Origin: an uncultured Chloroflexia bacterium | GTDB lineage: Bacteria; Chloroflexota; Anaerolineae; Anaerolineales; Anaerolineaceae | NCBI GenBank assembly: GCA_963802095.1 | Contig: CAWDHI010000006.1 | Span: 92,302 to 156,301, forward strand | Direction of reading: 5' to 3' | Length of the DNA stretch: 64,000 bases | Part shown: in pieces, positions 1-64,000 of the stretch | Numbering within the stretch: position 1 is the stretch's first letter | Layout: the number at the start of each line of letters is the position of its first letter | Made by a program: the position numbers and the translations under genes | The notes under the pieces: generated by a model | Told to the model about the DNA's origin: nothing | Database searches by the model: none | Seen by the model: only the letters and a program-made list of their open reading frames with translations

Positions 1-1205
1 GCAGGACTACCCCCGGGCCGACCTCGTGGCAGCGGATGCAGCCACAGGATTGGCCTCTCCGGTTAAGCTCAGCGAGCACATCCTGGCGCAGGCTGGAGCG
101 CTTGTTGCCAGCCACGATATGCGGCGAAGGGATATCGCGGATGATGCGGTTTACCCGGCAGTAGGGCGGGATGGCGGGTTTGAGCCCGGCGATAAGGTCG
201 ATCAATTCTTCGGTTGTATAAGGTGTGTATTCCCCGGCCTGCCACTTTCGATAAAGCCTGGTGCCTTCCAGCAGCTGGGTGGGATAGATCTTGATCTCGT
301 CGGGGGCGCAATCCTCCCACAACCGGGCGAAATCCAGACGGTCCGATTCGAGTGTGGCGCCCAGGAGGTTGGGCATCCAGTGCAGCACAATCTTTAACCC
401 CCCGGCGCGCAATAGCGCGCAGGCACGGGCTGTATCCGCGGTGGTGTGTCCGCGAAGGTTGAGCGCCAGGATGCGGTCATCCAACGATTGCGCACCCATC
501 TGTACCTTGGTAACACCGAGGTTTCGCAGCCAGGCAAGGAGTTCCGGGGTGATCTCATCCGGGCGGGTCTCCACCACCAGACCCACGTTGCGGCTGGCGG
601 TGCTCTCGTTTTTGATTTGCGCCTCAGCAAGTGTAGGGGAATCGAAGCCGTTCATCGCGTCGAAGCAGCGGAGGATGTAGGTCTCCTGGTACTCGCGAGG
701 ATAGGCCGACCATGTGCCGCCCAGGATGAGCAGCTCGATCTTATCAATGGGGTGGGCGGTGGCAATGTAGGAATCGAGGCGCGAGCGCACCTGCAGGTAG
801 GGGTCAAATTGGTTCTGAAAGGCGCGCGCCGCGCCGGGCTCATCCGGCAGGTAGCTCTTGGGCATGCGGGCGTCATCCGGACAGAAGATGCATTGCCCGG
901 GGCAGGGGTGGGGCTTGGTGAGCACAGTGACGGTGGTGACGCCGGAAAGCGAGCGCATTGGCTTCATGCGCAAGCGCTCCAGCAGGGCAGGCTCGCGGTT
1001 GCCACGCGCCGCGGGCTACCAGGTCGTAATAGCAGGCGATGAGGGCGTGCTTGGGGACGTAACCGCCCTGTGGCAGGGGATGCGCACGCACGGCGCGGAA
1101 AGGCTCCCGACCGGCGCGGATCTCCTCCAGCACCACGCGGGCAAATGCGAGGAGCTCGGGGGCATAGGTACGGGCGTCGACCCACTTTTGAATATTTTTT
1201 ACCAT
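1..1205 (-). CDS. elp3: Elp3-type radical SAM/GNAT tRNA uridine-modification enzyme, N-terminal ~400 codons (continues past window start; one frame break near 1000-1010)
   Basis: ORF 873-1205 starts MVKNIQKWVDARTYAPELLAF... My minus-strand translation further down gives the radical-SAM core ...VTVLTKPHPCPGQCIFCPDDARMPKSYL... and ...GVTKVQMGAQSLDD... The frame changes between ...YYDLVARG and NREPALLERLRMKP. Confidence 0.8.
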
Positions 1206-1240
1206 GGGGATTTCTTTATCTCCACCGCTATAATAATACT

Positions 1241-2002
1241 ATGAAGGAAGCGGTCCGGCAGCAGCTTATCAACTTGAATAGCGAATTCTACGAAACCTTC
1301 GCCGCAGCGTTCGCCGCCACGCGCAGGCGCATCCAACCGGGGGTGCGGAAGGTTTTGGAAGGTATTCCCAAAAAGGGCAAATGGCTCGATCTCGGATGCG
1401 GCAGCGGGCAGCTCGCGCTGGAATGGGTGGAAGCAAAATCGCAAAGGCGCCTACCAGGGGCTGGATTTCTCGGCGGGACTGCTGGCGGAAGCAGACGAAG
1501 CCATGCAGGGCGCGGCGTTGCCTCGCGGATTGAAGGTGCGCTTCGGACAAGCCGACCTGACCCAGCCCGGCTGGTCGGAAGTGTTGAAGAGTGGGCATTA
1601 TGATGGTGCGCAGGCCTTCGCGGTGCTGCACCACATCCCTGGCGAGGAGCAGCGCGTGGAACTGCTGCGGCAGGTACGGGATTTATTAAACCTGGTGGGA
1701 TGTTCATCCACAGCGAGTGGCAATTCCAATACAGCGAAAAATTGATGGCGCGCCGGATGCCCTGGGAGTTCGTGGGGTTATCGAACGCAGATGTAGAGCC
1801 GGGCGACACGCTGATGGACTGGCGCTACGCCCTGCCCGACCAAGCGGAAAGGGTGGGCTACCGCTATGTGCACCTCTTCACCCGCGCTGAACTGGCGGAC
1901 CTGGCGGAGAAGGCAGGGTTTGAAATCGTAGATGAATACGAGTCCGACGGGGAAGGGGGCAGGCTGGGGGTGTATCAAAGATGGACGAAGATTGACCGGT
2001 AA
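1241..2002 (+). CDS. class I SAM-dependent methyltransferase (two frame breaks, near 1440 and 1688)
   Basis: MKEAVRQQL... with the SAM motif WLDLGCGSG. Three ORF pieces (1070-1603, 1503-1745, 1700-2002) join into one methyltransferase-like protein ending ...GRLGVYQRWTKIDR. Confidence 0.75.
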
Positions 2003-2038
2003 AAAGAGGGGGCAAAAAGCAGTGGAGTTGATTTGTGT

Positions 2039-2407
2039 TTACCCCAACAGCTGGCTAACTCCGAATGCGTTGCAAGCGCTGAGGATGACCGCTGTGTAAT
2101 AAAACCCGCCGATGCGCTTGTATTTGAGTTCCCCATTTTCGCAATTAACCACAAAATCGAGCCAGCTGCTGGTGAAGCCGTTCGTCTTATAGCGATAGGT
2201 CATGTGAATGCCAAGGCTCAGGACCACAAATACAACGAAGAAGACGATGGTTCTAGTCAATCCGAACAGCAGCCAATAAACCACAAGGATGCCCAGGATA
2301 AGGAAGATCTTGAAGACTTTGTACCAGGCTGGCTGCAGGGTGTGCCCTTTTACAAAATTGGTATCATGCTGAATTCCGCCGATTAACTTTTTCAGGAAGG
2401 ATGCCAT
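2039..2407 (-). CDS. hypothetical membrane protein
   Basis: ORF 2039-2458. The internal start MASFLKK avoids overlap with the upstream GNAT stop. Two clear hydrophobic helices (IFLILGILVVYWLLFGL, IVFFVVFVVLSLGI). Confidence 0.5.
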   Translation of the reverse strand: MASFLKKLIGGIQHDTNFVKGHTLQPAWYKVFKIFLILGILVVYWLLFGLTRTIVFFVVFVVLSLGIHMTYRYKTNGFTSSWLDFVVNCENGELKYKRIGGFYYTAVILSACNAFGVSQLLG

Positions 2408-2411
2408 CCTT

Positions 2412-2879
2412 TCAACAACCCAGTTTCTTGACCAATACCAGGCAGGGGTTGTTCTCATCCCAGATCTGTTTGAATTCCTCTATCGGTTCAAAGCCGAGCG
2501 CCTGGTAGAAAGCCCGGGTGACCGCGTAGCCGGGATCCGGGTGCGACGGGCCGAGGGTCTTGACCTGAAGGTATTCGACGCCTTGATCCAGCAGCCACCC
2601 TTCAGCCCTTTCATAAAGTGCACGACCGATTCCCTTGCGGTGAACCTCAGGCAGGCAGCCCATGACGAGGATCTCCGCTGAATGCGGGAAGTGCTGCTTG
2701 AGGGTGAGAAAACCAAGAACCCGGTCTTCACCGAAAGCAAGAAAGGTTGGCAGCCGGTCGATATCCGTGAGGTATTTGGTGATATCTTCTTCAATGCCGA
2801 ACCAATCGGGCAGGGAGCGCAGAATGGGTTCACAGAGGGTGGATTTTCCAAAGGAGGGGGTATCGATAACGAATTTCAC
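2412..2879 (-). CDS. GNAT family N-acetyltransferase
   Basis: 155-aa intact ORF. Acetyl-CoA binding motif ...VMGCLPEVHRKGIGRALYERAE... and C-terminal ...AFYQALGFEP. Confidence 0.85.
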   Translation of the reverse strand: MKFVIDTPSFGKSTLCEPILRSLPDWFGIEEDITKYLTDIDRLPTFLAFGEDRVLGFLTLKQHFPHSAEILVMGCLPEVHRKGIGRALYERAEGWLLDQGVEYLQVKTLGPSHPDPGYAVTRAFYQALGFEPIEEFKQIWDENNPCLVLVKKLGC

Positions 2880-2993
2880 CGGGTAATTTTACCCCTTCGA
2901 TCAAGGTGAAGCCTCATGGTCGATCGATGGATGAATGAAGACGGTGGATGCCATTCCACCGTCTTGCATATGCTTTTTTCGAGCTACCCTATC

Positions 2994-3581
2994 TCATTCC
3001 TTCACGAAAGGGATGCTCAGTGGGTAGCGGATGGGTTTATCCATCAGCGAGCGGGCTGCGTTGAAAATGCCCTCGAAGCAGCAGAAGAACCAAATCAGGA
3101 TCAATGGAAGCGGTGTCAATCCGGCGAGGATGACCGGCGCGGTGGGTCCCAGCAACTCATAACTGGCAGGGCTTATGAGAAGAATCATGGGGACGATCAA
3201 CACCACCAACCAACCCGCGAACATCAGAAGCGTCATGGTGATCTGGAAATTAAGCACAAGGCGACCCTGTTCGCGGATCCGCATGCTCTTGTTCTTTTTC
3301 CAGGACCAGATGATGATCGGGACGAGGAGTGCAAGGATGATTGTGCTCAGGTGCATGATTGAAAGCCAGAGGGGTTCGTTCCTATTCTGTTCCTCCGCGA
3401 AATCGAATTCGAGGATCTCCCGCAGCATGCTGAGCGTGTAGGTACGGGGATCGACATCCCCGCCCTCGATGCGCTGAATGGTGCGCGTGCTCACCTCGCA
3501 GGCTTCCGCCAGCTGTTCCTGCGTCAGGTTTTTCGCTTGGCGCAGCTCGGCAACTTTCAATCCAAGTTCAGGTTGTTTCAT
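2994..3581 (-). CDS. XRE-family HTH regulator fused to a C-terminal multi-TM domain
   Basis: N-terminus LKVAELRQAKNLTQEQLAEACEVSTRTIQRIEGG is a classic Cro/C1 HTH. The C-terminal half has 3-4 hydrophobic helices. Confidence 0.8.
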   Translation of the reverse strand: MKQPELGLKVAELRQAKNLTQEQLAEACEVSTRTIQRIEGGDVDPRTYTLSMLREILEFDFAEEQNRNEPLWLSIMHLSTIILALLVPIIIWSWKKNKSMRIREQGRLVLNFQITMTLLMFAGWLVVLIVPMILLISPASYELLGPTAPVILAGLTPLPLILIWFFCCFEGIFNAARSLMDKPIRYPLSIPFVKE

Positions 3582-3638
3582 TTTCTCTTCTCCTTACCAA
3601 ATTTGCACTCAGTATAGAAAGGAGATAGAACATTCACC

Positions 3639-3656
3639 ATGTCGTCAGGACGACAT
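3639..3656. promoter_or_regulatory. perfect 8-bp inverted repeat ATGTCGTC-AG-GACGACAT upstream of the XRE regulator gene (candidate operator)
   Basis: Read directly from the sequence. Lies 58-75 nt upstream of the 3581 start, flanked by direct copies of ACATTCACC. Confidence 0.35.
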
Positions 3657-3919
3657 TCACCAGACATTCCACCGAAAAGGGCGACATTTTCAACTTAGCA
3701 CGAAATGTGCTGAAATGCAATCGGGAATTTGCGGATCAAAAATCGTATAACTCACTCTCCCGAAGATGTTGAAAATTTACTCCAATAGATGTAGATGATG
3801 TCTTGAAATAATAATCTTGAAAAGCGTATTGTTGAATCGAACCCAAGGATTCTCTCTGACGTAAAAATGCAAAGCGATTGGGTTGTAAATATGAAATGGT
3901 ATATCGGGAAGGAGGCAAG

Positions 3920-4111
3920 ATGAAATTCAGAGTCCATCGTTTGGAAGTAAATGAGGATACCATTCAGGAAAAGCTGGAACAATTCCTGAATAAAATGGAA
4001 GGGGAAGTTCTGGCAATCGTGCCGAACTTCACCCCCTCGTTTCAACTCATGGGAGCAACATCCAAGGTAAATTTTTTGCTGATCATCGAAAAGGTAGAAC
4101 CCAAGCGATAA
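3920..4111 (+). CDS. small hypothetical protein (63 aa)
   Basis: ATG at 3920 is preceded by GGGAAGGAGG. MKFRVHRLEVNEDTIQEKLEQFL... No family recognised. Confidence 0.4.
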   Translation: MKFRVHRLEVNEDTIQEKLEQFLNKMEGEVLAIVPNFTPSFQLMGATSKVNFLLIIEKVEPKR

Positions 4112-4129
4112 CTTCCATCAGACTGATGC

Positions 4130-4546
4130 TCAATCCTTCGCGAACGAAAAATGCATCTGGACGATGACCCATTTGCCGCCCCGTTTTTCCAGTGTGCCCG
4201 TCCAACGGCAATCATCCCATCCCACGGGTTGCCCGTTCCACTCGGCGTGGTCATCGAGCATGCATGAATACCAGGCAACATTGCCTAGCTCCGCGGTCTT
4301 GATTCGCAGGTCCTGCACCTTAAACCCGGTTGCTTTGAATTCGTCCTTCAGCCATACCCGATCCCCCAGCTTCGCAAAGGCGTCAAAGCCGATAATTGTG
4401 GATTTAGAATCCGGATGAAAAATAAAGAAGTCATCATCCTGCGCCACAATGGAGAACAACCGGTCGATATCCTTGGTCAATGCCCAGCCGATGGCATCGT
4501 GGATGACCTGCTTGATCTCTACCATTTCTGTTTCGATTTTTTCCAT
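4130..4546 (-). CDS. SnoaL-like / NTF2-fold (DUF4440-like) protein
   Basis: MEKIETEMVEIKQVIHDAIGWALTKDIDRLFSIV...GGKWVIVQMHFS has the typical NTF2-like pattern. The start is chosen at MEKIE. Confidence 0.6.
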   Translation of the reverse strand: MEKIETEMVEIKQVIHDAIGWALTKDIDRLFSIVAQDDDFFIFHPDSKSTIIGFDAFAKLGDRVWLKDEFKATGFKVQDLRIKTAELGNVAWYSCMLDDHAEWNGQPVGWDDCRWTGTLEKRGGKWVIVQMHFSFAKD

Positions 4547-4685
4547 GGTTAACTCCTTTCGCCACAGTGTTACGCCCAAGGTAGCATAAAAAACACCGAA
4601 ATTCAATGCGGCACGGGATCATTACGAAGTACACCTGCAATTACCAGAGAAGGGGAGCAGGATAGATGTACTCCCAATGAGGTGA

Positions 4686-5111
4686 TTACGCTTCAGCAGG
4701 CTTGAGATTTACCTGCAGGTGCAGGTACTCGCCCGCAACTGCCCGGTTTTTAGGGATCTTGTTATTATCTGGAGGGAGCAGCTCCCGCGCGGAATCGACC
4801 GGCAGGATAACGGGATCGGTGGCGGCATACGTCTGCATTTTGTAGAAAATGGAGCAGCCTCCCTGCGCCAGCACGTTCTTCAGCCAGTCGGTTTTGCGGC
4901 CATAGACCAGGGCGATGAGGACCTCATTACTCAAAAAGATCGCTTCCACGGGCGTGCGGAAGGCACGGCCAGTTTTACGGCCGGTGTGCGAGATTATCGA
5001 CATTTCACTTTTGCCACTTTCGACATCCGCGATCATCCGATTCTTGAACAACTTGCTGAAGTAGCGGACGATGTTGGGTAAGCCTTTCGGTGTATTTTGT
5101 GAATCGACCAT
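4686..5111 (-). CDS. DUF385 / deazaflavin-dependent nitroreductase family protein
   Basis: ...HTGRKTGRAFRTPV...GRKTDWLKNVLAQGG... matches the family signature as I recall it. The start (MVDSQ vs MSKERK) is uncertain. Confidence 0.6.
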   Translation of the reverse strand: MVDSQNTPKGLPNIVRYFSKLFKNRMIADVESGKSEMSIISHTGRKTGRAFRTPVEAIFLSNEVLIALVYGRKTDWLKNVLAQGGCSIFYKMQTYAATDPVILPVDSARELLPPDNNKIPKNRAVAGEYLHLQVNLKPAEA

Positions 5112-5140
5112 AGCAGCTTCCTTTCGTTCCTTACTCATCT

Positions 5141-5921
5141 TCAACGGGATTGATCGGCTTTCATCCACCACAACCAGGTGGCAAACATTCCCACTGCACC
5201 TGTGATGATCACGATCCAGGGACTGGCCTGGGGTAAGGGTTCCTTGGCTTGAGCAAGAAGCAGCGGGATTGACCAGGGAAAGAACTCGCCCCAGCCGATC
5301 ACCACTGCCAGGTTGGCCATCATCAGCGCAAGCACGGCCATGCCGAGAGGAAGCAGGTACCCTCTGCCCGCGCTGGCAAAAAATGCGTACGGCAATACCA
5401 CCAGGGTGGTGAGGCCGGCGGTGAGCACAACCCTGCTGCTGCCTTCCAGTAAGATAGGGATCGACCCTCCAGGCAGCTGGAGCAAAACCCCCATCAAAAA
5501 ACCTGAAGCAAAGATAACCAGGGTGAGCAACCCCGCCCAGGCAGCGATGAGGATGAATTTCGCCAGCAGGATGCTGGAACGCCGCACGGGCACAGCCAGA
5601 AGATCCTTAATGGTGCCATCAGAAAACTCGCGACCGAAAACCCAGCTGATGCTGAGCACCAGCAGGATGAAAAACACCGGCAGAAACCATCTGGGTGAAG
5701 AGCCCGAGGTAGGCTGCCCAATCTGCACCGGAATATGCCACCAGGTTGGCTTTGGCGCTCACCAGGCCGAGCTTGTGCGAAACCTCCGGATTCCTGGCAA
5801 CAAATAGCAGGAAGGCGATGGCAATTGGCAGGAAGAGGGACCCCAGCAAGGTCCACAGCGGCATCCTTGAGCGCCAGGCTTTCCGAAATTCAACCCACAG
5901 CATCCCGGAAAGTTCACTCAT
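5141..5921 (-). CDS. ABC-2 type transporter permease (one frame break near 5700)
   Basis: ATGAGTGA overlap with the ATPase stop. Six hydrophobic segments. ORFs 5619-5936 and 5141-5728 are in different frames but form one permease. Confidence 0.7.
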
Positions 5922-6840
5922 GGTGGTTCTCTCCACTACCCACCAGGCGGAGGAAAAATTCCTCGAGGGGTTCTTCTTCCACCATCAACCTGGAGGGCGG
6001 GAAACCTGCCTCCACCAGCAGGCGGTTGATCGCTTCCGGTTTTTCGATGGAAGCCCGTTCCTGGAGCTCGAGGGTTCCATCCATTAGTCTGGTTGCGATG
6101 TGTCCGGCAGCAAGGAGCACCTTTCGCGCAGGTTCGATTTCGCGCACGTTCAGTAACAACCGGCGGCGGCGCTCGTGTTCCAACCCGGCGGCATCCATCT
6201 CGCGCAGCAATTGCCCCTGGTGGATGATCCCGACCCGGCCAGCCAGCCGCGAGACCTCCGCCAGGATATGGCTGGAGAGGAAAACCGTACCTCCCTGCCC
6301 GGCGGTGAGCTCCAGCAGCAGCTCGCGGATCTCGACTATGCCAGCCGGGTCAAGCCCGTTGGCAGGTTCATCCAGGATCAGCAAGCGGGGTTTATGGAGC
6401 ATGGCTTTGGCCAGCCCAAGGCGCTGGGCATTACCGTGCGAGAGGGTGCCAGTTCGCCGGTCGGCATAGGCTGCCAGTCCAAGGCGCTCGATGGTTTCCC
6501 CAACAGCCTTCTCCGGTGTTCCCGGGTGCAGGCGGCGGGCAACCTCCAAATTCTCCCGAACGGTTAGTTCTTCATACGCATGCGGGTCCTCGACCATATA
6601 GCCCACCGTTGCCCAGGGTTCCACGCTGCCCATGCGCACACGGGTGCCGAGGACTGTTGCGGAACCTGAGGTGGGTCGGATCATCCCCAGCAGCATGCGG
6701 ATGGTGGTGGTCTTGCCGGCTCCATTCAGTCCCAGGAAGGCATAGATCTCCCCTTCAGATACGCGCAGGGATAAACCTTCGACAGCTTGAATTTCACCGT
6801 ATCGCTTGCCGAGGGATTCGGTTTCGATCACGATTTTCAT
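5914..6840 (-). CDS. ABC transporter ATP-binding protein
   Basis: MKIVIETESLGKRYG..., Walker A GLNGAGKTT, signature LSHGNAQRL, Walker B LLILDEP. Confidence 0.9.
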   Translation of the reverse strand: MKIVIETESLGKRYGEIQAVEGLSLRVSEGEIYAFLGLNGAGKTTTIRMLLGMIRPTSGSATVLGTRVRMGSVEPWATVGYMVEDPHAYEELTVRENLEVARRLHPGTPEKAVGETIERLGLAAYADRRTGTLSHGNAQRLGLAKAMLHKPRLLILDEPANGLDPAGIVEIRELLLELTAGQGGTVFLSSHILAEVSRLAGRVGIIHQGQLLREMDAAGLEHERRRRLLLNVREIEPARKVLLAAGHIATRLMDGTLELQERASIEKPEAINRLLVEAGFPPSRLMVEEEPLEEFFLRLVGSGENHHE

Positions 6841-6866
6841 GGTTTTGGTGGATTTGATCCCGGGTA

Positions 6867-7265
6867 TCAGCTGCTCTTTATCCAGGTGGGTACATGGAAA
6901 CCGATGATGGCTGCCAGGATGGAAAGCGAGTAGAAAGGATTGCCCGGTTCGAGGACGGGGTAGATGAGAACAGCTGCCAGGAGGGGAATATAAGCTCCCA
7001 GGAGGGTGCCAATCGCCCGCGCGGGCAGGCGCGGAGCGGCATCCAGCCAGCGGAAGCGCAGCGCCACCCAACCAGCAAAGAAAGCCCCGATTGAAAAGGT
7101 GAGACCTATAATGGCGGCGAAGAGGTATTTATTCGACGGCTGAACATTCTCAAGCCCGCCTATCAGCAAGGAAAGGATGAATGTGATCACCTGGGTCATG
7201 ACCAGCTGGAAGAAAAGGATCCCCAGGATGATGAGTACGCGGACGAACATCGATCGTGTTTTCAT
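6867..7265 (-). CDS. hypothetical membrane protein, first gene of the ABC-2 operon
   Basis: 132-aa ORF with 4 hydrophobic helices, co-oriented and 27 nt upstream of the ATPase gene. Confidence 0.55.
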   Translation of the reverse strand: MKTRSMFVRVLIILGILFFQLVMTQVITFILSLLIGGLENVQPSNKYLFAAIIGLTFSIGAFFAGWVALRFRWLDAAPRLPARAIGTLLGAYIPLLAAVLIYPVLEPGNPFYSLSILAAIIGFHVPTWIKSS

Positions 7266-7482
7266 TTCACCCTCCGTATCCTATTGATTATAGCGATAAT
7301 TTCCTGCATAGTATTATAAAAGCATCCCCAAAAGGGATGGTTTACCAATGAAAAAATTCTACAACTGTACAATGACACGCCCCCGGAACGGTCTATAGTG
7401 GCATGAATGCTTGTGATTCGGATCGAAGGCGCGATGTTTGTCTGCCCTTGCGTTGAGATCCACAGTATATTTGGAGGAAGAG

Positions 7483-8173
7483 ATGGAAGGCAAACGCATG
7501 ATGCGCAGGCAAATTATTCGGACTTCGATCGTCCGCGTGGCGGGATTCATCTCTCTGATGGGGCTGATCCTGTTCGGCACGGCGGGGAGTTTTGCATACT
7601 GGCAGGCGTGGATCTACATCGCGCTGCTGAGCGTTCTGGTACTGTGGACCGGGGTCTACCTGATCCGAAACGACCCTTCGCTGCTGGAGCGGCGCATGCG
7701 CATGAAGGAAAAACAGGCAGTGCAGAAGAAGGTGGTGTTGCTCAGCTTTATCTATATCGGGCTGCTCTTCGTTCTGCCCGGACTGAACTTTCGCTTCGGT
7801 TGGTCGATCACCCCGGTGTGGGCAGTGATCGCGGGAGACGCGGTCATCGTGCTGGGCTACCTGCTGCTGCACCGGGTGCTCAAGTGACAAACACCTTCGC
7901 CTCACGGGTGATCGAGGTGGAGCAGGGGCAGAAGGTGATCGACAGCGGGCCTTATGCACGCATCCGGCACCCGATGTATTCGAGCGTGATAGCGGTCTAC
8001 CTGGCAACACCAGTTGCGCTGGGATTCTGGTGGATGGTGCTGCCGGGGTTGGTGATCGTCCCGATTCTCGCGGTGCGTATCCGCAACGAGGAGGAAGTCT
8101 CTGGAACGCGATTTACCGGGTATGAAGCGTATCTAAAAAAGGTGAAGTACCGCTTGTGCCGGGGGTGTGGTAG
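7483..8173 (+). CDS. isoprenylcysteine carboxyl methyltransferase (ICMT)-family membrane methyltransferase (at least 4 frame breaks)
   Basis: RBS GGAGGAAGAG then ATG. ...GPYARIRHPMYSSVIAVYLATPVALG... is the ICMT motif. The C-terminus reads ...RNEEEV/LERDLPG/YEAYLKKVKYRL/VPGVW-stop only by switching frames. Confidence 0.7.
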
Positions 8174-8308
8174 GAAGGACCCAGAGTTTTCGAAAAGATC
8201 GGGGACGACACCGGTCCCCGATCTGTGCAATTAAAGGGGTAATTTAATGATCAATGGAGATGTGGCGAATATTTCCGTGAACGGATCCAGCCCCAGCCCT
8301 TCGCTGGT

Positions 8309-8926
8309 TTACTTCCCTTCTGCCAGTCTCCGGATGGTGAGCAGCATCTTGCGCTCCATTACGAAGGCGACGCGGTTGAAGACCTCCCACGCCCCACCGA
8401 CCATGTTGGTGCGGGTACGCGTCTGCAGGCGGGTGGTGCCATCCGCCTGGGGGAGCAGGACGAACTGCCAGAGCTCCGCCCATTTGCCATCATCCTGGTG
8501 GCCGAAGATGACGGCCTTACCGGGCAGGATGCGCGCGACGATATAGGGCGGTGGGGCGAACTCGCCCGCGCACATCTTCATCAGGTCGCCTTCCTTCAGG
8601 TTCTGCCACTCCGGCCGAATGACCTCATCCTTGGCCATCTCGCAGCCAATAAGCCGTTCCAGCCAGGTGTAGGAGTACATGCCGGCCTTATCCGCGCCGA
8701 TCTGCAGCAGCCAGGGGTAGATCTGCTCCGGAGAGGCTTTGATGGTGACCGCGCGGTTGACCAACCTGGCGGGCGCGGGAAGGAGGTCATCCCCCGGAAG
8801 CGGTGCTTCGCGCTCGGCGGGGGTGGTTCCCCAGCGGTCCATCCAGGGGGTGAGCAGGATGACGAGCAGGACGAAGAGCAGGATGAGGGCGAGGAGGATG
8901 CCCAGGATGAGCAGCAGGGTGGTCAT
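8309..8926 (-). CDS. SRPBCC (START/polyketide-cyclase-like) family protein with N-terminal TM anchor
   Basis: MTTLLLILGILLALILLFVLLVILL then ...SPEQIYPWLLQIGADKAGMYSYTWLERL... Confidence 0.65.
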   Translation of the reverse strand: MTTLLLILGILLALILLFVLLVILLTPWMDRWGTTPAEREAPLPGDDLLPAPARLVNRAVTIKASPEQIYPWLLQIGADKAGMYSYTWLERLIGCEMAKDEVIRPEWQNLKEGDLMKMCAGEFAPPPYIVARILPGKAVIFGHQDDGKWAELWQFVLLPQADGTTRLQTRTRTNMVGGAWEVFNRVAFVMERKMLLTIRRLAEGK

Positions 8927-9037
8927 GGCATTGATCCTTTGGTGATGTAATGTGCGGGCGAACGAACGCGGCGGTATTATACCCGTCACCCGTGCAGGTT
9001 ATATAATGAACTGGAAGGATTCGACAGAAAATCATTC

Positions 9038-9948
9038 ATGGAAGCGATTCGGACCCGTTACAGGCAGGAAAAAAACGCCGCGAACGAGCGCCTTCTCTCC
9101 CATAGCGAATTATTCGAGACCACTCTGGGGGTGGTGGAGGCCGCGCAGACCGGGCAGGGAAGTGCAGTCCTTATTTCGCACGGCAGCGGCGGCGGGTATG
9201 ATATGGGGCTCTGGCTGGCGCGCTTCGTGGGAGGGCTGTACCGATATATCGCTCCCTCCAGGTTCGGATATCTTCGATCCGCCCGCTCCGGCCGATCAGA
9301 AACCGGATATCGCAAGCGGATCTCTACGCCGCACTCCTTGACCTGCTAAAGATCGATTCCGTCTTCGTCATCGGGCTTTCAGGCGGCGGCGCATCCGCGC
9401 TTCAATTTACCGTGCGTCATCCGAGCGCTGCCGTGGACTGATTCTGATCTCAGCCATCAGCCGCCAGGTGCCACCCGCTGCCGCGCGTTCTTGCGGGCGA
9501 TCTTCCCGGTGATGTTACGTCCTCGGATTTCCTGCCCTGGTTGCTTACATGCAGTCGCACCGGGCAGGATCTACCAGGCAAACGGGGTCAGCCGCGAGGT
9601 GCTCGCGCGGATCCAAAATGACGCGGAGACGATGCGCCAGCTGGAAGCGCTGTTTCCAGACCAACTTCCCCTCCACAATGCGGCGGGAGGGAATGCTCTG
9701 CGACCTGCAGCAGATGGCGAACCCCTTCTCGATTCCGCTGGAGCGCATCGCCGTGCCCAGTCTTGGTGATCCACGCGGAGGATGATCCGGTGGTGCCGAT
9801 CGCGCTGGGCGAATATTCGGCTGCCACCATCCCCGGCGCACGGTTCCTGAGGTTGAAGGATGGCGGTCACTTTGCCTGTGTCATCCACCGGCAGGAAGTA
9901 TTGCCTGTCGTTCACGAATATTTTGATAATTTGAATCTGACAGAATGA
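9038..9948 (+). CDS. alpha/beta hydrolase (multiple frame breaks)
   Basis: ...AVLISHGSGGGYDMG..., nucleophile elbow ...VFVIGLSGGGASALQF..., and C-terminus ...VIHAEDDPVVP...GGHFACV... are found in three different frames. Confidence 0.65.
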
Positions 9949-10018
9949 CGCGATGATGAGGTTGAGGCGGATAAACCACAAAAAAGGTTCCCGGTCTTTC
10001 AGCGGGTAAGCGCAAGTA

Positions 10019-10315
10019 TTACATATCCCTGCGGCCGAGGGTCGCCAGCCACGCCACAGCCCGGGCGGTATAGAGCACACCGTTATATGAACTGCTCACC
10101 AGGCAGAGCAGCGCACCGGGCAGGAAAACCACTAACCCGGCAGGTGGATCGTTGATCATCACCGCGATCGACACGAGCAGCAGCAGGAAACCCGGCAATA
10201 AAAGGTAAAACCGGTTGCGCAGTAGCAGGTTCACCAGGTAAACCTCCAGCCGCTCGCGCGCCAGCCTGCGCCGATCGTAGGGAGAAGGCCTTTGTTTTGC
10301 GGTTGGCATGTGCAC
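10019..10315 (-). CDS. hypothetical small membrane protein
   Basis: 98-aa ORF with two hydrophobic helices. No family recognised. Confidence 0.35.
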   Translation of the reverse strand: MHMPTAKQRPSPYDRRRLARERLEVYLVNLLLRNRFYLLLPGFLLLLVSIAVMINDPPAGLVVFLPGALLCLVSSSYNGVLYTARAVAWLATLGRRDM

Positions 10316-10332
10316 CCGACTACAAGATGCCT

Positions 10333-10758
10333 TACAGCCGCTTGGTCATGAAGTGACGGGTGTGACCGGGGGGAAAATCGACCAGTTCGCCGAAGACGCG
10401 GTAACCCAGCTTCTGGTAAAAACCCGGTGCCTGGAAGGAGAAGGTATCCAGGAAGACGTCGCTCACACCCCGCGGCGGGCTTCCTCCTCGGCGCGCAGGA
10501 GCAGCTTTTCGCCGTAGCCCTGCCCGCGCAGGTCATCTTTGACAAACATGAGGCTGACGTAAAGCCAATCGTAGTAGGTATCGCCGATGAGCCCGCCGAG
10601 GGTCTGCACCCGTTTCATCCCGAAGGACAACACACAGCGGGGTGGCGGCATCGCTGCCGGCGTGGCTGGAGGTTGAAGGCACTGATCCCGCCGCCGATCA
10701 CCTCCCAGGCGGCGTCGTCGGGTTTTTCGAGAAGAGTGATTTGCAGTTCTGGGTTCAT
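10333..10758 (-). CDS. GNAT family N-acetyltransferase, tandem copy 1 (frame breaks)
   Basis: MNPELQITLLEKPDD..., ...FVKDDLRGQGYGEKLLLRAEEEAR..., ...LDTFSFQAPGFYQKLGYRVFGEL...HFMTKRL-stop, assembled from three frames. Confidence 0.7.
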
Positions 10759-10801
10759 GACGGATTTCCTCTCGTGGGCTTGTGTAGGATTTTGCCCCAT
10801 A

Positions 10802-10830
10802 AAAATAGCACGAAAAGGGAGGAAAGGCAA
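10802..10830 (-). promoter_or_regulatory. sigma70-like promoter TTGCCT-17-TATTTT upstream of GNAT copy 1 (one of two near-identical copies)
   Basis: The minus strand reads TTGCCTttcctcccttttcgtgcTATTTT. The 41-nt block is repeated at 11861-11901 with 35/41 identity by my hand alignment. Confidence 0.4.
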
Positions 10831-10843
10831 TCAGGCACGAGAC

Positions 10844-11300
10844 CTAACCTGTACCTGATTGGTATTTCTTGATCAGGTAAAACTCCTCCGCCGGAGGAGG
10901 GTACCCATTCGATACACCAAGAACCGAATACCCCATTTTCTGAAAAAAGCCGGGAGCTAGGAATGAAAAACAGTAGGTCTGGGAGGCAATGCAAGCCATT
11001 TTCCCTGGCGATTCTTTCCATCTCCATGCATCAACCTTCTCCCCAGGCCTTTTCCGCGGAAACCTTCGGCGATCCAGAGGTGATCAAAGATCACATTTGA
11101 AAGGGTTGTCCAGGCGGAAAGCCCGCCGATGAGTTCCTCCCGCCTGGTCTTTCAGGACCAACCTGATCTTTATACCCTTATCGCCATCCCCGACGTCCAA
11201 TTTAACATGGCGGTGCAGACCCGCATGCATGATCTTCTTATCCGCTTCGCTCACGTCCGTGGTGAGGATCAGCCCCAGAGGGATCGGGAATGCCGAGCTC
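10844..11300 (-). CDS. GNAT family N-acetyltransferase, tandem copy 2 (frame breaks; 5' end uncertain)
   Basis: ...LSAWTTLSNVIFDHLWIAEGFRGKGLGEKLMHEMERIAREN... and ...CFSFLAPGFFQKMGYSVLGV...EEFYLIKKY read across frames. No clean start codon found. Confidence 0.55.
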
Positions 11301-11779
11301 CCTGCTGTTGGCTTGATCCGCTGATAAGCGCTTCATGAATACATGCTCGGTGATCCCACCCGGGTAACCATCGTAGACACCCAAAGGTTGATACCCGATG
11401 GTTGGATAGAACCTGGGTCCCTGGAAGGAAAAGGTCCAGGTTTGGGCGGCGAAACAACCGCCCGCGAAGCCGATCTGCTCCGCAGCGAGCACAAGCTGGC
11501 CGCCGTAGCCCTTCCCGCGGAGATCCTCCGAAACCCAAAGGACCTCCAGGTGCATCACCCTGAATACGGTACTGGCGATTACCCCGCCCAGAACTTGCCC
11601 GTCGGCGTCCTTCAGTGCCAGGGCGATCTCAATGTCCGGTTGGTCGATTTCCCCGCGGGTTTGGATGCGCTTCTCTTCATCGATCGAATTTTGAACCCAT
11701 TCCATCTCTTGACCAGCGTGGGATCATCCCGGATGGAAAAGGTTTGACCTTCCAACAAAAACGAGGTATTTGAGGGCAT
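11238..11779 (-). CDS. GNAT family N-acetyltransferase, tandem copy 3 (frame break near 11710)
   Basis: ORF 11238-11705 has ...LWVSEDLRGKGYGGQLVLAAEQ...TWTFSFQGPRFYPTIGYQPLGV...HVFMKRL. An upstream ATG at 11779 with RBS AGAGGAGAAG gives MPSNTSFLLEGQTFSIRDD in another frame. Confidence 0.65.
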
Positions 11780-11864
11780 GGAAGTCTTCTCCTCTGAAAG
11801 AAGGATCCGCTGGGCGGCTCAACGGCGCGATTCACCCACCGCCTTCGCAGGATGTTGTTGCATA

Positions 11865-11893
11865 AAAATAGCACGGAACGGGGGTAAAGGCAA
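11865..11893 (-). promoter_or_regulatory. second copy of the TTGCCT-17-TATTTT promoter, upstream of GNAT copy 3
   Basis: The minus strand reads TTGCCTttacccccgttccgtgcTATTTT, with the same hexamers and spacing as 10802-10830. Confidence 0.4.
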
Positions 11894-12075
11894 TATGGCA
11901 CAGCTCTGGCCGTAATTGCGTCGCGTTATCGCGAAATTTGCGTCCCCTTGTTGGGTGCACTCCCGGACGCATCTTCCGGGAGAGGAGGGCGTAGCCCGAA
12001 GCGGCAATCTCACCAGTATCCGAAGGAGGTGGAAAAGAGCGCGGGGGGGTTGGGCTACGATTCTTACTACAACTT

Positions 12076-12564
12076 TTAGAGTTTCTGAACAGAACCAGAG
12101 CCAGCCATAACCCATAATAGATCGTCTGTTGCTCTAATTACTGCTGGATTATTATTTTTTGGGTCCACAAACACTTCCACTTGACTTTCATCGTTGAGAT
12201 ACATATCAACGCTGCAAGATGGGGGATACAACCTGGTTTTCCAGCGCTCAGAAGTATTTTTATCCCACCGGGTCAAATACGCGAAATAATCCGTAGAATC
12301 CGAATCGTTTATCTTTTCAATTTTCATTTGCATTGAAGTTGGGGATATATTTTTGTAGATCCATAACAGACGCTGTTTACGCTGAAAAATGACAATAATG
12401 AAAGCAATTCCCATGACGATGAATATCCAACCCACTATTTGAAGAATGAGATCTTGTTTTTCATTCAAAAAGAAGAAACCAAGAATGACAAGACCTAAGC
12501 TAATGAATTGGCCAAGTAAAAAATATTGGTGGAATTTTTTTAAACTCAACCTTTCATTACCCAT
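12076..12564 (-). CDS. hypothetical membrane protein in a low-GC islet
   Basis: 162-aa intact ORF. Two TM helices then a soluble C-terminal domain. Markedly AT-rich compared with flanking sequence. Confidence 0.5.
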   Translation of the reverse strand: MGNERLSLKKFHQYFLLGQFISLGLVILGFFFLNEKQDLILQIVGWIFIVMGIAFIIVIFQRKQRLLWIYKNISPTSMQMKIEKINDSDSTDYFAYLTRWDKNTSERWKTRLYPPSCSVDMYLNDESQVEVFVDPKNNNPAVIRATDDLLWVMAGSGSVQKL

Positions 12565-12713
12565 TTTTCCTCCATTTTCTGTATTTTGTTCACCAAATGA
12601 CGATTAATTATATTCCTTTGGGAAGAAAAACGCCCAACGACACTTGCACGTGCAGCTAGTGCAGGTGAGTTATCCCATGAAAAGACAACCTCTTTATTGG
12701 AGAGTTTTTTTGT

Positions 12714-12749
12714 GAGATTGCCACGACCCCTGCGGGGTCTCGCAATGAC
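12714..12749. repeat. REP-like two-tier palindromic element (...ATTGC..GACCCC-TGC-GGGGTC..GCAATGAC)
   Basis: Stem pairs read by hand: 12725-12730 with 12734-12739, and 12717-12721 with 12742-12746. The ...TCGCAATGAC end resembles dispersed palindromic repeats seen in Chloroflexi and cyanobacteria (recollection). Confidence 0.35.
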
Positions 12750-12800
12750 GGGAACTTCGCAGGGCTTGCATTGGCAACCAGCCTAATATTTCCCTGTTTT

Positions 12801-13724
12801 TCAACCCAGGGGCTTATCCCAGGCGCGCAGCACGTCGTGCTCGTCGAAGCCGACGGAATGATAGAAGCGCTGAGGACCCTCTTCCTCGGAATTGACGAAA
12901 GCCAGCAGGCAGCCCAGGCGCTGCAGACGGCTCAGGCCTTCCAGCAGGCAGGCGCGCCCCAGCCCCAGGCGCTGGTAATCGGGCACTGTGGCCACCGGCT
13001 CGTAGTAGGCAGTGCGGGTGACATCGTCGTACCAGATAGTGCAGAAGGAGGCGATGGTGCCATCGGGGGCGGCGGCGACGATATCCAGGTCGCGGCGGTA
13101 GAGCGGGCAGCGCTGGATATTGCGGTACCACTCCCAGCCTTCGTACTTTTCATCCGGTTCGTCGGGGTGGAAGCCGCGCCAGGATGCCCAGCTGCGCGCG
13201 GGCAGCTCCTCCGCACCGCCCAGCGAGCGGATGGTGAAACCGGGCGGGATGGGGGCATCCGGCACGGGGCGGGAAAGAAGGCGGCGGTTCTGGGTTTCCC
13301 TATCTTCGGAAAGGACATACCCGCGCTTGCGCAAGATCCCCTCGCGCAGTTCATCCCCCTCGTGGGCGTGGATGCGCGCGCCCCAGCGGCTGCCCGGCTC
13401 GGACTTTGCTAGGGTCTCCTCCGCGGCGCGGATCATCTCCTCCTCCAGCTCCGCGGTGCGGTGGCGGGGGTGCACCTGCAGGTAGAAGCTGTTGCGGTTT
13501 TCAGCGTTGAGGATCGCGGCGATCCCGCCCGAGGAGGTTTCCCAGAGGAGCGAGTTGCCCTCGAAGGGATCCATACCGCAGTTGGTGATGCCGTGCCAGC
13601 GCCAGTAATCCCAGCGGGCAACGTGCCAGGAGTGCTCGCGCAGGCCGTTGAGCAGCATCACCTCGTGCAGGAAGGCGCGCGCACGCCAGAAATCGGAGTC
13701 GGTTTGGAGAAGGCGCATCATCAT
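12801..13724 (-). CDS. GNAT family N-acetyltransferase (307 aa, two-lobed)
   Basis: Intact ORF. ...VATVPDYQRLGLGRACLLEGLSRLQRLG...FYHSVGF... Confidence 0.75.
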   Translation of the reverse strand: MMMRLLQTDSDFWRARAFLHEVMLLNGLREHSWHVARWDYWRWHGITNCGMDPFEGNSLLWETSSGGIAAILNAENRNSFYLQVHPRHRTAELEEEMIRAAEETLAKSEPGSRWGARIHAHEGDELREGILRKRGYVLSEDRETQNRRLLSRPVPDAPIPPGFTIRSLGGAEELPARSWASWRGFHPDEPDEKYEGWEWYRNIQRCPLYRRDLDIVAAAPDGTIASFCTIWYDDVTRTAYYEPVATVPDYQRLGLGRACLLEGLSRLQRLGCLLAFVNSEEEGPQRFYHSVGFDEHDVLRAWDKPLG

Positions 13725-13815
13725 TACCTGACGGAAAGGTTGAGATTATTTTCCCGGTTCTTTTCCGTGGGGAGAAAGAAAAAGCCAGGGACGCAACCGG
13801 TCTCCGACCTATGCC

Positions 13816-14682
13816 TTAATTAGAATTAAGCCCGAACTTACGCGTCAGTAGAATGCTTTTCCAATAACCTTCTCTCTCAAAGATATATTTTTCAGATGCC
13901 TGCGTATCTATTACCTCAAGGATTGAGAAGTGGAAATTATTAGCATAATCCAATCCCTTATCATTTAGTAAATTCATAAGGTCTTTATTCCCACCATGTT
14001 TTGTTTCACAATAATTATTAAACCTTTGCCATATCCCGCCCTCCCCCTTTGCACATCCAACATACATTTTTCCTGTGTTTCCGTCGGCAATTAGATAAAT
14101 CCCATAAACATTTGATAGTGCGGATTTCCAAGATTCAACCTGATTTTTCGTAATAACGCAAAGGGTTTTATATTGAATACTTATGTTATGAAAACCCGGA
14201 AATTCTCCAATGGATAATGGTTCAGGCATAATTTCCAGTATCATAATAAATTTTGAATACTTATCTCCCCATATATATGACGCGCGGGATGGCCGCTTGA
14301 AGAAGACAATGATTCTGCCAATAATATCTTCTTGATTGGGTATGAGTTCAGTGCGATAACGGAAGGGTTGTTCAACCCCTTTTTCAACTCCTAATACCTT
14401 GTAAACCCCTGCGAAAACCCATCGATTATTTCCTAGACTTACTAAGGACAGAATGTGAGTACAAGGAAAATTCTTGTTATTTTGTCCTTCTTGCCAATCT
14501 TTAAACTCACCCCTGATAAAAGCTTCATATGCGGGAGGATTTTCCCCAGTCGCCAAATGAATTTTGTGATCATTCAAAGGAATATTTTTAATATTTAAAA
14601 CATCAATTAGTCGTAGCATAATTGGCTCCGAAATTTTCTTGAAACGATTGACGATTTGAGCATTATCACTTGACGAAATCAA
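13816..14682 (-). CDS. GIY-YIG nuclease domain protein with uncharacterised ~170-aa N-terminal domain
   Basis: C-terminus ...VYGIYLIADGNTGKMYVGCAKGEGGIWQRFNNY...EREGYWKSILLTRKFGLN is a GIY-YIG core. Low GC. TTG start (alternative MLRLIDV). Confidence 0.75.
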   Translation of the reverse strand: MISSSDNAQIVNRFKKISEPIMLRLIDVLNIKNIPLNDHKIHLATGENPPAYEAFIRGEFKDWQEGQNNKNFPCTHILSLVSLGNNRWVFAGVYKVLGVEKGVEQPFRYRTELIPNQEDIIGRIIVFFKRPSRASYIWGDKYSKFIMILEIMPEPLSIGEFPGFHNISIQYKTLCVITKNQVESWKSALSNVYGIYLIADGNTGKMYVGCAKGEGGIWQRFNNYCETKHGGNKDLMNLLNDKGLDYANNFHFSILEVIDTQASEKYIFEREGYWKSILLTRKFGLNSN

Positions 14683-14768
14683 AGCACTACGAATTCAAGA
14701 ATATTATAAAAAAACGAAAACTTGAATTCAAACATTGGTAATACAAAGCGTCCCTGCCCTACGCTTGA

Positions 14769-15686
14769 TCATGTGTTTTCGCCAAAATAATCTGAATCCA
14801 AATCCTTCAATTCATACGTCGACCGGGTAGTTACCCCTACCCCATAATCTATCATCAGATCCGTTAATTTTTTACCATCGATTAAGATAACTTTAAGTTC
14901 AATATTTCCTGCATACTCCCAAGCTTCTTTTGAGAAATTGGCAGTTGTTAAATATATTCCTCTTCTTGCGCGCTTTCCGGTCAATGCCCCAACGAACTTT
15001 TGGATTTCCGGCCTTCCTATCGTGCTGGATTTTTCCCATCGTTTTGCCTGAACGTATATCGTTTCTAAACCCAACTTATCTTCATCAATAATCCCATCGA
15101 TACCCTCATCGCCTCTTTGACCGACTGCACGGGCTGCATCCCTTCGAGACCCCCCATATCCCATGTTCACCAACAGGTCGATCACTAGCTTTTCAAAAAA
15201 CCCTGGGGTACTCTTATACGCATAATCCAACAACTTTTCCGATAAATCACTCCTAATTCTTTGATATGAGGATTCAAGAATTTCTTCCGGGGTCAGTTCA
15301 TCGAATTCGTCTGGTCGGCCATTCCCATCGCCTCCACCGTGACTTCTTTCCTGAAAGCTCCGAAAATCATCAAATTGCATAAGGAATATTTTATCAATTC
15401 TCGACGGATTTGTTTTTAATACTTCTTTTCCCCTAGTAGTAATTTGAAAATATCCTCTTGTTGGACCTTCCAGTAATCCGGCCTTTTTCATGTAGGTTTT
15501 TGCCCAACCGACCCTGTTATCAAAAATTGGCTGTTGACCGCTGGGGAGGAGAACAGATCTTTCTTCTTCGGAAAGCTTGAATTGATCTGCAAGGTTGTTT
15601 ACTGCATCATGGATATTATGAGGCTCTCCGTCTTTTGCCAGGAGAAGTAAGGGAAGCATAATTGTTTGAAAATCAGGTATAGACAT
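14769..15686 (-). CDS. mrr: Mrr-family (type IV, modification-dependent) restriction endonuclease
   Basis: Mrr_N-like wHTH (MSIPDFQTIMLPLLLLAKDGEPHNIHDAV...) plus the Mrr catalytic core ...GDEGIDGIIDEDKLGLETIYVQAKRW...GIYLTTANFSKEA... Confidence 0.9.
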   Translation of the reverse strand: MSIPDFQTIMLPLLLLAKDGEPHNIHDAVNNLADQFKLSEEERSVLLPSGQQPIFDNRVGWAKTYMKKAGLLEGPTRGYFQITTRGKEVLKTNPSRIDKIFLMQFDDFRSFQERSHGGGDGNGRPDEFDELTPEEILESSYQRIRSDLSEKLLDYAYKSTPGFFEKLVIDLLVNMGYGGSRRDAARAVGQRGDEGIDGIIDEDKLGLETIYVQAKRWEKSSTIGRPEIQKFVGALTGKRARRGIYLTTANFSKEAWEYAGNIELKVILIDGKKLTDLMIDYGVGVTTRSTYELKDLDSDYFGENT

Positions 15687-15885
15687 AGATCCTCATTTCA
15701 CTTTTTGTGATAAACGAATGATTATTCTCACCTCATATTATTGCATAAAACCATGCATTGCTATGGATAAGATCCATACTGCTCGATAATAAATAATGAT
15801 ATCGAATAGGGAAAAATCGGTAAGCAAAAATGGTGAGATTGGAGTGGAAATAATGCCGGAGTCGCAATCGGTTCCCAATCCTCGT

Positions 15886-16278
15886 CTAGATATTTATATA
15901 TCGAATAGGGTTTTGTGCTCCCAGGGGAAAATAATCTCGAATATTCTTCCCCAGATATTTATTTCTGATTTGATCTTCCGCGATTTCTCCAACAAATTCA
16001 AACCTGTTTTCTTTTTCCGATTCCGTGAATTTTCTCCAGGTATATTCGGTCGTTCCTGCTTCCACCCAATCATGAATTGAGAAGACCTCAACTACGGTTC
16101 CCTGAAAAACAGCGAGGGCATATTTCGCGCTTTTTGCCCGTTCTGGGTTCAATCTCCAAATTCCCCTCGTGATTTCATAAAGATCATCCTGGGTGAGATT
16201 ATCCTGGAAAAGCCTATTGATATTTATTAAAATCACTTTTTCTGAAATGCGAACGCTTGTCTCATAATTTCGATCCAT
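15886..16278 (-). CDS. hypothetical protein, first gene of the low-GC nuclease islet
   Basis: 130-aa intact ORF co-oriented with mrr. ...TRGIWRLNPERAKSAKYALAVFQGTVVEVFSI...NPIRYINI. No family recognised. Confidence 0.45.
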   Translation of the reverse strand: MDRNYETSVRISEKVILININRLFQDNLTQDDLYEITRGIWRLNPERAKSAKYALAVFQGTVVEVFSIHDWVEAGTTEYTWRKFTESEKENRFEFVGEIAEDQIRNKYLGKNIRDYFPLGAQNPIRYINI

Positions 16279-16346
16279 ATTTTCCCTCCTTTGTTGATTT
16301 TCTTGAATAAATAATTATAGATTTTTGATAATTTCCCGCAAGCGAC

Positions 16347-17244
16347 TTACCACCCCACCCAGCTTGCCTGCAGGCCCTCCCCCACCAGACCGGCGGGTGG
16401 GCTGAAAGGCGCATCGATATTCCTACCTCACTTCGATCGAGCGGATCAGCGCGTCCAGTTTTTCCAGGTCCGGGGTGAAGCTCGCTTCTGATTGCGCGTT
16501 CAGCCAGGCAGTCATTTCCGCCAGGTAGCTGGCGTAATAGCCCGGGTCGGCGGTGATGGCGTTGATCATCTCCTCATCCGGGCTGGTTTCAGCACCGAGG
16601 TCCGGGTGGGTGACGGGCAGGACGGCCGAGACGTAGTATTTGCCGTCGCTTGTCAGACACTGGAAGGTATAGACCAGGGCGGAATTATTGACCGGGGCCA
16701 GCCCATTGCCGGCCTGGGTGAGAAAGCGCACCCCGCTGCCGCCCTGGAAATCCAGGTAGTCCACCCGCGCGAGGAGGATCTCCTTGGTGCTGGCCAGGAG
16801 CGGCAGGTAGGGGATCTGCTCGCCGGGCTGGCGGCTCTGCAGCAGGGCTTGCAGGTCCGCGGCAGCTTCCCCCATACGCTCGTTGGCAGCGGCCAGGTCG
16901 GCGACCTGGTAGATGAAGACCTGCGGTTGAAGGAGGTGATCCGCAACGGGATAGCCCTGCATGGTCAGCCTTCGGAACTCAGGCGCGCCCTCCCAATTTG
17001 GCGCATCCGGGGCGGCTGGCTGGGCAGGCACGGTTTCGAGGGTGGCAGCCTGCGCCACGGTGGAGTAATCCAGGGAAACCCCGGGTTGAATTTCGCTGGA
17101 AAGTTCGGTGGGCTGCGACGGTGGCTGGGTAGGCTCCGGGCTGGCGGCCGGAACGGTTAGGGCGGCTGGCTGGCAGGCAGCCAGCAGGAGGATGGCGGCG
17201 AGCATTACGAATAAGGCAGTGCGGGGCGATGGACGTGCGGTCAT
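16347..17244 (-). CDS. hypothetical lipoprotein (as-assembled ORF stops at 16423; a 1-nt shift would add a 26-aa tail ending at 16347)
   Basis: Signal/lipobox ...ALFVMLAAILLLAAC. Right after the TAG at 16423-16425 another frame reads GRNIDAPFSPPAGLVGEGLQASWVGW-stop, matching the C-terminal tail of the neighbouring anti-sigma protein. Confidence 0.55.
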
Positions 17245-17355
17245 GGGTTGGTTCTCTCTTTCAATTTTTATATCGGCCATTCAAACCAAAATTCTATAAA
17301 TTTTAGTGCAAAGCGGTTTTTCCCCTGGGTCAATTGGGTGGGGAGAATACATCTT

Positions 17356-20007
17356 TCACCACCCCACCCAGGTGATCTGCAGGCCGGATTCCACCAGCCC
17401 GGCGGGGAGGGCAAAGGGGGAGGAACCCGCGCCGGTGATGAGATCCACCACCTTGAGCGCTTTGCCACCGTCCTCGATCCAGGAAATCAGTTTCCCTTCG
17501 GTTGAAAAAGCCACGTTCCCGAAGCTCTCCGCCAGACCCAGGCTCTTGATGCTGTCATCCGAGCAGGTTCAGGCGCGCAGTTCCGCCCGGGGACCCTCGC
17601 CCGGGTTGCGGCGCGCCCCGGCCAGCCAGGTGCCATCCGGGGAAAGGGCGATATCGGTGAATTCGGGCGGCAGGTTGCGCGCCGCGGAGATGCCGCCATC
17701 GGGCACGATGACGGTGCACAGGTTGTAGGCGTTGGGGTCCATGCCCGCATCCTGGCAGGTGGAGCGCAGCGAGCGCCCGTCGCCATTCCAAGCGAAACCA
17801 TTGGTTATCGGTGGGCGATCCGCGCATCAGGTCGCGCAGGCTGGTGGTGGGGGTGTTCTTGAGTACATCCACCAGGTAGATATGCGCGCTGCTGTGCTCA
17901 GCGGAGGTACCGGCGAAGGCAATGCGCGGCTCGTTGGGCGACCAGGCACCGCGGAAGAGGCTACATCCCCTCGGGTAAAACGAAGGGCTTGGCGCTGCAG
18001 CCCCTGCGCGGAGGAGCAACCCTCGAGCGCCAGGGTGTTGTGGGCGAAGCCATCTCCGGTCTGGGCGTTGGCCATGCAGATGAAGTAGAGCAGCGTGCCA
18101 TCGGCGGAGAAGGCGGGCATCTGCAGGAAGGGCACGGGTCCGTAGAGCAGCGTGGGGCGCGCATCGGCAAAGCGCAGGCGGAAGACGCGCGCATCCGCGG
18201 CGACCTCCGCATTGGCTTCCGCCGGATCGCCGGTGACGTAGTCGATGCCGAGCTTATCCGGATGGACCTTTACCGAGATCACCCGGCCGGGCAGGACGGC
18301 AACTCGCTGGGGCTGGAAGCCGGATTCGGGGCTGGCGGCGTAGAGCTCGCTGGCGGCGCCGTTCCAGTAGGTGAAGAGCAGGTCGCCGCTCTGGATGGCG
18401 CGCCTGTCGTAGAAGTAGGTATCCAAATTCAGCGGTTGGGCAGTCAGCGCGGCGGCGAAGCCGGACTGGGACTGCGCGGCGACCTGGGTTGGCTCCGTGA
18501 GCCTGGGCGAGGCTGGGTTGGGGAAGATGAAGTCGAAGGGTCCGCGCGCGGCCAGGATGGCGCCGGTGACTGGCACGCGCAGGATGCTATTCTTGATTGC
18601 GCCGGTTCGCGGATCGATCAGCTCGAAGGTGGCTTCCAACCGGGTGCCATCGAAGCCGTAACCGAAACCGCCCTCAATGCCCTCCGGCTGGCCCAGCTCC
18701 ACGGCGGTGACCACCTTGCCATCCACCTCCTGCACGGGAGGGGTGGTGAGCTTGAGGGTCAGGCTCGTGGTGCCATCGCCGAGAAGCTCCGCGCGGGTGA
18801 AGCGCACGGTCTGCCCGCCCACTTCGACGGGAAGATCCACGTCCCAGGCTGCGCTGGGCTGGAGATCGGAGCCGAGGTCGATCTCAAAGCTCTGCGGGGC
18901 GGGTACGCGCATATACACCGCGGGCAGGCTGAGGTGGTAGCGCGTATCCCCGGGGGCGGCGGGGGCGAAGAAGAGCACGCGCTGGTTCTCCCCCAGCGCA
19001 CCGGGATCAAAACCCGAGGGCGGGGAGGAGAGCGGGTACGCGTTCCCCAAGGTATCGCGGAGGGCGGGATAGACGGAGGTGTCGAGCGGATCGGTCATGA
19101 AGGGGTCGAAATCCGGGCTCATCTTCCAGGCGCTGAAGGAGCTGATCTCCAGCAGCAATTGGGTTTCTGAATCCGTGAAAGCCGACTGCAGGCAGACCTG
19201 GATATCCGCTTTGGTATCGCAAACCGGCAGGGTGGGGGCAGGTTCCACGACGGCTGCGGGGGTGCCAGGCAGCGGCGTGGGGACGGGGAAGGTGACCACC
19301 AGTTCGGTGGAGGGCAGACCGGCATCCCGGGCGGGGATCCAATCCAGCTGCAGCCGCCAGCCCTGCGGGAGTGCCAAAATGGCGGGGGTGGCCTCGAGGG
19401 ATAGGGCGGGGAAGAGCAGGTAACCGCCGGTGGGGTTGGCGTCATCTGGCAGCCACTGCCAGAAGCGGGCATCGATGCGCTCGCCATTGGGTTTGATCAA
19501 CCAGGCGCCCTCCAGGGGGATGGGGCTGCCGTCGAACTCCAGCCAGAGCTCGGTCTTTTCCCCGCGGGTGAGCCCGCGGGCAACGGTGAGGCGCTGTCCA
19601 TCGTGCTCCTGGGTGATGGGGCCAGCGAGCACGCGGGATTCATCCATCAGGATGAAGCCGGCGCCGGGCAGGTAGCTGTAGCCGAACAGGCGGCTGACCG
19701 AAGCGATCACCGGCTGGCGGAAGACGAAGAGCAGCAGCAGGATGACCGCGGGCAGACCGAAGGCCAGCAGGCGGCGCAGCGTACGGTGGGTAGAGGCGGG
19801 CTGGGTTTTGGCGGAGGCACTCGCAAGCAGGCGGGCGCGCAGGGAGTGGCGCATCTTGGATTCGGGGCTGAGATCCAGGGCGGCCAGGTGCGTGGCTGCA
19901 TCCAGGGCGGGCCGGTCGGCGGGATCCACCGCTTCCGAGGAGGGAGACTGGATGCCCAGGTGGGCATCGAGCTCGCGGTTGAAACGGTCGATGCGTTCAG
20001 CGTCCAT
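17356..20007 (-). CDS. anti-sigma factor with large extracytoplasmic region and C-terminal PD40/TolB-like beta-propeller (at least 3 frame breaks in the last ~650 nt)
   Basis: The start overlaps the ECF sigma stop. One TM (LLAFGLPAVILLLLFVF). C-terminal pieces ...WSPNEPRIAFAG... and ...ALSPDGTWLAG... sit in other frames. Ends ...PAGLVESGLQITWVGW-stop at 17356. Confidence 0.7.
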
Positions 20008-20578
20008 CGGGTGCCTCCTTTTCCAGGATCCGCTGGAGGTCGTGCAGGGCGCGGTAGAGGATCACGCCCACGTTGCTTTCGGTGAGGGCGGTAACCGCGG
20101 CGATCTCGCGGTTGGTCAGGCGGGCGAAGAACTTGAGGGCAACGAGCTCACGGGAGCGGTCATCGAGGGCTAGCAGGGCGCGGAAGAGGGCGGCGCGCTC
20201 CTCGTTCTGCTCGGCGGAGCGCTCGGGCGAGGGGGCAGGGCTGGGCGGCTCGGGGATAGCATCCAGCGGGGTTTCGCGGGCTTTGCGCCAGTGGTTGAGA
20301 ACCGTGTTGCGGGCGATGGTGAGGACCCAGGGGGCAAAGGCAGCGCGGGCGGGGTCGAAGGTGGCGAAGGCGCGCAGGGCTTTTTCGAAGGTTTGCGAGG
20401 TGAGGTCATCCGCCAGGTCGGCATCCATAACCCGGGCGCGAATATAGTTGTAGACCGCCGCGAAGTGGCGGTCATAGAGCGAAGCAAAGCCCTCCCGCTC
20501 GGGTGCGGTGGTGCGGGTGGCGTTCTGGGTTGGGCTGCGGCTCAAGAAAAATTCTCCGGCATGGAAGCTCACATCCAT
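19997..20578 (-). CDS. ECF-type RNA polymerase sigma-70 factor
   Basis: Region 2 ...FASLYDRHFAAVYNYIRARV...ADDLTSQTFEKAL... and region 4 ...LALDDRSRELVALKFFARLTNREIAAVTALTESNVGVILYRAL... Confidence 0.9.
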   Translation of the reverse strand: MDVSFHAGEFFLSRSPTQNATRTTAPEREGFASLYDRHFAAVYNYIRARVMDADLADDLTSQTFEKALRAFATFDPARAAFAPWVLTIARNTVLNHWRKARETPLDAIPEPPSPAPSPERSAEQNEERAALFRALLALDDRSRELVALKFFARLTNREIAAVTALTESNVGVILYRALHDLQRILEKEAPDGR

Positions 20579-20665
20579 TAATACCCGCGTGCGGAATAAG
20601 TATTACATCCGGTAGGGCACGGGAAATATTCTATAATGGTATCAGTTTTCAGATTGGAGGCAACC

Positions 20666-21751
20666 ATGAGCGACCAGCAGATCGAGTTAACCGCGGGGGA
20701 ATCCCCCGCATCCGCGCCGGTAAAGAGTGGAGGCAATCGTTTTCTGGAAGAGCTGCTCTGGCTGGTGATGGGATTGGTGCTGCCTGCCGGCAGCTTCACC
20801 TTCTATAAGAAGGCTGCAAAGCGCAGCGCGGGCTGGGCGGTGCTGTTCTTTCTCCTGTTTGCAAGCGCCCTGGCGGTAACCTCCGCGCTGGCGTTCAACC
20901 GCCAGGTGGATACCGCCGTGACGGACATTGAAAAAGAGCTGACGAAAATGGTCTTCCCGGCCATCACCGTGCGGAATGGGGTGGCTACTGCCAAGGGACC
21001 GCAGCCGTATACGATCTACGGCAGCGACAGGGAGATCTTCGCCATTGATACCACCGGCAAGATCCAGGAGATCGACCGGACGCGCTACCGTGCTGGCTTC
21101 CTGCTCACCCGCGATGGCATCCAGGTGGTGGACAACAACGGCCGCGACCAGTGGATCGGCTGGGCGGATGTGCAGGCGATGGCCAGGCAGGATCCGCTGG
21201 TGATCGACAAGGATGCCATTTTGGGCTGGATTGACATCCTCCTGGGTTACATCAAGGCGGCGGCACTGGGGGGCATCTGGCTGTGGGAGGTGCTGGGGCG
21301 GATGATGATCCTTCTGGTGATCGCGCTGATCCTGTGGGGCATTGGCGCGCTCGTCAAGCCCGGAACTGGTTTTGGTCACGTCCTGGCGGTGGGCATCTAT
21401 ACCTACGTGCCGGCGGTCTATCTCAACTTCATCCTCAACCAGGCCGGGGCGAAATTCCCCTTTAAACTCAGCCTGGGACACACCCTGTTCTGGGCGGTGA
21501 TACTGCTCTTTACGCTGGATGTATTCGGCAAGCGCGGGCTTTCCCGCGAACGTCCAATCCGAGCCTGGCGGGTGTTGATCGGTATTCCGGCGCTGATCCT
21601 CATGCCGCTGCAGGCGGTGCAGGGCTGGGAGAGCGGCGTAGCCTGGTCTGTGATCGCCTGGGGGGTGATGGAGATCGCGCTGCTGGCGGTCGGCCTTAAG
21701 GGCGTGCTTGTCCAGCCGCCGGAGCCGGTGGAACCTCCACCAACCCCCTGA
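20666..21751 (+). CDS. hypothetical polytopic membrane protein
   Basis: MSDQQIELTAG... 361 aa with about 7 hydrophobic helices and a Pro-rich tail. No confident family call. Confidence 0.5.
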   Translation: MSDQQIELTAGESPASAPVKSGGNRFLEELLWLVMGLVLPAGSFTFYKKAAKRSAGWAVLFFLLFASALAVTSALAFNRQVDTAVTDIEKELTKMVFPAITVRNGVATAKGPQPYTIYGSDREIFAIDTTGKIQEIDRTRYRAGFLLTRDGIQVVDNNGRDQWIGWADVQAMARQDPLVIDKDAILGWIDILLGYIKAAALGGIWLWEVLGRMMILLVIALILWGIGALVKPGTGFGHVLAVGIYTYVPAVYLNFILNQAGAKFPFKLSLGHTLFWAVILLFTLDVFGKRGLSRERPIRAWRVLIGIPALILMPLQAVQGWESGVAWSVIAWGVMEIALLAVGLKGVLVQPPEPVEPPPTP

Positions 21752-21757
21752 TAAAAA

Positions 21758-21783
21758 ATAAAGCGCAGGCAACTGCGCTTTAT
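21758..21783. terminator. bidirectional intrinsic terminator (11-bp stem ATAAAGCGCAG/CTGCGCTTTAT, GCAA loop)
   Basis: Perfect hairpin between convergent genes, A-run upstream and T-rich downstream. Confidence 0.7.
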
Positions 21784-22523
21784 TGATTAATTCCGGGATC
21801 CCCGGCGGGAGGGGCCTCCTTGCGGCGTTTGACCGATCTTTCCTGCAGGTCGCGGCTTATGTTATTAGCCAGGGTAACTGCCTTACGGCATTTCTCCACA
21901 CGGGCACGGATATCGGGAACCTCCACCTCGATCTCAGGGTTGGCATTGACCAAATGGTCCAGATGGTCCAATGCACGGGGATCTGCTGCATTTTTCTCTA
22001 CCGCAAAGATGAAATTATCCACCGCATCCGAAAGATTCCCCTGACCCTCTAGCGCGATCGCGAGATTCTTGAAGGCATTGTGACGGTCGGGGTTGATCCG
22101 GATCGCCTCGCGGCAAAACGGTTCCGCCTCCGCGTGGCGCTTGAAAATATTCAGGCAGTAACCCAGGTTGTTGTTCAGGAAATACCAGGTATCATTTTCC
22201 TCACGGGCAAGGGGTTGTGCCCGCGCATAGAAAGCGAGCGCGGATTCATACACATCCAGTTTTTCCATAAATGCACCAAGCTGAAGAAGATGGAGAGCGC
22301 TTTCCTGGGCATTGCCATCCACCAGGATCAATCGACCAATCAGGGGATCGGCAAGGTCGTGGCGATTATCGAGACCATAAGAGATAATCAGTTCGATCAG
22401 CGCGCCAACGAGGCTGGCTTGCTTCTTTTGAAGGTCCTCCAGTTGGGAAATCTCGATAGGCGTTCCGGCAAACGGGAACCTGCCAGGAGCAGAGGGGGGT
22501 GGGACTTTGATCTGAAAATCCAT
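21780..22523 (-). CDS. tetratricopeptide (TPR) repeat protein
   Basis: ...ALAFYARAQPL...NNNLGYCLNIFKRHAEAEPFCREAIRINPDRHNAFKNLAIALEGQGNLSDAVDNF... shows TPR periodicity. Confidence 0.7.
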   Translation of the reverse strand: MDFQIKVPPPSAPGRFPFAGTPIEISQLEDLQKKQASLVGALIELIISYGLDNRHDLADPLIGRLILVDGNAQESALHLLQLGAFMEKLDVYESALAFYARAQPLAREENDTWYFLNNNLGYCLNIFKRHAEAEPFCREAIRINPDRHNAFKNLAIALEGQGNLSDAVDNFIFAVEKNAADPRALDHLDHLVNANPEIEVEVPDIRARVEKCRKAVTLANNISRDLQERSVKRRKEAPPAGDPGINQ

Positions 22524-22611
22524 TCAATTCTCCTTGTTTGATTTTTTGTTCCGTTGAACCGAATATTTGGTAATTTCACCTCCTGAATTATAGAACCGGA
22601 TGTCTAACCGG

Positions 22612-22642
22612 GTAAAAAAAAACCCCGGAAAATCGGGGTTTG
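22612..22642 (-). terminator. intrinsic terminator (AACCCCG-loop-CGGGGTT followed by a T run on the minus strand)
   Basis: The minus strand reads CCAAACCCCGATTTTCCGGGGTTTTTTTTTACC. Lies ~240 nt downstream of the 22884 gene end. Confidence 0.65.
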
Positions 22643-22749
22643 GAATGCTTATAGGGGTGCCAGTTGGCAGTTTTGATCTAAATTTTGAGGATCCTGACGC
22701 CCTTGAAATCACGCGACCATCACTATAGCATATTGCGGACACGATTTCA

Positions 22750-22799
22750 AGAGGCTGTTGCTCCCTGTTATTTAAAATTCAACAGAGGCTGTTGCTCCC
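22750..22799. repeat. two direct copies of AGAGGCTGTTGCTCCC, 34 nt apart
   Basis: 22750-22765 and 22784-22799 are identical 16-mers. The second is embedded in a CAACAG-AGG-CTGTTG hairpin. Confidence 0.5.
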
Positions 22800-22883
22800 C
22801 GATCGGGTTTGCGGTACCAGTCTCATCCAGTGTGTTTCACCCGTTTGAAGAATGTCCCCGAACGATGATAGCGGGAGACCGGG

Positions 22884-23411
22884 TTATTTTCGGATCTTCA
22901 GGTACCCGCCCTGGTAGGCGACTCCCAACCCGGCGAGGGCCAGGGTGAGCAGGGTGCCCGCCGCCCCATTCAGGAATGGCATCCAGATGGTCAGCCCACG
23001 GGTGACGAGCAGCCCGCCGATGAGCCCAGCCAGGATGAGCACAGCCCAGTTCTTGAACTTTTGAACGAGGATGAACCCCGCCACCCCGCCGGCTGCCACC
23101 AGGAACCATCCCAGCAGGCCAATCTGGAGCGTAAAAAGCTCCAGAAAACCAAGCACGATCCCGGCGCCAGCAAGCACACCCAGAACCAGGATGACGATGT
23201 TGATGATGCCCTTGGCGAACGAGACCGCGAAGAACCCGATCACGCCAAGGAGCAGGGGGACGATGATGAGCGTGAAGGGGTCTGAGGCACCGGGGAAGAG
23301 CGCGACGAGCGCCACACCGAGCAGCGCGCCTACCGCTGCGCCAAGGACGGAGAGCCGTTTGCCCAGGATCAGGACAACCAGGCCGATTGCGATCACAAGA
23401 ACTGGATACAT
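22884..23411 (-). CDS. hypothetical polytopic membrane protein (Gly/Ala/Leu-rich, about 6 TM)
   Basis: 175-aa intact ORF, almost entirely hydrophobic. Confidence 0.55.
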   Translation of the reverse strand: MYPVLVIAIGLVVLILGKRLSVLGAAVGALLGVALVALFPGASDPFTLIIVPLLLGVIGFFAVSFAKGIINIVILVLGVLAGAGIVLGFLELFTLQIGLLGWFLVAAGGVAGFILVQKFKNWAVLILAGLIGGLLVTRGLTIWMPFLNGAAGTLLTLALAGLGVAYQGGYLKIRK

Positions 23412-23462
23412 GTTTTTTCCTCCGTTAAGTTTGCCGAGAATTTAAAACAGATTTAGTAGATC

Positions 23463-24584
23463 TCATTTGCGATCCTTCGCTTCCGGATTCCAGGGGGAGG
23501 TGAAGGTCGTTTTGGTCTTCCCCCACAGGTCCTTTACCTGCCGCATCGCCTGGGTTCGTTCTTCTTTCTCCCCCTCCCCGGTATTACGCAGGAGGGTGGA
23601 GATCGGCCGGGTGGCCGGGAACTGCTCCATGATCGTTATCACGAGGAGCGTCAGGGGAACCGAGAGAATGGCGCCAATGCCGCCCAGCAGGAACCCCCAG
23701 AAGAACAAACCGACGAAAATCACCAGCGGGCTGATCTTTAAGCCCTTCCCCGCCACCCTGGGTTTGAGAAGAAGCTCCACGCCGCCATTGATCACAACAT
23801 AACCGACAAATACGATGACCGCTGTCCGGATGCCATACTGGGCGTAGGCCATCAGCACGGGTGGGATGAGCGCGACCCAGAACCCGATGGAGGGGATATA
23901 GCCCATGAACCAGGAGAGCAACCCCCAGAGCAGGGCGTAATCGACCCCCAGAAGCGTCAGGAAGATGGTATTCCCCAAAGCGACCAGGAAGTTGATGCCA
24001 GTCAGGATGGTCATGTAGTGCTGCACACCCCCGGTCAACTGGCTGATGCGCCCGACGACCGGTGCGTTGGGGTCGATCTCCTTGCGGGTTTTCTTATCCA
24101 GGTTCATCGCGGCAGCGATCATAAAGAAGAAGATTGCCAGGGCGAGAACGAATTGGGTGATGATGGTCAGTGTGGCCGAGATCGCTCCCTCGGCGAGAGG
24201 TCCCAATTGCGCGGTCGCCTCAGTGATATTGATGGTGGTTGAAGCGAAGGGGTCGAGGGGGTTGGTGCCGGAGGTCTCAACGCTGGGCTGGGCGAGCAAT
24301 GCCGGCAGCTCGGTGGAAAGTTTCGTCACAGAAAAGAAAACAGTTCCGATTACCAGAAGGAGAACGGCAACCACCAGCAGGATGGCTGCTGCCATCGCCA
24401 GACCGCGCTTCCAGCCCTTGCGCACAAGGTACCCGGGGAGGGGAAGGACGGTGATGGTGATGACGACAGCGAGCAGGACGGGGTTGAGAACGGCGGAGAG
24501 CGCCTGGACGCCGAACATGATGACGACCACGGCAGCGATCCCCACCAGATAAAGCACCAGCTTTCCGGAAGAACTGTTCATCAT
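23463..24584 (-). CDS. AI-2E family (PerM/YhhT-like) transporter
   Basis: About 8 TM. ...GYIPSIGFWVALIPPVLMAY... and ...ISPLVIFVGLFFWGFLLGGIGAILSVPLT... are typical of AI-2E transporters. ATG at 24584 preferred over the TTG at 24638. Confidence 0.75.
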   Translation of the reverse strand: MMNSSSGKLVLYLVGIAAVVVIMFGVQALSAVLNPVLLAVVITITVLPLPGYLVRKGWKRGLAMAAAILLVVAVLLLVIGTVFFSVTKLSTELPALLAQPSVETSGTNPLDPFASTTINITEATAQLGPLAEGAISATLTIITQFVLALAIFFFMIAAAMNLDKKTRKEIDPNAPVVGRISQLTGGVQHYMTILTGINFLVALGNTIFLTLLGVDYALLWGLLSWFMGYIPSIGFWVALIPPVLMAYAQYGIRTAVIVFVGYVVINGGVELLLKPRVAGKGLKISPLVIFVGLFFWGFLLGGIGAILSVPLTLLVITIMEQFPATRPISTLLRNTGEGEKEERTQAMRQVKDLWGKTKTTFTSPWNPEAKDRK

Positions 24585-24750
24585 CGCAAGATCCCTTCCC
24601 TGAAAATCCCGGCCGTATTTGCCCGGGAGTGATTCCAAAGATTAATTATAGCCGCAACCGGGAGGTGAAGCGAAGTCGAAAAATTGCCGCTGTTGGAGGT
24701 GTACCTCTCCCCAACCCTCTTCTTTTCAAAGGGGAGGAAGAATTAGATGA

Positions 24751-24814
24751 TGAGTGCGAAGAGGCTCGAATATCAAACCCCGGAGCGTGCCCTTATCCAA
24801 TGGTTTAATAGGTC
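24751..24814 (-). repeat. degenerate copy of the 3' half of tRNA-Lys (att-like direct repeat)
   Basis: tgagTgcgaagAggctcgaa (18/20 match to 26670-26689), a 19-nt insertion, then cccttaTccaatggTttaaTaggTc (21/25 match to 26690-26714). Confidence 0.5.
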
Positions 24815-24868
24815 TTTTCACGACAAAGGGACAATTCCAAAGCAGAAATTATGGAAACCCTTCAATAA

Positions 24869-25063
24869 GTGCAAAGGACTAACGAGCAAGATGATTATCT
24901 CACCACTTGGTTAGCGCAGTTCCTGGTAGACAGAAAAGCTCGAAGTTTCAGTCCCAATACATTTAGCCTTTATAAAGTGAAGCGATCTATCTTTTGTAAG
25001 TACTCTGATCTTTTATCTTGTGTTGACAATCCCTTTCTAGCAGATTACAATTTTCCGCTTTAA
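24869..25063 (+). pseudogene. tyrosine recombinase/integrase N-terminal (SAM-like domain) remnant
   Basis: ...WLAQFLVDRKARSFSPNTFSLYK... resembles the integrase N-terminal core-binding motif. Only 64 codons, and the catalytic domain is absent. Confidence 0.4.
25023..25051 (+). promoter_or_regulatory. near-consensus sigma70 promoter TTGACA-17-TACAAT for the triple-RidA gene
   Basis: TTGACA at 25023-25028, 17-nt spacer, TACAAT at 25046-25051, 56 nt upstream of the ATG. Confidence 0.55.
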
Positions 25064-25106
25064 AAATATATCTGCAAATAAATTTATCAAAAAGGATAAT
25101 GCAATC

Positions 25107-26378
25107 ATGAGCGGTTATAACGCAGTATTAGCAAGAAATACGGAAAATGCTCCAAAAGGTATCGGTCCGTATTCACAAACTGTAGCTTTCTCTCATTACA
25201 ATAATCTTTCAGCTCAATTACCTATCGATCCAAAAACTGGTAAATTGGTCGCTGGTGGTGTAAAAGAGCAGGCTGAACAGTGCTTTAAAAATATCAAGGC
25301 AATTGTAAACAGCATCGACCATGTTATGAGCGATGTTGTTAGAATCACAGTATTTGTAAAGAATATCAAAGATATTGACGCTGTTGACGAAGTATATAAA
25401 ACATACTTCCCAAGCTATGTTCCTGCACGGACGATGGTCGCAGTTGCAGCTTTGCCTATGGATGCTTTGGTGCAAATCGAAGCACTTGTTTCAAACGGAG
25501 AAGGCACAATTCCGAACGCACCACAAGCTGGCGATCTCATAAAGCTTACAAATAACACGGCAAATGCGCCAACAAGTCCTCTATCTACACAAACTGTAGC
25601 TTTTTCTCATTACAATAATCTTTCAGCTCAATTACCTGTTGATCCAAAATCTGGTAGAGTGGTGGCCGGTGGAGTAAAAGAGCAGGCTGAACAGTGCCTG
25701 AAGAATATCAAGGCAATTTTGGAAAGCATCGACGTTCCTTTTGACGATATTGTTAAAATTAATATCTTCCTTAAAAACATTTCGGATATCGAAGCCGTAA
25801 ATGAAGTTTATAAAACATTTTTCCCGGATTCTGCTATCGCCAGGGCAGCAGCCTATGTCCCTGCGCGGACAACAATTGCAGCTTCAGCCTTACCTATGGG
25901 TGCTTTGGTACAAATTGAAGCAGTAGTGTCACATGGAGATGGTACACCTCCACAGGCTGTTGAAGACAGGCATGGAATCATAATAGAAGCAAACAATACA
26001 GAAAATGCACCAAGAAGTTCTCTATATACTCAAACTGTAGCCTTTTCTCATTACAACCATATTTCAGCTCAGTTACCCTTAGACTCAAAAACCGATGAAA
26101 TGGTGACTGGTGGAGTAAAAGAGCAGGCTGGACAGTGCTTAAAAAATATCAAGGCAATTGTAGAAAGTGTCGACCACGTTATGGGTGATGTAGTTAAAGT
26201 AAATATCTTCCTTAAAAATATCGAAGATATTGATGCTGTAGACGAAGTTTACACAACATTCTTCCCTGGCGGTGTACCTGCCCGAAGAACAGTTGGCGTA
26301 TCAGCGCTACCTAAAGATGCTTTAGTCCAAATTGATGCAGTTGTCTCAAATGCTGAAGGAACACCTCGAAAAGCATAA
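25107..26378 (+). CDS. triple-domain RidA/YjgF/TdcF (endoribonuclease L-PSP) family protein: three tandem Rid domains in one chain
   Basis: Three ~125-aa units (about nt 25125-25499, 25539-25937, 25977-26354), each with ...QTVAFSHYN..SAQLP.D...GGVKEQA.QC.KNIKAI...VPAR....ALP..ALVQI.A... Low GC. Confidence 0.85.
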   Translation: MSGYNAVLARNTENAPKGIGPYSQTVAFSHYNNLSAQLPIDPKTGKLVAGGVKEQAEQCFKNIKAIVNSIDHVMSDVVRITVFVKNIKDIDAVDEVYKTYFPSYVPARTMVAVAALPMDALVQIEALVSNGEGTIPNAPQAGDLIKLTNNTANAPTSPLSTQTVAFSHYNNLSAQLPVDPKSGRVVAGGVKEQAEQCLKNIKAILESIDVPFDDIVKINIFLKNISDIEAVNEVYKTFFPDSAIARAAAYVPARTTIAASALPMGALVQIEAVVSHGDGTPPQAVEDRHGIIIEANNTENAPRSSLYTQTVAFSHYNHISAQLPLDSKTDEMVTGGVKEQAGQCLKNIKAIVESVDHVMGDVVKVNIFLKNIEDIDAVDEVYTTFFPGGVPARRTVGVSALPKDALVQIDAVVSNAEGTPRKA

Positions 26379-26605
26379 CTGGTATTGGTAAAAAAACCAG
26401 AACTATCAAAGTTACTTGTGTATATCGACGGTTAAATTATTGGAAATAATGAAATGATGATAAAAACCTTAGCGATAATTAATGCCTCACAATAATTATC
26501 AAAAAGACGAAGAGATGTGTGAGCCAAAAGAGGGTGGTTGAGACCGAACTGTTTTGGCTCGCCGCTCAACGGTTGGAGTAGTGGACTGTAACCCATTTAT
26601 CGAAA

Positions 26606-26644
26606 TTTAAAAGTGCAAAGGGCTATTAATAAATAGCCCTTTGC
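26606..26644 (-). terminator. intrinsic terminator downstream of tRNA-Lys (11-bp stem GCAAAGGGCTA/TAGCCCTTTGC)
   Basis: Perfect stem 26615-26625/26634-26644, followed on the minus strand by ACTTTTAAATTT. Confidence 0.6.
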
Positions 26645-26669
26645 CTGAAAAACCAATAGTAATTAGCTG

Positions 26670-26741
26670 TGAGCGCGAAGGGGCTCGAACCCTTAACCAA
26701 TGGCTTAAAAGGCCACTGCTCTACCATTGAGCTACGCGCCC
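26670..26741 (-). tRNA. tRNA-Lys (anticodon UUU)
   Basis: I folded it by hand: acceptor GGGCGCG/CGCGCTC (one G-U), D arm GCTC/GAGC, anticodon arm GTGGC-CTTTTAA-GCCAT, T arm AAGGG-TTCGAGC-CCCTT, discriminator A. CCA is not encoded. Confidence 0.9.
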
Positions 26742-26867
26742 AAACGGTTCCCATTTTATCATAGCATCCCAAAAAACTGTAAGCAGATTGGAAAGTCCCG
26801 CCGCTATCCCCCGCAGCCAGGTGTGGTTATAATCTTATGAGGTACATTCCCTCCAGGAGAATATTCG

Positions 26868-28928
26868 ATGGAGCTAGTTCCTGATTTTGTACTCAAAGAA
26901 CGCTACCAGATAATCCGCAACCTGGGTCGTGGCGGCATGGGCGCGGTCTACCTTGCGCATGATACCGTCCTGGACCATGTGGTGGCCGTCAAGGTCAACC
27001 ACAGCCCGGCGGAGGATGCCGAGGAGCAGTTCCTCAAGGAAGCCCGCCTTCTGGCAGCGCTGCGCCATCCAACCTTGCCGCGGGTGACCGATTACTTTAT
27101 CCTTGGCGAGGAGCAGTACCTGGTGATGGATTACATCCCGGGGGATTCCTTTGATGTGATTCTCAAAGAGGATGGCATCCAGCCGATGGAGATGGTGATG
27201 CAGTGGGCTCAGCAGCTCGGCTCGGCCATCAGCTACCTGCACCACCAGAAGCCGCCGGTCATCCACCGCGACATCAAGCCCGCCAATATTAAGCTGATGC
27301 CCACGGGCGAGGTGATCCTGGTGGATTTCGGGATCGCCAAGGTCTCTGATGGAACCAACGCCACCACAGCCGGGGCGCAGGGGTTCACCCCCGGATACTC
27401 TCCTCCTGAGCAATACGGCGGCGCGCACACCGGGCCTTATTCCGATCAATACTCCCTGGCTGCAACGCTCTACCAACTGCTCACCAACCACCAGCCGGAG
27501 GACGGGCTACAGCGATTGATGGGTACGGCGGTGCTGGCACCCATGAAGGTGCTGAACCCGGCGGTACCGGAGGGAATGCAAATAGTGATCGAACGGGCGA
27601 TGGCGCCCAAGCCGGAGGATCGCTACCCCAGCACGGATGCTTTCCTGAAGGCGCTCACACCCTACACTTCGCAAACGCTGATGGTAAAACCGGAATATGA
27701 GCGGCCGGGCAAGGGCGATGTTCCCCCACCGGGCACCCCCCAACCCGTGGGGGAAAAACCGGGCAGGAAGTTTCCGTGGTGGGTGCTGGTGATCGCAGGC
27801 GTGGTGCTGTTCGGCGTGATCGCTGGAGGCCTTGCGCTGTTCGGCGGTGGCAGGACGGCAACCCCGTCACCTGGCGGTAGTTCGGGAGATGCGCTGGCCA
27901 CCTCGGTGGCAGCCACGCTCACACAGGCAGCCGATTTGGTGAAACCGCAGGAAACATCCGCACCAACCGTGCAGGAAACCGAAGCTCCTGCGATACCCTC
28001 AGAACCCACCCCCACGCAGGAGCAGCCCACGACCGGCCCCAACCTGGTTGGGGAGGGCGGTTATATCGCCTACATCAGCAATAAAGGTTCCGACAAGATC
28101 TACCAGGTCTGGCTGATGAAGGTGGCTCTGGATAATAGCGGGGTCTTCCAGGTGGTGGAGGATAAACAGCTGACCACCGATGCGGGCGATAAAAGCTTTC
28201 CAGCCTGGTCGCCGGATGGCAAAAAGCTGCTCTACTCCGCGCCGAGCGGGGGGCGGACACTTGGGATCGACATTTGGATGCTCGAGCTCGAAAAACCCGA
28301 AAAACCGGCTGTCAACCTATCCCAGCACCAGGGCGAGGATACCCAGGCAGCCTGGTCTCCTGATGGAAACCTGATCACCTTTACCAACCGCGGCGCGAAC
28401 GGAAACGACCTGCGGCAGCTCTATTTGATGAACTCGGATGGGACGAACATCCAGCGCCTCAGCCTGGAGTTCCAGGAGTTCTCACCCACCTGGTCGCCAG
28501 ACCAGCTCTACCTGGCATATGTGATCTCAGCCTCCAGCCATTACATCATGTACCTGCGCACCGCGGCGGATGGCTACGCCTCCCCGGTCAAGTTCGATAC
28601 GCAGGAGGTCCTGGGCAGGCAGGGGGATGTGGCCGACCCGGCCTGGTCACCGGATGGGGATCTGATCGCCTACGTGCGCATGGAAGGAGCCAGTCGCAAT
28701 ATATTCCTGACGCGGTTTTCCGACCGGGGCAGCCGCAACATCCCCATCACCCAAACGGGCAGGGATACAGAACCGGCGTTCTCCGATGATGGACAGTGGA
28801 TCGCCTTCACCTCGGGCAGGGATAGCTCCAAGGATATTTTTGTGATGAACACAGCGGGGAACATGCAGACCAACCTGACGAACAGCCCGGCGGTTGAGCA
28901 AATGCCCGCCTGGCAGCCGGTTCCCTGA
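26868..28928 (+). CDS. Ser/Thr protein kinase with TM segment and C-terminal PD40/TolB-like beta-propeller
   Basis: GRGGMGAVYLA...VAVK, HRDIKPANIKL, DFGIAK. TM WWVLVIAGVVLFGVIAGGLALF. Repeats ...PAWSPDGKKLLYS, AAWSPDGNLITFT, PAWSPDGDLIAYV, PAFSDDGQWIAFTS. Confidence 0.9.
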   Translation: MELVPDFVLKERYQIIRNLGRGGMGAVYLAHDTVLDHVVAVKVNHSPAEDAEEQFLKEARLLAALRHPTLPRVTDYFILGEEQYLVMDYIPGDSFDVILKEDGIQPMEMVMQWAQQLGSAISYLHHQKPPVIHRDIKPANIKLMPTGEVILVDFGIAKVSDGTNATTAGAQGFTPGYSPPEQYGGAHTGPYSDQYSLAATLYQLLTNHQPEDGLQRLMGTAVLAPMKVLNPAVPEGMQIVIERAMAPKPEDRYPSTDAFLKALTPYTSQTLMVKPEYERPGKGDVPPPGTPQPVGEKPGRKFPWWVLVIAGVVLFGVIAGGLALFGGGRTATPSPGGSSGDALATSVAATLTQAADLVKPQETSAPTVQETEAPAIPSEPTPTQEQPTTGPNLVGEGGYIAYISNKGSDKIYQVWLMKVALDNSGVFQVVEDKQLTTDAGDKSFPAWSPDGKKLLYSAPSGGRTLGIDIWMLELEKPEKPAVNLSQHQGEDTQAAWSPDGNLITFTNRGANGNDLRQLYLMNSDGTNIQRLSLEFQEFSPTWSPDQLYLAYVISASSHYIMYLRTAADGYASPVKFDTQEVLGRQGDVADPAWSPDGDLIAYVRMEGASRNIFLTRFSDRGSRNIPITQTGRDTEPAFSDDGQWIAFTSGRDSSKDIFVMNTAGNMQTNLTNSPAVEQMPAWQPVP

Positions 28929-28947
28929 TAACCCGACTGATAAAAGA

Positions 28948-28974
28948 AAAACATCCCGGGAGGGATGTTTTTTG
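28948..28974. terminator. bidirectional intrinsic terminator (AAAACATCCC-GGGA-GGGATGTTTT)
   Basis: 10-bp perfect stem between the convergent kinase and lysS genes, with a T-run downstream and an A-run upstream. Confidence 0.7.
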
Positions 28975-28979
28975 TTGGA

Positions 28980-30500
28980 TCATTTTTCCGAATCCACCGC
29001 GCGCAGGTGGGGGAAGAGCAGTACCTCGCGGATGGAGCGCTTGCCGGTGAGCAGCATGGTCAGCCTATCCACGCCCATGCCGAAACCTCCCTGGGGCGGC
29101 ATGCCGTAGAGCATGGCCTGCAGGTAGTCTTCGTCCATCGGGTGACGGTCCTCGTCCTCATCGCCAAAGGCGTGCCCCATTTCCTCGAAGCGAGCCTGCT
29201 GGTCGAGCGGGTCATTGAGCTCGCTGAAGGCGTTGCAGAGCTCCATGCCGCCGATATAGCCCTCGAAACGCTCCACGGTTGTCGGGTCGCCGGGTTTGCT
29301 CTTGGCCAGTGGAGAGATATCCCGCGGGTAGTCATAGATGAATGTGGGCTGGATGAGGGTCGGCTCCAGGAAATCGCCCAGCATGGCTTCGATGAGCTTG
29401 CCACGCGGGCTGCCTGGTTTGAACCTCATTCCCTTGGCGGTCATAGCCTGCTCCAGCGAAGCGGCATCCGGATGGGCGTTAATATCGATGCCCACGGTGT
29501 CGATCAGCCCCTGGCGCAGCTCCAGGCGCTTCCAGGGCGGGGTGAGGTCGATCTCCTGCCCGTCGAAATCGAGCTTGTAGGAGCCATTCACATCCATTGC
29601 CACAGTGGTGATCATCTGCTCGGTCAGGTCCATGATCTTGAGGTAATCCGAGTAAGCCATATAGAACTCGAGCTGGGTGAACTCGGGATTGTGCTTGAAA
29701 GAGACCCCCTCATTGCGGAAATCGCGCCCGATCTCGTAGACCCGGTCCAACCCGCCCACGATCAGGCGCTTGAGGTAGAGCTCGAAGCTGATCCGCAGGT
29801 AAAGATCCTGGTGGAGCTGGTTGTGGTGGGTGACGAAGGGTTTGGCTGCCGCGCCGCCATAGATGGGCTGCAGGATGGGAGTTTCCACTTCCAGGAAGCC
29901 CTGGCCATCCAGAAATTTCCGCAGGGCGCTCACCACCGCGGCGCGCTTGCGGAAGATCTCGCGCACCTCGGGGTTGACAGCCAGGTCGGCGTAGCGCTGG
30001 CGGAAACGGGTCTCGGGATCTGACAAGGTGGCGTGGCGTACCACCTCGCCATCCACCACTTCGTCCTTGGCTGCCGGCAGGGGGGTGATGGCTTTCGCCA
30101 GCATGGCAAAGGAGGCAACGTTGACCGTGATCTCGCCAGTGCGGGTGCGGAAGAGGGTACCGGAAGCCTCGAGGATATCGCCCAGGTCGAACTCCTCGTT
30201 GAATAGCTTGAACTTCTCCTCACCCAGGTCGTTGACCCGCAGGAAAAGCTGGATGCGGCCGGTGGAATCCTCGATGTGGGCGAAGGTGAGCTTGCCCATC
30301 GGGCGCATGGCGCGCAGCCGCCCTGCCACGGTGACGGAGATTGGCTCCGTGCTGCCGGCACCTTCGACTTTATCGAAGATTTCCAGGGCTGCCTGCGCAG
30401 TGTGGCTGACGTGGGAGCGGGTGGGGTAGGGCTCCATCCCGGCTTTGCGCAGGCGTTCGGCCTTTTCCAGGCGGATCTTTTCGAGGTCGGATCGTTCCAT
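28980..30500 (-). CDS. lysS: lysine--tRNA ligase, class II
   Basis: 506-aa intact ORF. OB-fold N-domain, then class II motifs ...FLEVETPILQPIYGGAAAKPF..., ...RDFRNEG..., ...GGFGMGVDRLTMLLTG... Confidence 0.95.
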   Translation of the reverse strand: MERSDLEKIRLEKAERLRKAGMEPYPTRSHVSHTAQAALEIFDKVEGAGSTEPISVTVAGRLRAMRPMGKLTFAHIEDSTGRIQLFLRVNDLGEEKFKLFNEEFDLGDILEASGTLFRTRTGEITVNVASFAMLAKAITPLPAAKDEVVDGEVVRHATLSDPETRFRQRYADLAVNPEVREIFRKRAAVVSALRKFLDGQGFLEVETPILQPIYGGAAAKPFVTHHNQLHQDLYLRISFELYLKRLIVGGLDRVYEIGRDFRNEGVSFKHNPEFTQLEFYMAYSDYLKIMDLTEQMITTVAMDVNGSYKLDFDGQEIDLTPPWKRLELRQGLIDTVGIDINAHPDAASLEQAMTAKGMRFKPGSPRGKLIEAMLGDFLEPTLIQPTFIYDYPRDISPLAKSKPGDPTTVERFEGYIGGMELCNAFSELNDPLDQQARFEEMGHAFGDEDEDRHPMDEDYLQAMLYGMPPQGGFGMGVDRLTMLLTGKRSIREVLLFPHLRAVDSEK

Positions 30501-30588
30501 GGGCGGGTTCCTTTAGGGAGAATTGGGTCTATTTTAATGCAGAAAGTAGCCCGCTCGCCTTCATTCCTGAAACAGCTTTACAAGTAAT

Positions 30589-30656
30589 AAAGGTTGTAAT
30601 TAGATAAACAATAAATAAAGATTGTATATATTGAAAACAAACGTAAAAGGTTGTAT
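30589..30656. repeat. three direct repeats AAAG(G/A)TTGTA(A/T) at 28-29 nt spacing in an AT-rich divergent intergenic region
   Basis: Copies at 30589-30599, 30617-30627 and 30646-30656, read directly. Confidence 0.5.
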
Positions 30657-30659
30657 ACT
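30631..30659 (+). promoter_or_regulatory. candidate promoter TTGAAA-17-TATACT that would give a leaderless mRNA starting at ATG 30666
   Basis: Hexamers and the 17-nt spacer counted by hand. The -10 ends 7 nt before the ATG, and no Shine-Dalgarno precedes it. Confidence 0.35.
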
Positions 30660-30665
30660 ATCGAT

Positions 30666-31364
30666 ATGGGAACAATAAAAAATCCGAAAGGGATCTGGGG
30701 AATCTTAACCGGCGACATCATCAATTCAAGCCTGCTATCGCAATCTGAGCGTAGCCGATTACTGGATTTCTTATCTAAGGAAATCGGTGTGTTACCAGAA
30801 TTGATCCCACCTGGTGCGAAAGTGTACGGTCCTCAGATCTTTCGCGGCGATTCGTGGCAAATGGCGGTCTTCCCGGCAAAGAATTCCCTGGATATCGGGA
30901 TCAGATTACGTGCTGCGCTGAAAAGGGATTTTTATGGGGTAGATACGAGGGTTGCGATCGGAATCGGTCAGGTGATGTTATTAATTAAAGAGTATGTGAG
31001 TACTGGATTGGGACCAGCATTCACATTATCCGGGAATACGCTGGATCAAATGGCGGATTCTAGGATTCTGCTTCGCACCGAGAAGGACATTTCCGCCCAA
31101 ACACGCACGGGGAAATCCCTGGAGTTGATCGTGCGATATATTGATGAGGTTATTACCGATTGGACGCCTGCGCAGGCGAGGGCGGTCTTGAGCGCATCGA
31201 TGGGAAAAGACCAATTAAACATCGCTAGGGATTGGGAGCCGACCCCAATCACACAACAGGCGGTATCTGCGCATTTAATCGCCGCAGATTGGAAGCTTCT
31301 TCGCGAGAGTATCAATTTCGTCGAAGATCTGATTGAGGACTGGGACCATCTGGAGGAGGCTTAG
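30666..31364 (+). CDS. SatD-like protein: nucleotide-cyclase/GGDEF-like palm domain plus C-terminal HTH-like domain
   Basis: GILTGDIINSS, IFRGDSWQMAVF and TRVAIGIGQV mimic the class III cyclase beta1/beta4 metal-Asp motifs. The C-terminus ...WTPAQARAVLSASMGKDQLNIARDW...TQQAVSAHL... is HTH-like. The SatD family call is from memory. Confidence 0.55.
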   Translation: MGTIKNPKGIWGILTGDIINSSLLSQSERSRLLDFLSKEIGVLPELIPPGAKVYGPQIFRGDSWQMAVFPAKNSLDIGIRLRAALKRDFYGVDTRVAIGIGQVMLLIKEYVSTGLGPAFTLSGNTLDQMADSRILLRTEKDISAQTRTGKSLELIVRYIDEVITDWTPAQARAVLSASMGKDQLNIARDWEPTPITQQAVSAHLIAADWKLLRESINFVEDLIEDWDHLEEA

Positions 31365-31369
31365 TAGCA

Positions 31370-32116
31370 ATGGCTTTTCGATCAATTCAGTTATTCCTGT
31401 TTAGCGTTTTCCTGCTCTCCTATCTGCTCACCCAATTCGTGGCGCTTCCAGCGATCTTTCCAAAAGGGAAACCCTCCTGGCGGCAAACCCTCGCGGGTGG
31501 TTTATTAATGGCGGTCTTTATTTACCTCCTGCTTGGGGATTGGCGTGGTTTTCTCGTTCCTCTTGGCGCGCTTGTGGTCTATTTTGTAGTGGAGTTGATC
31601 AGGCGCAGAACCGGGAAAGAAAACTTCCGCCGCTCGCTTCTCTGGCTGGCGATCTGGTTGCTGGTCATCCTCCTTGCGGCTTATGCCTTGCCGCTAATCA
31701 CCATCATTTCTTCCACCTGGCTCGCGAACTTTGGGTTGGATTACATCCGCTCGATTCTGACCCTGGCAGGGCTCCTGTTCGCGGTCTTCCAGGGCAGCCA
31801 GACGATCGGGCTAATGCTGGTGCCATTTTCTCAGGAGATACGCAAGACCTCCCCCTACACCGGGCTGAAGGATGGGGGGAAATGGATTGGCGTTCTCGAG
31901 CGGGCACTGATCTTCATCTTGGTCTTGGCAGGGCAATACGCCGCGATCGGTTTTCTTGTTGCGGCAAAATCCATCCTGCGTTTTGGGGAGGTGAAGGAGA
32001 GCGCCAACCGGATGGAAGCGGAATATATTATCATTGGGACTCTCGCGAGCATCCTTTTTGCGTTGCTCTGCGGGTTGGCGACACTCTGGCTGATTGGGCA
32101 GACAAGAATCCCATGA
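31370..32116 (+). CDS. DUF3307 (SatE-like) polytopic membrane protein
   Basis: ...GGKWIGVLERALIFILVLAGQYAAIGFLVAAKSILRF... matches the DUF3307 signature as I recall it. 6 nt downstream of the SatD-like gene. Confidence 0.6.
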   Translation: MAFRSIQLFLFSVFLLSYLLTQFVALPAIFPKGKPSWRQTLAGGLLMAVFIYLLLGDWRGFLVPLGALVVYFVVELIRRRTGKENFRRSLLWLAIWLLVILLAAYALPLITIISSTWLANFGLDYIRSILTLAGLLFAVFQGSQTIGLMLVPFSQEIRKTSPYTGLKDGGKWIGVLERALIFILVLAGQYAAIGFLVAAKSILRFGEVKESANRMEAEYIIIGTLASILFALLCGLATLWLIGQTRIP

Positions 32117-32469
32117 AACCCCACGCCCATTACGAGCATAAATCCGACCCTCTGCTACCTTTCAACCTTTTTCTCCGGCGCAAGCTGCGGCACGGCTTGG
32201 CGGCACTGCTCTTCCTGGCGGTCTCGCTCGGGCTGGGCATGATCGGCTACCACTTCACCGAGAACCTCACCTAGGTGGATTCCCTGCTCAATGGTTCTAT
32301 GATCCTGGGAGAGATGGTACCGGTAAATACGCTGCAGAGCGACGGCGGCAAGGTCTTTGCCTCCTTCTACGAACTATACTCGGGCATTGCCTTCCTGGTG
32401 GTGGCGGGAATCATCGTAGCGCCACTTGCCCACCGCCTGATGCACCGCATGCACCTTGAAGATCGATAA
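32113..32469 (+). CDS. small pore-loop-like membrane protein interrupted by an in-frame TAG at 32272-32274
   Basis: ATGA overlap with DUF3307. MKPHAHYEH...GMIGYHFTENLT-stop-VDSLLNGSMILGEMVPVNTLQSDGGKVFASFYELYSGIAFLVV... continues in the same frame. Confidence 0.5.
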
Positions 32470-32523
32470 ATTAATAATTTTTCTAAAGGGATTATGATGA
32501 CTGATTAAAATATTGCCCCCAAA

Positions 32524-33948
32524 GTGTTTATTTCATATAGCTGGAGCTCAGAAGATCACCAAAAGAAGATCAAAGAATGGGTGGACCATCTACTCCACGA
32601 TGGAATTGACGTCATTTTTGATTTATATGATTTAAAAAAGGGTGAAGACAAGTATTCATTCATGGAAAAAATGGTTACTGATAAAAGTGTAACGAGGGTC
32701 CTAGTATTTATCGATAAAGAATATTCAGAAAAAGCGGACAAACGAAAAAAAGCTGGAGTGGGGACAGAATCTCAAATTATTTCACGCGAAATTTATGAAA
32801 AAATCGATCAATATAAATTTATACCAATTGTTTGTGAATTTAATGATAAAGGATCTGCTTATTTACCGGTTTTTCTAAAATCTAGGATTTATATCGATTT
32901 CTCAACCACAGAAGAAGTTGAAGAAAATTGGGAGCAATTGGTTAGGTCTATCTTTAATAGGCCGTTGCATCAAAAACCCCCGATCGGAATCCCCCCCGTA
33001 TTCATAATAGAACAACAACTGGAATCATTTGGACCCATTAGCGCGAAATATTTTTCTCTTCAGAAAGCAGTTCAGGAAAATAGAAAAGGATAAAAATTTT
33101 ATCGGAATGATTTTCTAAAAGAATCCTTCGATTATATTGATAGGCTTCGACCAAGAGAGCAACCAAATGACATTTCACTCGATAAAAACGCAATAAAGAT
33201 TTATGAAAAATTAATTCCAGTTCGAAATTATCTTCTTGACTGGTTAATCCTTGAAGCTGAGAATGAATCAAATGATTTTCAGGATGCTGTTCACCAAGTT
33301 CTTGAAACAATACTTGAACTTAGGGTAAGACCTTTTGAAACCAATCCCTGGAGTGAAGATTGGTACGAAGGACATAAAATATTCGCCTATGAAACCTTTT
33401 TGTATTTTATTGTGGCATTGATTAAGTGTGAAGCGCGTATGAATTTGCAGGTAATGTTGAAATCACATTACTTAGTTCCTAAAACTGATTATCAATCTAA
33501 TTCGCGATTCTGCAATTTCGAACGATTTTATAATCATTCAGATCTTCTACAAAAAGAACTAGCACCTGAAAGGCAAAGATTATATAGCCCTGTAATTAAA
33601 TTAATTAAAAAATATTCTGATCGCTCTGATATAAATTTCAATCGATTGATGGAGGCTGATTTAGTGGCTTTATTAATGGCGCTAATCGCAGATGAAGGTT
33701 TTTGGTACCCGCAAACCTTATTCTATTCGGGAAATGGTTTTGAAGCTCCACTCTTCTTGCAAGCTACGCGTCATAAAGGATTCCAAAATCTGACTGAAAT
33801 TACCGGAATAAATTCAGTTGAAGATTCAACGAGGAAAATTCAAGATGGTGCAAAACGAATCGGAATACAGCACTTTGAAGTTTTACATAATCGCCGGATT
33901 ACGCTGGATTCAATTTATAATCTGAACCTATTAGATTCAATATATTAA
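32524..33948 (+). CDS. TIR/SEFIR-like domain protein with ~280-aa uncharacterised helical C-terminal domain; in-frame TAA at 33091-33093
   Basis: GTG start. VFISYSWSSEDHQKKIKEWVDHLLHDGIDVIFDLYDLKKGEDKYSFMEKMV...RVLVFIDKEYSEKA...GVGTESQII. The frame stays open for 285 codons after the TAA (KFYRNDFLKESFDYIDRL...LLDSIY). Very low GC. Confidence 0.7.
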
Positions 33949-33957
33949 ATATCTGTA

Positions 33958-34950
33958 ATGTATCTACAAATCCGCCCCATGAACCTGCCGCAGGACCTCG
34001 ACGCGTGGATGGCCGTCACCGCTGCGGGTTTCCAATACCCGGATCACCCGGAATGGAACTACTCCTCGGAGGAGATCGAGAACAACGTTGCCGCCATCCG
34101 CTCGCTGAAGCAGATCTGGCCGCTCTTCGCCCTGCTGCGCGCCTTTTCGGCCGACGCGCGCGATATGATCCGCGGATTCTTCTATGAAGTAGAAGGCATA
34201 GTGGTGGGGAATATCTCCTGCCAGCGGAGGGGAGAGGCCTGGTATATCTCCGATGTGGTCGTGCTACCCGAATACCGCGGGAAGGGGTATGCCCGCAAGT
34301 TAGTGGAGTCCTGCGTGGAGGATATCCGCGCGCGGGGCGGCAGGCAGGTGAGCCTGGATGTGGTCAGCGGGAATAAACCTGCGATAGCGCTCTATAGAAC
34401 CGAGGGCTTCCGGGAGTACACCTCCCTGGCATTCTACGAGATGAAAAGCTACCACCCACTGCTGGCGGTTGGCACCGACGATTGCCGGGTGGAGGAGATC
34501 AAGGGGGATTCCTGGAAGCTGCGCTACGAATTCTGGAAGCGCGTCACTCCCGCCGGGGTGCAGGAATTCGCGCCTGTCACCGAATCCTCCTATCGCCGAC
34601 CGGCATTCACCCGAGCATTTTACAGGTTATGGCGATGGCTTTCCGGTGAAAAATTCCAGGTTTATGCATTGCTGCGCGGCCGTGGCAGGCATGTGCTTGG
34701 CGTGGCAACCGTGAACAAGCGCACCAAGGAAGGCGGGATAAACATCCTGGAGATCGGGTTGGATGAGACCTACAACGGGAAGGCGGAATATTTTCTCACC
34801 GAAATCCTCTGGCGGATCTACTCGGACCACAAAACCCCGCTGACGGAGTTCGAGCTGCCTGCCTGGCAAACAGGACTGAGGAGGGCTTGCTCGGGGCTGG
34901 GGGTGGAGCCGAAATACGAGACCATCAGCATGGGGATAAAGCTGGAATAA
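33958..34950 (+). CDS. GNAT family N-acetyltransferase (330 aa)
   Basis: ...ISDVVVLPEYRGKGYARKLVESCVEDIRARGGRQVSLDVVSGNKPAIALYRTEGF... Confidence 0.8.
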   Translation: MYLQIRPMNLPQDLDAWMAVTAAGFQYPDHPEWNYSSEEIENNVAAIRSLKQIWPLFALLRAFSADARDMIRGFFYEVEGIVVGNISCQRRGEAWYISDVVVLPEYRGKGYARKLVESCVEDIRARGGRQVSLDVVSGNKPAIALYRTEGFREYTSLAFYEMKSYHPLLAVGTDDCRVEEIKGDSWKLRYEFWKRVTPAGVQEFAPVTESSYRRPAFTRAFYRLWRWLSGEKFQVYALLRGRGRHVLGVATVNKRTKEGGINILEIGLDETYNGKAEYFLTEILWRIYSDHKTPLTEFELPAWQTGLRRACSGLGVEPKYETISMGIKLE

Positions 34951-34952
34951 AA

Positions 34953-34978
34953 AAATCGCCTCCATCTGGAGGCGATTT
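34953..34978. terminator. bidirectional intrinsic terminator (AAATCGCCTCCA/TGGAGGCGATTT)
   Basis: 12-nt perfect inverted repeat between the convergent GNAT and greA genes. Confidence 0.7.
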
Positions 34979-34993
34979 GATTTCAACGAGTAA

Positions 34994-35458
34994 TCACTTC
35001 ACACTGACCAAATGAACCTTGTAGGAACCTGCGGGGGCTTCCACGACGATCTTATCCCCGGTCTTGTGACCGGTCAGCGCCTTGCCCAGCGGGGATTCGT
35101 TGGAGATGCGCCCGTTGTGCGGGTCCGCCTCGGCTGCGCCTACGATGGAGTAGGTTTCTTCCTTCTTGGAACCTTCCTCCTTGATCACGACAGTCGAGCC
35201 AACCCCTGCAACCTCGTGTGTGGGGGCATCTTCGATCACCCTGGCAGTTGCCAGCAGGACTTCAAGCTCCTTGATGCGGCCTTCCACGAAGGCTTGCTCA
35301 TTCTTGGCGGCTTCGTATTCTGCGTTTTCGATCAACTCGCCGCCCTCCATGGCTTCGCGCAGGCGCTCGGCGATCTCCTTGCGCTTATCGGTACGCAGGT
35401 GTTCCAGCTCATCCTGGAGCTTCTGGTATCCTTCCCGGGTGAGGAAAGTGTTGGCCAT
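34994..35458 (-). CDS. greA: transcription elongation factor GreA
   Basis: MANTFLTREGYQKLQDELEHLRTDKRKEIAERLREA...ENAEYEAAKNEQAFVEGRIKELE...ISNESPLGKALTGHKTGD... Confidence 0.95.
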   Translation of the reverse strand: MANTFLTREGYQKLQDELEHLRTDKRKEIAERLREAMEGGELIENAEYEAAKNEQAFVEGRIKELEVLLATARVIEDAPTHEVAGVGSTVVIKEEGSKKEETYSIVGAAEADPHNGRISNESPLGKALTGHKTGDKIVVEAPAGSYKVHLVSVK

Positions 35459-35691
35459 GGTCCAATTCCTTAAAAAGAAAATTTCCTGCAATGTTCCCAT
35501 TGATCCAAAATTACCAGGTCTGGTAAAAAAAACCACTCCAAGCGGGGCGGTTTAGTTGGATCGCCGGCACGGCGTGATGTTATTAGGAAAGATAATATCA
35601 CAAATCGGACTCCAAAGCAAGAAGGAATATGTTTAAAATTGTGCGGGGGTCAGCACATAGTATACAGTTTAAAATCGGGAAGTAGAAAGCC

Positions 35692-35724
35692 AAAAAAACT
35701 GCCGGGAAGCGTTCTGACCGGCAG
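35692..35724 (-). terminator. intrinsic terminator after the oxidoreductase operon
   Basis: The minus strand reads CTGCCGG-12 nt-CCGGCAG followed by TTTTTTT. Confidence 0.6.
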
Positions 35725-35746
35725 CAAGTGATTTGCTATAGAAGGA

Positions 35747-36286
35747 TCAGGCAGTCTTATACTTCGCGCCTTCCCGCAGGGCATCGTAGTTCTTCGAAAG
35801 AAGGTCGTGGTGGCGCTTGGGGAGGTGATCGCAAAGGGCTTTTTCCACCGCTTCGAGCGGGAGGAAGGGTTCATTCGCCAGCAGCCCGCCCAGCAGCACC
35901 ATGTTTGTCAGGCGTTTATCGCCCAGCTTCTCGGCGATATCGTTGGCGGGGATCATCACCACGCGTATATCGTTGCGCTTCGCCTCCCGGTTGACGATGG
36001 ACTGGTTAACCACCAGCACACCGCCATCCCGCACCAGCGGCTCATATTTATCCAGCGAGGGCAGGTTCATGGCGATGACGGCAGTGGGACGACTGACCAG
36101 GGGTGAACCGATCTCCTCATCCGCGACGATGACGGTGCAGTTGGCGGTGCCGCCCCGCATCTCGGGTCCATAGGATGGGATCCAGGTGGTCTCCTTTTTT
36201 TCATCCAGGGCGGCGTAGGCCAGCAGCTGCCCGGCGAAGAGGGTGCCCTGGCCACCAAAACCGGAAATGATCACTTCGGTCTGCAT
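35747..36286 (-). CDS. 2-oxoacid:ferredoxin oxidoreductase, gamma subunit
   Basis: [26 protein letters not shown]... Confidence 0.9.
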
Positions 36287-36298
36287 CGATTCTCTCCT

Positions 36299-37078
36299 CT
36301 AAAGTTTGGCTTCCAGCAGGGTGGGGTGAACCTTGAAATCAGTGAGCGGGAAGTAGGGCACCATTTTTTCCTCCAGCCAGACACGGGATGCCTGGGGGGT
36401 CATCCCCCAGTTGGTGGGGCAGGTGGAAAGGATCTCAACCATCGAGAAACCCAGCCCGCGCACCTGGACCTCGAAGGCCATGCGAATGGCTTTCTTGGTC
36501 AGGCGGATGTTCTTGGGGTCATGCAGCGAGCGCCGGACGATGTAACTGGCGCCATCCAGGGTTGCCAACAGCTCAGCAGCCCGCACGGGGTAGCCCATGG
36601 TCTCCACGTCGCGCCCATCGGGCGAGGAGGTGGTCTTCATCCCCGGCAGGGTGGTGGGGGCCATCTGCCCGCCGGTCATGCCGTAATTGGCGTTGTTGAT
36701 GAAGATGACGGTGATATTCTCGCCGCGGGCGGCAGCGTGGACGATCTCGCCCATGCCGATGGAGGCCATATCGCCATCTCCCTGGTAGGTGAGCACGATC
36801 TTATCCGGCAGCACGCGCTTGACGCCGGTGGCCATGGCGGGTGCGCGCCCGTGGGGAGCCTGCACCCAATCGAAATTGAAGTAGTTATAGGCAAAGACCG
36901 AGCAGCCAACCGAAGCCACGCCGATGGTGCGCTCGCGCAGACCCATTTCATCCAGCACCTCAGCAGCCAGCTTGTGAGCAACGCCGTGGGTGCAGCCGGG
37001 GCAATAGTGCGAAGATACATCGGTCAGGGATTTCGGGCGGGTATAGACGGGGGTGTAATCTAGATGTTCAATAACCAT
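36299..37078 (-). CDS. 2-oxoacid:ferredoxin oxidoreductase, beta (TPP-binding) subunit
   Basis: ...[13 protein letters not shown]...GDGD...[11 protein letters not shown]... Confidence 0.9.
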
Positions 37079-37087
37079 AATTACCTC

Positions 37088-38200
37088 CTAGCGTTCGGAA
37101 GCGATCCGCGCCAGCCAGCGGTCGCGGGGGTGACCTTCGGTGGAAGCAGTTCCGGAGGCCATGTGGCGGATCTCGGCAGCGATCTCTTCGGGCAGCGGGG
37201 TGATCCCACCGGTGCGCGCATAGAATTCCACGGGGGTCCGGCAGCTATTGGCAAGCAGGACATCTTCCAGCATCTGCCCGTTGTTCATCTCCACCACCAG
37301 GATGCCCTTGACCCGGGCGGCGAGCGCGCCGATGGCTTTGACGGGGAACGGGTTGAGGGTGATGGGCCGTAGCAGCCCAACCTTGATCCCTTCGGCACGC
37401 AAGGCGCGCACCGTGCTTAGCGCCACCCTGCCGGCCGAGCCGAAGCCGATCACGGCGTATTCGGCATCCTCGAGGAAGTACTCCTTGTAGCGGATCTCGT
37501 TGGCTTGCACTTCCTGCCAGCGGCGTGCCATGCGCAGGTTGGCTTTCTCCTGCGAGGCAGTATCCAGCTGGATGGAGGAGAGCACGTGACGCTTTTCGCC
37601 ATCCACGCCACGCACCGCCCATTCGGGGTAGCTGGTTTTAAGGGGCTGCATGGGGGGCAGCTCACAGGGTTCCATCATCTGCCCGATGCTGCCGTCGGTG
37701 AGCACCACGCAGATGGAGCGATATTTTTCAGCCAGGTCGAAGGCCAGAATGGTCAGATCAACCGATTCCTGCACACTGGCAGGGGCGAGGACGATGGGGT
37801 AGTAATCCCCGTGCCCGCCGCCATGGACGATCTGGTTGTAATCTGCCTGCGCCGGGGCGATATTGCCAAGGCCTGGCCCGCCGCGCATCACATCTACAAG
37901 GACCATGGGCACCTCGGTGCCGGCGATGTAGGAGAGACCCTCCATCATCAGGCTAACACCGGGGCTGGAGGAGGAGGTCATGGTGCGCGCGCCGGTGCAG
38001 GCAGCGCCGTAGACCATGTTAATGGCGCCCAGCTCGCTCTCAGCCTGGACGAAGGCACGCCCCAGTTGGGGCATGCGCCGGGAGAGGTATTCCAGCAGTT
38101 CTGTCTGCGGGGTGATGGGGTAGCCAAAATAGGCCTGCATGCCTGCGCGAACAGCAGCTTCTGCAACTGCCTCGTTTCCCTTCCAAAGTTCACGGGTCAT
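37088..38200 (-). CDS. 2-oxoacid:ferredoxin oxidoreductase, alpha subunit
   Basis: ...WKGNEAVAEAAVRAGMQAYFGYPITPQTE...QAESELGAINMVYGAA... Confidence 0.9.
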   Translation of the reverse strand: MTRELWKGNEAVAEAAVRAGMQAYFGYPITPQTELLEYLSRRMPQLGRAFVQAESELGAINMVYGAACTGARTMTSSSSPGVSLMMEGLSYIAGTEVPMVLVDVMRGGPGLGNIAPAQADYNQIVHGGGHGDYYPIVLAPASVQESVDLTILAFDLAEKYRSICVVLTDGSIGQMMEPCELPPMQPLKTSYPEWAVRGVDGEKRHVLSSIQLDTASQEKANLRMARRWQEVQANEIRYKEYFLEDAEYAVIGFGSAGRVALSTVRALRAEGIKVGLLRPITLNPFPVKAIGALAARVKGILVVEMNNGQMLEDVLLANSCRTPVEFYARTGGITPLPEEIAAEIRHMASGTASTEGHPRDRWLARIASER

Positions 38201-38448
38201 GCCGCACCTCCATCACCAGGCTTCACTTTTGCGCCTTCCCGGTAGACCGAGATGGCCGCCTCGGGGCAGACCAGCGCGCATACCGCGCAACCAGTGCAAC
38301 CTACAGTGAAGATGTGTGCAGGGTGATATCCCTTGGGGGTGAGGTGCTCCAGGTTGAGTGCAAGGACATGCTGTGGGCAATCCGAGACACACAGCTCGCA
38401 GCCTTTGCATAGTTGTTCATCCACTTCGATGGTGCCTTTGACGGGCAT
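38197..38448 (-). CDS. 2-oxoacid:ferredoxin oxidoreductase delta subunit (4Fe-4S dicluster ferredoxin)
   Basis: CKGCELCVSDCP and CTGCAVCALVCP motifs. ATGA-type overlap with the alpha subunit. RBS CAGGAGGAATGA. Confidence 0.9.
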   Translation of the reverse strand: MPVKGTIEVDEQLCKGCELCVSDCPQHVLALNLEHLTPKGYHPAHIFTVGCTGCAVCALVCPEAAISVYREGAKVKPGDGGAA

Positions 38449-38607
38449 TCATTCCTCCTGTGGGAAATACAGAGTATTTGGACAAACTCACACTAATTTT
38501 ACCTGTAATTCTCTCTAATTATGCTTCCAATTGGGTGATTGGGGAAGTGTCAGGCATCCCGATTCGGGTGGTCAAGCCTCACTGTCGGATTCTTAACTTT
38601 AAAGGGG

Positions 38608-38635
38608 TTGACAATTCGATTTCCCTCGCTATAAT
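38608..38635 (+). promoter_or_regulatory. consensus sigma70 promoter TTGACA-16-TATAAT for the ubiquitination-like operon
   Basis: TTGACA at 38608-38613 and TATAAT at 38630-38635, both perfect hexamers, 39 nt upstream of the E1 ATG. Confidence 0.6.
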
Positions 38636-38665
38636 CTTGTTTAGTGGTCTGATTAACAAACAAGA
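38635..38665 (+). promoter_or_regulatory. 8-bp inverted repeat TCTTGTTT-15 nt-AAACAAGA spanning the predicted +1/5'-UTR (candidate operator or SD-occluding hairpin)
   Basis: Arms at 38635-38642 and 38658-38665. The right arm overlaps the only purine-rich SD-like stretch (AAGAG) before ATG 38674. Confidence 0.35.
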
Positions 38666-38673
38666 GAATAATA

Positions 38674-40317
38674 ATGACATTCAATCTTCTTCCCCGTAAA
38701 TCCCTATCCGACGTGCTGGCCGGGCGGATCGCCAATGCCATCACCAGCGGGAAATTCAAACCCCTCAGCCAGTTGCCCTCCGAACGCGAGTTGTGCGAAC
38801 AGTTCGGGGTGGGGCGCTCCACGCTGCGGGAGGCATTAAAAGTCCTGCAGGAGAATGAGCTGATCACCGGCAAGCAGGGAGTGGGCTGGTTCGTCAATGA
38901 GTTGAATGCCTCCAATCTTGCCAATGCCCGCGAGTTGGCAGCTACGGATCTCTCCCTGATCGCGGATGATACGGATAAAAAGGCGCGGGATGAATCTGCA
39001 GGACCCAAGCGGCTGCCGGTCTCGCCGGAAAAACCGCTGGTGCTGCCCAACCTGAAGACAGACCGGCAGGGGACCTTTGAGCTGATCTCCTGGTGGGAGC
39101 GCGATAAGGTGGCAAAGGCCAAGGTGCTGGTTGTGGGGGCGGGAGCGCTTGGCAACGAGGTGGCCAAAAATCTGGCGCTGATGGGCGTGGGGCAAATTTT
39201 CATCCTGGATTTCGATACCATCGAGCTGGCCAACCTGAGCCGCTCGGTACTCTACCGCGAAAGCGACACCGGCCGCCGCAAAGCCGAAGTGGCAGCCGCC
39301 CGGCTGAAGGACCTGAACCCCAATGTACGGGTGCAGTACCTGCATGCCGATGTGACCACCGGGCTGGGGCTGGGCATCCTCCGCCGGATGGATGTGATCA
39401 TTGGCTGCCTGGATAACCGCGAGGCCCGGCTGGCTGTGAACCGATTCGCCTACTGGATGAACAAACCCTGGGTGGATGGTGCCATCCAGGAGTTCCTCGG
39501 GCTGGTGCGGGTCTTCATCCCCGGGCAGGGTGCCTGTTTTGAGTGCACGCTTACTGAGCAGGCCAGGCGGGATCTTTCCCTGCGATATTCCTGCCCACTG
39601 CTGGCGCGAGAAAACGTGCTTCTTGGCAAGGTGCCCACCACGCCGACCATCGCCTCCATCATAGGCGCCATGCAGGCACAGGAAGCGCTCAAGATCATCC
39701 ATGCGTTGCCGGTTGAGGCGGGTAAGGTTACCCATTTCAACGGCATGACCAACGATATGCACACCAGCGCTTACAAACCGCGCGAGGATTGCGAATCGCA
39801 CTGGACCTACGGCGAGGTGACCGAGCTGCCTGCGAGCGCGGGCAAGACCACCCTGGGTGAGATGGTTCGCATTGTCCACGCCGACCTTGGCGCTGAGGCC
39901 GTGCTGGAGCTGGACCAGGAGATGATCATTTCCCTGAACTGCACTGCCTGCCAGACGCGCGAGCGGGTGTTGAAGCCCATGGCGGAGGTAACATTCAAAG
40001 CTGCGCACTGCCCAACCTGCGGCAACTTGCGCGAGATCGAAATGACCCACACGGTGACTGGCAAGGAGGATTACCTTTCCCTGACCCTTGCAGATGCGGG
40101 TGTTCCTGCGCTGCACATCCTGCGCGCCTATAATGCCCGTGAATACAGATTCTACGAATTGACCGGAGACTTGAAGGAAGCGCTGCACTTCAGCCATTTT
40201 GAAAAAGCTTCCCTGGTCGGTGCGACCCGCGGGATCAAAGTTCGCCTTGGAGAGGAAGAACCATCGATCGTCGTTAAACCAAAAGACAAAGGATCCAGGA
40301 TCACCCTGAAGGAATAG
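38674..40317 (+). CDS. GntR-type wHTH fused to an E1-like (ThiF/MoeB/Uba) adenylation domain and a C-terminal CxxC-x19-CxxC/beta-grasp-like region
   Basis: aa 10-78 LSDVLAGRIANAITSGKFKPLSQLPSERELCEQFGVGRSTLREALKVLQENELITGKQGVGWFV (GntR HTH). aa 148-215 KAKVLVVGAGALGNEVAKNLALMGVGQIFILDFDTIELANLSRSVLYRESDTGRRKAEVAA (E1 Rossmann/ATP site). Candidate crossover-loop Cys in RYSCPLL. C423xxC426...C446xxC449. Confidence 0.85.
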   Translation: MTFNLLPRKSLSDVLAGRIANAITSGKFKPLSQLPSERELCEQFGVGRSTLREALKVLQENELITGKQGVGWFVNELNASNLANARELAATDLSLIADDTDKKARDESAGPKRLPVSPEKPLVLPNLKTDRQGTFELISWWERDKVAKAKVLVVGAGALGNEVAKNLALMGVGQIFILDFDTIELANLSRSVLYRESDTGRRKAEVAAARLKDLNPNVRVQYLHADVTTGLGLGILRRMDVIIGCLDNREARLAVNRFAYWMNKPWVDGAIQEFLGLVRVFIPGQGACFECTLTEQARRDLSLRYSCPLLARENVLLGKVPTTPTIASIIGAMQAQEALKIIHALPVEAGKVTHFNGMTNDMHTSAYKPREDCESHWTYGEVTELPASAGKTTLGEMVRIVHADLGAEAVLELDQEMIISLNCTACQTRERVLKPMAEVTFKAAHCPTCGNLREIEMTHTVTGKEDYLSLTLADAGVPALHILRAYNAREYRFYELTGDLKEALHFSHFEKASLVGATRGIKVRLGEEEPSIVVKPKDKGSRITLKE

Positions 40318-40321
40318 ACGC

Positions 40322-41152
40322 ATGGAATCCGGCGATTCATCCTTGAAGGACAGGTTTAAAAAGACCGGCCGCGAGGCGCTCATCCTGGCAATTCGGCTGG
40401 TAGGAGTGATCTTGCCGGTGGTTGCCGCGGGTATCCTCCTGCTGCTCCTTTTTTTGCAGAATACGACTGTCCATCTGGTGGTCTTTGGTTTCACAACCAC
40501 AGTGTGCCTGGGTTTATTGGCCGGTTTCCTTTCCAGATGGATCCTAAAAAAAAGTACCTTTGCGCTACGCTTCCTGGTCGCGGTAGTTGCTTTATTTACC
40601 GGGATGGTGGTGATGTACTTGATCTCGAGCGGGATGCTGGGACTGAGCCCCTACATCCGGACTGCCATTGACTGGTACGGTCTGGTACAGATCGGGATCG
40701 GAGTGGGTGCTGTGTATATTGCAATAAAAGGGTTCCGCCGCAAGCAGGTTCAGGTCGAAGTGGATGCTCCAGCAGGATTATCCGCTGCAGCTCCCGCATC
40801 CGCGCAGCCCCTGGTGATTTCTGCGGCTGACGCCACCGTGATCACACCCGTACCTGGGAGAAGAAAATCAACGGCGAAAAAAAGCAAAAGCCCCACCAAA
40901 AAGGTGGCTGAAAAGAAGAAGGTGGTCGTCGGAAAAAAAGCAGCATCGAAAACAACACCAACAGCAAAGCGCTCCCGTAAAAAAGTGATCCTGGCGGCTT
41001 TTGATGAGCACCGCTGCCCTTATTGCCTTGAGGATGTCAAGCGCAACGATCCACGCGGGGTGGTTGTCTGCCCCATCTGCAAAGCCTACCATCACAAGGA
41101 TTGCTGGGATATCACCGGGCGCTGCCAGGTACCGCATGATACCCCGCTATAA
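40322..41152 (+). CDS. four-TM membrane protein with Lys-rich linker and C-terminal RING-like (prokaryotic RING/treble-clef) zinc finger; candidate E3
   Basis: TM helices around aa 18-46, 50-72, 80-104 and 117-136. Linker aa 180-221 has 16 Lys (KSTAKKSKSPTKKVAEKKKVVVGKKAASK...). C-terminus C232PYC235-x14-C250PIC253-x3-H257H258-x2-C261-x6-C268-x3-H272. Confidence 0.75.
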   Translation: MESGDSSLKDRFKKTGREALILAIRLVGVILPVVAAGILLLLLFLQNTTVHLVVFGFTTTVCLGLLAGFLSRWILKKSTFALRFLVAVVALFTGMVVMYLISSGMLGLSPYIRTAIDWYGLVQIGIGVGAVYIAIKGFRRKQVQVEVDAPAGLSAAAPASAQPLVISAADATVITPVPGRRKSTAKKSKSPTKKVAEKKKVVVGKKAASKTTPTAKRSRKKVILAAFDEHRCPYCLEDVKRNDPRGVVVCPICKAYHHKDCWDITGRCQVPHDTPL

Positions 41153-41173
41153 ACCTGAATTGGAGAGAAACTA

Positions 41174-42019
41174 ATGCCCGAACTATCGATCACGATCGTT
41201 ATGCCCAACGGCGGAGCCCGCCGCGCCGATATCCCCGATGACCTGCCAGTGCGCGAGATCATCGCCGAGCTGACCTCGCTGCTCAAGCTGCCCACCGTGG
41301 GTCCCGATGGCCGCCCGATGGGTTATCGCCTGGATAGCAAAGCCCTGGGCCGCGAGCTTTGGGAGACCGAGACATTCTCCGAAGCAGGTATCCCGCCCGA
41401 GGATCGCCTGATGCTGACAGCGGATATCACTGCGGGCAGCACGGCGGTGAGTGAAAGCCCGCGCATGCGCAGGCTCCGCGCAGATTACCAGCTCGTACAG
41501 GAGCTGGCGGCGCGATCAGATCTGATCAAGGTGAACGCCAAACCGGTGAGCACCGGTTTCCTGCCCGAACGGTACATCATTACTTACCTCTGCAAGAGCA
41601 TTGCGAAGGTGGATCGCAAGGGTGAGCCAGTGATGGCCAGCCGGCACCAGGTGGAGATCTACCTGCACAACCAGTATCCCCAGCGCTGGCCGGGACTGAT
41701 GTGGCTGACGCCCATCTGGCACCCCAATATCAATCACCAGAATGGCAGCGTGTGCATCGATGCCGCCTGGTGGGCAGCCAGCCGTTCGCTCGACAGGCTG
41801 GTGATCATGATGGGTGAGATGCTGCAATACAAGAATTTTCATGATGATCCAACCAAGCCACCTTTTCCGTGGGATGTGGAAGCTGCCCGCTGGTGCCGCG
41901 AGTACCGCGCCAGGCACCCCAATATTTTTCCTGTTGATCGCCGTGAATTGCTGCGGCCCGAGCGGGTCAAGCTGCGCAGCACCGCTGCCCCAAAGCCTTC
42001 ACGTGTTCGGATCAAGTAG
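41174..42019 (+). CDS. ubiquitin-like (beta-grasp) domain fused to a UBC-fold E2 with eukaryote-type HPN...Cys active site
   Basis: aa 1-88 are paralogous to the free Ubl and end ...LTADITAG|S. E2 core ...YIITYLC...HQVEIYLHNQYPQRWPGLMWLTPIWHPNINHQNGSVCIDAAWW... (HPN 183-185, Cys194). Confidence 0.85.
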   Translation: MPELSITIVMPNGGARRADIPDDLPVREIIAELTSLLKLPTVGPDGRPMGYRLDSKALGRELWETETFSEAGIPPEDRLMLTADITAGSTAVSESPRMRRLRADYQLVQELAARSDLIKVNAKPVSTGFLPERYIITYLCKSIAKVDRKGEPVMASRHQVEIYLHNQYPQRWPGLMWLTPIWHPNINHQNGSVCIDAAWWAASRSLDRLVIMMGEMLQYKNFHDDPTKPPFPWDVEAARWCREYRARHPNIFPVDRRELLRPERVKLRSTAAPKPSRVRIK

Positions 42020-42055
42020 TTGGTCGTTCGATTCAAATCAAAAAAGGAGTTCAAA

Positions 42056-42322
42056 ATGACAGACAAATCTGTGACGCTTGTACTACCCTCCGGTGGAAGC
42101 CGCACTGCAGAAGTGCCGGATGATGTTCCCGTGAAAGAGCTGCTCCCCGAGCTGACCACTTCACTGGCTTTGCCGGTGACGGGGCCTGATGGCCGCCCAA
42201 TCAGCTACCGGATCGACAGCAAGGCCCTGGGACGCGAGCTACTGGAAGATGAAACCCTGGCAGCCGCGGGAATCCCGGCCGAAGACCGTTTGATGATCAC
42301 CGCGGATATCACCGCCGGGTAA
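42056..42322 (+). CDS. free ubiquitin-like (beta-grasp) protein ending in ...ADITAG-stop
   Basis: RBS AAAAGGAG 6 nt before the ATG. MTDKSVTLVLPSGGSRTAEVPDDVPVKELLPELTTSLALPVTGPDGRPISYRIDSKALGRELLEDETLAAAGIPAEDRLMITADITAG. C-terminal Gly directly before the stop. Confidence 0.8.
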   Translation: MTDKSVTLVLPSGGSRTAEVPDDVPVKELLPELTTSLALPVTGPDGRPISYRIDSKALGRELLEDETLAAAGIPAEDRLMITADITAG

Positions 42323-42350
42323 ACAAAAACCACTGTTCAAAGAAGCCAGC

Positions 42351-43022
42351 ATGGAAAACAGCCAGAACCGCATTCGCTTGATCCCGGAACACCTTCAGCC
42401 CACCCAGCAAGGACGCATGCCTTTAAAGCGTTCGATCCGCTGGGTGCCGGCGGGGGGTGAGGATAGCCAGACTGCCCCGGCGGTGGAGATCTTCTTCAGC
42501 CAGCGCGCGTATATCCGCGCATGCGCCATCGCCGGGCAGGATCTGAATAACGAAACCGGCGGTTGGCTGTTGGGAAAACACCGTGTGGATATTACGAGCG
42601 GACGCGACTATGTGGTGATCGACCGGGTGCTGCCCGCCGAGGCCACACGCTTCGGGCGGGCGCACCTGACCTTCACGCAGGATAGCATAGTGGCGATCAA
42701 CCGGGAGATGGAGGAGTGCTACCCTGGTAAGGAGCTGGTGGGTTGGTTCCATACCCACCCGCGCATGGGGGTCTTCTTTTCCACCTGGGATCACTGGCTG
42801 CACGAGAATTTTTATCCTGCTACCTGGCAGGTGGCGCTGGTGATCGAACCATACAATTTCTGGGGCGGGTTCTTCACCCAAACCACGGACGGGAACCTGG
42901 ATAACCACCGTTATTTTGGTTTTCACGAACTGACCGGCAGGGATGGGCGCAGCGTTGTGCTCTGGCGCAACCTGGTGCCCGCAAGTACCCCAAAGGCAGG
43001 TAAAGGAGGTTGTTTTCAATGA
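42351..43022 (+). CDS. JAB/MPN (JAMM) metallopeptidase; candidate Ubl-processing/deconjugating enzyme
   Basis: ...NNE68TGGWLLG... and ...GWFH134TH136PRMGVFFS144TWD147... give the complete E...HxHx7Sx2D JAMM motif. Confidence 0.85.
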   Translation: MENSQNRIRLIPEHLQPTQQGRMPLKRSIRWVPAGGEDSQTAPAVEIFFSQRAYIRACAIAGQDLNNETGGWLLGKHRVDITSGRDYVVIDRVLPAEATRFGRAHLTFTQDSIVAINREMEECYPGKELVGWFHTHPRMGVFFSTWDHWLHENFYPATWQVALVIEPYNFWGGFFTQTTDGNLDNHRYFGFHELTGRDGRSVVLWRNLVPASTPKAGKGGCFQ

Positions 43023-43936
43023 GCCGTGCAATGCGGATCTATTACTTTGCCATCCTGGGGGCCATTGGAGGGTTGTTTGCCTGGCAGGCAAGCAATTACC
43101 TCGGGTTGTCGTTCTTTGGCAACCTGTATATAAGCGAGCTGGGAGTGGGAGCGCTGATCGGTTTCCTGATCGGTGCGTGCATCGGGCTTTCCGATGGATT
43201 AATGACCAGAAATTACCACCAGATGTGGCAATCCGGGCTGGCAAGCGGCCTGCTCGGCATGGCCGGTGGAGCCATCGGGCTGCCGCTTGCGGAGGCTGTT
43301 TTCCAGCTGACCGGCGGGATGCTCTTCAGCCGGATGATCGGTTGGGGAATCTTCGGGCTGGCGATCGGGTTCGCCGGGGGAATCAAAGGCGGATCGCAAG
43401 CCTGGAAAAGCGCCCTGGGAGGGCTTCTTGGCGGCGCGCTTGGGGTGTTGCTGCTGGAGGTTTTCCGTACGCTGGTTAAATCACCGGTCTACGGAAAAGG
43501 CGCCGGGCTGCTGCTGCTGGGAGCGGGGATTGGCGCGTGCATTGCGCTCTTCACCTACCTGCTTACCCGTGCCTGGTTCGAGGTGACCAGCGGCAAGATG
43601 CAGGGCACCGAGTTCATTTTGGATAAATTCCTGAAAAAGGGAGGACCGGCGGCATTCATCGGCAGCTCTCCCATGAAGTCCGATATCGTCCTGCCGGACC
43701 CGGATATCGCCCCCCAGCATGCCATCTTGCGCGGGGCTGACACCTATTTCGTCCTGAAGGATCTCAGCCTGGGCGGGACTTTCATCGATGGGAAAAAGAT
43801 GGAGGAGGCGCCGCTGCGGGACGGGCAAACGATCAGCCTTGGGACATACGAAGATCGATCTACCGGGAGAAGAGAGGCTAACCATGAACAAGAACATTTC
43901 GAAAAATTATCGCCTTTTTCGTCTGCCTGGGATTGA
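43019..43936 (+). CDS. glycine-zipper-rich polytopic membrane protein with C-terminal FHA domain (frame break near 43845; probable true stop about 43881)
   Basis: ATGA overlap with the JAB stop. About 6 helices full of GxxxG (GVGALIGFLIGACIG, GLLGMAGGAIG, GWGIFGLAIGFAGGIKGG, GGLLGGALGVLLL). FHA core ...FIGSSPMKSDIVLPDPDIAPQHAILRGADTYFVLKDLSLGGTFIDGKKMEEAPLRDGQTISLG... Confidence 0.75.
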   Translation: MSRAMRIYYFAILGAIGGLFAWQASNYLGLSFFGNLYISELGVGALIGFLIGACIGLSDGLMTRNYHQMWQSGLASGLLGMAGGAIGLPLAEAVFQLTGGMLFSRMIGWGIFGLAIGFAGGIKGGSQAWKSALGGLLGGALGVLLLEVFRTLVKSPVYGKGAGLLLLGAGIGACIALFTYLLTRAWFEVTSGKMQGTEFILDKFLKKGGPAAFIGSSPMKSDIVLPDPDIAPQHAILRGADTYFVLKDLSLGGTFIDGKKMEEAPLRDGQTISLGTYEDRSTGRREANHEQEHFEKLSPFSSAWD

Positions 43937-44975
43937 TCCTTTCGCTGACAGCAGCACCGGTGCATGCCGGGGATGAGCCGGTGGTGCGCATCACCCAGGT
44001 GGATACATCGCGCTTCCCGCTGGTGACAGTCTATATCTCGGTGACCGATGCCAACGGGCAGCCACTGCCGGTCAACCCGGGCAGCCTGGTGGTGATGGAA
44101 AACGGCCAGCCGGTGGATGCCCAGCTCCTGCAGGGCGCAGGTGAAGCAGGTCCGGTCACCACGCTGCTGCTCATGGATACCTCAGGCAGCATGGCCACCG
44201 GCAAGAAGCTGATGCGCGCAAAGGAAGTGGCCAGGGATTTCATCGGCCGCATGCGGGCAGGTGACCAGACCGGCATTCTGGCATTCAACACCGACCTGAC
44301 CCTTGCGCAGGCTGTCACCGACGATACAGACTGCGCTGGATAATGCCATCGATAAGCTTTTTGCGCGCGGAGATACCGCCATGTACGACGCCCTGGTGAG
44401 GGGTGAGGATGTTCTGGCGGATGTGCCCGGGCGGAAGGCGATCGTGGCGCTGACGGACGGGATGGATAACCGCAGCTCGGTGAAAGCCGCAGACGTGATC
44501 GGGAAGATCGCAGCCAGCGGGCTGACCATCTCGACCATCGGGCTTGGGGATTCCAACCAGACCAGCGGCAGCCAGACCGCGCTGGATGAAAAGGCGCTGA
44601 GGTATCTGGCGGAAAATAGTGGCGGACTCTATAGCTTCGCCAAGGACCCTGCTGCACTGGCAGCGATCTATGAACTCTACCAGCGCGGGCTTCAGAGCGA
44701 GTACGCGGTGACGTACACATCACCTTCCTCCCTGCGTGACGGGCTGAATAGGGTGCTTTCGGTCTCGCTGAGCGAGCAGGCGGCTGCAGTACCTGCGAAA
44801 TACAACCCCGGCGGGCTGGTGCCCGAGGTGGGTCAGCCGGCATCCTGGGGAGCGTTTCTCGGGATGCTTGGGTTTCCTGGTGCTTCTGCTCTTCGTGCCA
44901 ACCATCGTGAAGGAGGTGCGCATCCGCAGGGAGCACGGCGCCCTCGAAAGCAGCCGAGCCATCGGGGAAGGTTAA
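43884..44975 (+). CDS. von Willebrand factor A (vWA) domain protein with signal peptide and C-terminal TM anchor (3 frame breaks)
   Basis: MNKNISK(K)IIAFFVCLGLILSLTAAPVHA after correcting an A-run. MIDAS LLLMDTSGSM. ...GDTAMYDAL...ALTDGMDN...TISTIGLG... Tail ...FLGMLGFLVLLLFVPTIVKEVRIRRE... Frames change near 43905, 44325 and 44870. Confidence 0.75.
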
Positions 44976-45021
44976 GCTGAAGGAATCTCCTTCGAAGAGG
45001 ATCAAATTGAAGTAGGAAAGT

Positions 45022-45048
45022 AAATGCCCGGGTAACCGGGTATTTCTT
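45022..45048 (+). terminator. candidate intrinsic terminator of the operon (AAATGCCCGG-GTAA-CCGGGTATTT, then CTTAT)
   Basis: 10-bp stem with one G-U. The T-tract is weak. Confidence 0.4.
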
Positions 45049-45161
45049 ATCAATCAACAGGTCATTTTTAGTCGTATCAGCAGCGACCAGTCTGACCTTA
45101 CAAAATATGATCTGCAATAAGAAAATTGAGTCGTTGTTTAAATTGTTTGAAAATCATTAGG

Positions 45162-45728
45162 CTATTCGAGAATTTCCAGATCACGGTTTTCCCCGGCAAG
45201 GTGCCTGGCAGTGTTCACGTTTCGCACGGTCATCAACTGGTAATGAGGATGTGAGATGATTTTGCTGAGGTGGCTTTTATTAAAATATTTTCGTTCGAGA
45301 TTCCAGATGACAGCTCCCGGTACGTAGCGCAGATCGATAAAATCCCGGTTCACCGGCAAATCAGAGAGGACATTTTCCGAATCAATCTCCGGGAAGAGGA
45401 AAGCCACATCGGTTCTTTGCTCCATATTGTTCTGCCAGGCGGGCGGGATAGCGCTAACGATCCTTAGCAATTCCATATCCGACTTTACCAGGGTGGGGAT
45501 CTCAAATCCTAATTCCTCTTTCAGGATGGTTTCCACCATCCTGCGGATTTCTTTAGCTTCCTGTTCGGCTTCAAATAATATATTCCCGGAGTTCAGGTAG
45601 GAGGAAACCCGGGTGTAACCGAGCCTCTCAAAAAGCTGCTTGAGTTTTCCCATCTCCACGCGGCGCAGGGTACCAGCGTTGATACCTCTCAAAAGGGCAA
45701 TATATCTCATTTTCATTGGTGAATTCAT
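45162..45728 (-). CDS. DUF1697 domain-containing protein
   Basis: ...MRYIALLRGINAGTLRRVEMGKLKQLFERLGYTRVSSYLNSGNILFE... is the typical DUF1697 N-terminus. Confidence 0.75.
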   Translation of the reverse strand: MNSPMKMRYIALLRGINAGTLRRVEMGKLKQLFERLGYTRVSSYLNSGNILFEAEQEAKEIRRMVETILKEELGFEIPTLVKSDMELLRIVSAIPPAWQNNMEQRTDVAFLFPEIDSENVLSDLPVNRDFIDLRYVPGAVIWNLERKYFNKSHLSKIISHPHYQLMTVRNVNTARHLAGENRDLEILE

Positions 45729-45871
45729 ATGTTCTATAACTATAATTTACCAAATGCTGTAAGCTGAAAATAAGTGCGAAACCCACCGAAAAAATGATGA
45801 AGGATAATCCACTCAACAGACGCCGTTTCGGGGAAAATATAAGAAAGCGCAAGGATCCGTCTCATACTAAA

Positions 45872-46727
45872 TTAAGTGGAACGCAATGTAATGAGAGTGA
45901 TCTCCGGCCGGCAGTTCCAGCGCAGCCAGACCACATTCACCCCCAGCCCGCGGTTGACGTGCAGGACCATATCCTTCACTTGGTAGGTGCCGGAGTAATA
46001 CTTCTTGAAGTAATTCCCACGGATGGGTACGCCCATAAAGGGAAGCGCCACCTGCCCGCCGTGTGAGTGACCGGAGAGCTGAAGGGCGAATCTGTCCGTC
46101 GCCGCGCCTGTGTCGGCGAAATCCGGCTCGTGCACCAGCAGGATTCCGGGCGTGGATGCCGGAGGGATCTTCAGCAAGACACCTTTCCAGGTGGTCGGCA
46201 TGCACCTTGACCGAATCCACCCCGGAGACCCACAACTCCGCTTTGCCCTTTTTGATCGAAACTGCGTCGTTGGCAAGGTCGGTGACCCCTGCCTGCTGCA
46301 GGATCTTACGCACCTTGCTGGCACCCGCCCAGTGATCGTGGTTGCCCAGCACCACCACCACGCCGTCTTTAGCTTTCAGGGCTTTCAGGTTCTCTGCTAG
46401 CGGAGTGGCGAAGCGCTCCAGATCGTAGGAGACCAGGTCGCCGGGGATGGCGATCAGATCCGGTTTGAGGTCGTTGACCATCCCGACCACGCCGGCAAGA
46501 CGCAGGGGGGTGAGCCACTGCCCGAGGTGAAGGTCGGCGATTACCGCCACCCGGTAGCCATCGAAAACCGGGTCCAGACCGCGAATATTCACGGTCAGGG
46601 GGACGATGTCGAAGGCTTTCGGGTTGAAGCCATCCCCGTGCACGTCTTCCAGGAAGCGCGCGGTGAGGAGCTGCACTTGGCGGCGCAGGTGGAAGTTCTT
46701 CTCGTTCAGTTCTCTTATTTCGGTCAT
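45872..46727 (-). CDS. metallophosphoesterase (YkuE/YaeI-like; one frame break near 46200)
   Basis: ...VAVIADLHLG..., ...IPGDLV..., ...VLGNHDHW..., then in another frame ...LLVHEPDFAD...LQLSGHSHGGQ... Confidence 0.75.
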
Positions 46728-46793
46728 TTTCCAACAATCCTTTTTTTTAGAATACCACAAGTGCATGAAATGCGGATAAAATCAAGCCCTGAT

Positions 46794-47558
46794 ATGGAAA
46801 AAAGCGCATTTTTCACCTCGAAGAACACCGTCGAAACCCAGAATGTGGATTTTCTGGGTCTATGGCGACCTTCGCGCATGTTGGAACACCTGATCGATAC
46901 CGCTTCGCGCCATGCTGCCGTCTTGGGTATAGCTATGAAGACCTTTTGTTCCAGAGCATCGTCTGGGTGCTCTCGCGGATAAATATCCATAGCTACCGTC
47001 GGCCAGCGATCGGGGAGCAGATCAACACCCGCACCTGGATCAAAGGCATCCAGCAGAAGCTTTTCTTCCTGCGGGATTTTGAGGTGAAGGATGCGCAGGG
47101 GGCAAAGGTCGCTTCCGCCTCTTTTGCCTGGCTGTTGATCGACCTCGAAAACCGCAGGATCCTGCCGGCTGCGTCCATGCGGGTGACTTTGCCCGACCCC
47201 CACGGCGAAAGCGCATTGGATGAACCGTTGGAGAAGATCAACGCCCCTTATGGTATGCCCGCGGTTTTTGTTGCCCCGGTCACCTATGGGATCGTGGATA
47301 TACTTGGGTCATGCCACCTCCGCACGCTATGTGGATTGGATCTTCGACTGCTTTCCGCTCGAAACCTACAAGCTGAAGGAGATCTCGCAGCTCAAGCTCA
47401 ATTTCGTCCACGAGATTCTGCCCGGCGAGCAGGTTTCCATTCGCGCGGCGCAGCAGGATGGCGCCAGCCCCGAAGCCTGGATGGTCGCCGGGGAAAATTT
47501 GAACACGGGGGAGCGGGCATTCGAGGCAGCAGTTTATTGGGACGGTTCTCCAAAATAA
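46794..47558 (+). CDS. acyl-ACP thioesterase family protein (two frame breaks)
   Basis: MEKSAFFTSKNTVETQNVDFLGLWRPSRMLEHL..., ...IVWVLSRINIHSYRRPAIGEQINTRTWIKG..., ...DILGHATSARYVDWIFDCFP... across three frames. Confidence 0.65.
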
Positions 47559-47633
47559 TCGTAAATATTTGTAAAGTGAGCAATACGATCCCACCAACCG
47601 GATTCCCGGCTGCGCGGGATTTGTTTTTTCCTG

Positions 47634-47655
47634 CAGAAATTGGTCAGAAATTGGT
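47634..47655. repeat. perfect tandem duplication of the 11-mer CAGAAATTGGT immediately upstream of the DeoR-gene promoter
   Basis: 47634-47644 and 47645-47655 are identical. Confidence 0.6.
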
Positions 47656-47657
47656 GC

Positions 47658-47686
47658 TTGAAAAACGACAATAAACGTGCAATAAT
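47658..47686 (+). promoter_or_regulatory. candidate promoter TTGAAA-17-AATAAT for the DeoR regulator/sugar locus
   Basis: Hexamers and spacer counted by hand. 34 nt upstream of the TTG start at 47720. Confidence 0.4.
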
Positions 47687-47719
47687 CATCATGAATATGA
47701 TTGATTATGAGCGATTAAA

Positions 47720-48520
47720 TTGAACACCCCAATCTCCAGCCAGGAACGCCAGAACGAGATCCTGCAGATTCTCCACCGCGGTCAGCGGATCAGCACGGAG
47801 GAGATCTGCATGCAATTTTCGGTCAGCGAGGCCACCGCCCGGCGGGACCTGGATACGCTCGCCCAGGCGGGCAAGATTCAGCGGGTGCACGGTGGGGCGA
47901 TCCTGCCTGCAAGCCTGCCTCCCGAGCCGCCCATTTTGCAGCGCCAGGATGAGCAATCGACCGAGAAAATGCGCATTGGAAAGGCGACTGCGGCGATCAT
48001 CAACGATGGCGAGACAGTTTTCCTTGGTTCCGGGTCCACCGTGCTTGAAGTGGCGCGCGCGCTGCGGGGTTGGAAAAAGCTCACCGTGATAACCAACTCG
48101 CTCCCGGTCATCAATGCCCTTGCCGGGGCGGAGGGGATCAGCTTAGTGTGCCTGGGGGGTATGCTGCGTGAGAGTGAGTTTTCCTTCATCGGGCACATCA
48201 CCGAGCAATCACTGGGCGAAGTCCGGGCGGATAAGGTGGTAATGGGTACCCGCGCCATCAGCCTGGAACATGGGCTGACCCACGAGTACCTGCCTGAAAC
48301 TCTTACCGACCGGGCGATCCTGAAATCCGGGAAAGAGGTCCTAATCGTCGCCGACCACACCAAATTCGGGCAGGAGGCGACTGTGCTGCTTGCACCTCTT
48401 TCGGCCATCCACACCATCATCACTGATGATCAGATCCCCGCGGATTTTCTGAAAGCCGCCCGTAAGTCCGGCATCCGGGTTGTCACTGCTGTAAAGAGAA
48501 TGAGGAATTATGGATCTTGA
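47720..48520 (+). CDS. DeoR/GlpR family transcriptional regulator
   Basis: ...QERQNEILQILHRGQRISTEEICMQFSVSEATARRDLDTLAQAGKIQRVHGGA... plus a sugar-phosphate-binding C-terminal domain. Confidence 0.9.
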   Translation: MNTPISSQERQNEILQILHRGQRISTEEICMQFSVSEATARRDLDTLAQAGKIQRVHGGAILPASLPPEPPILQRQDEQSTEKMRIGKATAAIINDGETVFLGSGSTVLEVARALRGWKKLTVITNSLPVINALAGAEGISLVCLGGMLRESEFSFIGHITEQSLGEVRADKVVMGTRAISLEHGLTHEYLPETLTDRAILKSGKEVLIVADHTKFGQEATVLLAPLSAIHTIITDDQIPADFLKAARKSGIRVVTAVKRMRNYGS

Positions 48521-49551
48521 GCATTACTTTCCCGCAATCCAAGTTGGTTGTCCCGCAAAGCGAGGTTCTAAAACCCCGCTTCCCGGCCATTGACGCGCAC
48601 AACCACCTGGGCGAGGAATTCGGGGGAGGGTGGGAAAACCAGCCTTTCGAGGAGCTGATCGCCCTGCTGGATGAAGCCGGAATCTTGCGCTACGTCGATC
48701 TGGATGGCGGTTGGGGGGAAGAGATCCTCAATCATCATTTGAATTTATTTAAACAACGCGCCCCGCAGCGCTTCCAGGTCTTTGGCGGGGTGGATTGGTC
48801 CAAATGGGGCGAGATGGGTAACCAATTCCCCGAATGGGTGGCCGGGCGGCTGCGCGCGCAAAAGGAGCGCGGGGCGGAAGGCTTGAAGATCTGGAAGCCC
48901 TTCGGGCTGCACGTAAAGGATCACACCGGCAGCCTGGTGAATGTGGATGACCCACGTCTTGACCCCATCTGGCAAACCGCAGGGGAGTTGGGGTTGCCGG
49001 TGATGATCCACGTAGCGGACCCGGTGGCTTTCTTTGAACCGATCAATGAAACCAACGAACGCTGGGAGGAGTTGGGCGTTCACCCGGACTGGGCGTTCAC
49101 CAGCCCGCCCTTCCCGCCGTTCAACCACATCATCGAGGGGCTTGCAAATCTCGTCACCCGCCACATCCATACGACCTTCATCGGCGCGCACGTAGGCTGT
49201 TACGCGGAGAACCTGGCCTGGGTGGGAGATCTGCTTGAAAGCGCTGCCCGAACTTTCTATGTGGATATCTCCGGGCGAATCGGCGAGCTCGGCCGGCAGC
49301 CTTACACTGCGCGGAAATTCTTCCTGCGGTATGCCGACAGGATCCTTTTCGGCTCGGATATGGGGCCTTTCCCGGAAGGTTACAAGATCATCTACCGCTT
49401 CCTGGAAACGGAAGACGAGTATTTCAATTACAACCTGACTCCCAACCCCGCCCAGGGGCGCTGGTACGCCTACGGGATCAATCTGCCCGAGGATATTTTG
49501 AAAAAGGTCTATTTTGAAAATGCAGCCCGGGTACTGGGAAACCCGCGCTAG
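48517..49551 (+). CDS. amidohydrolase-family (TIM-barrel metal-dependent hydrolase) protein
   Basis: ...FPAIDAHNHLG...MIHVADP...IGAHVG...FGSDMG... fits an Amidohydro_2-like pattern. Confidence 0.7.
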   Translation: MSITFPQSKLVVPQSEVLKPRFPAIDAHNHLGEEFGGGWENQPFEELIALLDEAGILRYVDLDGGWGEEILNHHLNLFKQRAPQRFQVFGGVDWSKWGEMGNQFPEWVAGRLRAQKERGAEGLKIWKPFGLHVKDHTGSLVNVDDPRLDPIWQTAGELGLPVMIHVADPVAFFEPINETNERWEELGVHPDWAFTSPPFPPFNHIIEGLANLVTRHIHTTFIGAHVGCYAENLAWVGDLLESAARTFYVDISGRIGELGRQPYTARKFFLRYADRILFGSDMGPFPEGYKIIYRFLETEDEYFNYNLTPNPAQGRWYAYGINLPEDILKKVYFENAARVLGNPR

Positions 49552-49580
49552 AAACTCATAAAAAAGGATTGGATAGCACT

Positions 49581-50606
49581 ATGGACTGGAAACAAACATA
49601 CACCTGGCAGGAGATCCAATCACAACCGGAGGCATGGAGTGCGGCGTTGAAGAAACTCCATGAATATTCTCTCGATCCAAGCGCAAGCAAACCGGTGAGC
49701 GGTGATGTGATCTTCACGGGCTGCGGATCGACCTATTACCTGGCGCTTTCCGCGGCGGCGGTGACCCAAGGCTTGACCGGTCTGACCTGCCGGGCGCTGC
49801 CTGCCTCGGAGCTCTGGCTGAATCCCAAATCCGCGTACCCTCAGGAAAAAACCACCCTTATCGCGATTTCGCGTTCCGGGGAAACCACCGAGACCCTCAA
49901 TGCCTGCCGGGCTTTTCTGGAAGATAAACGGGGGAACCTGTTGACCTTCTCCTGCTATGCCGATCATCCGTTGGCGAAGATGGGCGGGCTGAACATCGTG
50001 CTCGATTCCGCCCAGGAGAGATCGGTGGCGCAAACGCGCGCGTTTTCCACGCTTTTCCTGGGCACCCTGGCGCTGGCCATCCACTGGTTAGGTAAGGAGG
50101 AGCTCATATCCGAACTGGCACAGCTGCCGGAAGCGGCTAAGAAGGTGCTTGAAAAAAGCGCGGCACTTACTGAGGAACTGGGTAGAGATCAAAGCGCCGA
50201 CCGTTTTTACTGGCTGGGCAGCGGGCTGCGCTACGGGTTGGCAAGCGAAGCAAGCTTGAAAATGAAAGAGATGAGCCTCACCCACAGCGAGCCGTTCCAC
50301 TTCCTGGAATTCCGCCACGGACCGAAGAGCATGGTAACCCCGTCTGCCCGCGTGATCGGGCTGGTTTCCTCAGCGAATGCTGCCCGGGAAAAGGAGGTTT
50401 TGGAAGAAATGAAGGAACTGGGAGGGAGGATTGTGAGCGTCTCGGAGAAGGATGCGGAACTTGCGTTTGAATCCGGACTGGGAGAACCCATCCACGATAT
50501 CCTTTTCCTGCCGGTAGCGCAGTCCATCGCATTTCACAGGTCGATTTCAAAAGGGTTAAACCCGGATCTACCCACAAACCTGGATCCGGTGGTCAAACTT
50601 TCATAA
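49581..50606 (+). CDS. SIS-domain sugar-phosphate isomerase/deglycase (AgaS/FrlB/GlmS-C-like)
   Basis: ...VIFTGCGSTYYLALSAA...LIAISRSGETTETL... and a second SIS half ...YWLGSGLRYGLASEASLKMKEMS... Confidence 0.8.
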   Translation: MDWKQTYTWQEIQSQPEAWSAALKKLHEYSLDPSASKPVSGDVIFTGCGSTYYLALSAAAVTQGLTGLTCRALPASELWLNPKSAYPQEKTTLIAISRSGETTETLNACRAFLEDKRGNLLTFSCYADHPLAKMGGLNIVLDSAQERSVAQTRAFSTLFLGTLALAIHWLGKEELISELAQLPEAAKKVLEKSAALTEELGRDQSADRFYWLGSGLRYGLASEASLKMKEMSLTHSEPFHFLEFRHGPKSMVTPSARVIGLVSSANAAREKEVLEEMKELGGRIVSVSEKDAELAFESGLGEPIHDILFLPVAQSIAFHRSISKGLNPDLPTNLDPVVKLS

Positions 50607-50616
50607 GGAGGAAGAA

Positions 50617-51897
50617 ATGAAGAAGTTTGTGTTTCCCGTATTACTGGTGGTTGTTGTAATGTTGACCGCTTGCGGTGGAAAAACCGCCGCTCCGGCCAGC
50701 GGTGAGCCGGTGGCGATCACATTCAGCGCATGGGGTGCCCCTGAGGAGCTGGCGGTCTGGAAGCAGATCGTCTCCGATTTTGAGGCAGCCAATCCCGGTA
50801 TCAAGGTCAATGTGGAAGTCTCCGACTGGGATGCGTATTGGGATAAGCTCAAGACCCAACTGGCAGCCAATACTCCCCCGGATGTCTTCGCGATGGATGC
50901 TCCGCTGTTCCTGGATTACCAGACCCGCGGCGTCCTGGCGAACTTGCAGCCGTATATTGATAAAAACCCCGATATGCTGAAAGATGTTTATCCTCAGACC
51001 CTTGAAGCCTATAAAACGGCGGACGGGTATTACGGAATGCCGCGCGATTTCCAGACCATCGTGCTTTTCTACAACAAGGATATGTTCGATGCCGCCGGGG
51101 TTGCATACCCCACCGCGGATTGGACCTGGGATGACCTGCGGGCTGCTGCCAAGAAACTGACCCTGGATACCAATGGGGATGGCACCATCGAACAGTACGG
51201 CTTCGTCTTTGACCAGTGGGATATGGAACCCGGGTGGAGCCAGGCATTATGGTCCCACGGTGGTGATGTAATCAGTTCAGATCATACGAAAACCCTGGTG
51301 GGTGAACCAGCCTCCCGAAAGGGCTGGCAGACACTTTACGATATGGTTTTCGTGGATAAATCCTCCCCGGATGCCAACACGATCGGCCAATATGGCCTCG
51401 ATCTTTTCCAGGCCAAGATTGCTGCCATGACCCCATTGGGTCACTGGGTAGTTCCAGGGTATAACGAGGCCGGGTTCGCGTACGATGCCGCACCCATGCC
51501 AGCCGGAGAGGCGGGTCACGCAACCAGTGTCAATAGCGCCGGGTTCGTGGTTGCCAATGCAAGCAAGAACCAGGAAGCGGCTTTCGAATTCATCAAGTAC
51601 GTGATGAGCGAGAAAGGCCAAACTCGCTTGACAGAGCTCGGTTTCGCTATTCCGATCCTAAAATCCGTTGCCGAAAGCCCGGTCTTCTTGGAGCAAAAGG
51701 GTTCTGACCTTAATCAGCAGGTTTTCCTGGATTCGCTTGCTTTTTCCCACATGAAACCCGTATTCAAGGGGTATGACGAGTGGGCTGCTGTCGTGGGAGA
51801 TGGCATGGGCGCTGTTTGGCGCGGCGAAGCAGAACTTAACAAAACCCTGGATGAGATCGTCCCACTTGCGGACGAAGTCCTGGCGAAGAACAAATAA
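50617..51897 (+). CDS. ABC sugar transporter, extracellular solute-binding lipoprotein
   Basis: Lipobox [11 protein letters not shown]. Family-1 SBP features ...[34 protein letters not shown]... Confidence 0.9.
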
Positions 51898-51958
51898 TCC
51901 GATCATAATTTTTCCCCTACCCCTATGACACTAGGGGTAGGGGAAATTATAGACAACC

Positions 51959-52846
51959 ATGGATGCAGGAATCAAACCTCTCGGTAGGGAAAAGATCACG
52001 CTTTGGCTGATGCTCGCGCCAACCCTCCTCGGGTTGGTAATCGGTGTGCTTGGGTCCATCGTAGCAACGGTGGCACTGAGCTTTACGCATTGGGATCTGC
52101 TTACCCCGCCGACCTGGGCTGGGTTGGAGAATTATGCTGCGCTTTTCAATGATGCGAAGCTCTGGCTGGCACTTACCAACACAATTAAGTTCAGCTTATT
52201 GTATGTTCCTGCGGTTGTGATCGTTTCGATGTTCATAGCGATATTGCTCAATCGCAAGATACGGGGAGTCTCGATCTTCCGCACGATCTATTTCCTGCCG
52301 GCAGTAACCTCAGCGGTTGCGACTGCCCTGGTGTGGAACATGATCTATGGTAAGGATACAGGCATTCTGAATTTCATCATTGAAAAACTGGGCGGGCAAG
52401 GTGTGTGCTGGTTATGCACCGACAATGTCCTGGTTGCCTTGATTATCGTAAACGTCTGGGGGGCGGTGGGGGAGGGAATGATCATTTTCCTTGCCGGCCT
52501 GACCACCATCCCGAAGGAATATTATGAAGCCTCTCAGCTGGACGGGGCAGGCGGGTCTTCTCAGTTTTTTCGAATTACCCTGCCGCTGGTTACCCCAAGT
52601 ATTTTCTTCATGACACTCATTGCAACCATTAATGCCTTCCAGGCATATGACTATATTTACATGCTCACCCGCCGGGGGCATGGAGACAGCTCTTTTCCGG
52701 TCGTTGTCTACTCGATCTACCGGAATGCTTGGAATTTCTTCAATTATGGCGGCGCAAGCGCCCAGGCTATCGAACTGGCATTATTTGTCATTATTCTGAT
52801 GGGTTTTTATCTCTGGCTTGAGAAACGATATGTGGTGTATGAATGA
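51959..52846 (+). CDS. carbohydrate ABC transporter permease (MalF-type)
   Basis: 6 TM. EAA loop ...EYYEASQLDGAGGSSQFFRITLPL... Confidence 0.9.
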   Translation: MDAGIKPLGREKITLWLMLAPTLLGLVIGVLGSIVATVALSFTHWDLLTPPTWAGLENYAALFNDAKLWLALTNTIKFSLLYVPAVVIVSMFIAILLNRKIRGVSIFRTIYFLPAVTSAVATALVWNMIYGKDTGILNFIIEKLGGQGVCWLCTDNVLVALIIVNVWGAVGEGMIIFLAGLTTIPKEYYEASQLDGAGGSSQFFRITLPLVTPSIFFMTLIATINAFQAYDYIYMLTRRGHGDSSFPVVVYSIYRNAWNFFNYGGASAQAIELALFVIILMGFYLWLEKRYVVYE

Positions 52847-52855
52847 GGCAGGTTT

Positions 52856-53695
52856 GTGAATAGAAAACAACAAAAAGCATTCTTAGATTTTGTGACCTAT
52901 GTTTTGCTTATCATTGGAGCGGTGATTATGATGGGTCCGTTCCTGTGGATGGTATCGACTTCATTTAAATTGCCTGCTGACCAGTTTACCCGCACCCTCA
53001 TCCCACCTACCTGGACACTTCAGAATTTTAAAGAACTTTTTGGCGTGGATATCAATTTCGTGCTGCTGTTTTTTAACAGCGTTTATATTTCCGTATTGAT
53101 CACGATAGGCACCCTTTTTACCTGCTCGATGGCTGCTTTTTGTTTCGCGGTGGTTAGGTTCAGAGGCAGAAATACGTTGTTCGTGATCCTTTTAATAACG
53201 CTGATGATCCCAGCTCAGGTAACCCTGATCCCCAATTTTATTGTGTTTCGGTACCTGGGAGTGGTGGGCACGAGCATCCCACTCTGGCTGCCGGCATTCA
53301 TGGGAGGTGCTTTCGGGATCTTCCTGATGCGACAGTATTTCCTGACCATCCCGAAAGATTTTGTGGATGCCGCCCGTATGGATGGAGCCTCCCTGTTCCA
53401 GATTTTTTGGAAAATTTATATGCCCCTGGCGAAACCTGCCCTGGCCGCCCTGGCGATATTTACTTTTCAAGGCGCATGGAATGACCTGCTCCACCCGTTG
53501 GTGTATATGCCCGCAGTACCGAATACCACCCTGACTGTCGGGCTGGCGTTCTTCCAGCAACAATTGACCACGGGTGGAAAATTTACAGTCCTGATGGCAG
53601 GTGCTTTGATCAGCATCCTGCCGTTGGTGATTGTGTTTTTCTTCGCGCAAAAACAATTTATTGAAGGGATCTCGCTCAGCGGGGTCAAGCGCTAG
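52856..53695 (+). CDS. carbohydrate ABC transporter permease (MalG-type)
   Basis: ...[29 protein letters not shown]... Confidence 0.9.
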
Positions 53696-53751
53696 CAGGT
53701 TTAATAAGAGTAAAATATTTTGATCACCCAGATATTTCCAAGGAGAGACTC

Positions 53752-55083
53752 ATGACCAAGATCGCATTCATAGGAGCAGGCAGCCTGGGATTCACCGCCG
53801 GGCTGGTGCGGGATATCCTAACCTTTCCGCTGCTGGCAGATTCGCACATCGCACTGATGGATATTGATACCGAACGGCTTGAATTTGCACATCAATCGGT
53901 GAAGAAATTGATCGAAGCCGGGAATTACCCTGCCACAGTAACCGCCACCCTTGACCGGGTGGAAGCCATGCGGGATGCTGATTTTGTCCTGACTACGATC
54001 CTGACCGGGAGTACCGAGGTGTGGCGATACGATATTGAGATCCCCAAGAAATATGGGGTGGATATCAATGTCGGGGATACCCGCGGACCAAGCGGGATAT
54101 TCCGCTTTCTGCGAACCCTGCCGCCGATGATGGATATCGTCCGGGATATGGAGCGGGTTTGCCCGAACGCAGTTCTGCTCAATTACACCAACCCGATGGC
54201 CATGCTGTGCGGAGCGCTACAAAGACAGACTCACATTCCGGTTACAGGTTTGTGCCACTCGGTGCAGGGCACGGCCATGATGCTGGCTGCCTGGATCGGG
54301 GCTGAATATGAAAATATTGATTACCTGTGCGCAGGGATAAATCACCAGGCGTTCTACCTCAAGTTCGAGGAAAAAGGGGTGGACCTCTACCCGCGCATTC
54401 ACAAGGCGATCACAGAAGATGCGGATGTCTACAACGAGGAGCAGGTACGGAACGAGATGTACCTGGCGTTGGGGTATTACGTGACCGAATCGAGTGGGCA
54501 TAATTCGGAATACAACTGGTGGTTCCGCAAACGCCCCGACCTGATCGAAAAATACTGCACCCATGGGACCGGCTGGAATCCAGGAGAATATGCCTATATT
54601 CTGAAGGAGTACCAGAACACAGAGAAAACGTGGAAAAACGATGTGCGCGTGGAACTGGCCAAAGAAGTTTCCGGTTCCGACCTCGACCGCGGGCTGGAGT
54701 ACGCTGCCTATATCATCAACGCAATGATGGGCGGTGATCCATTCAAATTCAATGGCAATGTACCCAACACCGAATTGATCACGAATTTGCCCCGGGGTGC
54801 CTGCGTGGAAGTGCCTGTCTATGTGGATAGGAGCGGGATTCATCCCATGCACGTGGGAGATCTGCCTCCCCAGTGTGCCCTGCTTACCGGGCTTTCGAGT
54901 GGGATCGAGGAAATGGTAATCACAGCTGCGTTAACCGGTGACCCAGTGATGGTTTACCGCGCCATTTGCCATGATCCATTAACTGCGGCGGTGCTTTCTC
55001 TGGCCGAGATCCGCGAGATGACCAATGAATTGTTTGCCTGTCATAAGGAATATTTGCCGGAGTTTAAAACCCACAAGGTTTAA
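53752..55083 (+). CDS. glycoside hydrolase family 4 (NAD/Mn-dependent alpha-glucosidase/alpha-galactosidase)
   Basis: [15 protein letters not shown]...[10 protein letters not shown]...GLCHSVQGT...AGINHQAF... Confidence 0.85.
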
Positions 55084-55108
55084 TAGGATCACAAAGAATG
55101 GGACTAGG

Positions 55109-56041
55109 ATGACCTCAAAGGTTTTCGATATCCTCGTCGCAGGTGAGATCAATCCCGACCTCGTTCTGCGGGGAAATGTTATCCCGGAGTTTGGCCAGGT
55201 GGAAAAGGTGGTGGAAGCCGCCGACCTGACGGTGGGGTCCTCCTCGGCCATCTTTGCGTGCGGCGCGGCCAGGCTGGGGTTGAAGGTCGCTTTCATTGGA
55301 GTTTGCGGGGATGATCTTTTCGGCAGGTTTATGCTGGAGGAAATGTTCATCCGGGGTGTGGATATATCCAGCGTGATCATCCGTCCCGGCGGGCAAACCG
55401 GGATAAGTGTTATTTTTGTAAGGGGAAATGACCGTGCAATTCTGACCCATCCCGGGTTGATCTCCGCACTGACCGCCGGGGAAATGAATGATGCGTTGTT
55501 GGAAAAAGCGCGACACCTGCACGTGGCTAGTTATTTTTTACAGTCGGGATTACAACCAGGCTTGGAAGGATTACTCAAGCGGGCTCATGATCTTGGATTG
55601 ACTACTTCGCTGGATTCCAATTGGGACCCGGCTGAGAAATGGCAGGGTTTTAATACATTACTCGAGCACGTGGATGTGTTTCTGCCCAATGAGAACGAAG
55701 CCCTGAGCATCACCGGGCGAAGCAATTTATCCGAGGCGATGCTTGCGCTTGCTGGAAAACCAAAGTTATCCGCGGTCAAATGCGGGGAAAAGGGAGCCTG
55801 TCTCCGTAAGGGGGATACCGAGATCCAGGTTCCCGGTTTGAAGGTGGACGTTGTGGATACCATTGGCGCGGGGGATAGCTTTGATGCGGGATTTCTGTAT
55901 GGTTACCTGAACGGCTGGGAACTGAAGAAAACCCTCACTTTAGCAGCGGTCTGCGGCTCTCTTTCCACCCGTGCCGCCGGCGGGGTGGCCAGTCAGCCCA
56001 CGTTGGAGGAAGCGCTGGTGTATGTCCCATTTGCTGGATGA
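55109..56041 (+). CDS. PfkB-family carbohydrate kinase
   Basis: ...FDILVAGEINPDLV..., ...DSNWDP..., ...VVDTIGAGDSFDAGFLYG... Confidence 0.85.
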   Translation: MTSKVFDILVAGEINPDLVLRGNVIPEFGQVEKVVEAADLTVGSSSAIFACGAARLGLKVAFIGVCGDDLFGRFMLEEMFIRGVDISSVIIRPGGQTGISVIFVRGNDRAILTHPGLISALTAGEMNDALLEKARHLHVASYFLQSGLQPGLEGLLKRAHDLGLTTSLDSNWDPAEKWQGFNTLLEHVDVFLPNENEALSITGRSNLSEAMLALAGKPKLSAVKCGEKGACLRKGDTEIQVPGLKVDVVDTIGAGDSFDAGFLYGYLNGWELKKTLTLAAVCGSLSTRAAGGVASQPTLEEALVYVPFAG

Positions 56042-57287
56042 CATCGTCCGCGCGCAAAAAGCGGGCGAGGTGCGCGGAATTCCCTCGATCTGTTCAGCGC
56101 ATCCGGCTGTACTGACCTGTGCCCTGCGCCATTTCCGTCCTGTATTGATCGAATCCACCTGCAATCAGGTGAACCAATATGGTGGGTACACCGGCATGAC
56201 CCCTCGGGATTTCCACCGGTTCGCAAACTCCCTTGCAGAAGAAACAGGTTTTCCTAGGGAGGAGCTGATCCTGGGTGGTGATCACCTCGGTCCCTCTCCC
56301 TGGCAGGACCTGTCGGTAGAGGAAGCCATGAGTCGGGCGGAGGAATTGGTACGCTCCTATACCAGAGCCGGGTTCACTAAATTGCACATTGATGCCAGTA
56401 TGAAGTTGGGCGGAGATGACCTCCATCAGCAGCTGCCCCCTGAGATTTCTGCGCAGCGCACCGCCCGGCTGGTTCGGGTGGCGGAGGAGGTGGCAGAGGA
56501 CGCTAGTTCCCTAAGGTATGTAATCGGTACAGAGGTGCCTCTTCCGGGCGGAGCACATGAGCATGAAGAGGGGGTGGAGGTTACCCGTGCGGAGGATGTA
56601 GAGGTTACCCTGGAGGTCACCCTGTTGGCGCTGGAAAAGTTGGGCTGCGGTAGTGCTTGGGAACGGGTGATCGCACTGGTTGTACAGCCGGGGGTGGAAT
56701 ACGGCAGTGATTTCATCCTTGAGTACGATCCAAAGAAAGCCGCTAGCCTGGCAAAAACCTCGGAAGATACCCACCAGGTTTTTGAGGCTCATTCCACCGA
56801 TTACCAATCTCCTCAAGCTTTGGCGCAGCTGGTTCGTGACCATTTTGCCATCCTCAAAGTGGGTCCAGCGCTCACCTTTGCCTACCGGGAGGCGCTTTTC
56901 GGGCTGGCGATTATCGAGGATGAGCTCATTCCGGAGGGGGAGAGATCGCATCTGCAAGCGACGCTGGAGGCGGCCATGCTGCGTAACCCAAAGCACTGGG
57001 CGGTCCATTACCCCGGTACGGACGTTGAACAGGCTTACCAGCGCAAATACAGCTTGAGCGACCGCTGCCGTTATTACTGGACCGACCCGAAAGTGATTGA
57101 TGCGGTGGCGATATTGTGGAGGAACTTAAAAGGAAAAGAGCTGCCATTAGAGTTGTTTAAGGGGGTTCTGACTGAAAGGTTTGGATTGAATTGGAAACCC
57201 GATGCCGAAACATTGGTTCAGGAAAATATCCTGGCGGTTCTGGGAAGATATTATTCCGCTTGCGGATTTGACCTATCAACCAGATAA
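56022..57287 (+). CDS. GatZ/KbaZ-family protein (tagatose-bisphosphate aldolase non-catalytic subunit / tagatose-6-P 4-epimerase family)
   Basis: MSHLLDDIVRAQKAGEVRGIPSICSAHPAVL...LIESTCNQVNQYGGYTGMTP...LGGDHLGP... Confidence 0.8.
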   Translation: MSHLLDDIVRAQKAGEVRGIPSICSAHPAVLTCALRHFRPVLIESTCNQVNQYGGYTGMTPRDFHRFANSLAEETGFPREELILGGDHLGPSPWQDLSVEEAMSRAEELVRSYTRAGFTKLHIDASMKLGGDDLHQQLPPEISAQRTARLVRVAEEVAEDASSLRYVIGTEVPLPGGAHEHEEGVEVTRAEDVEVTLEVTLLALEKLGCGSAWERVIALVVQPGVEYGSDFILEYDPKKAASLAKTSEDTHQVFEAHSTDYQSPQALAQLVRDHFAILKVGPALTFAYREALFGLAIIEDELIPEGERSHLQATLEAAMLRNPKHWAVHYPGTDVEQAYQRKYSLSDRCRYYWTDPKVIDAVAILWRNLKGKELPLELFKGVLTERFGLNWKPDAETLVQENILAVLGRYYSACGFDLSTR

Positions 57288-57304
57288 AAGCGATAAAACA
57301 GCCA

Positions 57305-58276
57305 TCAAATATCGGAGTGCCTAAGATCCTGCTCATCCAATAGATGCAGCGTTTTTGCTTGTAAGCTCGATATTTCCAGCAAGCGGAAGTTGATCCTAGT
57401 GAGGATGATGCCTGCGAATCCAGAGAGTACACCGATCAACACCAATCCAGTAGCCAGGATGGCCAGAGGTACACGGTAGATGTATTGATAAAGGATATAA
57501 TCCTGGATCACGAAAGCTCCAGCGATCAATCCGCAGACCAGTAGAAACAGTCCAATCCCACCATAGAAGGTGAGTGGTTTATAGGATTGCATCAAGGTGA
57601 ATATTTTTTACAGCACCCTAGCGCCATCCCGGAATGTGTGCAGCTTTGAAGTGCTGCCCGCCGGCCGTGCGCGATAGGGGATTTCGACCTCCACGATCTT
57701 GAAATGCCGGTAGAGCATTTGCAGGGTCATCTCGGTTTCCACGTCGAACCCGGCTGCTACAATGGGGATCTCCAGTGCGACGGAACGATTGAAAACGCGG
57801 TATCCGGACATGGGATCTTTAAGACTGGAGGAGAAGATTATATTGATGAAAGAGCAGATCACCTGGTTACCGCGGTAATGCATAGGGCGAAAGGCGGTAT
57901 TGGTAAAGTCCGAAAGGCGCTGCCCCACAGCCATATCTGCAAGACCATCACGCACCAGCGCAATTAGTGAGTGGACGGATTCTGCCGGGTAGGTGTCGTC
58001 GCCATCCACCATTACGTAAAGATCTGCCCTCACTTTTTGCAGAATGGCGCTAACGACAAAGCCTTTCCCCTGTCGCTTTTCATGGATCACTTCCGCCCCT
58101 GCCTTGCGGGCTGTGGCACCGCTGCCATCGGTCGAGTTATTGTCGAAAACAATTATTTTCGCATCAGGCAACTCGAATTTAAAATCACGGATACCCTTGG
58201 CGATGGTAGTGACTTCATTAAAGCAAGGAATCACCACGGCAATCTTTGGTTTTTGGCTTGTTTTTACCATTGGCAT
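57305..58276 (-). CDS. family 2 glycosyltransferase with C-terminal TM helices, interrupted by an in-frame TAA at 57608-57610
   Basis: ...KIAVVIPCFNE...VFDNNSTDGS...VMVDGDDTY... then ...FRDGARVL-stop-KIFTLMQSYKPLTFYGGIGLFLLVCGL... in the same frame. Confidence 0.75.
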
Positions 58277-58505
58277 ATTGGTTTCCGATCTGCTGCAATT
58301 GTTAATCCGTTTCCCGTTTACACTTCACGCTTTTAAATTATAAAGGATGTTTTTCCTAATCGAGGGACTGTTCATAGGGGTGAGAGAGTAGGCATTTTTT
58401 AATAGGTGCGTTGGAAAGTGCGCGAGCTGAATGAGAGTAACAGAATTATTCCTCTTTTTACCATGCTATACTCACCATACCACACCGCTTTCATAGGTAA
58501 TCAAC

Positions 58506-59390
58506 ATGGCTGACACTGCAAAAAAGAAACGGATCGTGATCGTCACCGATAGCATCGCCCAAGTTCCCTCTGACCTGGTGAAGGAATTGGATATCCGTGT
58601 TTCCCCGTTGGTCTTCACGGTGGAAGGTGAAAGTTTTCCCGACTGTGGCGATTTTGACCCTCAGGTGCTCTACCGGCGCATGCGCGCGGAAAAGGATCTG
58701 AAGATCACCACCGCTTCTCCATCCATCGCTCAATTTAAGTTGATTTTTAGCCAGGCGCTAAAGGAAGGGGCTGATAGCGTTCTGTATGTAGGCCTTTCCA
58801 GCCGGTTGAGCAGCACCTTTGGAGTTGCTGAAGTAGCCATGCAAATGGTGCGCGAGGATTTCCCGGATAAACAAGCGGAATGTTTCGATACCCGCCTGGC
58901 GACCATCGCCCAGGGTTTCCTTGTGACCAAGGCAGCCCGGATGGCTGCCCGGGGGGCGCTGCTCAGCGAAATCCTAGCCTGTCTGCGGCAGGAGCGCCGG
59001 AATATCGGGCTGGTGGCATCGTTGGAAACGCTTGAGTACCTCGCGCGCGGCGGGCGGATCAACAATGCGTCCTACATGATGGGCAGCATGATCAATATCC
59101 TGCCGGTCCTTACGCTCACCGAGGATGGTAAGGTGGTGAAGGTGGGGTTAGTTCGCAGCCCTCAGAAGGCTTTCCGGAAAATGGTTGATTACGTGGCCGA
59201 GCGGGTGGAAAAGGACCGGACGTTGACCGTGGCAGTGATGCATGCTGATATCCTGGAATGGGCGGATCAATTGAAAACGATGGTGGAGCACCAGCTCCAC
59301 CCCGAGAATATAATCGTCACCAGTTTCACCCCCGTGATGGCCGTGCACACAGGCCCAGGCTTGATCGGCCTGGCGTATTACTGGCACTAA
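58506..59390 (+). CDS. DegV family fatty-acid-binding protein
   Basis: ...IVIVTDSIAQVPSDLVKELDIRVSPL...TASPSIAQF...GLSSRLSSTF...HTGPG... Confidence 0.85.
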   Translation: MADTAKKKRIVIVTDSIAQVPSDLVKELDIRVSPLVFTVEGESFPDCGDFDPQVLYRRMRAEKDLKITTASPSIAQFKLIFSQALKEGADSVLYVGLSSRLSSTFGVAEVAMQMVREDFPDKQAECFDTRLATIAQGFLVTKAARMAARGALLSEILACLRQERRNIGLVASLETLEYLARGGRINNASYMMGSMINILPVLTLTEDGKVVKVGLVRSPQKAFRKMVDYVAERVEKDRTLTVAVMHADILEWADQLKTMVEHQLHPENIIVTSFTPVMAVHTGPGLIGLAYYWH

Positions 59391-59412
59391 CCCCCGTTAT
59401 AAATCTTTTTTT

Positions 59413-60069
59413 TCAATCCTCTGCGATTTTGCGATGAATCCATACCTTGTGATCGGGAATGTCCCGGTCAAAGACCAGGCGCAGCCAGATGACCCTGTGA
59501 CGTTCCGCGCCGGGTGGCGGGAGCGGGCGGCGGTTGGCCTCCAGCCGCTTGATGAGGGTGATTGAGATCATAACCGCAACCATCCAATAGAGCGCGGTAT
59601 CACCACCCAGAAAATGGATCAGGAGAGGCAACGTGACCAGACTGGCCAGCGTCCAGGGGGCGGAATCACCGAGAAGAAATCCAATAGCGAGGAATCCCAA
59701 TAACCATAGATCTCCCCATGGGAAGAGCACCAGCATAACCCCCAGGAATGGGCTGATACCCCTGCCGCCAGTGAAGCCCAGGTAAAGCGGCCAGTTGTGC
59801 CCAAGCACCGCGCACATCCCGGCAGCCACGGCAGCGGGTAATCCCATCCCGAGTTGCAGAACCAGCCAGGTGGGCAGTGCGCCTTTAAGAACATCAAAGA
59901 TGCCCACCGGGACGATAAGCCAGCGGTGAGTGTGCTCGAAGAGCATGGAGCCGCTCACCGTGCCGCTGCCATATTTGCGTAGGTCGATGCCCTTTGTACA
60001 GCGGGCGGCCAGGTACGAGGTAGGGATGGAGCCGAAGAGATAGGCCAGGAGGAACAGGAGGAGGGGCAT
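59413..60069 (-). CDS. PlsY-like glycerol-3-phosphate acyltransferase family membrane protein
   Basis: MPLLLFLLAYLFGSIPTSYLAARCTKGIDLRKYGSGT...FDVLKG... The GSGN motif is divergent (GSGTVSGS). Confidence 0.65.
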   Translation of the reverse strand: MPLLLFLLAYLFGSIPTSYLAARCTKGIDLRKYGSGTVSGSMLFEHTHRWLIVPVGIFDVLKGALPTWLVLQLGMGLPAAVAAGMCAVLGHNWPLYLGFTGGRGISPFLGVMLVLFPWGDLWLLGFLAIGFLLGDSAPWTLASLVTLPLLIHFLGGDTALYWMVAVMISITLIKRLEANRRPLPPPGAERHRVIWLRLVFDRDIPDHKVWIHRKIAED

Positions 60070-60188
60070 GGGGTTATTTGATTCTATTATAAATAGAACC
60101 TGCGAATAGCAGGTTCAAAAAAGGAGTGGATAGAAATAACCAAACGTGGCTGGAAATTATTTATAATTCTAAAAATCACGAACTGGTA

Positions 60189-62024
60189 TTATCCCAAGCG
60201 AATAGCGTCCATGAAGATATCCTGATAATTCTGAACAGTAGTCAATTCAATATATTCGATCGAATCCACCATTTTTTCAGCTTCAATCCTCTTTTTATTT
60301 GACAATAATAATTCGCGAGCTCCTGAACCGGCAGCATTCCCAACTTGTTGAAAACGACCCAAGGGCATTGATGGAAACATGCCGATCCGCAGCGTGTTTT
60401 TTAGGTCCAGATATGAACCAAATGCTCCCGCGACCAGGAATAATTCAATATCTTCCGCTTGAATTCCGGCATTTTCCAAAAGAACTTCTATCCCGGAGCG
60501 AATGGCAGCTTTGGCTAACTGAATTTCGTTGATGTCCCTCCGGTTGACTGCAATTTCACGACCGTGGCCACTGTTTTCAGGAGGCACAAGAATAAACCTC
60601 AAAGAACCTTGTGAATCCCAAACGCGGGGATCTGTCTTGATAAAGGATCCTCGAAAATCGATCAGGTTTTCTTTGAGCATTTCGGCGACCGAATCCAGAA
60701 TTCCAGACCCACAAATACCGATGGCAGGTTTATTGTTTATTGTTTGAATCTTCACAGTCTCTTCATCAATGAACACTCGTTCGATTGCACCTGAAATGGC
60801 GCGTAACCCATCGCGAATATGGGCTCCTTCAAATGCCGGACCGGACGCACAAGAACAGGCAAAATGCTGCCCCTGATGAATGAGACTGATTTCAGTATTC
60901 GTTCCAATATCCAGCGCGACGACGGTTTTACCGCGATGCCTTGCATCAGTTGCCAGCAACATCGCGATATGATCACCCCCCACAAAGCCGGCGATATTCG
61001 GCGGAAGGTACAAATAGGCATTTTCGGCGATGGTGATTCCAACCTTGCCTGCCGGAAAATGCATGACTTGTATGCTGGCGGGAGTATATGGGGCAGTACC
61101 AAGAGAATGCACCGGAAGTCCCGCTAGGAAATGGTGCATGGCAGTATTTCCCACCATCACACTATCTACAATTTGATCGGGAGTGGTACCGATTTGCTGA
61201 CAAAGTTCAATCAGCAAATCATTAATGGCCTGAACGAGCATTTTCTGTAGGATCTCAGCCCCTTGTGGATGCTCATTTGTATATTTGATCCGGCTGATAA
61301 CATCTTCTCCGTACGCGACCTGCGGGTTGATCACTCCACCTGAAGCCAGGGTTTGACCAGTTTGCAGGTCCAAGAGATACCCGGCAATCTTGGTTGTACC
61401 GATATCCACCGCATAACCCAACAATTTGTTAACAGGAGGAATCGCAGTAATTACTCCAAATTTGTTCAGAACAATGGAGGCATTCCCGTTATATTCTTTA
61501 ATGATCTTTTGTAGCCCGGAAATAAGGTTTGTGGGAATATCGGCACCCCGAATCCCATTAACCTCAAGGAATTTACGAACTTGTTCCATGTCCGATAAAT
61601 ATTCAATTCTATCGCTGATGGGGAGGGTGATTTCCACCCGTTTAATGACCGGATCGACCTCAAAGTTATAATTTACACTTTCCAGCTGTAACCGCTGCAG
61701 GGTTGCAAGAGATTCGGGGGGAATTTGAATTGTACAATCGGAAAGGATTTGGGTGCTGCAAGCAAGTCTTAATCCAGAATTGATTTCCGACTTCTGCAAT
61801 TGATCAATTTCATCATCGCAAAGTAAAGAAAAATCACCCGAGATCGGCCTGACTTTACACATCCCACAGGAACCGTTTCCTCCGCAGACCGCATTAATCT
61901 CAATACCAGCCTGTTGAGAAGCGCCAAGTATTGTGGTATTGGCTCCAACTCGAACCCTGCGACCGACAGGTTCAAGCGTTATCCAATACATATCAGCATC
62001 TTTCTTGGTTTTTATTGCACACAT
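60189..62024 (-). CDS. corrinoid reductive-activation protein (2Fe-2S ferredoxin + ASKHA/DUF4445 ATPase, RACo-like)
   Basis: ...AVCGGNGSCGMCKV... 2Fe-2S N-domain, ASKHA ...YAVDIGTTKIAGYL... and ...VALDIGTNTEISL... An alternative start MYWITLE at 61991 is possible. Confidence 0.8.
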   Translation of the reverse strand: MCAIKTKKDADMYWITLEPVGRRVRVGANTTILGASQQAGIEINAVCGGNGSCGMCKVRPISGDFSLLCDDEIDQLQKSEINSGLRLACSTQILSDCTIQIPPESLATLQRLQLESVNYNFEVDPVIKRVEITLPISDRIEYLSDMEQVRKFLEVNGIRGADIPTNLISGLQKIIKEYNGNASIVLNKFGVITAIPPVNKLLGYAVDIGTTKIAGYLLDLQTGQTLASGGVINPQVAYGEDVISRIKYTNEHPQGAEILQKMLVQAINDLLIELCQQIGTTPDQIVDSVMVGNTAMHHFLAGLPVHSLGTAPYTPASIQVMHFPAGKVGITIAENAYLYLPPNIAGFVGGDHIAMLLATDARHRGKTVVALDIGTNTEISLIHQGQHFACSCASGPAFEGAHIRDGLRAISGAIERVFIDEETVKIQTINNKPAIGICGSGILDSVAEMLKENLIDFRGSFIKTDPRVWDSQGSLRFILVPPENSGHGREIAVNRRDINEIQLAKAAIRSGIEVLLENAGIQAEDIELFLVAGAFGSYLDLKNTLRIGMFPSMPLGRFQQVGNAAGSGARELLLSNKKRIEAEKMVDSIEYIELTTVQNYQDIFMDAIRLG

Positions 62025-62758
62025 CGGAAAATATTTGTATCATAGGATGGTTCGATAGAATGGTTGGGTGGAATCACAATGAAATTCGAAGATGTACCAG
62101 TCCATTCACCATTGAGCAGTTGGCGAAAAAGAACCAGATCTCCTGCTAGATTTTCAAAAGCCCAACCTCTTTGGGTGGCTTCCAGGCGAACTTTTTGTAA
62201 GGATTCTTCATCATTATGAATATTCGAATCGATATATACAGCTCTATTATAGTGAGATTGCCACCCACCCATCACTTCCATCAGGTATTCTGCGTTTTCT
62301 TTGCCATACTTGATAACGAAACTGTCATATTGTTTTGATAATTCTTCTTCGGATATGGGACCCATTGAAGTAAATTTACCCTCGCTGTCGGCTCTTTCCA
62401 GGAAATCCTGCGAATACCAATAAGTTCCCGGATTACTTTCAAATTGTGCCTGGTATTTTTGCGGGTCGCCAAGGAGCAGGGAAATACAGTCGTGAACACA
62501 AGGGATCACCAGTTGGATCGAGCGAGCCTTTAAGCCAGCCGTTCCATTACCGCATAAACCATATCCAAGCAAAATTGCATCATAGCTGCGACTTTCAGCT
62601 TGATCGATATGGCGTTGAATAGATTCCTTGAGTTTTTCTGGCTGGTTGTGTAATCCGCGTTCGATTAACTCAATGTCGATGACCAAAGGAGAATATGCCG
62701 CTGAAAGGTAAAGCGGTCGGGCAAATATCTCGCAGGCGATACATAACAATCTTGTCAA
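62012..62758 (-). CDS. DUF1638 domain-containing protein
   Basis: MTRLLCIACEIFARPLY...DAILLGYGLCGNG...IPCVHDCISLLLG... This family typically accompanies corrinoid methyltransferase genes. Confidence 0.7.
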   Translation of the reverse strand: MTRLLCIACEIFARPLYLSAAYSPLVIDIELIERGLHNQPEKLKESIQRHIDQAESRSYDAILLGYGLCGNGTAGLKARSIQLVIPCVHDCISLLLGDPQKYQAQFESNPGTYWYSQDFLERADSEGKFTSMGPISEEELSKQYDSFVIKYGKENAEYLMEVMGGWQSHYNRAVYIDSNIHNDEESLQKVRLEATQRGWAFENLAGDLVLFRQLLNGEWTGTSSNFIVIPPNHSIEPSYDTNIFRCVQ

Positions 62759-63754
62759 TCAGAATGCTCGCGCACCACCCTGTAGAATGCGTCCAAATTC
62801 TCAACCGGAGTGTGGGGCGGTATATCGCATCCCGAGGAGATAATGAAGTTCTTATACAGTGAGGTAAGGCTCATTAAATCTGATGTTTGTGCCTCCACTT
62901 CAGCTATCGTGCCACTATGAAAAACGGCTGTAGGGTCCAGATTACCGGCGATAATCACCTCACTGCCAACTTGTGTTATCGCCTGACTCATATCCATTGG
63001 AGCACCAAAATGAAAGATCTCGGCCCCCGCCTCCAATATTTTTGGCAAATGCGCGATTTTCGCGCCGCAGTTATGGAGCAAGATCGTAAAATTATCGGTT
63101 TGGGATTTATCCACGATTTCCTTTACAAACGCCGAGGAAAACTTTGCCAATCCTCTTGGCGAAAGCAAGCCCGCGGCGGGCTCAGCCATGATCACTCCAT
63201 CGACACCCTGATCTCGAAAAGCTAGAACGTATTCAATCAAAAACTGAGTTACTTTCTCTAATAATCGTTCTGCTTGATCGGGATCGGTCAAGGACAATTC
63301 GAGTATTTCGCTAACGCCGAAAAGACCGGCCAGCCAGCGAAAAAGGGCCAATAGACTCCCCCCAGCACCGGGATGACCATTCGCCTGGGTAACCAATTCT
63401 TGAGCAGTTTGTAAATGGACGGAGGTCCTCTTATCTCCCGCTGATGGAATGGTTAGCCGGTCGATTTCCTCCCCGGTTGTGACCAGGCGGTCGATCACAG
63501 TTGGAATATCATCATCGGACATTCTAATTTCACTTCCAAAAGTTTCTGCTTCAGCACTCAAATCCATGGCAGTAAGCATTACTGGAGTGTGAAATCGTTC
63601 GTGCAAAGCCAGCACCGCTTCTGTTTGATGTTGGGCACTCGTCACAGCGTCTTTTACCGATGCACCTGTGATTTCAAGCCCAGCATAGACGCCGATCGGC
63701 ATCGGAATTCGGGTAGGTGAGTCCAAGAACAAATCTGCCAAATTTAGTTCTCAT
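62755..63754 (-). CDS. uroporphyrinogen-decarboxylase-family methyltransferase (MtaA/MtbA/CmuA-like methylcobamide methyltransferase; frame break at the extreme 5' end)
   Basis: ...PIGVYAGLEITG...MLTAMDLSAEAETFG...IMAEPAAGLLSP...LLHNCG...SSGCDIP... ATG at 63754 (MRTKF) is out of frame with the main ORF by one base. Confidence 0.75.
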
Positions 63755-63758
63755 CCGG

Positions 63759-64000
63759 TTACTCCTTTCCCATTAACCGGCTTGCAATAACAACAGCCTG
63801 ACTGGCGTCAGGCGCATAACCATCCGCGCCAATTTCATCTGCATATTTCTGAGAAATAGGTGCTCCACCAATAATTATCTTCAAGGCCTTTACGAACCCC
63901 ATTATGCTTCGAGAAATTGCAGGGTTTTTTCCATATTCACCATGGTGGTTGTTAAGCAATGCCGACATCCCCACAATATCCGGTTTGTGAGTATTTATCG
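63759..64000 (-). CDS. corrinoid (B12-binding domain) protein, C-terminal part (runs off window; two local frame breaks)
   Basis: ...DIVGMSALL then LTTTMVNMEKTLQFLEA in another frame, then ...KALKIIIGGAPISQKYADEIGADGYAPDASQAV... Confidence 0.7.
   Translation of the reverse strand, partial: INTHKPDIVGMSALLNNHHGEYGKNPAISRSIMGFVKALKIIIGGAPISQKYADEIGADGYAPDASQAVVIASRLMGKE

What the first reader, a model, noticed from the sequence alone, without database searches (positions are those of the whole stretch)
40322..41152. Polytopic membrane protein with a histone-tail-like Lys-rich linker and a C-terminal RING-like zinc finger (candidate membrane E3)
Seen: there are four hydrophobic helices in aa 18-136 with a positively charged N-terminus, so the C-terminus is predicted cytoplasmic. 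A low-complexity Ala/Pro stretch follows. Then a 42-aa segment carries 16 lysines (nt 40859-40984). Then come eight to nine Cys/His ligands: C232-x2-C235-x14-C250-x2-C253-x3-H257-H258-x2-C261-x6-C268-x3-H272 (nt 41009-41137). Established: small prokaryotic RING-finger families were defined computationally in Ub-like operons, and the Caldiarchaeum small RING protein stimulates E2 discharge. Inference: here the RING is tethered to the membrane. The adjacent Lys-rich tract is either a built-in acceptor for auto-modification or a nucleic-acid/anionic-lipid binder. That predicts ubiquitination happens at the inner face of the membrane, where phage DNA entry, secretion systems and the downstream FHA protein would be.
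Basis: partly seen in the sequence, partly recalled or inferred. Interest (0 to 1): 0.7.

Follow-up and report, generated by a model that had tools for sequence, protein, structure and literature searches.

The report
Membrane-anchored bacterial RING ubiquitin-like ligase
This gene encodes a membrane-anchored RING-finger protein, the predicted E3 ligase of a complete ubiquitin-like tagging operon found in Chloroflexota bacteria; the protein family was already defined by computer analysis but has never been tested experimentally.

Summary
ORF 40322-41152 (+) encodes a 276-aa protein with three parts: a four-helix membrane domain, a roughly 90-aa disordered and strongly basic linker (15 Lys and 4 Arg within 42 aa), and a C-terminal Cys/His domain. 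That domain scores above threshold for Pfam Prok-RING_1 (PF14446). AlphaFold models it confidently as a knuckle/beta-hairpin/helix treble clef whose best structural matches are PHD and RING fingers.

It is not a singleton. There are 577 cluster representatives, and relatives occur in 251 species-level genomes, almost all Chloroflexota/Anaerolineae. The exact ligand motif is kept in 119 of 120 homologues.

"Membrane E3" is therefore the best reading. It is also what Burroughs, Iyer and Aravind proposed computationally in 2011.

The "acceptor lysine" idea is not supported across the family. Positive charge is conserved, lysine is not, and some intact members have no linker lysine.

The module is chromosomal, often next to rplJL and lexA, and absent from viral and plasmid collections, so a phage-defence role is unsupported.

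Verdict: new member of a known, untested kind.

The parts
38608..38635 (+). Consensus sigma-70-type promoter (TTGACA-16-TATAAT, 12/12) 39 nt upstream of the E1 start
   Evidence: Conserved in the three closest relatives L001-L003.
38630..38670 (.). Inverted repeat (TATAATCTTGTTT / AAACAAGAGAATA) overlapping the -10 box. It is a candidate operator for the GntR domain fused to E1 (inference).
   Evidence: The CTTGT...ACAAG arms are conserved in L001-L003.
38674..40317 (+). E1-like activating enzyme: N-terminal GntR winged helix (aa 13-74), ThiF adenylation domain (aa 130-374), C-terminal region with two CxxC pairs. It ends in the basic tail ...SRITLKE.
   Evidence: Pfam ThiF 3.9e-59 and GntR 1e-18. 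Sequence. Conserved upstream of the RING gene in 76/80 loci.
40322..41152 (+). The finding: a 276-aa membrane-anchored Prok-RING_1 protein, the candidate E3
40337..40732 (+). Four-helix membrane domain (aa 6-137), N-in/C-in
   Evidence: AlphaFold helices 6-46, 52-74, 80-101 and 118-137 at pLDDT above 90. Positive-inside charge counts. No structural relative found.
40733..41005 (+). Disordered basic linker (aa 138-228). It contains an Ala/Pro-rich part and the Lys-rich tract at nt 40859-40984.
   Evidence: pLDDT about 50. 15 K and 4 R in 42 aa. Across the family, charge is conserved and lysine is not.
41006..41137 (+). RING-like binuclear zinc finger (aa 229-272): H230, C232, C235, C250, C253, H257, H258, C261, C268, H272
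   Evidence: Pfam PF14446 at 38.9 bits. Invariant columns. AlphaFold pLDDT 88 with strands 247-249 and 256-258 and helix 259-265. Foldseek best matches are PHD and RING fingers.
41174..42019 (+). Ubl-E2 fusion: YukD-like beta-grasp (aa 6-74) ending ...ADITAG (aa 82-87), then a UBC-fold E2 with HPN183-185 and catalytic C194. It ends in the basic tail ...SRVRIK.
   Evidence: Pfam UQ_con and YukD. Aligns to UBE2K/UBE2D over the active site. HPN..C in 76/78 loci and internal TAD[IV]TAG in 70/78.
42056..42322 (+). Free YukD-like Ubl, 88 aa from ATG 42056 (AAGGAG Shine-Dalgarno), ending ...ADITAG followed directly by the stop codon
   Evidence: Pfam YukD 8.7e-10. Start-codon analysis. The C-terminus TAD[IV]TAG-stop is near-invariant across loci.
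42351..43022 (+). JAB/JAMM metallopeptidase (H134-x-H136-x7-S144-x2-D147), the predicted deconjugating and processing enzyme
   Evidence: Pfam Prok-JAB. Motif; present in 71/72 loci.
43031..43936 (+). Polytopic membrane protein (about six Gly-rich hydrophobic segments, aa 1-179) with a C-terminal FHA domain. The start is ambiguous (43010, 43019 or 43031). The 3' end in this window is frameshifted relative to the family from about 43845.
   Evidence: Pfam FHA 1.8e-12. Hydropathy. The family C-terminus is ...GNTEMVYHEKR, against ...ISLGTYEDRSTGRRE... in the window.
43891..45060 (+). Seventh module gene: an exported vWA-domain protein with signal peptide, MIDAS motif DTSGSM, C-terminal TM anchor and basic cytosolic tail ...KVKLKESPSKRIKLK. 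In this window it is broken into three reading frames.
   Evidence: tblastn of the L001 orthologue. Three-frame reading. Pfam VWA_2 and VWA on the L001 orthologue. Present directly after the FHA gene in 59/59 loci with room.

Best explanation
The ORF encodes the membrane-anchored RING-type E3 subunit of a seven-gene ubiquitin-like conjugation module that is chromosomally conserved in Chloroflexota (Anaerolineae-type genomes).

Shown here:
- A four-helix N-in/C-in membrane bundle, followed by a roughly 90-aa disordered linker of constant high positive charge.
- A C-terminal Prok-RING_1 zinc finger with a treble-clef layout and invariant ligands.
- Obligatory co-occurrence with an E1, a canonical HPN-Cys E2 fused to a Ubl, a free Ubl with an exposed C-terminal Gly, a JAMM peptidase, a membrane FHA protein and an exported, membrane-anchored vWA protein.

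Inferred:
- E1 adenylates the Ubl and passes it to C194 of the E2.
- The RING, held at the cytoplasmic face of the membrane, binds E2~Ubl. The likely contact surface is invariant Y234 and W262, the positional counterparts of the E2-contacting Ile and Trp of the tested Caldiarchaeum RING.
- The RING then promotes transfer to lysines of membrane-proximal targets. The most economical candidates are the module's own membrane proteins: the Lys-rich cytosolic tail of the vWA receptor, or the FHA protein.
- JAB reverses the mark and may release the Ubl from the Ubl-E2 fusion after ...TAG.
- The basic linker acts as a flexible tether that hugs anionic lipid head groups, rather than as an obligatory acceptor.
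- The overall logic resembles a transmembrane signalling device (outside vWA sensor, inside FHA reader and Ubl writer/eraser) more than a mobile defence cassette.
For: - Pfam Prok-RING_1 above the gathering score, and the only significant family.
- Invariant ligands in 119/120 homologues.
- AlphaFold RING model at pLDDT 88 with a beta-hairpin plus a helix starting at H258/C261.
- Foldseek ranking is led by PHD fingers; RING, RING-H2 and U-box domains follow lower in the list, and RCHY1 RING has the best TM-score, 0.59/0.63. HOIL-1 RING2 scores 0.27.
- Full-length model: a confident 4-helix bundle, a low-confidence linker, a confident RING.
- Positive-inside counts place the RING in the cytoplasm.
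- Colinear E1 > RING > Ubl-E2 > Ubl > JAB > FHA in all 80 loci where the contig allows, with vWA following in 59/59.
- E2 HPN..C in 76/78 loci and the JAMM motif in 71/72.
- The E2 aligns with UBE2K/UBE2D across the active site.
- The free Ubl ends in Gly-stop.
- An archaeal small RING of the same kind of operon is a proven E3 (PMC5654768).
- A 'tri-ligase' set of E1, Ubl-E2 fusion, prokaryotic RING and JAB is recognised in other bacterial systems (PMC7159879).
Against: - There is no biochemical evidence for any bacterial Prok-RING protein.
- Foldseek E-values are not significant (0.09 or higher). I had no model coordinates, so the cross-brace pairing of ligands is inferred from secondary-structure order and match ranking, not measured.
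- The best sequence match in the PDB is a sequential-zinc RBR RING2 domain (HOIL-1, E 2.9e-4), followed by zinc ribbons.
- The canonical linchpin Arg/Lys after the last ligand is missing: D273 here, and L/Q/H/Y/S elsewhere.
- The E2 has Gln where UbcH5 has the RING-contacting Phe62 (read against my own knowledge of UbcH5).
- Substrates are entirely inferred.
Confidence: 0.6

Rival explanations
1. Reader or scaffold, not ligase. The zinc finger is a PHD-like peptide-binding module that docks a partner at the membrane. Candidates are the alternating basic/hydrophobic C-terminal tails shared by E1, Ubl-E2 and vWA, or the Ubl itself. The protein would then be a non-catalytic membrane organiser, and the E2 would transfer the Ubl on its own.
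For: - The top Foldseek matches are PHD fingers: Pygo, TAF3, MLL1 and AL3.
- The ligand order C4-H-C-C-H with C-x4-H-x2-C is PHD-like, and there is a weak Pfam PHD hit.
- There is no linchpin residue.
- Three module proteins share a tail motif that needs a reader: 54/76, 52/73 and 38/62, against 6/3043 in background ORFs.
- Archaeal E1 and E2 auto-modify without an E3.
Against: - The Pfam PHD score of 15.3 is far below its cut-off of 24, whereas Prok-RING_1 is above its own.
- RING domains have the highest TM-scores (2ecm 0.59/0.63, 1iym 0.51/0.54).
- The gene sits directly between E1 and E2.
- In the only tested prokaryotic operon of this kind, the small RING is required for substrate modification.
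Confidence: 0.2
2. The Lys-rich linker is a built-in acceptor, so the E3 auto-modifies next to its own RING, and this auto-modification is the functional output or a regulatory switch.
For: - The window's clade is unusually Lys-rich: 16 K against 6 R in the linker, a Lys share of 0.73 against a family mean of about 0.35. GC content explains this only partly (rho -0.38).
- RING E3s commonly auto-ubiquitinate (general knowledge).
- The Caldiarchaeum E1 and E2 auto-modify on lysines.
Against: - Across 119 homologues the linker has a median of 5% Lys against 14% Arg.
- Intact members such as P0085 and P0112 have no linker lysine, and P0027, P0052 and P0106 have one.
- Net charge is constant across GC classes while the Lys share varies.
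- A lysine acceptor in the linker therefore cannot be required for the family's function. At most it is a clade-specific addition.
Confidence: 0.12
3. The module is an anti-phage defence system of the Bil / CBASS type II / Bub kind, with the membrane RING directing Ubl conjugation to incoming phage components.
For: - All experimentally characterised bacterial E1/E2/Ubl/DUB operons so far act in phage defence.
- The Aravind group reads E1/E2/RING/JAB sets as conflict systems.
- One MAG carries two copies of the module (L015 and L070).
Against: - PADLOC gives only generic E1 and JAB hits, and nothing for the RING, E2 or Ubl proteins.
- There are no relatives on 2.9 million viral contigs or 72,556 plasmids.
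- Gene order is colinear across proteins only about 30% identical.
- In about 26 loci the module lies directly downstream of nusG-rplKAJL, and in about 21 it lies near lexA. The window's clade shares its own fixed flanks.
- This pattern indicates vertical inheritance at a stable address, not island behaviour.
- The exported vWA and membrane FHA partners suggest signal sensing.
Confidence: 0.12
4. The domain is not a cross-brace finger at all. It would be a zinc ribbon (C232, C235, C250, C253) followed by a second, sequential zinc site, as in RBR RING2/IBR domains or ribosomal protein eL43. It might then even carry a thioester like an Rcat domain.
For: - The best PDB sequence match is HOIL-1 RING2 (E 2.9e-4), followed by eL43/L37ae zinc ribbons.
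- The C-x2-C-x14-C-x2-C spacing equals that of L37ae.
- JGI pipelines label many family members 'ribosomal protein L37AE/L43A'.
Against: - The column that aligns with the HOIL-1 catalytic Cys is R245, and no conserved spare Cys exists.
- HOIL-1 RING2 is the poorest structural match listed, with TM 0.27 and probability 0.15.
- Strand-strand-helix, with the helix starting at H258-x2-C261, is the treble-clef layout.
- There is no RING1 or IBR partner domain.
Confidence: 0.05

Closest known systems
Pfam PF14446 Prok-RING_1 / prokaryotic RING fingers of Burroughs, Iyer & Aravind 2011 (Mol Biosyst 7:2261)
   Same: The HMM match is above the curated threshold, and the gene neighbourhood holds E1, E2, Ubl and JAB. 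By my recollection of the Pfam entry and the paper's abstract (the paper is not held in the library), the bacterial members carry transmembrane helices, and the authors proposed that YukD-like Ubls are conjugated by such systems.
   Different: Nothing essential differs for the protein itself. The points documented here, which I could not check against that paper, are these: the constant-charge linker; the membrane FHA and exported vWA partners; the shared C-terminal tails; the GntR fusion on E1; and the stable address next to rplJL and lexA.
Caldiarchaeum subterraneum small RING finger protein (srfp), the only tested prokaryotic RING E3 (PMC5654768)
   Same: It is operon-encoded with E1, E2, Ubl and a JAMM peptidase, and it is a small binuclear RING. 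Its E2-contact positions (Ile between the first two ligands, Trp in the helix) have invariant counterparts here, Y234 and W262.
   Different: srfp is soluble and has a linchpin Arg (R69). The protein here is membrane-anchored, lacks a basic residue after the last ligand, has a C4-H-C-C-H ligand set, and works with a YukD-type Ubl and a Ubl-E2 fusion.
Eukaryotic transmembrane RING E3s (MARCH/RING-CH family, Hrd1, RNF13-type; review PMC4021871)
   Same: The working logic is the same: a polytopic or bitopic membrane anchor places a cytosolic RING so that E2~Ub is discharged onto the cytosolic tails of neighbouring membrane proteins. The C4HC-type ligand set resembles RING-CH and PHD.
   Different: There is no detectable homology beyond the RING superfamily and no RINGv Pfam hit. 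The domain order is reversed, with the RING C-terminal to four TM helices. The membrane domain has no structural relative.
Tri-ligase Ubl module of vWA-MoxR-FtsH ternary conflict systems (Kaur, Burroughs, Iyer & Aravind 2020, PMC7159879)
   Same: [quoted passage not shown]
   Different: No MoxR or FtsH ATPase, EAD1 adaptor or caspase-like effector was detected among the module genes or the conserved flanking gene families I annotated. The vWA here is exported and membrane-anchored. The host range is Chloroflexota rather than deltaproteobacteria, actinobacteria and planctomycetes.
Bil, CBASS type II (Cap2/Cap3) and Bub bacterial ubiquitination-like defence operons
   Same: All use E1 / E2 / Ubl / peptidase logic in a bacterial operon.
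   Different: Those systems have no RING E3 and no membrane components of this kind. PADLOC models match only the generic ThiF and JAB cores. The E2 here is a canonical HPN-Cys UBC, unlike the serine E2 of Bub.
YukD in type VIIb secretion (B. subtilis T7SSb core complex, PMC12637312)
   Same: A YukD-family beta-grasp protein is encoded with a membrane protein that carries cytosolic FHA domains. In T7SSb, YukD docks non-covalently on those FHA domains.
   Different: T7SS YukD is not conjugated, by my recollection of Iyer et al. 2006. The Ubl here ends in an exposed Gly and is encoded with E1, E2, RING and JAB. No T7SS genes are present.

Membership tests
Pfam Prok-RING_1 (PF14446) | Profile-HMM score above the curated gathering threshold (29.1 bits) | tested here: met
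   34.2 bits for the full protein and 38.9 bits for the domain alone. Most homologues carry the precomputed PF14446 hit.
Pfam Prok-RING_1 (PF14446) | Gene neighbourhood with Ubl, E1, E2 and JAB components | tested here: met
   Colinear operon in 80/80 loci as far as the contigs reach. Catalytic motifs are conserved.
Pfam Prok-RING_1 (PF14446) | Bacterial versions carry transmembrane helices (Pfam description, from memory) | tested here: met
   Four helices at pLDDT above 90, supported by hydropathy and conserved across the alignment.
RING-type E3 ligase (functional class) | Eight zinc ligands arranged as a cross-brace binuclear treble clef | tested here: inconclusive
   More than eight invariant Cys/His are present. 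The knuckle/hairpin/helix order fits. The best Foldseek matches are PHD, RING and U-box domains. However, E-values are 0.09 or higher and no coordinates were available to measure which ligands share a zinc.
RING-type E3 ligase (functional class) | Hydrophobic E2-contact residues (Ile-type between ligands 1 and 2; Trp/Leu in the helix) | tested here: inconclusive
   Near-invariant Y234 and invariant W262 occupy those motif positions, by comparison with I30 and W58 of srfp. No structural superposition or complex model was possible.
RING-type E3 ligase (functional class) | Linchpin Arg/Lys directly after the last zinc ligand | tested here: not met
   The residue after H272 is D here and L/Q/H/Y/S in relatives.
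RING-type E3 ligase (functional class) | Binds zinc (2 per domain) and stimulates E2~Ubl discharge | not testable with these tools
   Needs ICP-MS and discharge assays with the module's own E1, E2 and Ubl.
RBR RING2 / Rcat domain | Catalytic cysteine in the first zinc loop, sequential zinc binding, RING1-IBR-RING2 context | tested here: not met
   The column aligned with the HOIL-1 catalytic Cys is R245. HOIL-1 RING2 has a structural TM-score of 0.27. It is a single domain with no IBR or RING1.
PHD finger (PF00628) | C4HC3 signature and a profile score above threshold | tested here: not met
   15.3 bits against a cut-off of 24, and the last ligand is His, not Cys. The fold-level resemblance is real, so it may work like a PHD finger, but it is not a member.
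MARCH / RING-CH membrane E3s | N-terminal RINGv (C4HC3) domain followed by TM helices | tested here: not met
   No RINGv hit, and the RING lies C-terminal to the TM domain. It is a functional analogue only.
Bil / CBASS type II / Bub defence systems | Match to system-specific protein models; island-like, mobile distribution | tested here: not met
   PADLOC gives only generic E1-E2 and JAB core hits, and none for the RING, E2 or Ubl proteins. No viral or plasmid relatives. Flanks are conserved.
Ribosomal protein eL43 / L37ae zinc ribbon (label given by JGI pipelines) | Single C4 zinc ribbon in a ribosomal protein of about 70-100 aa | tested here: not met
   Only weak matches (E 0.007-0.2) over the first four Cys. 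Four further invariant ligands, a membrane domain and the Ub-operon context all argue against it. The label is a misannotation.

The most novel reading that the evidence does not exclude
The seven genes form a vertically inherited, non-defence, transmembrane ubiquitin-like signalling machine.
- An exported vWA receptor senses something outside the cell.
- A membrane FHA protein and a membrane RING E3 sit beside it.
- The RING E3 writes a YukD-type Ubl mark onto cytosolic tails at the inner face of the membrane, and JAB erases it.
- E1, Ubl-E2 and the vWA receptor are all recruited through one shared C-terminal basic beta-strand tail, [KR]-[IV]-[KRH]-[LI]-[KRH], which acts as a common docking code.
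- The GntR domain on E1 couples the state of the pathway to transcription of the operon.

This would be the first bacterial example of receptor-coupled, membrane-localised ubiquitin-like signalling, analogous to MARCH- or Cbl-type regulation of receptors in eukaryotes.
Probability: 0.3. Interest if true: 0.75.

Novelty: new member of a known kind. Interest (0 to 1): 0.45.

Why it matters
Bacterial operons with a complete E1-E2-RING E3-Ubl-DUB set are the closest bacterial counterparts of eukaryotic ubiquitination, yet none has been studied at the bench. The characterised bacterial pathways (CBASS type II, Bil, Bub) all lack a RING E3.

This family has several practical advantages:
- It is abundant, with 577 cluster representatives and relatives in 251 species-level genomes.
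- It is compact, with a 55-residue RING that models confidently.
- Its E2 is canonical enough to align with human UBE2K and UBE2D.

It is therefore a tractable entry point for three questions: whether RING-type catalysis predates eukaryotes in bacteria; what a YukD-type Ubl does when it is conjugated; and whether bacteria use Ubl marks for membrane signalling rather than only for phage defence.

For the scan itself, the finding is a correct reading of a family that was already predicted. It is not a new kind of system.

Tried and rejected
- Looking up the contig that encodes the window's exact protein found nothing on record, and the cluster look-up gave no name or accession. The source organism is therefore inferred only from relatives, which are MAGs labelled Chloroflexia, Anaerolineales or Anaerolineae.
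- The two key Aravind-group papers, PMC5938088 and PMC5881585, are not held in the library. What I say about their content is from memory.
- NCBIfam has no model for the RING, E2, Ubl or JAB proteins. PADLOC has none for the RING, E2, Ubl or FHA proteins.
- A fold search with the full-length model gave only non-specific partial GPCR or helical-bundle matches for the membrane domain. The weak Pfam 7TMR-DISM_7TM hit (E 0.003, below threshold) was not pursued.
- I tested whether the Lys/Arg ratio of the linker is explained by genomic GC alone. It is only partly explained (rho -0.38), so the Lys richness of the window's clade remains a clade-level peculiarity.
- A strict regular expression for a tail-like strand just before the RING matched only 29/79 loci. 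I do not claim the RING protein shares the tail motif.
- The 340-aa minus-strand ORF 44031-45053 looked like a conserved neighbour in the first flank clustering. It is a shadow of the plus-strand vWA gene.
- A pseudo-fusion trick to co-fold the RING with the E2 was considered and dropped.
Full report
OBSERVATION. The ORF at 40322-41152 (+) is real. It starts with ATG, has an AAGGA ribosome-binding site, and begins 4 nt after the stop of the upstream gene.

The 276-aa product has three strongly hydrophobic segments and a weaker fourth. An Ala/Pro-rich stretch follows. Next comes a 42-aa tract (nt 40859-40984) with 15 Lys, not 16, and 4 Arg. The probability of that many Lys is about 2e-10 given the Lys content of the partner proteins.

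H230 lies just upstream.

WHAT THE DOMAIN IS. Pfam places aa 229-268 in Prok-RING_1 (PF14446). The score is 34.2 bits for the whole protein and 38.9 bits for the domain alone, against a curated cut-off of 29.1. Every other zinc-finger family (PHD, C1, zf-RING_2, zf-RING_16, zinc ribbons) is far below its own threshold.

An AlphaFold model of aa 218-276, built on 33 family sequences, is confident, with mean pLDDT 88. It shows strand 247-249, strand 256-258 and helix 259-265. That gives a zinc knuckle (C232-x2-C235), then a beta-hairpin carrying C250-x2-C253 at its turn, then a helix that begins at H258-x2-C261. This is the layout of a treble clef.

In a Foldseek search of the PDB nothing reaches significance, which is usual for a 59-residue query. 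The ranking is nevertheless coherent. PHD fingers lead it; RING-H2, RING and U-box domains appear lower in the list. The best TM-scores belong to the RCHY1 RING (0.59/0.63) and the EL5 RING-H2 (0.51/0.54).

A sequence-profile search of the PDB raised a genuine alternative. Its best hit was the HOIL-1 RBR RING2 domain (E 2.9e-4), followed by eL43/L37ae zinc ribbons, whose C-x2-C-x14-C-x2-C spacing is identical to the spacing here. Three results argue against that sequential-zinc reading:
- The column aligned with the HOIL-1 catalytic cysteine is Arg245.
- No spare conserved cysteine exists.
- HOIL-1 RING2 is the worst structural match listed, with TM 0.27.

I could not obtain model coordinates. 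The cross-brace pairing of ligands therefore remains inferred rather than measured.

THE REST OF THE PROTEIN. A full-length model built on 99 sequences gives four helices (6-46, 52-74, 80-101, 118-137) at pLDDT above 90. The linker at aa ~145-225 has pLDDT about 50, and the RING about 90.

Charge counts over the family alignment follow the positive-inside rule for an N-in/C-in topology. Loop 2 nets +2.4 and the post-TM4 segment +3.1, while loops 1 and 3 are about neutral. The RING therefore faces the cytoplasm, as it must in order to meet a cytosolic E2. The membrane domain has no structural relative in the PDB.

THE FAMILY. The protein search returned 206 homologues, mostly 255-340 aa long and covering the full length. 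A profile of the RING domain finds 577 cluster representatives at 50% identity, 378 of them below E 1e-10. In all of the listed 150 the RING lies at the extreme C-terminus.

One genome per species was scanned, and 251 encode a relative. Of the best 80, 78 are Chloroflexota MAGs labelled Chloroflexia, Anaerolineales or Anaerolineae. The two exceptions are on contigs of 1.5 kb and 8.1 kb.

The strict ligand motif is present in 119 of 120 listed homologues. The invariant columns are C232, P233, C235, D243, G246, C250, C253, H257, H258, C261, W262, G266, C268, Q269 and H272.

THE LINKER. Between the last helix and the RING the median linker is 99 aa. It has 5% Lys, 14% Arg, 5.6% acidic residues, and a net charge of about +18. 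Some intact members have no Lys at all (P0085, P0112) or only one (P0027, P0052, P0106).

Basic content (19-23%) and net charge (+15 to +18) are flat across genomic GC classes. The Lys share falls with GC (rho -0.38) and averages about 0.35. The window's clade stands out at 0.73. Positive charge on a disordered tether is the conserved feature. Lysine is a clade-level preference.

A lysine acceptor in the linker therefore cannot be required for the family's function, though auto-modification in this clade is not excluded. The simplest role for a constant +15 to +18 juxtamembrane tether is electrostatic association with anionic lipid head groups, while still giving the RING reach. That role is inference.

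THE OPERON. In the window the gene lies within a run of same-strand genes:
- a GntR-ThiF E1 (38674-40317);
- the RING protein;
- a YukD-UBC fusion (41174-42019);
- a free YukD-like Ubl (42056-42322);
- a Prok-JAB peptidase (42351-43022);
- an FHA protein (43031-43936).

The E2 has the canonical WHPNI...GSVC194ID active site and aligns directly with UBE2K, UBE2D and UBE2N. JAB has the H-x-H-x7-S-x2-D JAMM motif. The free Ubl ends ...ADITAG followed by the stop codon, and the Ubl domain of the fusion carries the same ...ADITAG internally.

I searched the ORFs of all 80 related loci with the window's proteins. The order E1 > RING > Ubl-E2 > Ubl > JAB > FHA is colinear wherever the contig reaches, with only two loci placing the RING gene ahead of E1. 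Across loci the E2 HPN..C motif is kept in 76/78, the JAMM motif in 71/72, and the internal TAD[IV]TAG in 70/78.

The FHA protein is itself a polytopic membrane protein, with about six Gly-rich hydrophobic segments ahead of the FHA domain.

It encodes an exported vWA protein with these features:
- a signal peptide;
- a MIDAS motif, DxSGSM;
- a C-terminal membrane anchor;
- a short basic cytosolic tail.

Three of the seven products are thus membrane proteins.

DEFENCE OR HOUSEKEEPING. The evidence points away from a mobile defence island.
- PADLOC recognises only the generic ThiF and JAB cores.
- No relative exists on IMG/VR viral contigs or PLSDB plasmids.
- In about 26 loci the module lies directly downstream of nusG-rplK-rplA-rplJ-rplL. 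In about 21 it lies next to lexA and DUF2089/DUF4097 genes.
- The window and its four closest relatives share a different but equally fixed neighbourhood, with 2-oxoacid:ferredoxin oxidoreductase genes upstream.

Colinearity is maintained across proteins only about 30% identical, and the chromosomal addresses are stable. Together these indicate vertical inheritance within the lineage.

MECHANISM. Best-supported reading, confidence about 0.6: this is the membrane-anchored RING-type E3 of the module.

Shown: the domain identity, the topology, the obligatory E1/E2/Ubl/JAB partnership and the conserved catalytic motifs.

Inferred:
- The RING binds E2~Ubl through the Y234/W262 surface. These residues are the positional counterparts of I30 and W58 in the Caldiarchaeum srfp, whose mutation impairs ligation (PMC5654768).
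- It promotes transfer to lysines of membrane-proximal targets. The vWA tail and the FHA protein are the most economical candidates.
- JAB removes the mark and may free the Ubl from the fusion.

Two caveats apply. No bacterial Prok-RING protein has been tested. The canonical linchpin basic residue after the last ligand is absent.

The main rival, at about 0.2, is that the finger is a PHD-like reader or scaffold rather than a catalytic cofactor. The PHD-dominated fold matches and the presence of a shared tail motif that needs a reader make this plausible.

COMPARISON WITH WHAT IS KNOWN. The protein is a member of Pfam Prok-RING_1. By my recollection, that entry states that bacterial versions carry TM helices. 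Also by recollection, the abstract of Burroughs, Iyer and Aravind 2011 proposes prokaryotic RING E3s acting with E1, E2, JAB and Ubl, and conjugation of YukD-like Ubls. Neither source could be retrieved here.

[quoted passage not shown] Kaur et al. 2020 describe the same tri-ligase set of E1, Ubl-E2 fusion, prokaryotic RING and JAB in vWA-MoxR-FtsH systems of other phyla.

Functionally the closest analogues are eukaryotic transmembrane RING E3s such as the MARCH family, but this protein is not a member of that family. A cryo-EM study of the B. subtilis T7SSb shows YukD docking non-covalently on FHA domains of a membrane ATPase. That is a useful precedent for the YukD-Ubl / membrane-FHA pairing seen here.

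VERDICT. It was, however, already predicted for this family, so this is a new member of a known, computationally defined kind.

The lysine-acceptor and phage-entry elaborations are not supported. What I add is the seven-gene architecture with the vWA and membrane FHA partners, the charge-not-lysine rule for the linker, the shared C-terminal tails, and the stable chromosomal address. Together these point to a membrane signalling role that would be notable if confirmed.

Noticed in passing
window 43891-45060 (+); compare L001:11558-12790 and L003:~11567-12709: A seventh conserved module gene follows the FHA gene: an exported vWA protein with signal peptide, MIDAS motif, C-terminal TM anchor and basic tail. 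In the window it is split over three reading frames by single-base indels near 44332 and 44873, plus changes at 44933-44992. The five upstream genes are intact. This is either assembly error or real decay.
   Followed up: partly
window 43840-43936: The 3' end of the FHA gene is also frameshifted. The family ends ...GNTEMVYHEKR-stop and L001 ends ...ISLGHTKVVYREKRG-stop. The window reads ...ISLGTYEDRSTGRREANHEQ..., with the expected residues visible in the other two frames (HTK..., then ...IYREKRG-stop).
   Followed up: partly
window 44031-45053 (-): This 340-aa minus-strand ORF is Arg/Pro/Ser-rich and has no Pfam hit. It is a shadow of the plus-strand vWA gene, not a gene. It first appeared as a 'conserved neighbour' in the flank clustering.
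   Followed up: yes
window 40297-40317 (E1 C-terminus), 41999-42016 (Ubl-E2 C-terminus), ~45010-45060 (vWA tail); the same positions in L001-L080: Three non-homologous module proteins end in the same alternating basic/hydrophobic tail, [KR]-[IV]-[KRH]-[LI]-[KRH]. In the window these are ...SRITLKE, ...SRVRIK and ...KVKLKESPSKRIKLK. The motif is present in 54/76 E1, 52/73 Ubl-E2 and 38/62 vWA C-termini, against 6/3043 background ORFs and 0 in JAB, FHA or RING. JAB C-termini are acidic instead. This is a possible shared docking motif; its partner is unknown.
   Followed up: partly
window 38608-38670: A perfect consensus promoter (TTGACA-16-TATAAT) is overlapped by an inverted repeat with CTTGT...ACAAG arms, conserved in L001-L003. 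It lies 39 nt upstream of an E1 that carries an N-terminal GntR winged helix. This suggests that the E1 represses its own operon.
   Followed up: partly
L012-L080 subset, e.g. L012:2780-6100 and L013:10701-14727: In about 26 loci the module lies directly downstream of nusG-rplK-rplA-rplJ-rplL. In about 21 it is followed by lexA and a DUF2089/DUF4097/SHOCT gene set. This is a core-genome address that is unusual for a bacterial ubiquitin-like operon.
   Followed up: partly
L035 and L066: A gene-order variant in which the RING gene lies upstream of E1 instead of between E1 and the Ubl-E2 fusion.
   Followed up: no
L015 and L070 (both from MAG MFD01689.bin.1.112): Two copies of the module are assigned to the same metagenome-assembled genome. 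This is either a real duplication or a binning artefact.
   Followed up: no
homologues P0002-P0006, P0014, P0025 and others: JGI pipelines label many family members 'ribosomal protein L37AE/L43A', a misannotation caused by the shared C-x2-C-x14-C-x2-C spacing.
   Followed up: yes
L002, L004, L028, L057, L074, L077, L080 (E1); L002 and L003 (RING); L002 and L004 (JAB): Many related loci, mostly from one series of MAGs labelled MFD, have module genes split into two or more ORFs. This is consistent with indel-rich long-read assemblies and bears on how to read the frameshifts in the window.
   Followed up: no
window 26669-26741 (-): A single tRNA-Lys (UUU anticodon) is the only RNA gene detected in the 64-kb window by ARAGORN and Rfam.
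   Followed up: no
window 35747-38200 (-): Three genes for a 2-oxoacid:ferredoxin oxidoreductase (POR gamma, TPP-binding beta, POR_N alpha) are transcribed divergently from the module. The same neighbourhood occurs in L001-L004.
   Followed up: no

What the first reader, a model, noticed from the sequence alone, without database searches (positions are those of the whole stretch)
41174..42322. Ubl-E2 fusion followed by a free paralogous Ubl; both Ubl copies end in ADITAG, suggesting JAB-dependent release of a Gly C-terminus
Seen: the first 88 aa of the E2 protein and the 88-aa free Ubl align without gaps, with about 57/88 identical positions by my hand alignment. The free copy stops right after ...ADITAG. 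In the fusion the same hexapeptide is followed by STAVSESPRMRR and then the UBC core (HPN 41720-41728, Cys194 codon 41753-41755). Established: Ub-like modifiers need an exposed C-terminal Gly. Eukaryotic Ub is made as fusions processed by DUBs. Bacterial Bil/Bub and CBASS systems pair E1/E2 with JAB or other peptidases. Inference: the fused Ubl is either a cis-precursor cleaved at AG|S by the adjacent JAB, yielding two Ubl species, or a non-cleavable regulatory Ubl that mimics a charged E2. The single terminal Gly (AG rather than GG) is also unusual.
Basis: partly seen in the sequence, partly recalled or inferred. Interest (0 to 1): 0.75.

Follow-up and report, generated by a model that had tools for sequence, protein, structure and literature searches.

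The report
Ubiquitin-like protein fused to its E2
A Chloroflexi (Anaerolineae) bacterium carries a complete eukaryote-style ubiquitin-type tagging operon in which one copy of the tag is made fused to the front of the E2 enzyme, probably to be cut off by the neighbouring JAB protease, and a second copy is made free; this kind of system was already predicted from genomes, and it is untested in the literature I could search.

Summary
Residues 1-88 of the 281-aa E2 protein and the 88-aa free protein align without gaps at 57/88 identity (E 5e-43). Both end in ADITAG. HPN and Cys194 sit at the stated coordinates.

The two genes lie in a seven-gene cassette: GntR-E1, membrane Prok-RING_1 E3, Ubl-E2, Ubl, JAB, membrane FHA, vWA. 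The whole cassette is conserved in most of about 25 Anaerolineae-type genomes; short contigs hold only part of it.

The two Ubl copies form separate clades, so the duplication is old. Both keep D[IV]TAG.

Comparative evidence favours a JAB-cleaved precursor:
- The sequence after the Gly is variable and starts with a small residue in 115 of 120 homologues.
- The linker is the low-confidence stretch of an otherwise confident AlphaFold model.
- Free Ubls in distant relatives, and in one Anaerolineae genome, carry 1-5 extra residues after TAG.
- Four distant operons contain only the fused Ubl.
- One genome has the E2 without the Ubl.

Cleavage itself is untested here. JAB release of an E2-fused Ubl was predicted by Aravind's group (2011, 2020). 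It was shown experimentally for the unrelated Type I Bub BubAB.

Verdict: a real feature and a new member of a known, predicted kind. Interest is moderate.

The parts
38630..38670 (.). 13-nt inverted repeat (TATAATCTTGTTT / AAACAAGAGAATA) just upstream of the E1 start; candidate operator for the GntR domain of the E1 (speculative)
   Evidence: not tested for conservation
38674..40317 (+). E1: N-terminal GntR winged-helix domain (residues 13-74), ThiF adenylation domain (130-374), CxxC at 288-291, conserved loop Cys307 in RYSCPLL (codon 39592-39594), C-terminal zinc ribbon (423-450)
   Evidence: Pfam ThiF 3.9e-59 and GntR 1e-18. Best solved relatives are the active adenylation domains of eukaryotic UBA1/UBA7. 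Cys and Zn ligands are conserved in the Anaerolineae orthologues aligned. Coordinates.
40322..41152 (+). Membrane-anchored RING-type E3: at least 3 hydrophobic helices, a basic linker, and a C-terminal Prok-RING_1 finger (residues 229-272, 41009-41137)
   Evidence: PF14446 at 34.2 bits, above its 29.1 cut-off. Cys/His ligands conserved. Hydrophobic windows.
41174..41437 (+). Fused Ubl (Ubl1), residues 1-88, YukD-like beta-grasp ending ADITAG; Gly88 codon 41435-41437 is the proposed cleavage and activation site
41438..41458 (+). Linker STAVSES (residues 89-95): variable sequence, 7 aa long in 111 of 120 close homologues, first residue A/G/S in 115 of 120; lowest pLDDT between the two domains
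41459..42019 (+). E2 (UBC) core, residues 96-281: helix alpha1 begins at PRMRRL, HPN at 41720-41728, catalytic Cys194 at 41753-41755
   Evidence: Pfam UQ_con; phmmer against PDB gives UBE2K/UBE2D; Foldseek gives UBE2K, UbcH5, Rad6; 70 standalone homologues start 0-18 residues (most 2-6) before this motif
42044..42049 (+). AAGGAG ribosome-binding site of the free Ubl gene
   Evidence: read directly from the sequence
42056..42322 (+). Free paralogous Ubl (Ubl2), 88 aa, ending ADITAG followed by the stop codon
42351..43022 (+). JAB/JAMM metallopeptidase with intact motifs: Glu68 in NNETGG (42546-42563) and HTHPx4FFSxxD (42750-42791)
   Evidence: Pfam Prok-JAB/JAB; motifs conserved; closest solved relative is Caldiarchaeum Rpn11-like 6fjv
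43010..43936 (+). Membrane protein with a C-terminal FHA domain (residues 217-278); the 3' end is probably disturbed by a frameshift
   Evidence: Pfam FHA 1.8e-12; conserved position in all loci that reach it; comparison with L001
43933..44980 (+). vWA-domain protein, split here into at least two ORFs (43933-44343 and 44303-44980); the orthologue is one 411-aa ORF with a signal peptide, a vWA domain and a C-terminal membrane helix

Best explanation
The two genes belong to a complete E1-E2-RING E3-JAB ubiquitin-like conjugation cassette that is conserved in Anaerolineae. I propose the following mechanism.
1. The Ubl-E2 protein is a proprotein. The adjacent JAMM peptidase cuts after Gly88 in the flexible linker. 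This releases a 9.6-kDa Ubl1 with a free C-terminal Gly and a 22.7-kDa E2 whose alpha1 helix starts 7 residues later.
2. The free Ubl2 is translated already mature.
3. The E1 adenylates Gly88 of either Ubl and passes it through its loop Cys307 to E2 Cys194.
4. The membrane-anchored RING E3 directs transfer to targets at the membrane. The co-encoded FHA and vWA membrane proteins, or their partners, are candidate targets.
5. The JAB also reverses conjugation.

Shown here: the domains, the catalytic residues, conservation of the cassette, the old duplication, the conserved xTAG junction, and the natural fused-only and free-only variants. Inferred: cleavage, conjugation, targets and reversal.
For: Junction: D[IV]TAG is kept in all 25 fused and all 26 free copies taken from genomes. 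25 of 26 free copies stop exactly after Gly, and one ends TAGA. 120 of the 121 closest database homologues have D[IV]TAG, then a linker, then P[RH]xRRL, with a small first linker residue (A 80, G 24, S 11). A conserved P-side with a variable P'-side is the pattern expected of a processing site.

Distant fusions of 30-45% identity still have [hydrophobic]-x-A-G, a variable linker, and PRxRRL.

Processing after TAG is needed elsewhere in the family. Free Ubls end TAG|STRG, TAG|MNSLG, TAG|LGR and TAG|R.

Fused-only operons exist: E1-RING-UblE2-JAB (L029-31), Ank-UblE2-E1-JAB (L041/42), E1-UblE2-JAB (L035) and TGase-UblE2-E1 (L037/38). A Ubl HMM finds no other Ubl on these contigs. In those systems a modifier can only come from cleavage.

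L025 has a standalone E2 that starts MTVRVTDSPRVRRL, with 7 residues before the SPR motif; the window linker has 6 (STAVSE). 70 of the 98 more distant cluster representatives in alignment A2 are standalone E2s that start at the same place.

The AlphaFold model (pLDDT 89.4, pTM 0.64) shows a beta-grasp at residues 3-84, a pLDDT dip at 81-95, and E2 alpha1 from residue 96.

The JAB motifs, E1 Cys and E2 HPN/Cys are conserved.

Precedents: BubC cuts BubAB after a conserved Gly (PMC11601596). Caldiarchaeum Rpn11 processes pro-Ub, and it is the nearest solved relative of this JAB. The same prediction has been published for RING tri-ligase systems with a Ubl-E2 protein (PMC7159879).
Against: There is no direct evidence of cleavage or conjugation for this family in the literature I could search.

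A mature free Ubl is already encoded, so the cassette does not need the fused copy as a source of modifier. Yet the fused copy has been kept under purifying selection since before these lineages split. That hints at a role beyond supplying more of the same protein.

Linker length is fixed at 7 residues in 111 of 120 close homologues. A fixed length could equally reflect a functional tether.

The fused-only contigs are 3.9-9.8 kb, so a Ubl gene elsewhere in those genomes cannot be excluded.

The relative orientation of the two domains could not be inspected, because coordinates and PAE were not available.
Confidence: 0.6

Rival explanations
1. The fused Ubl is never cleaved. It acts as a built-in regulatory or scaffolding domain of the E2, and only the free Ubl2 is conjugated. 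Possible roles are docking the E2 onto the Ubl-binding site of the E1, binding the E2 backside to promote processivity, recruiting the JAB or the RING, or serving as a built-in acceptor.
For: Both copies have been retained as separate clades over long divergence. The free copy is already mature. Linker length is nearly fixed at 7 aa among close homologues. Some distant relatives have N-terminal beta-grasp-like domains with no Gly at the junction (P0161, P0206 and P0227...WAAYPRE...) or with AAA, which may be non-cleavable. L025 shows that the E2 can work without the fused copy, so the fused copy is an accessory.
Against: An uncleaved domain has no obvious need for a tail identical to the conjugatable copy, yet DITAG is invariant. 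Only two positions differ consistently between the fused and free copies (residue 36 L versus S, residue 42 V versus T). The surfaces seen by E1 and JAB therefore look the same. Fused-only operons with E1 and JAB would then have no modifier. In the one case tested experimentally, BubAB, the fusion is cleaved.
Confidence: 0.22
2. The YukD-like domains are non-conjugated structural adaptors, as YukD of type VII secretion is reported to be. On this reading the E1/E2/JAB genes act on something else.
For: The best Pfam match for both copies is YukD. B. subtilis YukD was reported not to be conjugated (as summarised in PMC1779556).
Against: No type VII secretion genes are present. Unlike that context, the Ubls here sit inside an E1-E2-RING-JAB cassette. 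They have an invariant C-terminal Gly that is exposed, or followed by short propeptides in relatives. From my memory of its abstract, Burroughs et al. 2011 proposed that such YukD-like Ubls are conjugated; that paper could not be read here.
Confidence: 0.05
3. The fusion is an assembly or gene-calling artefact, for example a lost stop codon between a Ubl gene and an E2 gene.
For: The window and related nanopore-derived MAGs do carry frameshifts in neighbouring genes.
Against: The same in-frame fusion, about 281 aa long, occurs in the top 120 of 1874 database homologues from NCBI, ENA, JGI and Logan, and in 25 independent genomes. It also occurs in relatives of 30-45% identity.
Confidence: 0.01

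Closest known systems
Prokaryotic 'tri-ligase' Ubl systems with a Prok-RING E3 (Burroughs, Iyer and Aravind 2011, Mol Biosyst 7:2261; Kaur et al. 2020, eLife, PMC7159879)
   Same: [quoted passage not shown] The authors predicted that the JAB releases the Ubl. The RING here matches Pfam PF14446 above its threshold, and the Ubl is YukD-like.
   Different: The 2020 examples are embedded in FtsH/vWA-MoxR conflict systems with EAD1 adaptors and caspase-like effectors. Here there is no MoxR, FtsH, EAD or evident effector. Instead there is a GntR-E1 fusion, a membrane FHA protein, an exported vWA protein and an additional free paralogous Ubl. The proteins are highly conserved, with the E2 at 65% identity or more across the 25 genomes. 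The 2011 paper could not be read here, so I cannot say whether this exact cassette was drawn in it.
Type I Bub operons: BubAB, BubCD and BubE (PMC11601596)
   Same: The Ubl is encoded as an N-terminal fusion to the E2. A JAB/JAMM peptidase cuts immediately after a conserved Gly to make the functional Ubl. This has been shown by Edman sequencing.
   Different: BubB uses a catalytic Ser and lacks a Cys. BubCD is a JAB-E1 fusion that lacks a catalytic Cys. A DUF6527 serine protease (BubE) is present. There is no RING E3 and no second free Ubl. Here the E2 is a classical HPN/Cys UBC, E1 and JAB are separate genes, and no DUF6527 was found in the cassette.
Caldiarchaeum subterraneum Ub operon: Ub, E1, E2, small RING and Rpn11 (PMC5654768, PMC6043591)
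   Same: A full E1/E2/RING-E3/JAMM set in one operon. The modifier is made as a precursor that Rpn11 processes. This JAB's best solved relative is CsRpn11 (6fjv, E 1.9e-4). The E1 and E2 are closest to eukaryotic UBA1/UBA7 and UBE2K/UBE2D.
   Different: The modifier here is YukD-like rather than ubiquitin-family, and it ends in AG rather than GG. One copy is fused to the E2. The RING is membrane-anchored. The E1 carries a DNA-binding domain.
Bil (BilABCD) and type II CBASS Cap2/Cap3 anti-phage systems
   Same: E1/E2-type conjugation with a JAB peptidase that processes or reverses conjugation.
   Different: PADLOC models of these systems do not match the E2, the Ubl or the RING. Only generic E1 adenylation-domain and JAB hits appear. 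There is no E1-E2 fusion and no CD-NTase.

Membership tests
Prokaryotic RING-containing tri-ligase Ubl system (Burroughs 2011 / Kaur 2020) | E1-like adenylating enzyme encoded in the operon | tested here: met
   ThiF E 3.9e-59; the nearest solved relatives are UBA1/UBA7
Prokaryotic RING-containing tri-ligase Ubl system (Burroughs 2011 / Kaur 2020) | UBC-fold E2 with an HPN-type flap and a catalytic Cys | tested here: met
   UQ_con 39.8 bits against a 27 cut-off; HPN and Cys194 are invariant in alignment A1 and at least 90% conserved in A2; Foldseek gives UBE2K and UbcH5
Prokaryotic RING-containing tri-ligase Ubl system (Burroughs 2011 / Kaur 2020) | Prokaryotic RING finger (Pfam Prok-RING_1) E3 | tested here: met
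   PF14446 34.2 bits against a 29.1 cut-off; Cys/His ligands conserved
Prokaryotic RING-containing tri-ligase Ubl system (Burroughs 2011 / Kaur 2020) | JAB/JAMM peptidase with intact metal and catalytic motifs | tested here: met
   Prok-JAB 32.8 bits against a 25 cut-off; E..HxHx7Sx2D conserved
Prokaryotic RING-containing tri-ligase Ubl system (Burroughs 2011 / Kaur 2020) | Beta-grasp Ubl with a C-terminal Gly, in some versions fused to the E2 | tested here: met
   YukD Pfam hits; beta-grasp in the AF2 model; xTAG terminus or junction
Prokaryotic RING-containing tri-ligase Ubl system (Burroughs 2011 / Kaur 2020) | Actual Ubl-target conjugation and JAB-dependent release | not testable with these tools
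   Needs biochemistry
Type I Bub (BubAB/BubCD/BubE) | Ubl-E2 fusion protein | tested here: met
   (architecture only)
Type I Bub (BubAB/BubCD/BubE) | E2 with a catalytic Ser in place of Cys; E1 without a catalytic Cys | tested here: not met
   Cys194 is invariant; the RYSCPLL Cys is conserved in the E1
Type I Bub (BubAB/BubCD/BubE) | JAB fused to the E1 (BubCD) and a DUF6527 serine protease (BubE) | tested here: not met
   E1 and JAB are separate genes, and no DUF6527 hit was found among the cassette proteins
Bil (BilABCD) / type II CBASS | Match to the PADLOC BilA/BilB/BilC or Cap2 (E1-E2 fusion) models | tested here: not met
   No PADLOC hit for the E2, Ubl or RING; only partial matches of the E1 adenylation domain and weak JAB hits
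YukD of type VII secretion | Sequence match to PF08817 | tested here: met
   E 2.9e-8 and 6.3e-10
YukD of type VII secretion | Type VII secretion context (EssC/EsxA) and a non-conjugated Ubl | tested here: not met
   The neighbours are E1, RING, E2 and JAB. The terminal Gly is exposed or followed by short propeptides.
Archaeal/eukaryote-like Ub operon (Caldiarchaeum type) | Ubiquitin-family (PF00240) modifier ending in GG | tested here: not met
   No PF00240 hit for either copy at E <= 0.1, and both end in AG

The most novel reading that the evidence does not exclude
The fusion is a zymogen-like pro-E2. The Ubl sits only 7 residues from helix alpha1, which is the surface that E1 and RING bind in known E2s. 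It would keep the E2 inactive until the JAB cuts at Gly88. One proteolytic event would then both switch on the E2 and release a second, slightly different modifier (Ubl1: Leu36/Val42; Ubl2: Ser36/Thr42). This would explain why a free mature Ubl and a fused Ubl have both been kept since before the Anaerolineae lineages diverged. It would also make the 'deubiquitinase' the activator of the pathway.
Probability: 0.15. Interest if true: 0.65.

Novelty: new member of a known kind. Interest (0 to 1): 0.42.

Why it matters
Bacterial E1-E2-RING E3-JAB cassettes are the closest bacterial counterparts of the eukaryotic ubiquitin cascade. I found no experimental study of them in the literature I could search; one review calls them 'uncharacterized'.

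This Anaerolineae version looks like a good model for three reasons:
- It is compact, with seven genes.
- It is strongly conserved, with the E2 at 65% identity or more across the 25 genomes.
- It has natural fused-plus-free, fused-only and free-only variants that make the precursor question directly testable.

If cleavage is confirmed, the BubAB principle (the modifier delivered as an E2 fusion) would extend to a classical Cys/HPN E2 that works with a RING E3. The membrane RING, FHA and vWA partners also point to membrane-proximal targets rather than an obvious anti-phage effector. That raises the question of what a ubiquitin-like system does in the ordinary physiology of these filamentous bacteria.

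Tried and rejected
- The first AlphaFold run, on 24 sequences of at least 70% identity, gave a poor model (pLDDT 54). I replaced it with a 115-sequence alignment (pLDDT 89.4).
- The key prior papers, Burroughs et al. 2011 (PMC5938088) and 2012 (PMC5881585), are not held. What they say is taken from citing papers and from my memory of the abstract.
- PADLOC gave no assignment to a known defence system.
- Literature searches for YukD-like conjugation, Ubl-E2 fusions and Anaerolinea ubiquitin systems found no experimental work on this family.
- Flank synteny is shared only with the four closest genomes. It therefore says nothing about function.
- I suspected a Hint-type self-cleaving domain after the second Ubl of P0161 (TVAG|C...). 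Pfam did not support it, so I dropped the idea.
- Domain docking (backside versus active site) could not be assessed because model coordinates and PAE are not returned. Only pTM 0.64 alongside pLDDT 89 suggests a loosely defined orientation.
- Multimer prediction of JAB with the fusion was not possible with the tools.
Full report
OBSERVATION. The finding is accurate.

The ORF at 41174-42019 encodes a 281-aa protein. Its first 88 residues align without gaps to the 88-aa product of 42056-42322, with 57/88 identities, 74/88 positives and E 5e-43. The free gene has its own AAGGAG ribosome-binding site (42044-42049) and stops directly after ...ADITAG.

In the fusion, ADITAG (residues 83-88, Gly88 codon 41435-41437) is followed by STAVSES and then PRMRRL. 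HPN lies at 41720-41728 and the Cys194 codon at 41753-41755, exactly as stated.

Pfam assigns both N-terminal modules to the YukD beta-grasp family (E 2.9e-8 and 6.3e-10). It assigns the C-terminal part to UQ_con (E 4.2e-10, above the gathering score).

CONTEXT. The two genes sit in a seven-gene, same-strand cassette:
- E1 with an N-terminal GntR winged-helix domain (38674-40317).
- A multi-pass membrane protein ending in a Prok-RING_1 finger (40322-41152; PF14446 at 34.2 bits against a 29.1 cut-off).
- The Ubl-E2 fusion.
- The free Ubl.
- A JAB/JAMM peptidase (42351-43022).
- A membrane protein with a cytoplasmic FHA domain (43010-43936).
- A vWA protein (43933-44980, split by frameshifts in this window).

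The enzymes look active. The E2 HPN and Cys are invariant. The E1 keeps CxxC, a loop Cys in RYSCPLL and a zinc ribbon. The RING keeps its Cys/His ligands. The JAB keeps E...HTHPx4FxSxxD.

By sequence against the PDB, the E2 is closest to eukaryotic UBE2K/UBE2D. The E1 is closest to the active adenylation domains of UBA1/UBA7. The JAB is closest to the Rpn11-like protease of Caldiarchaeum. PADLOC models of Bil and CBASS do not match the E2, Ubl or RING.

CONSERVATION. The fusion is not an artefact.

A search of 5.8 billion proteins returned 1874 homologues. The best 120 all carry PF08817 plus PF00179, most are about 281 aa long (272-340), and all are at least 70% identical.

In one genome per species of GTDB, 26 Chloroflexota loci (mostly Anaerolineae) were recovered. 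Most contain the complete cassette in the same order; four short contigs are cut off at one end and L025 lacks the fused Ubl. Flanking genes are shared only among the four closest genomes, so the cassette itself is the conserved unit.

All 25 fused copies keep D[IV]TAG. 25 of the 26 free copies end exactly ...D[IV]TAG-stop, and one (L022) ends TAGA.

On a neighbour-joining tree, the fused and free copies are reciprocally monophyletic. Same-genome identity is 65-78%. Only two positions differ consistently: residue 36 (L versus S) and residue 42 (V versus T). The duplication therefore predates the divergence of these lineages. Both copies are under purifying selection and present nearly the same conserved surface.

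IS THE FUSED COPY A PRECURSOR? Seven lines of comparative evidence say it probably is.

(1) The P-side of the junction is invariant and the P'-side is not. In 120 of the 121 closest homologues the motif is D[IV]TAG, then a linker, then P[RH]xRRL. The first linker residue is A (80), G (24) or S (11), and the rest is variable.

(2) Fusions of only 30-45% identity still have hydrophobic-x-A-G, then a variable linker, then PRxRRL. One subgroup has AA(A) instead.

(3) Free Ubls in distant relatives are themselves precursors: VVTAG|STRG, EPTAG|MNSLG, ATTAG|LGR and QMTAG|R. Cutting after TAG is therefore a requirement across the family. On this view the E2 is simply a very long propeptide.

(4) Four distant operons contain only the fused Ubl:
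- E1-RING-UblE2-JAB (L029-31, 9.8 kb).
- Ank-UblE2-E1-JAB (L041/42, 9 kb).
- E1-UblE2-JAB (L035).
- TGase-UblE2-E1 (L037/38).

A Ubl HMM finds no other copy on these contigs.

(5) One Chloroflexota genome (L025) has the same cassette with a standalone E2. It starts MTVRVTDSPRVRRL, at the position of the linker, and the free Ubl is retained. Of the 98 more distant cluster representatives in alignment A2, 70 are standalone E2s that start 0-18 residues (most 2-6) before the PRxRRL helix.

(6) With a diverse 115-sequence alignment, AlphaFold gives a confident model (pLDDT 89.4). It shows a canonical beta-grasp at residues 3-84 and a UBC core from helix 96-114. The lowest confidence between the domains is at 81-95, and pTM is only 0.64. 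This fits two domains on a flexible tether. Foldseek confirms a class-I UBC fold.

(7) There is an experimental precedent. In Type I Bub operons the Ubl-E2 fusion BubAB is cut by the JAB domain of BubCD immediately after a conserved Gly (PMC11601596). Caldiarchaeum Rpn11 and BilC also process their modifiers.

WHAT ARGUES THE OTHER WAY.
- The cassette already encodes a mature free Ubl, so the fused copy is not needed as a source of modifier.
- The fused copy has nevertheless been kept for a long time.
- The linker length is fixed at 7 residues in 111 of 120 close homologues.
- Some distant relatives have junctions without any Gly.

These points keep alive the reading that the fused Ubl is an uncleaved regulatory domain. 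They also suggest a hybrid reading. The Ubl sits 7 residues from helix alpha1, the E1/RING-binding surface of known E2s (established knowledge). It may mask the E2 until the JAB cuts it off. None of this can be settled without biochemistry or multimer models.

COMPARISON WITH WHAT IS KNOWN. The cassette belongs to the class of prokaryotic tri-ligase Ubl systems with a prokaryotic RING E3 defined by Burroughs, Iyer and Aravind (2011).

Kaur et al. [quoted passage not shown] They predict that the JAB releases the Ubl. Reviews from the Corbett laboratory list such RING-containing operons as rare and uncharacterised.

It is not a Bub system: it has a Cys E2 and a Cys-bearing E1, E1 and JAB are separate, and there is no DUF6527. 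It is not Bil or CBASS (no PADLOC match). It is not a T7SS YukD (wrong context, exposed Gly).

Several things appear specific to this Anaerolineae cassette:
- The extra free paralogue.
- The GntR-E1 fusion.
- The membrane RING with FHA and vWA partners, and no obvious effector.
- The unusually high sequence conservation.

Distant relatives of the E2, by contrast, are fused to TIR and JAB domains or lie next to EAD/TPR and TIR genes. That is typical of conflict systems.

I could not read the 2011 paper, so I cannot rule out that this exact cassette was already drawn there.

The remark that a single terminal Gly is unusual is not compelling. xAG is the family consensus. From general knowledge, ATG8, ATG12 and UFM1 also end in one Gly.

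VERDICT. This is a real and well-described feature.

The most likely mechanism is that the JAB cuts Ubl1-E2 after Gly88. The E1 then activates Ubl1 and Ubl2 and loads E2 Cys194. The membrane RING directs transfer to membrane-proximal targets. I put confidence in this at about 0.6.

It is a new member of a known, computationally predicted kind and is of moderate interest. Its main value is as a tractable model with natural fused-only and free-only variants.

Noticed in passing
window 43880-44980 (also L001 3503-5144 and the L003 E1): The vWA gene is broken into at least two overlapping ORFs (43933-44343 and 44303-44980). The 3' end of the FHA gene and the signal-peptide region of the vWA gene also differ in frame from L001, where the vWA is one 411-aa ORF with a signal peptide, a vWA domain and a membrane helix. 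Related MAGs show frameshifts in other genes. Long-read indel errors are as likely as real pseudogenisation.
   Followed up: partly
window 38674-38900 and 38630-38670: The E1 carries an N-terminal GntR-type winged-helix DNA-binding domain (residues 13-74). This domain is conserved in the Anaerolineae cassettes, but the roughly 400-aa E1s of distant relatives lack it. A 13-nt inverted repeat lies immediately upstream of the start codon. An E1 that is also a transcription factor would be unusual. Conservation of the repeat was not checked.
   Followed up: partly
L025 3049-3952: One Chloroflexota MAG (JAHJIN010000576) has the same cassette, but its E2 lacks the fused Ubl. The E2 starts MTVRVTDSPRVRRL behind its own GGAGGAG ribosome-binding site. 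The free Ubl is kept.
   Followed up: yes
L017 8240-8662, L022 7895-8317, L023 4557-4967: Three genomes have an additional, divergent JAB paralogue (36-40% identity) inserted between the free Ubl and the main JAB. The two peptidases might divide the work of precursor processing and deconjugation.
   Followed up: no
P0161, P0189, P0179, P0206 (representative proteins); L043 5732-6901; L029 7953-9374: Distant relatives of this E2 occur in large fusion proteins: Ubl-E2-Ubl-TIR, Ubl-TIR-JAB-E2, TIR-JAB-E2 and Ubl-like-E2-TIR. Others lie next to TIR or EAD8-TPR genes. Those versions are probably parts of immunity or conflict systems, unlike the effector-less Anaerolineae cassette.
   Followed up: partly
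P0210 (312 aa representative protein): This protein has two tandem YukD-like Ubl repeats, each ending ...IAG and followed by D or G (a polyubiquitin-like head-to-tail precursor), and then a non-Ubl C-terminal region. It is another hint that processing after xAG is general in this family.
   Followed up: no
L017 6001-7248: The Ubl-E2 ORF in this Ardenticatenales MAG runs to 415 aa, about 130 residues longer at the C-terminus than the usual 281. This may be a real extension or a read-through caused by an assembly error.
   Followed up: no
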